Below, one piece after another: positions 1 to 64,000 of a stretch of 64,000 bases of DNA (position 1 is its first letter; each line of letters starts with the position of its first letter). A program made the position numbers and the translations under genes. The stretch lies in assembly GCF_009914755.1 (NCBI RefSeq), contig NC_060925.1; one strand, written 5' to 3'. The notes below the pieces were generated by a model. The model saw only the letters and a program-made list of their open reading frames with translations, searched no databases and had not been told where the DNA came from. Source of the stretch: the human T2T-CHM13v2.0 reference genome, Homo sapiens.

Positions 1-126
1 TATTAATAACCATTCTGAGATTTGTCTAAATCCCCTTGTTGTATTTTATAATGCTTCCCTATTCAAATCTGTTCACTAAATACGTACTAAGGAAAGGGAA
101 GGCTTTCCCATTTATTGTGGTCCTCC

Positions 127-679
127 TACCGGATAGAAAGTCTTGACTACCAATTGTCCAGGTTCTTGGCACATTGAACAAAGAATGGAACAAAATGCAC
201 AAACAAAGCAGCAAAAGAATGAAGCAATGAAAGCACAGATTTATTGAAGTGAAAGTACACTCCACAGAGTTGGAGACCACTGGAGCAAGAGCCCTGATTG
301 TAATGTTCCTTGGGATTTTTATTGAATTAAAAGAGCATGGTAACACCCCTAAGTACCCTTTAGAGACCTCTGATTTGTATAGGTTATATCCTACACAAAT
401 GAAGACTTCTGCCCAGGACCAGTCAGAGGGAGGATTCTGCCCAGGACCAATCAGAGGCATCCTGCCTGTGATGCATATGCAAATGAAGGTTTCAGAATAG
501 ACCAATTACAGACATTCCTGTTCAGGATGTAGGGGAGGAGAGGTTCAGAAAGTGGGGGACATTTGGTCCCTCATTACTTTGTTGTGGAAAGGTGGGGTTT
601 TCCTCTTAGTCCACTTCCAAGAAGGCAACCATGGGTTGGCCTTAGGCTTCCTGTCTCCAGACCCTATTCTCCCACCTCA
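127..679 (-). mobile_element. ERV1 solo LTR, MER51-like
   Basis: Ends in ...ctccagaccctattctcccacctca, the reverse complement of a MER51-type start (TGAGG..GAGAATAGGGTCTGGAG); CCAAT repeats; minus-strand AATAAA near 240. Confidence 0.7.
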
Positions 680-759
680 GTCCTACAATGTCCCTGGAAC
701 TAGGCTAGACATCAACAGATATGATCTTACTGAATCTTCCCAGGAACTTACAAGATGGG

Positions 760-830
760 TGTCGTTGTTCCTACTTTACAGATGAGGAAACAGAAGTTAG
801 GAGAACAGCTAACTTGCCCAGCTCACCCAA
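760..830 (-). mobile_element. MIR fragment
   Basis: Core tttacagatgaggaaac. Confidence 0.55.
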
Positions 831-1072
831 GGAGGCACTGTGCTAAGTATGCAGCAAGGGAAACAGGTTACCTGTTTCCTGTAAAAATCACCCTGGGAAT
901 TTTTACAATCTAGTGAAAACACAGACACACAAATGACTAAATAGAGAACAAAGAAAATAAGTAGAAAGGTAAAGGGACAAATAAAATGCCCAGAGAGCCT
1001 ACAGAAAGGGACATTTTATCCTGACTTGGTGAGGGACAGGTGTTTGTGCTGAATCCTAAAGGACAAGTAGGA

Positions 1073-1341
1073 TTTTTTTTGTTTTGTTTTTTGAGACAGA
1101 GTTTTGTTCTGTCACCCAGGCTGGTGTGCAGTGGCGCCATCTCAGCTCACTGCAACCTTCGCCTCCTGAGACCAAGCGATTCAGGCACCCACCATCACGC
1201 CTTGCTAATTTTTGTATTTTTAGTAGAGATGGGGTTTCACCATGTTGGCCAGGCTGATCTTGAACTCCTGACCTCAGGTGATCCGCCTGTCTTGGCCTCC
1301 CAAAGTGCTGAAATTATAGGTGTGAGCCACTGCGCCTGGCC
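1073..1341 (-). mobile_element. Alu (AluS-like) with internal deletion
   Basis: Alu consensus; TSD acaagtaggatttt. Confidence 0.9.
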
Positions 1342-1789
1342 CAACAAGTAGGATTTTAACAGAATGAAAAGGGGTTCCCAGAATGTGGCTTGAGCAAAAT
1401 CATAGAAGTGTGAAAGTGTATTTTGTGTGCGGAGTACAACAAATGTCATTGTGGTTAGAACACAGAGAAGGCAGAACAAAAAGGGGTAATACCGCCAGAT
1501 CATGAATGGTCTTGAAGGCCATGTTGTGGAGTGTAGACTTGTTTCTGAATGCAGGAAATATATAAGCAGAAATGAGGACAAAAATATTATGTCAATGCCT
1601 GGTTTAGAGCAATGATTCTCAAGGATTCCTGATTCTGGAGAATCCTTGAGACCTTTTCAGAGGGTTTATGAGGTCAAAACTATTCTTACAGTAATGATGA
1701 TAATAGTTATACTACCTTATTTGCCTTTAAAAATTGTGATAAAAATAACAAAATGTACCATCTTTGTACATTGAAAAATTTTAAATTTT

Positions 1790-2121
1790 ATTTATTTATT
1801 TTTTTAGAGATGGGGTCTTGCTATGTTTACTAAGCTAGGGTACAGGCATGATCATAGTGCACTACAGCTCCAAACTTCTGGCCTCAAGTGATCTTCCTGC
1901 CTCAGCCTCCCGCGTAGCTGGGACTACAGACAGTATTTGTTGCCAATAATAAATCCAAGCTTTCACATAAAATTAGAAGTTTGGAAAAGTTGTATTTGCC
2001 ATCATGAGGTTGACAGCTTTGTGATACTGAAGGTTTTTATTATATTAATAAGGTTGATTGTGATATTAATGAATAACACTTTTAAACATCTATAATGATA
2101 TATGCACCACTGCATCCAGCC
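1790..2121 (-). mobile_element. Alu monomer (FAM/FRAM-like) split by a ~170-bp insertion
   Basis: Monomer sequence at 1806-1931 resumes at 2101-2121; TSD tttgtacatt. Confidence 0.7.
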
Positions 2122-2379
2122 TACGTTTGTACATTTTTAAGTGTATAATTCAGTAGTGTCAAGTAGATTCACATTATTGCACAACAGATCTCTAGAACTT
2201 TTTTCATCTTCCAAAACTGAAAATCTATACCCATTAAACAACTCTTCATTTTCCCCCTCTGCAAGCCTCTGGCAGCCACAATCCTACTTTATCTTTCTGG
2301 GTATTTTACTACTTTGGACACCTTTTAAAAGGAGCCTTTCTGAACCTATTCTGGTTTGGGGCTTCCTTGCTACATTTGT

Positions 2380-2660
<281 letters not shown>

Positions 2661-2745
2661 AGACTTTTTTTATTATGCTTGGATATACAGCATATACAGA
2701 TATATAGTTTATTTGAGATTGATAAACTTTTTTAAAAAAATCTCA

Positions 2746-3228
<483 letters not shown>

Positions 3229-3564
3229 TTATCTGTGATGAACATTTGGATTGCTTCCACTTCTTGGCTATTGTAAATAATGCTGCTATGAACATGGGTA
3301 TGCGTATATCTCTTTAAGATCCTGCTTTCAATTTCTTTGAGTATATACTCAGCAGTGGGATTGCTGGATCATACAGTATTTTCGTTTTTAATTTTTGGAG
3401 GAACCACCATACTGTTTTCCATAGCAGGTACACCATTTTCTATTCTGTTATTAGCCTTTTTAACTGGGCTGACATTTGCATTGATGCTGCAAATCAATGG
3501 CAGGTTTATCTGCTGGACCTTACTTAACACAGTGGTGCCAGGCTGACCTTGTACTCATTGCACT

Positions 3565-3857
<293 letters not shown>

Positions 3858-3970
3858 CTCATTACACTCTTTACCGACACCTTTACTGACACAGTAAAAC
3901 AAATGTTCTTGGTGAAGCAGTAAAAATTATTAATTTTAATTTTATCAAATCACAACCCTCAAGGCATGTC

Positions 3971-4360
<390 letters not shown>

Positions 4361-4384
4361 TAGTTCTAGGAACAGAATAGCTCC

Positions 4385-4714
<330 letters not shown>

Positions 4715-5208
4715 TAAAATGCCATTTTTGCTTGGAAGAATGACTGACAGATAAACTATGGTTATACAGACGGGTATTTGGCATTTTTCTCAAAAGTGAG
4801 TGAAGTGAGACCATTAATTCATGGAAAACAACCGATAGTATTCACTGCCAATAATAAATCCAAGCTTTCACATAAAATGAGAATTTTGGAAAAGTTGTAT
4901 TTGCCATCTTGAGCTTGACAACTTTGCAATACTGAAGGTTTTTATTATAAGATTGGTTGTGATATTATGAATGGGATTTTTTAATGTTTATAATGATATT
5001 AATGAATGAGATCTTTTATTTGAAAGATTGGCATAACTTCGTGAATCAATATTTTCCAAATGCATGGTGTTACAAAATTATTCATAGGTAGAACAGTCAC
5101 TCGTTACAAGACAGACTGAGGGATTTTGATGTAACAGAATACCAAAAATTCATTGGTGTGGTTTCAGATTCCACATTGAAACTACCCTTTAAGAAACTAC
5201 AATTTGTT

Positions 5209-5847
<639 letters not shown>

Positions 5848-6057
5848 TTATGGTATAATACCAAAGAAAAATATTCACAATTATTTTAAAAAAGACTTTT
5901 AAAATACTCTTCCCTTTTCCAATAACATATCTGCATGAGACCAGATTTTCTTCATATGCTTCAACCAAAACAGCATATCTCAGTAGACTGAAAGCAGAAG
6001 ATATGAGAATCCAGCTCTTTTCTATTAAGCAAGACATGAAAGAACTTCACAAAACAT

Positions 6058-6343
6058 GGCTGGGCACGGTGGCTCACGCCAGTAATCCCAGCGCTTTGGG
6101 AGGCCAAGGCAGGCAGATCACCTGAGGTCAGGAGTTTGAGACCAGCCTGGCCAACATGGCAAAACCTCATCTCTACTGAAAATACAAAAATTAGCTGGGC
6201 TTGGTAGTGGCTGCCTGTAATCCCAGCTACTCAGGAGGCTGAGGCAGGAGAATTGCTTGAACCTGAGGCAGGAGAATCAGCCACTGCACTCCGACCTGGT
6301 GACAGAGTCAGACTCCATCTCAAAAAAAAAAACAACAAAAAAA
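6058..6343 (+). mobile_element. Alu
   Basis: Alu consensus, rearranged right arm. Confidence 0.88.
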
Positions 6344-6722
6344 GTAAAACATGCCATTTTTTTCACTAATTGTTATTTTAGAAAATATAATTATTTTTCA
6401 TGTAGTATGTTAGTTATATAAACATACAATGGGTTTATTGCTATAATTTTAACTGAAGTAATAAACATTTTTAAACTTTCTCAGTTTTAATTTCAAATAT
6501 GGTAAATATGCATAAACAAAAGTGCTACAGTTTTTTGTTTTTTAATTTTTAATTTTTGTGGGTACATAGTAGGTGTATATATTTATGGGGTATATGGGAG
6601 ATATTTTGATACAGACATACAATGTGTAATAATCACATCAAGGTAAATGAGGTATCCATTAATCTCAGCCTTTATCCTTTGTTTTACAAACAATACAATT
6701 ATATGTATATGTAGATAGATAG

Positions 6723-7025
<303 letters not shown>

Positions 7026-7253
7026 TACAGTTATATTCTTTAAGTTATTTTTAAATGTACAATTAAATTATTATTGACTAGTCGCTCTATTGTGCTATTG
7101 AATACTGGATCTTATTCATTCTTTCTATTTCTTTGTACTCATTAGTCATCTCCCTCCCCATCCTCACCCCACGATTACCCTTTCCAGCCTCTAGTAAGCA
7201 TCATTCTATTCTCTATCTCCATGTGTCCAGTTGTTTATTTATTTATACGTTTA

Positions 7254-7450
7254 TTTTGAGACAGAGTCTTGCTCTGTCGCCCAGGCTGGAGTACACTGGC
7301 GGGATCTCTGCTCACTGCAACCTCCACCTCTGGGGTTCAAGTGATTCTCTTTCCAGGAGGCAGAGGTTGCAGTGAGCCGAGACCAGGCCATTGCACTCCA
7401 GCCTGGACGACAGAGCAAGACTCCATCTCAAAAAAAAAAGCAAAAGAAAA
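7254..7450. mobile_element. Two head-to-head Alu right-arm fragments
   Basis: Minus fragment ~7254-7350 directly joined to plus fragment 7353-7450. Confidence 0.85.
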
Positions 7451-7664
7451 GAAATGCTACTGATTTTTTGTATGTTGATTTTGTATCCTGAAACTTTACT
7501 GAATTTGTTTATCAGTTCTAACAGTTTTTTTGGTGTAGTGTTTGGGATCTTCCAAATATCAGATCATAACATCTGCAAACAAGGATAATTTAACTTCTTC
7601 CTTTCCAATTTGTATGTCCTTTATTTCTTATTTCTTTCTCTTGTTTGATTGTAAAGCTCTACAG

Positions 7665-8045
<381 letters not shown>

Positions 8046-8508
8046 TGATTTAGAGACCAGGTGCCACATACTGAGAACCGTTTGGTTTTTTGAAAAAAAT
8101 AATTATAAAGGTGGTGTACAGAAAGGCTGAAAGGTAAAAAAACAAACAAACAAACAAACAAAACTGGAGGCAGGGAGACCAGTGAGGAAGCCATTGAAAT
8201 AATTCTAACGAACATTCTACAATTTCAATGTAAAGTAGAGGCAAAAGGTTTCAACTTGGTAGAAACTTTAAGAATACTCAAAACTACAAGAAGAACCATT
8301 TTTCACCTAATTGATGATTGGCAATACTCAAGAAGTCTGGTAATAAATTTTGTCAGTGAAGGTGCAGAGAAACAGTCACTTTCATGCATAGCTGGTATAG
8401 TTATATACCTTTACAAAACATTAGTATCTATAGTAGTTAAAATGTACATGTATGTTGAATCAGAAATTCCATTTTTAGAAATTTATAATACAAATTGTTC
8501 AGAATTAC

Positions 8509-8510
<2 letters not shown>

Positions 8511-8554
<44 letters not shown>
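8511..8554. repeat. (TA)n microsatellite
   Basis: Pure TA run. Confidence 0.95.
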
Positions 8555-8558
<4 letters not shown>

Positions 8559-8715
8559 TGTCGGTTGCAAAAAATGGAGGCATTCTAAAGGTCCATAGAG
8601 GATGTTTAAATAAATAATGATAATGCATAAGTGATATAATAGGAAGCCCCTGAAAAGAATGAATCAGTTTTATGGGTACTAATATAGAATTATCTTCAAA
8701 AGATATTGTTACTGG

Positions 8716-9070
<355 letters not shown>

Positions 9071-9091
9071 CTATGAAAAATTGTGTGTGTG

Positions 9092-9470
<379 letters not shown>

Positions 9471-10028
9471 GATGTGTAGCTTCTGGTAAGATACACAAGC
9501 AACTCTTAACAGTGGCTGCCTGTGGAGGGGAGAACTAGATTCCTGGGAGACAGTAATGGGAGACTTACCTTTCACTGTATAACCTTTTGTATCCTTAAAA
9601 ATTTCACATCACGTGTATGTATTATTATTGAATGTTTTAACTTAAATAATTAAGACACAAATAGTTCCAATGACCATTGATGAGGCTCTTAGCCATGGCA
9701 GATGCAGTGAAAGAACTGCTGGAAACAGGTATGAAAGACATTGCAAGGCAGAATTACTTGGTCTTGATAATGAATTTGATTTTGAAGGTGTGGGTGGTGA
9801 CAGGGTTCAAAGAAAAGAAAAAGAGAACTTAATCATGATTTAATTTTCCAGATAGAGTGGCTTAAGATGCCATAACCATGAAAGAAAAACAAAGACAGAA
9901 GCAGGTTTATTTGTGGTGCTGGGAGGGGGAAAAGAGATTATGAGTTTCAGACCCAAATTCTCCTACCATTTATGGAGGCTGCATCTATAATTTAGGAAAT
10001 GCTGCTAAACATATTTTCACAAACATAG

Positions 10029-10350
<322 letters not shown>

Positions 10351-10524
10351 TGTCTCTTTAATTCATACAAAAAGAAATAAACGAACGAACAAACAAGCAA
10401 ACAAAACAGTCTTATGAGGTAGGAATTACTATCCCCATTTTACAGATGACAAAATAGCCTCATAGATGTTAAGAAACTTGTACAAGGTTGATAAGCTATG
10501 TAAGTGGCAGAGGCTGGACTTTAA

Positions 10525-10801
<277 letters not shown>

Positions 10802-11091
10802 ACTGATTTTAGACTGGCAGAAGTGGAGGCTGTGGAAACAGGATTTGGAGTGGAACAGACTTGGGTTCAATTCCCAACTCTGTTCATTTCCAGCTTTATG
10901 ACCTTAGCAAGTTACTTCGCCTTTCTAAATCTCAATTTCATCCTCAGTATTTAGTAATAAGGTTTGAATTAAATCATGTATCTAAAGCTTGGGCAGATAC
11001 ACGATTGCTTAGTAAACAGCCGCTAAATGGTTGTATTGATTGGACATGGGACATGTCAGATCAGTAAATTTACATTAAGAACTTTGGATCT

Positions 11092-11411
11092 GGGCCGGGC
11101 ACAGTGGCTCACACCTGTAATCCCAAAAATTTGAGAGGCTGACTCGTGGATCACTTGGGGGTGGGAGTTCAAGACCAGCCTGGCCAACGTGGCAAAACCT
11201 TGCCTCTACTAAAAATACAAAAAAATTAGCGGGCATAGTGACGCATGCCTGTAATCCCAGCTATTTGGGAGACTAAGGCATGAGAATCGCTGAACCTGGG
11301 AGGCAGAGGTTGCAGTGAACAGAGATCGCACCACTGCATTCCAGTCTGGGCAACAGAAGGAGACTCTGTCTCAAAAATAAATAAAAAAAAACAAAACAAA
11401 ACAAAACAAAA
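11092..11411 (+). mobile_element. AluS
   Basis: Full dimer. Confidence 0.9.
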
Positions 11412-11426
11412 ACTTCAGATCTGTAA

Positions 11427-11746
<320 letters not shown>

Positions 11747-12387
11747 CATGGTATATAGACTTAACTCACATAATGACCATTCAGCTTATGACTTTTTGCC
11801 ATAATGGCTCTTGAAAAATTATTTCACCTTTCAGTCAGTAATTGATTTTTCCCCTAGTGTTATTACTTTTTCACTTAAAAATGCACTAAATATATGCTAT
11901 AAGAAGTAATATTTCTTTTTCTTTTTTCTTTTTTTTGTAGCGTCAGGGGTCTTGGTTTGTTGCCCAGACTGGCTTCAAGGAATCCTCCCATGTCTACCTC
12001 CCAAAATGCTGAGATTATTGGCATCAGCCTCTGTGCCCAGCCAGAAGTGATATTTCAGTACAGGCAAAGATACATTCACTACTTGGTGCTGCAGATTTTA
12101 GTCAGAGAATATCATATGAACAAGTTTAAATTGTGCTTTATGTTTGGATAAACACAAAATGTTTTGTTTTGCTTATATATGCCAAGTGAGAGAAATGAGG
12201 AGATACTATCTTCTATGACTCTTCAGTCAATTTTACATGCATGTCATTTCCATTTCTTAAGACACTTTTGTATTTAGACTTTATTTTGCTCTTGAGGAGT
12301 TTTTCTGTGTAATAAATTTATTTTTAAGTGCAGTTTAAGGGCAAGACAACCATGAGCCCTTAAAAGATTTAAAAATTAGTGAAAATG

Positions 12388-12747
<360 letters not shown>

Positions 12748-12955
12748 TCACATTTCTTCACCCGCTACTTTCCATAATCAAGTCTTCCTATGGTCAGTTT
12801 AATAGAGCTAATTGAATTACATGTTATGCACAGATGATACTAACCTTCAAATAGCTGCTTATTTGAAGGTTAACATGATATCTTATATGGCACACTGTAT
12901 ATTATATAAATTTATCTTCAGTGCTCAACAAATATATTTCTTTTCTCTCTCTTTC

Positions 12956-13266
<311 letters not shown>

Positions 13267-13299
13267 TAAAAATTGATTATGTATTTTGGTTTGGGACAT

Positions 13300-13984
<685 letters not shown>

Positions 13985-13987
13985 TGT

Positions 13988-14720
<733 letters not shown>

Positions 14721-14729
14721 GAGAAGAGA

Positions 14730-15225
14730 AATGAAAATGTATTCCTACAAAGACTTCTGCAAAAATGTTCATAGTCACTTTATTCATAATAGCCAACAAC
14801 TGGAAACAACCTAAATATCCATCAGTTCGATAAAGAATAAACAAATTGTGGGAGAGTCGCAAAATAGTATATTATTCAGCAATCAAAAAATGAATTACTA
14901 ATCCAAGCAACAATGTGGATGAATATCAAACACATTTTGCTGAGCCAAAGGAGTCAGACAGAAAATAGTACATCCTGAATGATTCTTTTTGTCTGAAGTT
15001 GAAGAATGGGTAAAACTCATCTATGGTGATAGAAATCAGGATGATGGTTGTCAATAGGGGATGGAGATCGAGTGGAACAGGATATGAGGGTGCTCTCTTG
15101 GTTCATGGAAATATCTTTTATCTTAATTGAGTTGGTGGTGACACTGGTGTATTGATTTATCAAAAATCTTTAAATTGTACTCTTTAGATCTATGCATTCC
15201 ACTGTATCTAAATTATACTTAAAAA
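14730..15225 (+). mobile_element. L1M 3' fragment
   Basis: Typical L1M 3' end motifs (ctggaaacaacctaaatatccatc). Confidence 0.7.
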
Positions 15226-15417
15226 AAAAAACTCTAATACAGTACAAAGAACAAAGAACATTGGTGTTAAAACACTCATGTTAAAAGCCTTAGATTTTGA
15301 TATTTCTAGTTACTAGCTGTGTAAAGTCATGTACACAGGCCTTAAATTTTTCATCTATAAAATGGGAAAGTTATTTACCTCACTGGGTCTTTTTTTTACT
15401 GTGACAAAATATATTTA

Positions 15418-15798
<381 letters not shown>

Positions 15799-16044
15799 TT
15801 ACATTGTTGTGCAACCATCATCACCATCCATTTCCAGAACTTTTTACTCTTTCCAACTGAAACTTTGTACCCATTAAATATTAAATCTTCATCCCTAGCC
15901 CCTGGCAACCACCATTCTACTTCCTGTCTCTATGAAATTAACTAAACTAGGAACCTCATATAAATGGAATTCTAAAATATTTGTCATTTTGTGACTGGTT
16001 TATTTCACTTAACTTACTATCTTCAAGGTTCATTCATGTTGTAA

Positions 16045-16375
<331 letters not shown>

Positions 16376-16703
16376 AAAATTTCCTTTTTATTTTTAAGGC
16401 TGAATATTCCGCTGTATGTATATATCACATTTTGTCTATTCATCCACTGGTAGACACTTGGATTGCTTTCACCTTTTGGCTATTGTGAATAATGCTTCTG
16501 TGGACATGGGTGTACACATATCTGTTCAGGTCCCTGCTTTCATTTCTTTTGGATGTATACCCAGAAGTGGATATACTGCATTATACAGTAATTCTGTGTA
16601 TAATTTTTTTATGACTGTCCATACCATTTTCCGTAGTGGCTGTACCATTTTACATTCCCACCAACAATGCTCGAGGATTCCAATTTCTTCACATCCTTGC
16701 TAA

Positions 16704-17856
<1,153 letters not shown>

Positions 17857-18069
17857 CATTTGCTCATTTTTTAATTGTTCATTTTTTGTAGTTGAACAAC
17901 AACAAAGAAAGTTGTTACTATATTTTAATATATTCTTTATATATTTTGGATAGTAATTATTTACCAAAATATACAATTTACAAATATTTTCTCCTATCCT
18001 GTGGGCTGCCTTTTTTTTTTTCTGTTAATAACATTCTTTGATGCACAAAAGTTGTAATTAATTAATTAC

Positions 18070-18522
18070 GTTTTTCAGAGACAGGGCCTTGCTCTGTCGC
18101 CCAGGCTGGAGCGCAGTGATGCAATCTCTGCTCACCACAATCTCTGACTCCTGAGCTCAAGCAATCCTCCTACCTCAGCCTCCCCAGTAGCTGGGACTAC
18201 AGGCACATGTCATCACACCCAGCTAATTTTCGTATTTTTTGTAGAGATGAGGTTCCACCATGTTGCAAAGGCTGGTCTCAAACTCCTGAGCTCAAGTGAA
18301 ATACCTTCCTTGACCTCCCGAAGTGCTGGGATTATAGTGTGAACCACCATGCCTGCCTATTTAATTTTTTTTTTTTTTTTTTTTTTTTTTTTGTAGAGAT
18401 GGGTTGGGGGTCCGTCTCACTATGTTGCCCAGGCTGGTCTTAAACTCATGGCCTCAAGTGATCCTCCCACCTTGGCTTCTGAAAGTGCTGGGGTTACAGG
18501 CATCAGGCCACCATGCCTGGTC
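18070..18522 (-). mobile_element. AluJ-like dimer plus left-arm fragment
   Basis: Alu consensus. Confidence 0.8.
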
Positions 18523-18662
18523 AAAAGACTTAATTATGATGAAGTTCAACTTAACTATTTTTGATTTTGTTGTCTGTGCTTTGGTGTCATATCTACGAAA
18601 TCATTGGCAAACCAATGTTGTGAAGCTGTTGCCCTTATTTTTTCTTTTAAGAGTTTTATCGT

Positions 18663-19019
<357 letters not shown>

Positions 19020-19070
19020 TCATTTTGAGTTAATGTTTCTGTATAGTGTAAGATAAGGATCCAGCTTCAT

Positions 19071-19072
<2 letters not shown>

Positions 19073-19101
<29 letters not shown>

Positions 19102-19380
19102 GAGACGGAGTCTCGCTCTGTCGCCCAGGCTGGAGTACAGGGGCGCCATCTGGGCTCACTGCAACCTCTGCCTCCTGGGTTCAAGCAATTCTCCTGCCTA
19201 GCTGGGACTACGGGCGCGCGCCACCACACCCAGCTAATTTTTGTATTTTTAGTAGATACGGGGTTTCACCATGTTGACCAGGATGGTCTCCATCTCTTGA
19301 CCTCGTGATCCGCACGCCTCAGCCTCCCAAAGTGCCTCCGAAGTGCTGGAATTACAGGTGTGAGCCACTGTGCCCAGCCC
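19073..19380 (-). mobile_element. AluSc-like
   Basis: TSD ccagcttcattctttt. Confidence 0.88.
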
Positions 19381-19849
19381 AGCTTCATTCTTTTGCCCTG
19401 CGGATATCCAGATTTTCCAACAGCATTTGTTGAAAAGACTGTCCTTTCCCATATTGAATGATCTTGACGCTCTTGTTGAAAATCATTTAACCATATACGT
19501 AAGGGTTTATGCCTGACCTCTCTATTCCATTTCGTTGGTCTGCCTGTCTGTCTTTATGCCAATACCACACTCTTTTGATTACAATGGCTTGTAACAAGTT
19601 TTGAAATCAGAAAGTATGAAAACTCCAATTCTGCAGTTTTGTTCTTCTTTTGAAGATCGTTTTGGCTATTCAGGGTCTCTTGAAATTCCATATGAATTTC
19701 AGGATAATTTTTTTATTTCTATAAAACAGTCATTGGGGTTTTGATAGGGAGTGCACTGAATTTGTATATGACTTTGGGTAGTATTGTCATCTTAACAAAA
19801 TTAAATCTTTCAATCCATGAGTACAGGATGTTGTTTGTGTTTTCTTTAA

Positions 19850-20212
<363 letters not shown>

Positions 20213-20682
20213 GATACTATTTTAAGTGAAATTGTTTTCTTAATTTATTTTTTGGATTATTCATTTTTAGTGTATAGTAACAAAACTGATCTTTATGTGT
20301 TGATTTTGTATCCTTCAACTTTGCTGAATTCACTTATGAGTTTTAACTTTTTTTTGTGGAATCTTTAGGGTTCTGTATATCTGAGATCATGTCATCTGCA
20401 AACAAAGCTAATTTTACTTCTTTGTTTTCAATTTGGAAGTCTTTTATTTATTTTTCTTGCTCAATTGCTCTAGCTAGGACTTCCATTGCTACATGTAAGT
20501 GGTAAAAGCAGGCATCTTTGTTTTGTTCCTGATTTTAGACGAAAAGATTTTAGTCCTTCACCAGTGAGTATTATGTTGGCTGTGGGTTTTCATATATGCT
20601 CTTTATTGTATTGAGGTAATTTCCTTCTATTCCTGGCTTGTTGAGTGTTTTTATCACAAAAAAGTGTTAAATTTTATAAAAT

Positions 20683-20980
20683 GGGCCAGGCTCATTGGCT
20701 CATGCTTGTAATCCCAGCACTTCGGGAGGCCAAGGTGAGTGGATCACTTAAGCTCAAGAGTTTAAGACCAGCCTGGGCAACATGGTGAAACCCCACCTCT
20801 ACAAAAAATACAAAAATTAGCCAGCATGGTGGCACATGCCTGTAATCCCAGCCTCTTGGGAGGCTGATGTGGGAGATTGTTTTAGCCTGGGAGGCAGAGG
20901 TTGCAGTAAGGCAAGATCATGTCACTGCACTGCACTCCAGCCTGGGTGACAGAGTGAGACCCTGTCTCAAAAAAAAAAAA
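20683..20980 (+). mobile_element. Alu (J/old S)
   Basis: Full dimer. Confidence 0.88.
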
Positions 20981-21023
20981 TTATAAAATGATTCTTGATT
21001 TTCTTTTTTTTGTGTGTCGTTGA

Positions 21024-21278
<255 letters not shown>

Positions 21279-21644
21279 TGATTTATTTTCATATGTTGAG
21301 CTATTCTTGCATTCCAGGAATAAATCCCACTTGCTCATTATAATGCCTTATTTTAGGTATCAACTTTTGGCAAAAAAGGCATTGTGGCATGCACCTGTGA
21401 TTCTAGCTAATTGGGAGGCTGAGGCAGGAGGATTGCTTGAGTTCAAGAGTTTAAGGCTATAGTATGCTATGATTGTGACTATGAATAACTACTGGACTCT
21501 AGTCTGTGGAACATAGGGAGACCCTGTCTCAAAAAGAAAGAAAGAAAAAGGAAGGAAGGAAGGAAGGAAGGAAAAAGAAGAAAAAAGGAAAAGAAAGAAA
21601 GAGAAGAAAGAGAAAGAAAGAAAAGCAAGCAAGCAAGCAAGCGA

Positions 21645-22471
<827 letters not shown>

Positions 22472-23394
22472 GTCATGATGTATAATCCTTTTAATATGCT
22501 GCTGAATTTGGCTTGCCATTATTTTGTTGAGATGTTGGCATCAATATTCATAAGGGATATATAGCTGTGGTTTTCTTGTACCTCTGTCTAGTTTTGGTAT
22601 CAGAGTAACACTGGCTTATAGAATGAGTTAGGAAGTATACCCTTCTCTCCAATTTTTTAGAAGAGTTTGAGCAGGACTGGTGTTAATTCTTCTGTAAACA
22701 CTTGATGGAATTAATCTAAAGCAAGTAAGTAGTGATAAACAGAAAAAAAAAATGTTTGGTGGAATTCACCAGGGAAGGCATCTAACTGGTCCTGGGATTT
22801 CCTTTGTTGGGAGGTTTTTTATTATCGATTCTTTTTTTTTTTTTAACTAGTTATATGGCTGTTCAGATTTTCTATTTCTTCATGATTCATTCTTGGTAGG
22901 TTGTATATTTCTGGGAATTTGTCCATTTCCTCTAGGTTATGCAAGTTTTTGGCATATAATTGTTCATAATTCTCTCATAATTCTTTTTACTTTTGCAAAA
23001 TTGCTAGTAGTGCCCTGCTTTTATTATTGATTTTAGTTATTTGAGTCTTGTCCTTTTTTTTCTTAGTCAATTTAGCTAAAGGTTTGTCACTTTCATTGAT
23101 GTTTTTGAAGAAGTAACTCTTGGTTTTTTGATTCTCTCATTAGGTTAGTGTGAAGATTAAATAAGATAATGAGCTACAATTCCTAACAAAGAATGCAAAT
23201 GGTCATGGTCATAGTTTAAAGAGTTGTTCCTATTAAAATAGTTTTTTAAACTTTATTTTAAAAATTATTTATTTATTTACCAGGTTCATAGCTTCAACTA
23301 AAATAATTTAAAGAAATGAACAGAACAGTAAGATACTATTATTCTATCAAATTGTCATAGTTAGAAAAAGCCCCAGTTAGAAATTACCCTCTAA

Positions 23395-23771
<377 letters not shown>

Positions 23772-23926
23772 TTAAAAATTAATTGACCAATGGGGAGTTA
23801 TTGTTTACTGGGTAGAGAAGTTCTGTTTTGCAAGATGAAGAGAGTTATGAAGATGGGTGGTGACGGTTGCACAACAATGTGAATGTACTTAATGCCACTG
23901 AACTATATACTTAAAAATAGTTGAAC

Positions 23927-24221
23927 GGCCGGGCGCGGTGGCTCACGCCTGTAATCCTAGCACTTTGGGAGGCCGAGGCGGGTGGATCACGAGGTCAGGA
24001 GATGGAGACCATCCTGGCTAACACGGTGAAACCCCGTCTCTACTAAAAATACAAAAAATTAGCCGGGCGAGGAGGCGGGCGCCTGTAGTCCCAGCTATTC
24101 GGGAGGCTGAGGCAGGAGAATGGTGTTAACCCGCGAGGAGCGGAACCTGCAGTGAGCCGAGATCTCGCCACTGCACTCCAACCTGGGCGACAGCGAGACT
24201 GCGTCTCAAAAAAAAAAAAAA
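23927..24221 (+). mobile_element. AluY
   Basis: Y diagnostics; TSD agttgaa. Confidence 0.9.
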
Positions 24222-24278
24222 GTTGAATGATAAGTTTTATGTTATGTATATTTCACCACAGTTTTAAAAAATCCATTA

Positions 24279-24671
<393 letters not shown>

Positions 24672-24999
24672 TTAATTATATTTTAAAACTACAGTACCCA
24701 GAAATGGAAGCCTGCAGTAAGCAGACACCGCTAATGAAAGTGTAAATTGGTATCTTTTTGGAAGGCAATCTGGCAACATGTATCAAAAGCTACAATCTTT
24801 GACTCAGCAATTCTACTTCTAGAAATTTATCCTAAGGAAATATTTAAGAAATTTGCAGAAGTCTGTGTACAAGGAAATTTACTGTAACATTGCTTATATA
24901 GGGTACAAGGACATTTATTGTAACGTTATCACAGCAAGAAACTGGAAACCACCTAAATATCCCACAAAAAGAGTCTGGTTAAATATATATATCTATATA

Positions 25000-25375
<376 letters not shown>

Positions 25376-25468
25376 TTATCATCAGGCAATATGTTTTGCT
25401 GCATTAAGTGGAGAAAAGGGAGAGATTAAATATGAAATGTATAAAAAGCACAAAAAATTTACCAGCAG

Positions 25469-26244
<776 letters not shown>

Positions 26245-26472
26245 AGAAGTCATGTACTTTGAGCAATGGAAATATATTGGCTTTTAATTTTCTTCCTCTT
26301 TTATTTGTTGTGTTGTATATTTTCTTTGAGAAACGTGATACCCTTTGTAATAATAAAATGTATAAGTTATCAGTAATTAGAAGAAAATAAAATGCTTGGC
26401 AAACAGTAGGTGCTCAAAAATGTTAGTGCCCCTTCCTTTCTTTGGAAAAGTAATTGCTGGGTGCTCATTATA

Positions 26473-27223
<751 letters not shown>

Positions 27224-27397
27224 GTTCCCCTTTCTATAAGGTTTGCCTGTGGGCACCTGGTGAGAGGTAGCAGAAAAAGAAAAAAGGACTTAGCTCCTTG
27301 GACCAATTGAGTGTTTCCAAGAGACATGAACTTAACCATGAAAACCAGCATACCCACAAATTCTTTATTTTTTATTTATTTAATTATTATTATTTGA

Positions 27398-27535
<138 letters not shown>

Positions 27536-28125
27536 TAATTTTTATATTTTTTGTAGATATATTGTCCAGCTGCAAACTTGTTAAATCTGCTTTAAGGTTT
27601 TCACAAACTATAAAATGACGCCGTTGGCCTCACTCTAGGAAGTGGTCACTTTAGGTTTGTTCATACATGAAGATGCCCGAGATAGAGTGATCGAAACTGA
27701 ATAGGACAGACCCCTGTGTCTGGGAGAAAATTAACACTCTTTTCCATGTTACTTCCCATTTTCATCCTAGGAGCTGGAGCTTGCTGTGTCTCTAGGCTAC
27801 CACTGCTGTTCCTGTGAGGCCACAAAGGGAACCGATTGTGTTGACCTGGCTTGACCTGTGCTGCTATTGGTTTTAAATATTTTTTTCTTCCAATGTTTGC
27901 CCGCATACCTTCCCTTATTGCTGTTTTTTTATTTTGTACAATGCTGTTAGGAGATATTAATTTGAAGTTTATGTAAAGGTTGCAAATTGGGGGCATTGCA
28001 GATATTTATTGTTGGCTTATATGGAAAGTTTAAAACTATTTTACTTAATTGACAGCACTCAAAAACTGAGAAATTCCATGCTATATCCATACAATGGAAT
28101 ATTACTCAGCCATAAAAGGAAATGA

Positions 28126-28420
28126 AGGTCAGGTGTGGTGGCTCACGCCTGTAATCCCAGCACTTTGGGAGGCCGAGGGTGGGCAGATCATGAGGTCAGG
28201 AGATCAAGACCACCCTGGCCAACATGGTGAAACTCCGTCTCTACTAAAAAATACAAAAATTAGCTGGGCATGGTGGCACGTGCCTGTAGTCCCAGCTACT
28301 TGGGAGGCTGAGGCAGGAGAATCACTTGAACCCGGGAGGCGGGTTGCAGTGAGCTGAGATGGCACCACTGCACTCCAGCCTGGTGACAGAGTGAGACTAG
28401 GTCCCCCTCACCAAAAAAAG
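28126..28420 (+). mobile_element. AluSc-like inside an L1M 3' end
   Basis: TSD aaaaggaaatgaag. Confidence 0.88.
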
Positions 28421-28689
28421 AAAAAGGAAATGAAGTACTGATACATGTTACAACATGGCTGAACCTTGAAAACAGTATCCTAAGTGAAAGAAGTCAGTCA
28501 TGAAAAATCACATATTGTATGAATCCATTAGTGTGAAATGTCTAGAACAGGGAAATCTATAGAGACAGGAAGTAGATTAGAGGTTGCTTAGGAATGCAGG
28601 GGGAGTAGGGGCCACGGAGACAGGAGAGCAATAGCTTTAAGTGTATTTTTTTGAGGTGATGAAAATATTCTAAAAGTGACTGTGGTGAC

Positions 28690-29034
<345 letters not shown>

Positions 29035-29431
29035 TTATAGCTCAGTAAAGCTATTTTTTAAAAATTGGGTTCTGAGTACATATCCAAAATAATTGAAAGC
29101 AGGGTCTCAACGAGATGTTTGCACACTCATGTTCATAGCAGCATTATTCACAATAACCAATAGGCAGACAACTCAAGTGTCCATTGATGGATGAATGGAT
29201 AAACAAATGTGGTATATACATGCAATGTAATATCATTCAGCCTTAAAAAGGAAGGAAATTCTGACACATGTTGCAACTGGATGAACCTTGAAGACTTTAT
29301 GCTAAGTGAAACAAACCTGTCACAAAAGGACAAAATATTGTATGATTTATTTATATGAGGTATTTAGACTAGTCAAATTCATAGAAACAGAAAGAATGTT
29401 GATGGCCAGGGGCTGGGGGGAGGGAAAATAG

Positions 29432-29808
<377 letters not shown>

Positions 29809-29841
29809 GAATATTCTTAACATGACTGAAATGTAAGCTTA

Positions 29842-30110
29842 GGCCAGCTGGTGGCTCAAGCCTGTAATCCAGCACTTTGGGAGGCTGAGGCAGGTGGATC
29901 ACTTGAGTTCAGGAGTTCGAGACCAGCCTGGCCAACATGGTGAAACCCCATCTCTACTAAAAATTAAAAAAAATTAGCCGGGCGTGGTGGCATGCGCCTA
30001 TAATCCCAGCTACTAGGGAGGCTGAGGCAGGAGAATCGCTTGAACCCATGAGGTGGAGGAGCCAAGATCATATCACTGCACTCCAGCCCAGGCAACAGAA
30101 CAAGACTCTG

Positions 30111-30155
<45 letters not shown>
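29842..30155 (+). mobile_element. AluS with a long pure A tail
   Basis: Dimer; ~40-nt A run. Confidence 0.88.
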
Positions 30156-30157
<2 letters not shown>

Positions 30158-30854
30158 AAATACATTGGGAAATTTCAAATACAGTCCAATTTCTGAGTTA
30201 GCAATGTGAAGATCTGACAAGGCTGGGCTGGCATTCCCTCTTGGGAAGAATATCCTGGAATGAGTAGTGGCTGCCCCGCCAGAGAGAGCATGAGCTTTCT
30301 GCTATTCCACTTGGGGTTTTTTACTCATTTATGCTGCATGCTAACTCCTGTAAGCATTTACATTTGCAACCTTGGTTCTGGGGTAAGTATTTGCATTTGT
30401 AACCTTTGTCCTGAAATTGTCTAAACTTGGAGTCAGACAGCCTAAACATCTATCAGGTTCCTCCTTTTATTAGCTATGTGGCCTTGGTGACAACCTATGG
30501 TCACTTAACCTATGAGAGTCTGTGTCCAATCCTGTAAAATAATGTGGATAAAATGTTCTCTAACAGGCAAGATGAAAATGTGTGTGAAAATACCTTGTAA
30601 GCAATAAATTGCTGTTCATACAGAAAGCATGATAAGTAACACTTGTTCCAATCCTGTTATTTAATGTGTGCTGCATGTTTTATTGATGATAACATTATTT
30701 TTTCATTTATTTCAGCTCTTTACTATTTTAATCAGAATTCTGAGGGAACTAGTTTAAAAGTTATTTGATTTGAAAAATAAGTAATATATTTGCATAGTTC
30801 AAAAACTAAAAACGTATAGAAGGAAGGTTATTCCCTCAATCTTCCTTTATCTTG

Positions 30855-31714
30855 GAAGTTACAAATTGTAGTAGTTACATTTGTAACTTACTACATATGT
30901 AGTAGAAGTTACATATGTAACTTCTACTTCTGTAGTAGAAGTTACATATGTAACTTACTACTTCTGTAGTAGAAAGTTACATATGTAACTTACTACTTCT
31001 GTAGTAGAAAGTTACATATGTAACTTACTACTTCTGTAGTAGAAAGTTACATATGTAACTTACTACTTCTGTAGTAGAAAGTTACATATGTAACTTACTA
31101 CTTCTGTAGTAGAAAGTTACATATGTAACTTACTACTTCTGTAGTAGAAAGTTACATATGTAACTTACTACTTCTGTAGTAGAAAGTTACATATGTAACT
31201 TACTACTTCTGTAGTAGAAAGTTACATATGTAACTTACTACTTCTGTAGTAGAAAGTTACATATGTAACTTACTACTTCTGTAGTAGAAAGTTACATATG
31301 TAACTTACTACTTCTGTAGTAGAAAGTTACATATGTAACTTACTACTTCTGTAGTAGAAAGTTACATATGTAACTTACTACTTCTGTAGTAGAAAGTTAC
31401 ATATGTAACTTACTACTTCTGTAGTAGAAAGTTACATATGTAACTTACTACTTCTGTAGTAGAAAGTTACATATGTAACTTACTACTTCTGTAGTAGAAA
31501 GTTACATATGTAACTTACTACTTCTGTAGTAGAAAGTTACATATGTAACTTACTACTTCTGTAGTAGAAAGTTACATATGTAACTTACTACTTCTGTAGT
31601 AGTAAGTTACATATGTAACTTACTACTTCTGTAGTAGAAGTTACATATGTAACTACTACTATGACATGTAAGTACTACTACCTATGTAGCAGAAGTTACA
31701 AATATGTAACTACT
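30855..31714. repeat. Palindromic 35-bp minisatellite (VNTR)
   Basis: Unit GTAGTAGAAAGTTACATATGTAACTTACTACTTCT, 18 identical copies at 30966-31595, 22 GTTACATATGTAAC cores in total, degenerate ends. Confidence 0.97.
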
Positions 31715-31756
31715 GTTTTTTTTGTATCTTTCCAGAATTTTAAAGTGCATATTCTG

Positions 31757-32424
<668 letters not shown>

Positions 32425-32649
32425 GCGGGAATGATTTTTAATATAAAACTTTTTAAAACTTTACTTTTGAAAATAATTTCTGCATTACTGAAAGCAATGT
32501 TGCTGTTATTATTGTCATTATTTTAGGAGCTGAAAACCACTCATGATTATTCAGCTGGGTTACAATACTGTTACTTGCCAGGCTACGTTCTTTACCTTTT
32601 CTTTCTGCCATGCAAAATATCTAACTCACCAGCATTAACTGTGCTCATC

Positions 32650-32937
32650 TTTCATCTTTTCTCTTTCTCTTTCTTTCTTTCTTTCTTTTTCTTTCTTTCC
32701 TTCTTCCTCCTCCTCTCTTCCTTCTCCTTCTTCTCCTTCTTCTCCTCCTCCTTCTTCCTCCTTCCTCCTCTTCTTCCTCTTCTCCTTCTTCCTCCTTTTT
32801 CTCCTTCTCCTTTTTTTTGGACAGGATCTCACTATTTGCCCAGGAGACTGGAGTGCACTGGCTATCCACAGGAACAATCATAGTTCACTACAGCCTCCCA
32901 AGAAGCTGGGACTACAAGCGCATGCTGCCACGCCCAG
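32650..32937 (-). mobile_element. FAM-like monomer with an expanded polypyrimidine tail (32650-32818)
   Basis: TSD tgtgctcatcttt on both sides. Confidence 0.7.
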
Positions 32938-33041
32938 CTTCAATGTGCTCATCTTTAATATATCCTGGTTAGTACTGAATTGTATCTCATCCAGTAGAAC
33001 TTGAAGAACAAGGTTTATAGAAGAAGTACACTGAATTTACT

Positions 33042-33340
33042 GGCTGGGCGCAGTGGCTCATGCCCAGCACTTTGGGAGGTAAAGGTGGGAGGACTGCTTG
33101 AGGCCAGGAGTTCAAGACCAGCTTGGACAACATAGAGAGACCCCATCTCTAAAAAATATTTTAAAAATTAGCCTGGAGTGGTGGTACAGGCCTGTAGCCC
33201 TAGCTACTTAGGATGCTGAGGTGGGAGGATCCCTTTAGCCCAAGAGTTTCAGGTTATAGTGAGCCATGATCACACCACCATACTCCAGTCTGGGCAACAG
33301 AACAAGACCCTGTCTCTAATATAAATAAATAAATAATCAA
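33042..33340 (+). mobile_element. AluJ-like
   Basis: Diverged dimer. Confidence 0.85.
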
Positions 33341-33584
33341 TCAATGAACTGATATTTAGCTTCCTTTGCAGAAAAAAACAATAATTATGATAATTCTAAA
33401 GAATGCATGTCCGAGGGACTAAATACCAGATGGAGAACTGACTTCTAGAGTTGGATTTACCCCAGGATGCGTGATTTCTTTTTGACCTGCCTGGTTATCT
33501 ACTTCCTGGCTCTTCTCTACTGTCTCAGCCTCATCTCCATGGTTTGTCTCAGCTTGGAGGGAGAGGTTTTGGAAGCCATGTCCT

Positions 33585-33936
<352 letters not shown>

Positions 33937-33999
33937 TGACCTTTCCAATGTATTTGGTCATGGTTTACTATTTTTAATGTGCATTAGTGATTCCCATCT

Positions 34000-35225
34000 T
34001 TTAAAAAAAGATTTCTTGGGCCACATTCCTCTCCAATAGCACTCTATCTCTCTAATCTTTTTCAAAGTGAAACTTCTTGAAAGAATTGTTCACATTCACT
34101 GTTTCTATGTCTTCATCTCTTATTCTCTCTTCCAGCCACTCCAATCATGCTTATGTTTAAACAAATCCACTGAAATAATTCTAGTCCAGATCACTAAAGA
34201 TCTTTCAATCGTATCATCAATTCTTGGGCCTCATCTTACTTGTCCTCTCAGTGACATCTGAAAAATTAGTAATTGAGCCTCTCCCAAAACAGTCTTTATT
34301 TGGTTACTGAGACCACAAATTCTCCTGACTTTCCTGCTACTTGGCTGATTCTCTTTCTCTTCCTGAGCTGTAAATGTCGGGGTGCCTCCGGATTCATTTC
34401 AATATACGTGCTCTTGGTAACTCTATCAAGTCTATGGCTTATATCAATGACTCTCATATTTCTATCTCTAGCCCTGTTATCTCTCCTAAGCTTCAGATTT
34501 GAATATCTAACTGCTATTCGACATTTCCACTTGGATGTCTAGAGGCATCTCAAATTTATCATGTCCAAGACATCTTCCTTCTTTCTCTGCCCACTTTCTC
34601 ACATCTGCTCTCTTTTTTTGCATTTCAAATAATGGGCAACAGCATTAACCTATCTATTCAGGCTAAAAAGCTAAGAATCATCCCTAAATCACTTTTTCTT
34701 TCACTCCCAGCACCCAATTCATTAGCAGCAATTCCATGGGCTACGCCTTCAAAATACATATATTCTGAATCTAATTTTTACTATCTCCAACGCCAATGCC
34801 CTAGGCTAAGTCATTGTTATCTCTTACCTGGACTGCCACAAAGCCTCGTAACTTACATCCACCCTTGCTCCTTTATGGCTTATTCTGCAATGCACATGGT
34901 ATCCAGAGGGTTCACATCATTTTTTTTTTTTTCAAAGACTTCAATGGCTTTACATCATACACAGAAAATTACAAATCCTTACCATGGCATCCAAGGATCT
35001 TCATAATTTGTCTTTGTCTGCTTCTCTGACTTCATCTTCTGCCCCATCTCACTTGGTCCTAGTAACATCGGCACCTTGCTTTTCTTGAACACTTCAAGTT
35101 TGTTCCTGCCAAGGGGTTTTACACTTGCTGCTCCCTTTGACTGGAATGCTCTGACCCAGACATTTGCACAGATGGCTCTCAGTCATGAGGTCATGATTTA
35201 AGTTTCAGTTCAAATGTCACCTCCT
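34000..35225 (+). mobile_element. L2 fragment
   Basis: L2 motifs ccactccaatc...tccactgaaa and ttccacttggatgtct...catctcaaa. Confidence 0.7.
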
Positions 35226-35226
35226 A

Positions 35227-35711
<485 letters not shown>

Positions 35712-36356
35712 GTCACCTCCTCGGAAAATATTCACTGACTAACATATCTAAAGTAGCCCCACTACAGTTATTTTTTATCCCACTTGTTTTACTTTCTTCC
35801 TAACATTTTCTGAATGGATCTACCTAAATGTCCAATGTAGTTTAAAACATATTTGAATCTAATGGTTAGAATTCTGTTAGTTAATAATTTCTTTTGGAAA
35901 GAAACACTGTATCTTTCCTGTGGCTGCCCTCTCCCTCTGAGTGAGTATCTAAAATAACGTCTGCATTTATGAGGCATTATGACTTTGGGGAAGCCTGAGA
36001 CCTTGAATCTATTCGGAGTCCCTGACCTCTCAGGATGCTCTACAGCCTGTTGTTAAGAGAGTGGAATGTTTTGTAGCCTGGCCTCGCTAAGTTTGCTCAG
36101 AGCCTGAAGGCAAACCACACAGCTCTTCCTGAGGTCTGGCTGTTACTACTTTTTGTTCCTGGCCCAGTGTAATTTACAGAGCTACTTCCTCCTATACTTG
36201 CCAGCCAGCATTCTTGGCTACTTTCCGTATTCTTCTACAGGGTATGTGGGAACTTCTGGATATCTTCTCTCGCAGGAGCTAAGGACCACTCACTTGCAGA
36301 GCTCCGCCCAAAACCCTGTACCTAATTTTGTGTATGTAATTCTGTGTTCTTTTTCT

Positions 36357-36388
<32 letters not shown>

Positions 36389-37140
36389 CCCTCCCTCTCC
36401 CCCCATCATGTAAGCTTCAAGATCTGTAAAACCTGGATTCATCTCTGGCTGAGAGACACTCTGAGGAGCTAAATGCAGACCTGCTCTTTTTTCCCAACTA
36501 CATCAGGGCATGACTTTTGCTCATATGTGGCTGTCTGCTTGTTGGTATGGGCATAGTCTGCAAGTCATCTCTACTTGGAATCTTAAACAGGAGCAGAGTA
36601 AGAATCCTCTCTGCCTTGAAGAGCTGGAATGGGAAGACAGGAGCACATGTCTCTCAATGATGCCTCTCTTACTTTTCTCTTTGTTCTTCTTCTCTCTACC
36701 CTTTTATTAAAAGAGTCAGACTTTTCTTTTATTTCCCTATATGCAGCCTCATGGCTTAGCTGTCCTGGATGGAAGGATATTTGGGTGGAAGGCATTTCCT
36801 GTGGAGTATGTAAAAACTCTATGAAATTATTATGTGCTGAGCTTCATAGATTAAATGGAACTAAGAAAATTTAGCAAATTCTTTTTCTCTCCATTCTGTT
36901 CTCTCCTGATTGGGAAAATAAGTCTCAAGGCTACATTTCAAGCAAGAGTCTATGACAGAAGATGACTTAAGAAAGTTAAAAGAAATCTGTTTGATATTTG
37001 CAAGATACTAGCCCCATTATAGTCTAGTTTTTTTTTTTTTTTTTTTTTGAAACAAGTCAGAGCACTGAACTTGTAGGTGAAATATCCCATTTAAAATGTT
37101 GATATATGATTTAACTTTTTTTTTTTAAAAAAAAGATAAT

Positions 37141-37450
<310 letters not shown>

Positions 37451-39649
37451 TCATATGGTATTAGGAACCAACAGTGTTCTAGGAGATTTAGAGATGTTAA
37501 CTAATTTAATCCTCTTGGTGTCCCATTTTACAGATAAGGAAAGTGAGGCACAGGACAATTACCTTGACCAAGATCATATAGCTATACACAATACAAATCA
37601 AATGCATTTCTGTGGGACAGATTTGGTCACAAGGCCACCAATTTACAATGTCTACTTTACGATATTTCAAATAAGTCAGAAAGAACAAGGCTTTGAATTC
37701 TGACTTGGCCTCTGTGCTGAATGATCTTGGACTAGTCACTTAAGCTCTGTGAATCCTTCTATAAAATTATGATTAACTTTTCAGTGCTCACTAAATGGTT
37801 TTCTCTTGTCTTATTCCTCCATATGGATGACTGCCCTGAACATTCATGTTATGCTTGTATATTATCTGAAATGCACAAATCCCACCTATTATTCGAGACC
37901 TAACACATTGCTAATACCTCCAGAAACAGTCTGTGTAGGACAGAGCCCTGAGGATCAAGATGTCTGTTTCAGTCTTGATACTGTTACTAATCCTGTGTGT
38001 GATCTCAAGCAAATCATATCTTCTCTAAGCCTCAGAGGCTTCATCTTGAAAATGTGGAGTTAGACTAAACTAATAAGTTTAAACTGTGATCTGAGAAACT
38101 CAACATTTCTGTAATGATGGGAGGGGGCATGAAAGGAGAGAGAGTGCAAGGGTGAAGCTGGGTGAATAGACTAGTGGGTTCCCCACTTACACTCCCAACT
38201 TAGCAGCTCCACATTTTAAACCACCAGATTTTATTAGAAGGGAGTATTCCACTGCCAATAAAACAGGTGGAAACCACTACAAGTTTTATGTAGCCACATT
38301 CCCTGGAATTATCTTTTCTTGGCTCCTCTTTTCTTTCTTGTCCTGGACATGGAACTAAAGGGAACATGTTTTTAAAATTCTGGCTGAAATGAACATATTT
38401 CTTTGTCCTTCTTTCTTCTCTCCTACCGAGGAGTGAAATTAAAGACAGTGCTAAAGGCATAAGCAAGGCCAGTATGGAAACTTCCAGCAATTTCACCAAA
38501 AGTTTTCAGCAAAATATTACAGATTAGAAAACATCTGTTTCAGAATAGCTACCAAGTGCTAAATAAAACAGAAAACAGAAGTTACATCTCATTATCCTGT
38601 GACTTCAGGAGTTATCATTCCCACTTGAATATGTCTTGTCATGGGAAATGACCTTCAGGAGGCATCTTCTTTGTATTTCTTACTATATGTCTCCCCACTG
38701 TCCCTGAACTATCATTATAAACTTAATTTTTTCTGCACCCAAAGCTTGTGGGAACTAGAATGAACAGAAGAGGAATGAATGAAGCCCTCATTCTTTTCAG
38801 CGATTTTCAGCTTAGGACCCAGTTTTGGAACAAGATAGACCCAAATCTACTTCCTGGTTTCCTGCTTAGAAATAAGATGCTTATCCTTTAAGGCAGATTG
38901 TCAAGCTCCTTCAATAGAGGTGAATGAGGACACCCATCATCTGCAAATCATTACATCTTCACAAGAGAATTATGATATTCTCCAAATACCATGAAACTTC
39001 AATTTTTAATCTTCTAGGGATATCAAATTAAACCAAATTTATCTCTCGCCTGAAGACAGCCTGGAGGACTGAGACTGTAATCTTGATTCCAACTCCACAC
39101 CAGCCATTAGTTACATTGGGACAAATTCCTTCCCATGATCAGGCTGCAATTTTATCATTGGGAGCACTGGAGTAAATGGTTCCCTAAGATCCTTCTCCAT
39201 TTTGATGTTCTAAGGATAAATTACTATTGAAGAAATTATTTCCAGTTGTTGGTTCAATCTTCAAAATCACCAAAAGCTTTGATTTTAAGGTGAGGTTATA
39301 GGAGTTGGCTCTTGATATTCTATGCCTTGTGCTTCAGAACAGGCAGTCGAAAGGGAGGAAAGTTGGTTTTCCTTGAGATGACTGTCTTGTTCCCTCATTG
39401 GTTTGGGATTCTTCATGTTCAGAGGTCCACTGAGAACTTCAGCTTACCATGACTTTCCCTCTTCAATGGTACCACTGTAGTCAGGTGTAAGATGGTGATG
39501 TGGAACCCTTCACTGACATTGCACCCAATTCTCCAGATTGTCTTTCCAGTAATTTCTTTCATTTCTCCTTCATCCCTGCGTCATGGTCCCTTTAAGGGAG
39601 CGGCCATAGTTGAGTGGTGGGAGCAGCTGCTGGCAGCAAAGAGACTTGC

Positions 39650-40390
39650 AGGATTTGGCCTACCCATGGCCACTTACCGCGCACGCTCAGGACCGGGGGC
39701 TTGGTGGGAAAGGAAGGAGGGACTTAGGGTGCGCCTGCGCATCAGGGGCGCGCGCAAGGGGCTGATTTGGTGATCCCTTTAAGAAACCGCAGGCGGAGGA
39801 ATTTCTCTGAGAGAAAATAATCCTACTCACGGGGCCCCTTGGAGGCCATTAACCCCCCGAGTCCCGGCCCCCACCCCGTCCCCGGGCAGGCCCTCCCGCC
39901 CACGCGCGGACCCGTGGGATCTCAGAAGCTGCGGCCCGGCGCGCGGCATCCGCCCCCTCCCCACTCTCGGCGCAAGGCCCGGCCGGGTCCGGGGAAGCTG
40001 CCGCGAGGCGGCCGTGCCTGCAGTGTGGGCGGGGGCCGGGGGGCCGAGAGGTACCGCCGCCACCGCGCGGGGAGCCGCAGCGGTTCCGAGCGGGGCCCAA
40101 CATGGCGGAGAGAGAGGTGGAGTCCGGCCCCCGAAAGAGGGTAGGTGAGGTGAGGCAGAACTCGGGCGGCGGGGGGCGGGGCGCGGCCCGGGGCCGGGAA
40201 TGGGCCATACTCAGGTTCGTGGAGGGGTCGCCGAGGCCCAGTTAGGACAAGGTTGCGGGCAGGTCTGAGGCAGCCTTGGGTCCGGAGCGCGCTGGCGAGC
40301 GGTCCCTCGGCAGGTGGGACAAAGATTTGGTGCTGGGTGGGGGGGAGGGGAGGGGGCCGTTGTTTGCCTTCCTCCCCCCGACGTTCCCCA
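39650..40390. promoter_or_regulatory. ZMYM4: CpG-island promoter and 5' UTR of ZMYM4
   Basis: Very GC- and CpG-rich, repeat-free stretch. NRF1-like TGCGCCTGCGCA at 39730-39741, GC boxes, and YY1-like CAACATGGCGG over the start codon. Confidence 0.9.
40102..40140 (+). CDS. ZMYM4: ZMYM4 first coding exon (MAEREVESGPRKR), phase-0 donor
   Basis: ATG at 40102 in a good Kozak context (caacATGG) inside a CpG island. The 13 codons match my recollection of the human ZMYM4 N-terminus. Followed by donor AGG|gtaggt at 40141. No further coding exon recognised in the window. Confidence 0.93.
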
Positions 40391-41517
40391 GCACTGGGGT
40401 GGGATATCTAGGCCCAGGGAGGGGAGGTGTCAGATTCTTAAGTGCATCTTTAGTACATCAGAGTCTGGAAGTTAACTGGGGAGAGGTCAGGTGGGGGTGG
40501 TGGTGGCGGGAATAAGTCGTGGAGGGGTCTCAGGAGAAATAACCGGAGGGTTCTTCAGTAACACCATCGCGAATTCATTTTCCTGCCTCCTTTCCCCTCC
40601 CCCCATAGCCGTTATCTAGACCAAAGTCGGGGTGGTGGTCTTACCTGTGAAGAAGTGGGATCGTTGGCATGTCCTGATTTAGGAGAAAGATTTTGGCTAC
40701 TATGAATGTCATGTTCTAGCCTAGCCTCTTACTCGCAATTAGGGACTTGGAAGAATACGACAAGTTTTCTCATAACAGGGATGTACCCAATCAACCTGCA
40801 GAGGTGAAGCCAATTCTACATAGGAGTTGTTTGAATACCTTTTAAAGTTTGTCTGGAAACTTTCCTTATTTAATTCTGAGTGGTTTTTTTCAGATGGCGA
40901 ACAATACTGTACTATCGATTGAGCAATATCCCTCACTTTTCTTTTACTTCCTCCCCGCTTAGCATGATAAGAAGTAAGTTTCCTTTTAGGAGTCTTCCTT
41001 TTGGGAATGGTTTCAGAAACGATCAATTAGCAAAAGGGCAAAAAATTACTACTTTATGAAGAATGCCCTTTCAGCTTAGCGTAAAATTAGTAATCTCGTA
41101 ATGATGCTACAGCTGATGTTTTGAGTGCTTACTGTGTGCCTGGCACTGAGCTAAGACCTTTATGTGAAGAATTTAACTTCATAGTAACTCCTCCTAGAAC
41201 CTATTTGCAGATGAGGAAATTTAGGTGTTGAGGGCTTAAGTAATTTACTTAGATCACACAGCTAGTTGCAAGGTTGAGGTAGGATTTGAATCCAGGTTTG
41301 TCCCAACTATAGTGCCTGTGTGGGATGCCACAGAGGAGTTTCTTTAATCTGTGTTTCTCTCCTTAAAAGCTTAAATTGTAAATGACCAAAGAAGTGTCAA
41401 GTATTATTTTTTCCAACAATTTATTAGGAAAATATTTTGAACTATCCGTCAATATTATAAAACTTACGGGGAGCAGTCATACACCCAACCGCCTAGATCC
41501 TACTGTTAACATTGCAT

Positions 41518-41842
41518 TCCGGACATGCACAGCGGCTCACGCCTGTAATCCCAGCACTTTGGGAGGCCGAGGCGGCAGGATCACTTGAGGCCAGGAGTTC
41601 GAGACCAGCCTGGCCAACATGGTGAAACCCCGTCTCTACTAAAAATACAAAAAATTAACCCGGCGTGGTGGCGGGTGCCTGTAATCCCAGCTATTCGGGA
41701 GGCTGAGGCAGGGGAATCGCTTGAACCTGGGAGGCGGTGGTAGCAGGGAGGCGGTGGTAGCAGTGAGCCGAGATCGTGCTACTGCACTCTAGCCTAGGTG
41801 ACAGAGGGAGGCACTGTCTCAAAACCCCCTCCAAAAAAAAAA
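41518..41842 (+). mobile_element. AluS with a small internal tandem duplication
   Basis: gggaggcggtggtagca repeated. Confidence 0.88.
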
Positions 41843-42393
41843 TTGCATTCCACTTGTTTTATCATATATTTACCCCTCTATCCCTCTTTCTGTTCATCAG
41901 TCGTGTTATTTTAATGCATTTCATCGTAGTGTTTTGAACAATAAATTTTTACCATTGATAAGTTTACGAAATGTTGGATTCACCTAATGCAATAATTAGT
42001 CATAGAGCAAGTTAAGCTGTATGATGGTATGTCCAAATAGTTTTGTAAGTATAAATGTTGTGTATGGAATGCATGTGTTTTGAAATTTTAAAATTTTCAA
42101 GTTGTGTTCAGTTTTGAACTAGATCCTTACTGTGCTTGGATGAAGGCATATGGCATATAGTCCACCAATGAAAATATACAGGGTAAATTACTTAAGATAT
42201 GTAATGTTAATTCAGGGAGATTTCTGCATCCAGTTGCTGTGAATGTTGTCATTCACCTTCTGTACTAGGATGTTCTAGGATATTCTAGAAAACATTGATG
42301 TGTGTTGACAACAAATTCAACTAGATTTTAAATATATTCTGCCTCTTGTCGTACACTTAAAAGATGTTACTGGTCTTGTGAATCTTCTGCTAA

Positions 42394-42753
<360 letters not shown>

Positions 42754-43704
42754 TAATTTTATTTTTAACAACCTATAACATACGCAGGACTTGTATAGGT
42801 TTCCCCCATTATTTTGCCAGTTTCATCACAGAGGAAAATTACATTCATTGATTTTTGGAATTAATGGTGTGGTGGCACATGCTTCTAGTCCTCGCTATTC
42901 AGAGGTTGAGGTGGGAGCATTGCTTGAGCCCAGGAGTTGGAGGTTGCAGTGAGCTATGATATTGCCACTGCTCTCCAGCCTGGGTGACAGAGGGAAACCC
43001 CCTCTCTAGAAAAAGTAAAAATAATACATAAATAATATTTTTTGATCCATAATTCATTTTGTTTTTGATATTTCATTAGAATGTTCGGTATGATTGTCTT
43101 AAATGATATAAGTACTTTTTTCCACTTTTTTTTGGTGTGTGCCAAATTACATGTGGATTCCATATGTATACTCCAAGCCGATTAATGGGGACTATGCAGT
43201 ACCATGTCTTTGGAAATTGACTGCCTTGAGGGAGTTGAAACAAACTATCCACATAGACTTAGATAGTAACTTTAGGCTATTCAATCTGAAATTGCATTGA
43301 TGACATGGTATTGTACTTAATGATGCTTACTGCTTTTGACCTTTGTAATCATGTCACAAAAAAGTTGCTAAGCACCTGTGCTATTTCATAAGCTACATGC
43401 TAGGCATTGTGCTTTGTTACTTAGGGTCATTTAGGATAATATATGCTGGCTCTCTTGATAAATTGTGAACTCCTTTAACATAGTATCTATTTCATTGCTT
43501 TTTGCGTCTGGACATCTTGTGACCTCTACACAGTAGGAACTCAAAAGACTTGCTGACTTATTTTTGTAAGAATAGCTTACCTAGTACAGCAGAGGCTCTA
43601 TGGGTTGAGTACCAAGTTCTCTGCTTTGTAATTTTGAGGGGCTCTGTAAATCTTTCATAGCGTCCTTTACTCCCCAGAGTTCTCTCCTATGGATCCAGAT
43701 TTAG

Positions 43705-44057
<353 letters not shown>

Positions 44058-45366
44058 GGTGACTGCATTTTAAGACCATTGGGTTAACAACCTTAAATTC
44101 TAGGTAGGCCTGCCTGATGTCTTGTTTTTATATTTGTGGGCAGTCGGAACACTTGTATTCAGAATATGCTGGAATGCTAGTCTCTCAATTTGTGAACACG
44201 GGGGAGCTGAGTATGTGGGTGGATCAGCGCTATATTCATCTATCATCTCTAGTATAGAGAGAATTAAGTTCATATCCTAGTGCCTATACATGAAGGCGTT
44301 ACAGCAAGCATCACACCCACACAAATACATACACACACACACACTTTAAAGTTGGCATATTATTTAATTTTTTTAGATGATAAAATTTTTGTTTTCTCAA
44401 ATAGCTTTTAAGACTCATTAGGTAGGCTTATTATAAATGATTGAATTATTTATGCATGGCTATTATAATAACCAGTATGTTATGAAGTATGAGGTCTAAC
44501 TAAATCGGGCGGCCATATTTTGTTGTAAAATCCTTGTCTTTTCAAAGTTTACATACAAAATAATAACTTTTGTAAATGTAAATATTACCCGGTCTAGTAA
44601 ATTGTATTCATTTTCATACTTAAAATTCTGTGTGTATTAAATTTGAGATGTATATACCTGGTATGCTTAAAAAAGAGAGAAAGCATATGTATAAGTAGTA
44701 TGCTTCCATTTTTTGTGAAAAACAAAACAAAACGACCTTTCTTGCCTCCCCACATTTGTGTCTGTATATGCTTGTACATGTATGAACTTAGAGAAAATTG
44801 TGGAGGACACAGTTTGGGATATTACCACTGATTACCTTCAGTGGGTAGGGAGGAGAAACGAAAGAGAGTATAAGGGTGCAAATTTCACAAAGTGGAAAAA
44901 GTATTCATGGTATAATGCTAAGTGAAAATGTAGACTATAAAATGTTATCTATTAATATATAAATCTGTGAAAATTGAACACACATATAGACAGTAGAAAA
45001 TACGAACAAATGAAAGCATTGACTTCATGATGTGATGGGATATGGAGAAGTTTTATTTTGAATTTCTGTTATTTTAATATTTTATAATAAAATAATTGCA
45101 AAAGATTGATCCCTCTTAATTCCTTAATTAACTTTTTCTCTTTTCTGTCTTTTTGCTAAATGTATTACTTAAAAACATGGCGGTACATATCATTACAATA
45201 TTTGCGGTTTATATGTATGCAATGTGAATAATTTGCTTTTAGAAAGTATTGACTCTTTGTTTAGAGACCATTTGAAGAGGCCATTCAAATACAGTGATTC
45301 TGCATTGTTTTCACACTGCTTCCCATCTTGTAACACACAGAGGGATCTGTAAATAATAATACTTGT

Positions 45367-45678
45367 GGCTGGGTACAGTGGTTCATGCTTGTAATCCTAG
45401 CACTTTGGGAGGCCGAGGCAGGAGGATGGCATGAGGCCAGGAGTTTGAGACCATCCTGGACAACATAGCAAGACCCCATCTCTACAATAAATTAAAAAAA
45501 TTACCCGAGGTTTAGTAGCCTCGTCTACTCATGAGGCTGAGGTGGGAGGATTGCTTGGAGGATTGCTTGAGCCTAGGATTTCGAGATTGCATTGAACTAT
45601 GATTGTGCCACTGCACTTTAGCCTGGGTGACAGAGCAAGAGAGACACTGTTTTTTTTTTTTAAAAAAAAAAAAAAAAA
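45367..45678 (+). mobile_element. AluJ-like flanked by ~90-100 bp direct repeats
   Basis: Diverged dimer. Confidence 0.85.
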
Positions 45679-46277
45679 GGAGAGGCCATTCTAATACTGA
45701 GAATGATTCTGAGTTGTTTTCACACGCTGGTTCTTCCCATCTTGTAATAAGCAGAGACATCTATAAATAATGATAATACTTGGTATTATAAACCCTTAAG
45801 TGCCAGTCATTTTTCTAAGTATTTTACATGTGATGTATTTTTCAACCACAATTATTGTCCCATTTTATAAATTAGGAAATTAAGGCACAGAGAGATTTGC
45901 TGGAGATATGATGGCTAAATCAGGATCAATTATTACTTGAACTGGTCCTGTTCGATCATATAGGTTAGAACTTTTGTTTATCCAGAAATATTATGGTTAG
46001 TGTTTATATTCTCATTTGTAAAATAAAGCACATAATTCTTTATCTGGAATGTATGGATGTTAGAATAATTTGAATTACATTCAAACAAAGTTGATGTAAG
46101 TTACTTCTTAGGAATCATTAAGTTAACTTGTTCCCTAAGAAATACATTTTTGTTTGAGATCATCTTAAAATATGTATTCACAGCTCACATTTATTTTTTA
46201 GAAAATATACACTAAATATTTTGAAGCTGTGATTTACTTTAAAGATTATGTTTGTACTTTTTTTGACAATGGAAAGA

Positions 46278-46570
46278 TTTTCTTTTTTCTTTTCTTTTTT
46301 TTTGAGACAGAGTCTTGCTCTGTCGCCTAGGCTGGAGTACAGTGGTGCCATCTCAGCTCACTACAACCTCCACCTCCTGGGTTCAAGCAATTCTCCTGCC
46401 TCAGTCCCCCGAGTAGCTAGGATTACAGGCGTGCACCACAATGCCCAGCTAATTTTTAGACAGGGTTTCACCATGTTGGCCAGGCTGGTCTTGAACTCCT
46501 GACCTCATGATCTGCCCGCCTCAGCCTCCCAAAGTGCTGGGATTACAGGCGTGAGCCACTGTGCCTTGCC
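46278..46570 (-). mobile_element. AluS
   Basis: Dimer. Confidence 0.88.
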
Positions 46571-47654
46571 AGAAAGGTTTTCTTACTAAAGAATATGTAA
46601 GTAGATAAATATAAAATTTCAGTTTCTATGGATACTTAAGAGGTATTTTTGAATTCTGTATTAGGAGAACAGCCACTATTTAAAGAAAAGTGATATTTCC
46701 CTTAAAAATTCTGATTATTTTACTATGAGCTAACTGTATGTACTTACTTTAGCAAAGGAGAAAGGCAAGTATTGTATAAATGTACTGTATTCAACCCAAC
46801 AAAATTGCTAATACTTGACCATTTGACTTAAAAAAAAATGACACTTTTATGTGGCTTAGCCATTAGCAGGAGCATGGGTTTTTCAAAGTCAGTTTATGGT
46901 ATAATCTCTGGAATTTAGCAATTTTGGGGTAGTAATAGTTCTTATCCAACCTTCTCATACCTATACCCACTTTCTTGTACTTAGGAAATATTTATATTGT
47001 TATTTTAATTTCATTCATATCATCTTTCTGGCCTCCTAGAAGCTTTAATTAGCTGCCTTTGACCAAAGATAGTCCTTTTTTTTGTTTTGTTTTGGTCTAT
47101 CCAGCGTATAGAACCCAGCACTGTCAGTTCTTTGAGAACCCAGCACATATCAAGAATCATATGTGTTTTTCTTTCTTTACACTTCCCAATATGTCTTACA
47201 AATGTATTTTAATACTGACATGCATATTATACATTTATAAGCCAAAAATTAATCTACTATTCCTGTCTCATCTAACTACTCATTTCTGTCCCTCCCTCCC
47301 TCCCTCCTTCCCTCCCTCCCTCCCTTCTTTCTTCCCTCCTTTCCTTTCCTTCCTCCTTCCTTCCTTTTTTTCCATAGTTGAAATAATTTCAAAGAAATAA
47401 CACACATCACATCATTTAATCTATAAATACTTCCGTGTGTATTTCTAACAGATAAGAATTTTTAACAAGCACAACCACAATACTGTTACGACCTAACAAA
47501 AGAGTTCCTTAATCCAGTCTGTGTTCAGACTTCTCTTATTCTTTAAGTGTCTTTTTACACTGATTTGTTTAAATCATCCAACTAAGAGTTACACATTTCA
47601 TTTAGTTTATATGTTTCTTAAGTTTTTCTTAACCTTAATCACCTCCCCCCACCT

Positions 47655-47949
<295 letters not shown>

Positions 47950-48138
47950 CAATAATCCCCTTTCTTAACTCATACCCCCTGTGCTCCTTTCCCATGCTAT
48001 TTATTTGTTGAAAAAAATAGGTTATTGTTCCAGGATAATTTTCCACATTTTGGATTTGGCTGATTGAATCCTTGTTATGGTATTTAACATGTTCCTTTAC
48101 CCCTCATATTTCCCACAAATTAGTAGTTAAATACAGAG

Positions 48139-48315
48139 CAGTGGTTCTGAACTTTGGCTAAAACTTTAGAATTATCTGGAGAGCTTTTAGTTATCCTGAT
48201 CCCTAGGCCACATCTCCGATAAATTAATCAGAGCCCATGAGGTAAAATGTCATCATCAATATTTTAAAAAATTTACCAAGTGATTTCAGTCTGTAGCCAA
48301 GATTGAGAGCCCTAG
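48139..48315. mobile_element. MER5-like hAT MITE
   Basis: cagtggttctgaactttggc ... gccaagattgagagccct. Confidence 0.55.
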
Positions 48316-48992
48316 TTGGTAGAGCTTGATGAGTTTAGGTTCAGTTTCTTTGGCAAGAAATATTTATAAAGAGTGGTTATATAATTTATTTGCAATCAGA
48401 CAATTTTGAGAATGAAAGGGGGTGCTATAATGATTACACAGAAGGAATAGTTTAAACTGGAATTGTTCTAGACAAATTAGGATTTATAGTCATTCCATTA
48501 GATGGGGCTGTGAATTCTTGTTGGATCGTTCTAGGAGGTAACTTAAGTGGTGGTTCTACTTTTAGTGATACTAAATGGATCATTTGGTTTAGGTTCTGTC
48601 AGTGGGATCCAAATGTAATTTATTTTTAACTTTTCACTTAATGATAATTCTTGCCTATATCCATTATTTCATTAGAAGAGTGATTTTTTTTGGTCATTTC
48701 TTTTGTATTTATTAACTGGAATTCTTTCATAAAGAATTCCCTCATCAATTATTTGGTTACCTTGTAATACGGTTTGTAAAGAAAAAGCAGGATAAATGCT
48801 TATTTTTTTCCCCTTTATCAGTAATTTTCAGAAAAATGAATTGATGCCCGCCCTCACAACTCCCAAAGGTGAGGTTTGGGAGGGAGTATCATTAGGAACT
48901 CATGAGTTTTACCATATGTGATACATTCTAATTTATCATAGTCATTATTTTTGGTGTTCAATTTGTTGTATCTTTGATGATTGGCGGTCTCT

Positions 48993-51981
<2,989 letters not shown>

Positions 51982-52046
51982 TGGTCTTCAAGGTCGGCAC
52001 CTCGATCCTTTTTAAAAATTGATTTTTTTATATTTAAAAAATCACA

Positions 52047-52347
<301 letters not shown>

Positions 52348-53191
52348 TTAAGTTTAAAAAAATGTGTTAAAATGTACATAACAAAGTGCAGTAAGCCAGG
52401 CACAGGAAGACAAAAACTGCATCTTGTCACTTAATGTGGAATCTAAAACAATAGAACTCATAGAAGCAGAGAGTAGAATTATAGTTACCAGAGCATGGGG
52501 GATGGAAGGGAGGGACAGGAAGATATTGGTCCAAGAGTAGAAAGTTGTAGTTAGGTGGTGTGAATAAGTATTTAAGGTGATGGATATGCTAATTTGCTTG
52601 ATTCAGTCATTCCACACCGTATACATACGTGTGTATCAAAACACCACTGTGTACCCCCTTAATTTTGTGCAATTATAACTTCTCAAAAAGCAAATCATAT
52701 AATAAATATATATATATATATAATATAACATTTACCATTTTAACAACTTTAAGTGTATAATTCAGTGGCATTAAGTACATAAACAATATTGTGCAATCAT
52801 TACCATTATTCATTTCACCCACAATAGAAACTCTACATGTTATGCAGTAACCCTGCATGGTCCCTTGCGCCAGCCTCTGGTAAACTTTAAATTACTTTCT
52901 GTGTCTATGAAGTTGCCTATTCTAGATATTTCATGTAAGTGGACTCATACAATATTTATCCTTTGGTGTCTGACATTTCACTTAGCATATTTTCAAGGTT
53001 CATCCAGTTATAGTATGTATCAGAACTTCTCATTCCTTTTTATGGCTGCAAAATATTCCATTGTGTGCATATACATTTTGTTTATCCATTCATCCATCAA
53101 TAGACACCTTTTGGCTATTGTAAGTAATGTTGCTATAAACATTGGTATGTAAGTATTTGTTTGAGTCCTTGCTTTCACTTCCTTCTGGTAT

Positions 53192-53538
53192 TGTGATGGT
53201 TTTAATGAGTGTCTTTTAAAATTCATGTTGAAATTTGATTCCCAATATGGCAGTATTAGGAGGTGGGCCCTAGTGGGAGGTGTTTGGATAGTGGGGACAC
53301 TGCCCTAATGAGTTGTTACAAGCAAGGTTCTACCTTTTGTAAGTCTCTTTGCCCCCTTGCCTTTTTGCTTTTCCATGCTGTGGTGCAGCACATAGCCCTC
53401 ACCAAAAGCTAAGCAGACACCAGTGCCATGCTTTTGGACTTCCCAGCCACCAGAATTGTGAGCTACATAAACCTCTTTTCTTTATAAGTTACTCAACCTC
53501 AGGTATTCTGTTACAGCAAGACTAAACAGACTAGTACA
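53192..53538 (+). mobile_element. MST-like MaLR LTR
   Basis: tgtgatggttttaatg...aaattcatgttgaaa ... aggtattctgttacagcaa...ctagtaca. Confidence 0.7.
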
Positions 53539-53599
53539 GGTATGTACCTAGAAATGGATTTGCTGGGTTATATAGGAATTCTGTTTATCCTTATTTATT

Positions 53600-54679
<1,080 letters not shown>

Positions 54680-55002
54680 TTGAAGTGGTATCTTACTGTG
54701 GCTTGGATTTGAATTTTTCCAGTGACTAATGATGCTGAACATTTTTTCATGTGTTTATTGGCCTTTTGTATATGTTCTCTGGAGAAATGTTATTTAAGTC
54801 CTTTGTGCATGTTTTTTAATTGCACAAATTTAAGTCCTTTGTGCATGTTTTTTAATTGCTTGTCTTTTTTGTTGTTGAGTTTTAGGAATTGTTTTTATAT
54901 TCTAAATATTAAACTCTTATCACAAAAATAATTTACAAATATTTTTTTCCCATTCTGTAGATTGTCTTTTCACCCTCACGATAGTGGCCTTGATGCACAA
55001 AA

Positions 55003-55318
<316 letters not shown>

Positions 55319-55640
55319 AAAAGTTTTAAATTTTAATGAAATCCAATTTGTGTTTTTCTTTTGTAGCTTATGCTTTTGGTATCATATTTAAGATGCTATT
55401 GCTAGATCTAAGTTCATGTAGATTTTTCCCTATGTTTTCTTCTAAGAGTTTTAGTGTTTAGGTCTTTAATTTAGGTCTTTAATCCATCTTGAGTTAATTT
55501 TTGTTTATGGTACAAAGTAAGTGTCCAGTTTCAATCTTTTGTGTATGAATATCCAGGTTTCATAGCACCTTTTGTTGAAGAGCCTGTTCTTTCCCCATTG
55601 AGTGGTCCTGGAAACCTTGTTGAAAGTCAGTTGACCATCG

Positions 55641-56028
55641 TATCAGTTTGGGCTGTCGTAACACAGTATCATAGTCTGGGTGGCTTAAACAACAAATTTA
55701 TTTCTTACATTTCAGGAGGCTGGGAAGTCCAAGATCAAAGTGCCCACAGGTAGGTTTTATTTTCAGGCCTTTTCTCTTGGCTTGTAGGTAGCCACTACCT
55801 TGCTCTGTGCTCATGTGATTTCTTAGTGTTTGTGAGGTGAGAGAGAGTGTAAGCTTTCTGGTGTTTCTTCTTAGAAGGGCATTAATCACATCATGAGAGC
55901 TCCACTCTCACTACCTCATCTAGCTGATTACCTTTTAAAGTCCCCCTCTCCAAGTATTATTACATGGGGGGTTAAGGCTTCAACATATGAATCTGGGGAG
56001 GAGGGATACAAACATTCAGACCATAACA
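55641..56028 (-). mobile_element. MLT1A-like LTR
   Basis: cagtttgggctgtcgtaacacagtatcatagtctgggtggcttaaacaaca ... aacattcagaccataaca. Confidence 0.7.
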
Positions 56029-56516
56029 ACGACAAATGCGAGAGTTTATTTCTAGACTTTCAGTTCTGTTCTATTTGTCTATATGCCTGTTCTTGTGTCA
56101 GTACTACACTGTTTTGATTACTGTAGCTTTGTAGTAGGTTTGAAATTAGGAAGTAGGAGTCCTCAAGTTTTTTTTTTCAAGATTGTTTTGGCTATTTGGG
56201 GTGTGTTGAAATTTCACGTGAAATTTAGGATGGTTTTTTCCTATTTCTGAAAAAAGAGTTATTAGGATTTTGACAGGGATCAAAATTGAATTTGTAAATC
56301 AAGGGTAGTTACTGTCATCTTAACAATGTTAAGTCTTCCAGTCTGTGAACATGGAATGTCTTTCCATTTATTTTGGTCTTCTTTTATTTCTTTCAGCAAT
56401 GTTTTGTACAGGTCTTTTAGTGTACAAGTCTTGTGCTTCCTTGGTTAAATTTTTCTCAAGTATCAATCAGTATAATCTACCACATTAGTAGAATGAAGAA
56501 AAAAAAGAACTCACTA

Positions 56517-56839
56517 CAGTCTGTCCTTTGTATCTATGAGTTCCACATCTGCAGATCAAAAATATTTGGAAAAAAAAATAAAAGGTAATACAAATTTATT
56601 CCTTAATCAAGGACCAGAGGAAAAAAAATACAACATTTAAAAATAGAGTATAACAACTGTTTGCATAGTATTTGCATTGTATTAGGTGTTATAAGTAATC
56701 TAGAGATGATTTAAATTGTATAGGAGGATGTGTGTAGGTTATATGCAAATACTATATATAAGGGACTTGAGCATTCAAGGATTTTGGTATCTTTGGGGGG
56801 TCCAGGGTCCAGTCCCCCACAGATACTGAGGAATGACTA
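56517..56839. mobile_element. MER2-like TcMar-Tigger element
   Basis: ta-cagt start; gtattaggt...ataagtaatctagagatgatttaaa core; ends agatactgaggaatgact. Confidence 0.7.
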
Positions 56840-57636
56840 AATCATCTCAGTTGATGCAGAGAAAGTATTAAAGAAAAGCTAACATCCTTTCCTTTGTAAA
56901 AGCACTTTAATAAACTAGGAAAAGAGGGGAATTTCCTCAACATGATAAAGGCTACCCATGAAAAATCATTGCTTACATCATATTCAGTGGTGAAAGACTG
57001 AGAGATTTTATCCTCAGATGAGGAACAAGATGAGGATGCCTTCTTTCACCATGTCTATTCAGTGTAGTATTAGAAGTTCTAGCCAGAAGTTAAGCAAGAA
57101 AAAGGAAATAAAAAGCATTCAAATTGGACAGGAAGAAGTAAAACTATCTCTATTTAAAGGTGACATGATCTTATACGTAGAATACCCTTAAAGTTATGCC
57201 AAAAACAAAACTGTGCAAGTTAGTAAGAAATTCAGCAAAGTTGCAGGATATGGCATCAACACACAAAAATCAGTTGTATTTATGTACACTAGAACAATCC
57301 CAAAAGGAAATTTTAAGAAAACAATTTCATTTACATTAGAGTCAAGAAGAAAAAAAAAATACTGAAACACCTGTATCCCTTTGACTTAACTCCAATAGTC
57401 CTTGAAAGATTCCTCCCCGTCCGCCAAAAAAATAGAACCAGGCTCATCTATACATACGCTACTTCAGACCTGGAATTAACTTGTTTTGCAAGACGCCTCA
57501 GTACCTTTCAGTGGAAGATGTTATCTGGAGACCACAGCCTGAACTCAGACAAGCTTTTTGAAGTTAGAATCTTTATGAGATGGTGTAAGTTGCTTATTTC
57601 CCATTCACTCCTGAGCCTGCCTGCCTCTGTCTGCCT

Positions 57637-57813
57637 ATTTTTTTTTTTTTTTTTTTTAAGAGACAGGATCGTACTCTGTTGCCCAGGTTGGAATGCAGTG
57701 GCATGATCACGGCTCACTGAAGGCTTGACCTCCTGGGCTCAAGCAATCCTCCCACCTCACCCACCTGAGCAGCTAGGACCACAGACAATACCCTTGTGCC
57801 TGGCTATTTAAAT

Positions 57814-57853
<40 letters not shown>

Positions 57854-57963
57854 TAGAGACAGGGTCTCCATATGTTGTCCAGGCTGGTCTTGAACTCCTG
57901 GGCTCAAGCAGTCCTCCACCTCTGCCTCCCAAAGATTATAGGTGTGAACCACCCTGCCTGGCC
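57637..57963 (-). mobile_element. AluJ-like
   Basis: Diverged dimer. Confidence 0.85.
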
Positions 57964-58292
57964 CTAGCTTATCTTTCTGTTTTGGCACTGAAATTCTTCT
58001 CTTTAGGAACACTGAAATGATCTAATAATCACCAAATCTAATGGATGCTTTTCAGAGATTATTTTATTTGACTTTTCTTAGATCTTTATTTGACCTTTCT
58101 TATTTCTGTTGCCCTTCCTTCCTCGACTTTTTCCTTGTTTTATGAGATGGCATTCTCATGGTTCTCCTCTTGAATTGCTCTTTTTGCGTGCTCAATAAGT
58201 GTTATTCCCTCAGCTTGTATTTTCTTGAGCAATCTCTTCTACAATAGTGGTTTTACTTAATTTTTTTTTTTTTTTTACTTAGTATTTTTTAA

Positions 58293-58945
<653 letters not shown>

Positions 58946-59994
58946 TATTTTTATTTTTATTTTAGAGACAGTCTTGCTATGTTGCCCTGGATGGAATGCA
59001 GTGGCAAGATCATAGCCCTCTGCAGCCCCAGTCTGTTATTCTTCACATATTATCTCTATTAGTTACTGGCTTCTAGTCACCCAAGTTAGAAATCTGTGAG
59101 TCATCTTTTGTTTCTTCCCTTTCCCTTACTGTTTAGTTTTAATTGCTAAGTCTTGTTAATACTACATCAGGTATGATTTTAAAAACATTTTTGATGTTCT
59201 ACTGCCACCACCTTAGTTCTGGTACTCATTTTGCATGTTTTGTCTTTTGACTTTCCTTGCTTTTACAACTCTTCTTTTCGCACTCCCTTCTTTACTGTTT
59301 CCTCTACCCCATTCATTTTTACACATTGGAGACAGATTTTTCTTCTAAAATGAAAACATGTTTATCTTTGAGGTAACAAGTTGGCTCCCTTATTATTCCA
59401 GTTCTCTAAGGTGGTTATTGGTCAGAGTTTTTTCCTGTGGCGAAAGGCAGCTTGCCTTACAGCTCTGACTCCTATCAGAAATTTACTTTTTCTTTGTGGG
59501 AGAGTTTCTTTCTGAGTGTCTTTGCTACTATCACGCTAGCTTTGGTAGAGGCCCTGCTCGTGACCCCACCCTCTGTGGTGACAGAATCTTTGCCTAATTC
59601 CACCCAGCACAGCTGAGACCAGGCTGTGATTATTTCAAAACAGACTTTATTAAAAACTTAGTATAATAGGGAATTGCAGAACAAATATGTATGTATTTAT
59701 ATATGTATTATGTGTGGCTGATCTAGGAGAAATAGGCAGCATCTACTTGCTGAGCTTTCAGTTGTCTCATGGTGAGCAGAGGGCATCTTTTCTTTGAAAC
59801 TCAGAAGCAGGTTGAAATCTGGGGGAATTAACTTATTTTTTTCCTTTCTTCCAAAGACCTTATTTCATGACCTATAATTTGTGTCCTGGCTGACTAACAT
59901 TGGGAATATCAGTTCACTTTAGGAGATTCAGTCTCCTTCCTGCTCAGATTTATTGTTACTCTGTCTCCAGTAGAACAAATAGACCATTAGTACA

Positions 59995-60535
59995 GAAGAG
60001 ATTCATTCATTGAACAAATATTTAGGACATGTGTCAGATGTGGTTCCAAGTGCTGGACAAAGAATAATAAGGAAGTTAAGCTTTGTGCTAGTGGTGGGGG
60101 TAAGATAGAAAATAAAAAAGAAATAGAGAAAATAATTTTAGGTAGTGAAGAAAACAGGACAGCATAAGATAATATGATAGTGATTGCAGTAGGAAGAATA
60201 GATAATTCTCTGAGCATGTTGGTTTTTGTGTATGATCTAAAGAGTATGATCTCTTAAAAAGATTCTTTTGGCTCCTGTATATGAGATGAACTTCAGGGAG
60301 CAAGATGGGAAACAGAGGGTCAGTTAGGAAGCTATTGGTATAATTCAGGTATGAAAGTAATCATTGGAGTAGAGTGTAGATGATGAGAATTGGTTGGGAT
60401 ATATTTTGGAGGTACAGTCAATAGGACTTGTTGATAAATGTAGTGAAATAAAGAAGACCACTAACCCCTAGGTAGCAGGGTTAGTGCTAGATAGTTGGTG
60501 GCACCATTAATTGAGATAGGAAAACTGGGGAAAGA
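59995..60535 (-). mobile_element. L2 fragment
   Basis: attcattcattgaacaaatattt (L2 3' end) and purine-rich antisense body. Confidence 0.6.
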
Positions 60536-60641
60536 ATACACAGTGGTCGGGATGAAGGAGGAAGCTATTATTTCCTTACTTTAGATCACTCCACTGATTT
60601 AAAAATTGGTGATTACTTAACACCTACAGTGTAGTCTGAAT

Positions 60642-60859
60642 CAGGGGTTCTCAACGTTGGCACTGTTGGCATTATGGACCAGGTAATTCTTTGTTGTGGG
60701 GTATTGTCTTGTGCATTGTGGGATATTCAGCTGCATACTTAACCCACTATCAACTAAGATGTCAATAGCACTGCCCCACTAGTTGTGGTAACTAAAAATA
60801 TCTCCAGACATTACCAGTATCTTCTGGGGAACAAAATTGCCCCTGGTTGAATACCACTG
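60642..60859. mobile_element. MER20 hAT element
   Basis: caggggttctcaac...taattctttgttgtgggg...tctccagacatt...gttgaataccactg. Confidence 0.75.
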
Positions 60860-60974
60860 GTCCAGATACTTTTACCATATATCCTAAAGACCTTTTTAGA
60901 TTGTTGTATTCTATGTATAATAGCTGCTTTTCATACCATTCACTTATATAAATTATGACAATATATCATAGTGA

Positions 60975-61334
<360 letters not shown>

Positions 61335-61481
61335 TAAAAATCATATTTTATTCAGCCATAACTACTAATTGTACTTATGCTTAGCATATTTCTTTCTAGG
61401 ATATTTCTTTGCAGGTATGTGTTTTTACATGGTTAACATCACATGTACAGTTCTGTTTCCTGATCTTATTTACTTACTTAG

Positions 61482-61773
61482 TTTTTATTTTTTTAGAGAC
61501 GGGATCCGGCTCTGTCACCCAGGCTGGGGTGCAGTGGTGCAATCATAGCTCACTGCAGCTTTGAACTCCTGAGCTCAAGGGATCCTCCTGCCTCTCCAAT
61601 AGCTAGGACTAGAGGTGCATGCCACCATGCCTGGCTCATTTTTCATTTTTTGTAGAGATTGGGGTCTTGCTATGTTGCCCAGGCTGGTCTTGAACTCCTG
61701 GCCTCAAACAATCTTCCTGCCTTGGCCTTCCAAAGTGTGTTGGGATTATAGGAATGAGCCACCATGCCTGGCT
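61482..61773 (-). mobile_element. AluJ-like
   Basis: Diverged dimer. Confidence 0.85.
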
Positions 61774-62541
61774 GGATGAAAATATTCTAGAATTGATTGT
61801 GGTAATGATTGTACTGCTCTGAATATACTAAGCACAATTGAATTGTGCAATTTAAATTGATGAGTTATGTGGCATTTGAATTATATCTCAATAAAGCTGT
61901 TATTTTTAAAAAAGAAGCTAAACCAAATAGCATTATATGTAGTTTCTGTCTGTAGCTCTAGTTCTCTAGAAATTAAATTACTGGTTCAGGCATGTGATAA
62001 ATATTTTTGAAATAAGGTTTATTACAGTATAATTTATATAGAGTAAAATTCATCCTTTCATTGTACAGTTCTGTAAGGTTTGACATATGCATATAGTGGT
62101 AAAATTAGCACTATAATCAAGATGCAGTACATTTTCATTTCTTGTTCATGGGTTTTTATATAAACATGTTTTCATTTTTCTTGGGTAAAAGGAGTAGGAT
62201 TACTGGATCATATAAATACTGTATGTCTTCTTATATTGTGTTTTGAGAGTTCTTTATATATTTTGGATACACATCCTTTATTAATGTTTTGAAAATATTC
62301 CCCCCAGTTTGTGGCTTGTTTTCACTTTCTTTTTTTTTGCAGAAATAGGGTGCCGGGTCTTGCTTTGTTGCCTAGGCTGGTCTCATATTTCTGGCCTGAA
62401 GTGACCCTCCCACATCAGCTTCATTTTCTTAAGTGTTTTTCAAAGAGCAGAAATTTTTTATTTTGATGAAGTCTACTTTATCAATTTTTTTCTTTTATGG
62501 ATTATGCTTTTTGTGTCATATCTAACTTCTGTGCCTTTTAG

Positions 62542-62991
<450 letters not shown>

Positions 62992-63236
62992 TAGCAGGCC
63001 CTTTTTGCACCACATTCCCGCTTTGATACCATAGTGTTTTTATTTGAGTCTTGCAAGTAAAGACTATTCTAAAGTTAGTTGGGAACTGAAGCCCAAGATA
63101 GAGATTGAGGCAAGTGAATATACACACAGACATTCAGACACACAAATTTAATTTTCTAGAAATCAGCAGATAGATAGCATCAGAAGACCTAAGAGAAAGC
63201 ATATCTTGGTTTAGTCTTGTGTTTTTGTTTTAGTTT

Positions 63237-63841
<605 letters not shown>

Positions 63842-64000
63842 ATTTAGTTGTTTTTAATTAATAATGTGCTTCAGAACCCCCAGGGGAGTTCCCCCATTTC
63901 CCCACCGCCTTCCCGCCTTTACAGTATGAAAATGCCCAGGCCCTATCTATTCTAGACCTTCTGAAGTAGAACATGAGGGAGAAGGTGAAGTATTGTAGAG

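What the first reader, a model, noticed from the sequence alone, without database searches (positions are those of the whole stretch)
30855..31714. Doubly palindromic 35-bp minisatellite: an almost fully self-complementary array ~8 kb upstream of ZMYM4
Seen: 18 identical copies (30966-31595) of GTAGTAGAAAGTTACATATGTAACTTACTACTTCT; 20 CATATG cores are spaced exactly 35 bp apart (30945-31610); 29% GC, no CpG. Each unit has two dyad axes: a perfect 18-bp palindrome AAGTTACATATGTAACTT, and a junction hairpin TACTAC-TTCT-GTAGTA. The array is therefore close to its own reverse complement at every scale. One variant unit gives a perfect 30-bp palindrome (31598-31627). Inference: zero divergence between copies implies recent expansion and probable length polymorphism. 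The array could extrude serial cruciforms or one long fold-back (analogous to PATRR-type fragile palindromes), and any transcript through it would form long dsRNA.
Basis: partly seen in the sequence, partly recalled or inferred. Interest (0 to 1): 0.8.

Follow-up and report, generated by a model that had tools for sequence, protein, structure and literature searches.

The report
Hairpin-prone 35-bp AT-rich minisatellite
This is a real tandem array of a 35-base unit that is itself nearly a palindrome, lying between SFPQ and ZMYM4; it is most likely an ordinary, probably length-variable minisatellite whose hairpins favour replication slippage, not a PATRR-type breakage palindrome.

Summary
There are 18 identical 35-bp units at 30966-31595 and 20 CATATG cores at exact 35-bp spacing. 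GC is 28.7% with no CpG, and there is a perfect 30-bp palindrome at 31598-31627. The unit matches its own reverse complement at 30 of 35 positions. Arms of about 340 nt are 86-87% complementary. The single strand folds at -289 kcal/mol, against -111 +/- 5 for shuffles.

"Doubly palindromic" is not an extra feature: any tandem array of a near-palindromic unit has two dyad axes per period.

The array is unique in T2T-CHM13, sits in single-copy flanks and matches no Rfam family at gathering score.

The PATRR analogy fails on two defining features. AT content is 71%, not above 90%, and the arms are 86-87% matched, not nearly perfect. In a nearest-neighbour model, extruding the whole array costs about 15 kcal/mol per unit (278 in all). 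A perfect palindrome of the same size costs a flat 11.6.

The closest known kind is the AT-rich hairpin-forming minisatellite (FRA16B/FRA10B type), here unexpanded. Length polymorphism, ape orthologues and read support could not be tested. Interest is low to moderate.

The parts
30966..31595 (.). Core of the array: 18 identical 35-bp units, each with an extra A in both palindrome arms at mirrored positions (A.A mismatch in the fold)
30873..31660 (.). Whole 35-bp periodic array as called by TRF (22.7 copies, 98% matches, score 1513)
30855..30965 (.). Left edge: diverged modules of 31, 33 and 34 bp. Includes a 16-bp perfect palindrome across a junction with an ATAT spacer (30889-30904) and a 28-bp perfect palindrome (30901-30928)
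31596..31630 (.). Variant unit with T instead of A at unit position 8; this gives the perfect 30-bp palindrome 31598-31627
31631..31714 (.). Right edge: degenerate modules (GTAGTAGAAGTTACATATGTAAC..., GTAGCAGAAGTTACAAATATGTAAC...), followed by a T run and then an Alu-like element from about 31757 (SRP-RNA-like Rfam matches)

Best explanation
This is a locus-specific, intergenic, AT-rich minisatellite whose repeat unit is a quasi-palindrome: arm GTAGTAG(A)AAGTTAC, centre ATAT, arm GTAACTT(A)CTAC, spacer TTCT. Shown: an older array with diverged edge modules (31-34 bp) contains a block of 18 identical units that all carry the same derived 1-bp insertion, so they descend from one variant unit. 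Inferred mechanism: replication slippage, unequal sister exchange or both. When the array is single-stranded (lagging-strand template, nascent strand, resected end), looped-out units fold into hairpins. These hairpins stabilise out-of-register intermediates and so drive gain, loss and homogenisation of units. Template switching within the quasi-palindrome may explain why variants appear at mirrored places in the two arms. In relaxed duplex DNA the array should stay B-form. Only the short perfect palindromes (18, 28 and 30 bp) are cheap to extrude. No function is indicated. The likely consequences are copy-number variability and a mild obstacle to replication, as shown experimentally for a similar-sized FRA16B fragment.
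For: Array anatomy and the shared derived insertion. Strong single-strand folding: -289 kcal/mol against -111 +/- 5 for 20 shuffles, none as good. Looped-out units fold at -7.3 (1 unit), -23.3 (2), -31.5 (3) and -47.5 (4) kcal/mol. No dispersed family: the 140-bp query hits only this locus plus one 75% match on contig 7. All 21 exact 18-mers lie here. The 14-mer arm word occurs 21 times elsewhere against 26 for the reversed control. The 713-bp left flank is single copy. No Rfam family reaches its gathering score among 78 weak matches. Precedent, from passages read: a 921-bp FRA16B fragment with 14 perfect 33-bp AT-rich units gave deletions and one expansion after replication in HEK293T cells (PMC2875025). 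A review says 14 copies suffice for fork stalling in vitro (PMC9714581). Template switching between imperfect inverted repeats homogenises the arms (PMC8604942 and PMC7954356, search-listing abstracts only).
Against: Nothing here shows that the copy number actually varies; no population or ape data were reachable. Zero divergence among 18 units could also reflect a single recent amplification event rather than continuing slippage. AT content is 71%, well below the roughly 91% or more of the FRA10B/FRA16B units, so the experimental precedent may not transfer. The energies are nearest-neighbour model values (ViennaRNA DNA parameters), not measurements. The mirrored-variant series rests on only four unit states and was noticed after the fact.
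Confidence: 0.7

Rival explanations
1. PATRR-like fragile palindrome: the array extrudes a long cruciform or serial cruciforms in duplex DNA. Structure-specific nucleases then cut it, giving double-strand breaks and rearrangements.
For: Total length of about 700-860 bp is in the PATRR range. Arms of up to 340 nt have 0-5 nt between them. Each centre has a perfect AT-rich 18-bp palindrome, and there are 28- and 30-bp perfect palindromes. Modelled local extrusion costs 11.2 kcal/mol.
Against: Arms are only 86-87% complementary, with 5 mismatched positions per 35. The modelled cost of extrusion rises by 15.3 kcal/mol per unit, to 278 kcal/mol for 18 units, against 11.6 for a perfect palindrome of equal size. 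AT content is 71%, against over 90% for PATRR11/22 (PMC4940405). A 9-bp spacer plus four mismatches near the centre abolished extrusion and instability of PATRR22 (PMC1851657). Cruciform and inverted-repeat motifs were negatively correlated with the in vivo ssDNA signal in ape cell lines (PMC12637528). No paper found links this locus to breakpoints, and a fragile-site review has no mention of 1p34 or 1p35.
Confidence: 0.08
2. Regulatory E-box array: 23 CATATG (CAT-CAT) E-boxes in 860 bp act as a copy-number-dependent binding platform or sink for homodimeric bHLH factors (NEUROG2/NEUROD2, BHLHE22, OLIG2, TWIST1 class), 8 kb upstream of ZMYM4.
For: 23 of the window's 43 CATATG lie in the array. 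Passages read in PMC11602148 say that NEUROG2/NEUROD2 homodimers prefer CATATG in HT-SELEX, and that such E-boxes mark the most dynamic chromatin in neurogenesis.
Against: The motif is simply the centre of the repeated palindrome, so its multiplicity needs no selection. The hub's table lists no RefSeq functional element at the array. There is no CpG and no occupancy data. Identical copies argue for recent amplification, not for conservation.
Confidence: 0.06
3. Remnant or internal repeat of a transposable element (for example a palindromic MITE-like element) that amplified locally.
For: The palindromic modules resemble inverted termini in form. One other locus (contig 7, L018) carries GTAACTTACTAC-type repeats.
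Against: There is no dispersed family. The exact 18-mer occurs only here. The arm 14-mer is not enriched over its control, 21 against 26. The left flank is single copy. No repeat library (Dfam/RepeatMasker) was available, and the genome search skips very common words.
Confidence: 0.04
4. Assembly artefact: the copy number or perfect identity of the units is a product of consensus polishing.
For: Inverted repeats can bias long-read sequencing (title and abstract of bioRxiv 10.64898/2026.07.13.738322 in the listing only).
Against: At 0.8 kb in single-copy flanks, the array is far shorter than long reads, so spanning reads should fix its length (inference). Reads could not be inspected.
Confidence: 0.02

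Closest known systems
AT-rich minisatellites of the rare fragile sites FRA16B (33 bp) and FRA10B (~42 bp)
   Same: Unit length of 33-42 bp, AT-rich, tandem, and predicted to form hairpins. A 921-bp piece with 14 perfect units, about the size of this array, perturbs replication and is unstable (PMC2875025; PMC9714581).
   Different: Those units are about 91% AT or more and become fragile only when expanded (over 5 kb for FRA10B; up to 2000 copies for FRA16B, with 7-12 copies on normal chromosomes). This array is 71% AT and 0.8 kb in this assembly. Its unit is a cleaner palindrome, and no fragile site is reported at its band in the review searched.
PATRRs (palindromic AT-rich repeats at 11q23, 17q11, 22q11, 8q24)
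   Same: Hundreds of bp of AT-rich DNA with dyad symmetry and no long spacer.
   Different: A PATRR is a single, nearly perfect palindrome with over 90% AT, and its activity depends on length and central symmetry. Here there is a tandem repeat with a dyad axis every 17.5 bp, 86-87% arm match and 71% AT. The modelled extrusion cost grows with length instead of staying flat.
Quasi-palindromes subject to template-switch mutation
   Same: Imperfect inverted repeats whose arms become more alike by intramolecular template switching. The mirrored extra A in both arms and the T variant that restores pairing fit this pattern.
   Different: The mechanism is inferred from four unit states only. The papers were seen only as search-listing abstracts.

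Membership tests
Minisatellite / VNTR | Head-to-tail tandem array of a unit of roughly 10-100 bp | tested here: met
   TRF period 35, 22.7 copies, 98% matches; 18 exact units
Minisatellite / VNTR | Copy number varies between individuals | not testable with these tools
   Only one human assembly is held; no pangenome, read or ape data. No paper on the locus was found
AT-rich fragile-site minisatellite (FRA16B/FRA10B type) | Unit of about 33-42 bp able to form hairpins | tested here: met
   35-bp unit; unit hairpin -7.3 and two units -23.3 kcal/mol; array z -34
AT-rich fragile-site minisatellite (FRA16B/FRA10B type) | Very high AT content (about 91% for FRA10B) | tested here: not met
   71.3% AT (28.7% GC) over 30855-31714; comparator value from PMC9714581
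AT-rich fragile-site minisatellite (FRA16B/FRA10B type) | Expansion to several kb, with distamycin A or BrdU-inducible cytogenetic fragility | tested here: not met
   0.8 kb in this assembly. Other alleles and fragility itself are not testable here
PATRR | Several hundred bp in length | tested here: met
   Inverted-repeat span 30939-31637, about 700 bp
PATRR | More than 90% AT | tested here: not met
   71% AT against the criterion in PMC4940405
PATRR | Nearly perfect palindrome without spacer; central symmetry | tested here: not met
   Arms 86-87% complementary. Only 9 bp per arm are perfect at each centre before the first mismatch
PATRR | Lies at recurrent or non-recurrent translocation breakpoints | not testable with these tools
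   No breakpoint data available. Literature searches on the locus found nothing relevant
Known structured RNA or miRNA precursor (Rfam) | Score at or above the family's gathering threshold | tested here: not met
   78 matches at E<=1 in 30000-32500. Within the array all are generic hairpin matches far below gathering, the best being MIR7526 at 39 bits against 110
Dispersed repeat / transposable element | Related copies at many loci | tested here: not met
   no repeat library was available

The most novel reading that the evidence does not exclude
The array is a self-symmetrising minisatellite. Intrastrand hairpins serve as templates that copy changes from one arm to the mirrored place in the other: an extra A in both arms, then A to T restoring a pair. 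Hairpins of even numbers of units drive copy-number change in steps of two units. The resulting dosage-variable block of about 23 CATATG E-boxes would then modulate binding of homodimeric proneural bHLH factors 8 kb upstream of ZMYM4.
Probability: 0.05. Interest if true: 0.6.

Novelty: new member of a known kind. Interest (0 to 1): 0.27.

Why it matters
If the array proves length-polymorphic, it would be a clean natural substrate for studying how hairpin stability shapes minisatellite mutation. The model gives two testable predictions: a step size of two units, and correction of one arm against its mirror. It is also a candidate site of replication pausing between SFPQ and ZMYM4. As it stands, it is one more hairpin-prone AT-rich tandem repeat of a kind described since the FRA16B/FRA10B work. 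Nothing points to function or to fragility at its present size.

Tried and rejected
2. A full-text search for the 18-mer found 0 papers. ZMYM4 with VNTR found 2 papers and ZMYM4 with 'tandem repeat' found 10, none about this locus judging by titles and abstracts. Supplementary tables of VNTR catalogues were not searched and may list the array.
3. Rfam search: only sub-threshold generic hairpin matches inside the array.
4. Search for a dispersed family or transposon origin: negative. The contig 7 hit is a short direct repeat sharing a 12-14-mer, at 75% identity over 102 bp. I treat it as probably coincidental.
5. I considered sampling up to 2 Mb of the genome to ask how rare palindromic units are among minisatellites. 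I dropped this because too few arrays would be sampled to give a useful rate. The rarity of such units genome-wide therefore remains unmeasured.
7. Coding potential was not examined beyond noting that TAG and TAA occur in the unit.

Full report
OBSERVATION

The sequence is as described. The 35-mer beginning at 30966 occurs 18 times in the window, all head to tail, ending at 31595.

CATATG lies at 20 sites spaced exactly 35 bp apart from 30945 to 31610. Three more sites lie at 30894, 30912 and 31644, so 23 of the window's 43 CATATG sit in 860 bp.

GC over 30855-31714 is 28.7% and there is no CpG. The neighbouring 500-bp bins are 41-53% GC.

TRF calls 30873-31660 with period 35, 22.7 copies, 98% matches and score 1513. 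This is the strongest tandem repeat in the 64-kb window.

Perfect palindromes:
- The 18-bp palindrome is present at 21 exact sites.
- 31598-31627 is a perfect 30-bp palindrome.
- I also found a perfect 28-bp palindrome at 30901-30928.
- A 16-bp palindrome spans a unit junction at 30889-30904.

SYMMETRY

The unit equals its own reverse complement at 30 of 35 positions in the best rotation. Only 4 of 100,000 shuffles of the unit reach that value (mean 18.5). At the level of the array, arms of up to 339-340 nt are 86-87% complementary with 0 or 5 nt between them.

Two qualifications apply:
- A periodic sequence with one dyad axis per period necessarily has a second axis half a period away. The 'double' palindromy is therefore one property, not two.
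- 'Almost fully self-complementary' means five mismatched positions in every 35 (unit positions 2, 8, 27, 33 and 35, read from the folds). The longest perfect helix is 18 bp.

ANATOMY AND HISTORY

Splitting the region at the GTAGTAG landmarks gives this series:
- Edge modules of 31, 33 and 34 bp.
- 18 identical 35-bp units.
- One 35-bp variant.
- Two degenerate modules.

The 33-bp module has neither extra A and forms the 28-bp perfect palindrome. The 34-bp module has an extra A in the right arm only. The 18 core units have an extra A in both arms at mirrored places. The variant at 31596 has T opposite that A and so forms the 30-bp perfect palindrome.

All 18 core units thus share one derived insertion and descend from a single variant unit. 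Diverged edges around a homogeneous centre are the usual picture of a minisatellite.

With an assumed 0.5e-9 substitutions per bp per year (a recalled value), the chance of no substitution in 630 bp is 0.5 at 2.2 My and 0.05 at 9.5 My. 'Recent' therefore means within a few million years, or else ongoing homogenisation.

UNIQUENESS

Evidence from the window's own genome (T2T-CHM13):
- A 140-bp query of four units matches only this locus and one 75% match on contig 7.
- The exact 18-mer occurs nowhere else, and one-mismatch versions are scattered singletons.
- The arm 14-mer occurs 21 times elsewhere, against 26 for the reversed control.
- The 713-bp left flank is single copy.

The contig 7 site is a short 15/30-bp direct repeat of a GTAACTTACTAC-type word. 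There is therefore no sign of a dispersed family or a transposon origin. Two caveats apply: no repeat library was available, and the genome search skips very common words.

FOLDING

As single-stranded DNA, 30855-31714 folds at -289 kcal/mol, against -111 +/- 5 for 20 dinucleotide shuffles (z -34). As RNA it folds at -446.8 against -231 +/- 5 (z -40).

The minimum-energy structure is one long imperfect fold-back. The centroid is nearly empty across the core because many slipped registers are equivalent.

Looped-out blocks fold at -7.3 (1 unit), -23.3 (2 units), -31.5 (3 units) and -47.5 (4 units) kcal/mol. Even numbers of units fold better per unit because the 18-bp helices stay whole.

DUPLEX VERSUS CRUCIFORM

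With the same nearest-neighbour parameters, I compared the fully paired duplex with the two folded strands.
- For the real array, the cost of the switch rises by 15.3 kcal/mol per unit and reaches 278 kcal/mol for 18 units.
- For a perfect palindrome of the same length and composition it is a flat 11.6 kcal/mol.
- For the 18-, 28- and 30-bp perfect palindromes it is 11.2 kcal/mol.

I used a textbook-type estimate of superhelical energy, also computed; the constant is recalled and the four-way junction is ignored. Relaxing one unit's worth of turns yields about 13 kcal/mol at sigma -0.03 and 21.5 at -0.05. A whole-array cruciform would therefore need sustained strong negative supercoiling. Only the short perfect palindromes are cheap to extrude.

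COMPARISON WITH KNOWN SYSTEMS

PATRRs. By the passages I read, these are several hundred bp long, over 90% AT and nearly perfect palindromes without spacer (PMC4940405). A 9-bp spacer plus four mismatches near the centre abolished extrusion at physiological salt and instability in E. coli for PATRR22 (PMC1851657). The array meets the length criterion but fails on AT content and on near-perfection, so it is not a PATRR and should not behave like one.

Cruciforms in vivo. In ape cell lines, cruciform and inverted-repeat motifs were negatively correlated with permanganate/S1 ssDNA signal. The authors say it is unclear whether cruciforms fail to form or escape detection (PMC12637528).

AT-rich fragile-site minisatellites. 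This is the closest kind.
- FRA16B has a 33-bp unit, with 7-12 copies on normal chromosomes and up to 2000 on fragile ones.
- A 921-bp FRA16B fragment with 14 perfect units gave deletions and an expansion after replication in human cells (PMC2875025).
- FRA10B has a ~42-bp unit that is 91% AT, and it is fragile above 5 kb (PMC9714581).
- This array resembles an unexpanded allele of that kind but is less AT-rich.
- The review contains no mention of 1p34 or 1p35.

Rfam. Nothing reaches a gathering score.

MOST LIKELY MECHANISM

This is a neutral, hairpin-prone minisatellite maintained and homogenised by replication slippage, unequal exchange or both. Hairpins in single-stranded intermediates stabilise misaligned states. 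Template switching within the quasi-palindrome is a plausible source of the mirrored arm variants (abstracts in the listing only). I put this at about 0.7.

The steps rank as follows:
- Shown: the anatomy, the uniqueness and the in-silico folding.
- Inferred: slippage, polymorphism and template switching.

RIVALS

- PATRR-like fragility: 0.08.
- A dosage-variable CATATG E-box platform for homodimeric bHLH factors: 0.06. The motif preference comes from passages of PMC11602148; occupancy is untested.
- Transposon remnant: 0.04.
- Assembly artefact: 0.02.

WHAT COULD NOT BE DONE

Copy-number variation in humans, ape orthologues, spanning reads, breakpoints, transcription, small RNAs and editing could not be examined. 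Supplementary VNTR catalogues were not searched, so the array may already be listed there. No paper in the searched library mentions its sequence or links a tandem repeat to ZMYM4 at this place.

VERDICT

The PATRR analogy is overstated and 'doubly palindromic' is not an independent feature. The array is a new member of a known kind, of low to moderate interest until population data show what it does.

Noticed in passing
window 30899-31630: Unit variants form a series: no extra A (28-bp perfect palindrome), extra A in the right arm only, extra A in both arms at mirrored positions (the 18 core units), then T opposite A (30-bp perfect palindrome). This looks like stepwise symmetrisation of a quasi-palindrome.
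   Followed up: partly
window 30966-31105 (folds of 1-4 units): Even numbers of looped-out units fold better per unit than odd numbers (-23.3 and -47.5 against -7.3 and -31.5 kcal/mol). This predicts copy-number changes in steps of two units.
   Followed up: no
L018 1504-1606 (G000 contig 7, about 99,272,770-99,272,870): A short 15/30-bp direct repeat built from GTAACTTACTAC-type words, next to an Alu-like sequence. It is the only other genome match to the unit, at 75% identity.
   Followed up: partly
window 32645-32811: A polypyrimidine (TCTT)n/(TCC)n tract of about 165 bp lies 0.9 kb downstream of the array, with GC skew -0.43 in its 500-bp bin. It is a triplex-type mirror-repeat candidate.
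   Followed up: no
window 30115-30155, 29515-29539, 32117-32141: Long homopolymers lie around the array: A41, T25 and T25. They are probably tails of retroposed elements; SRP-RNA-like (Alu-type) Rfam matches flank the array on the right at 31758-32422.
   Followed up: no
window 8511-8555 and 45650-45679: A (TA)n microsatellite of about 44 bp and a T12A19 run are the only other perfect palindromes of 24 bp or more in the window.
   Followed up: yes
window 30873-31660: At 788 bp the array would rank second among the masked stretches, yet it is absent from the hub's list of the longest ones. It is apparently not soft-masked in NCBI's file. This is inference only, because the sequence tool prints everything in lower case.
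   Followed up: no
window 16901-17872: A 322-bp period with 3 copies at 77% match, starting with a T run. These are tandem Alu-like elements.
   Followed up: no
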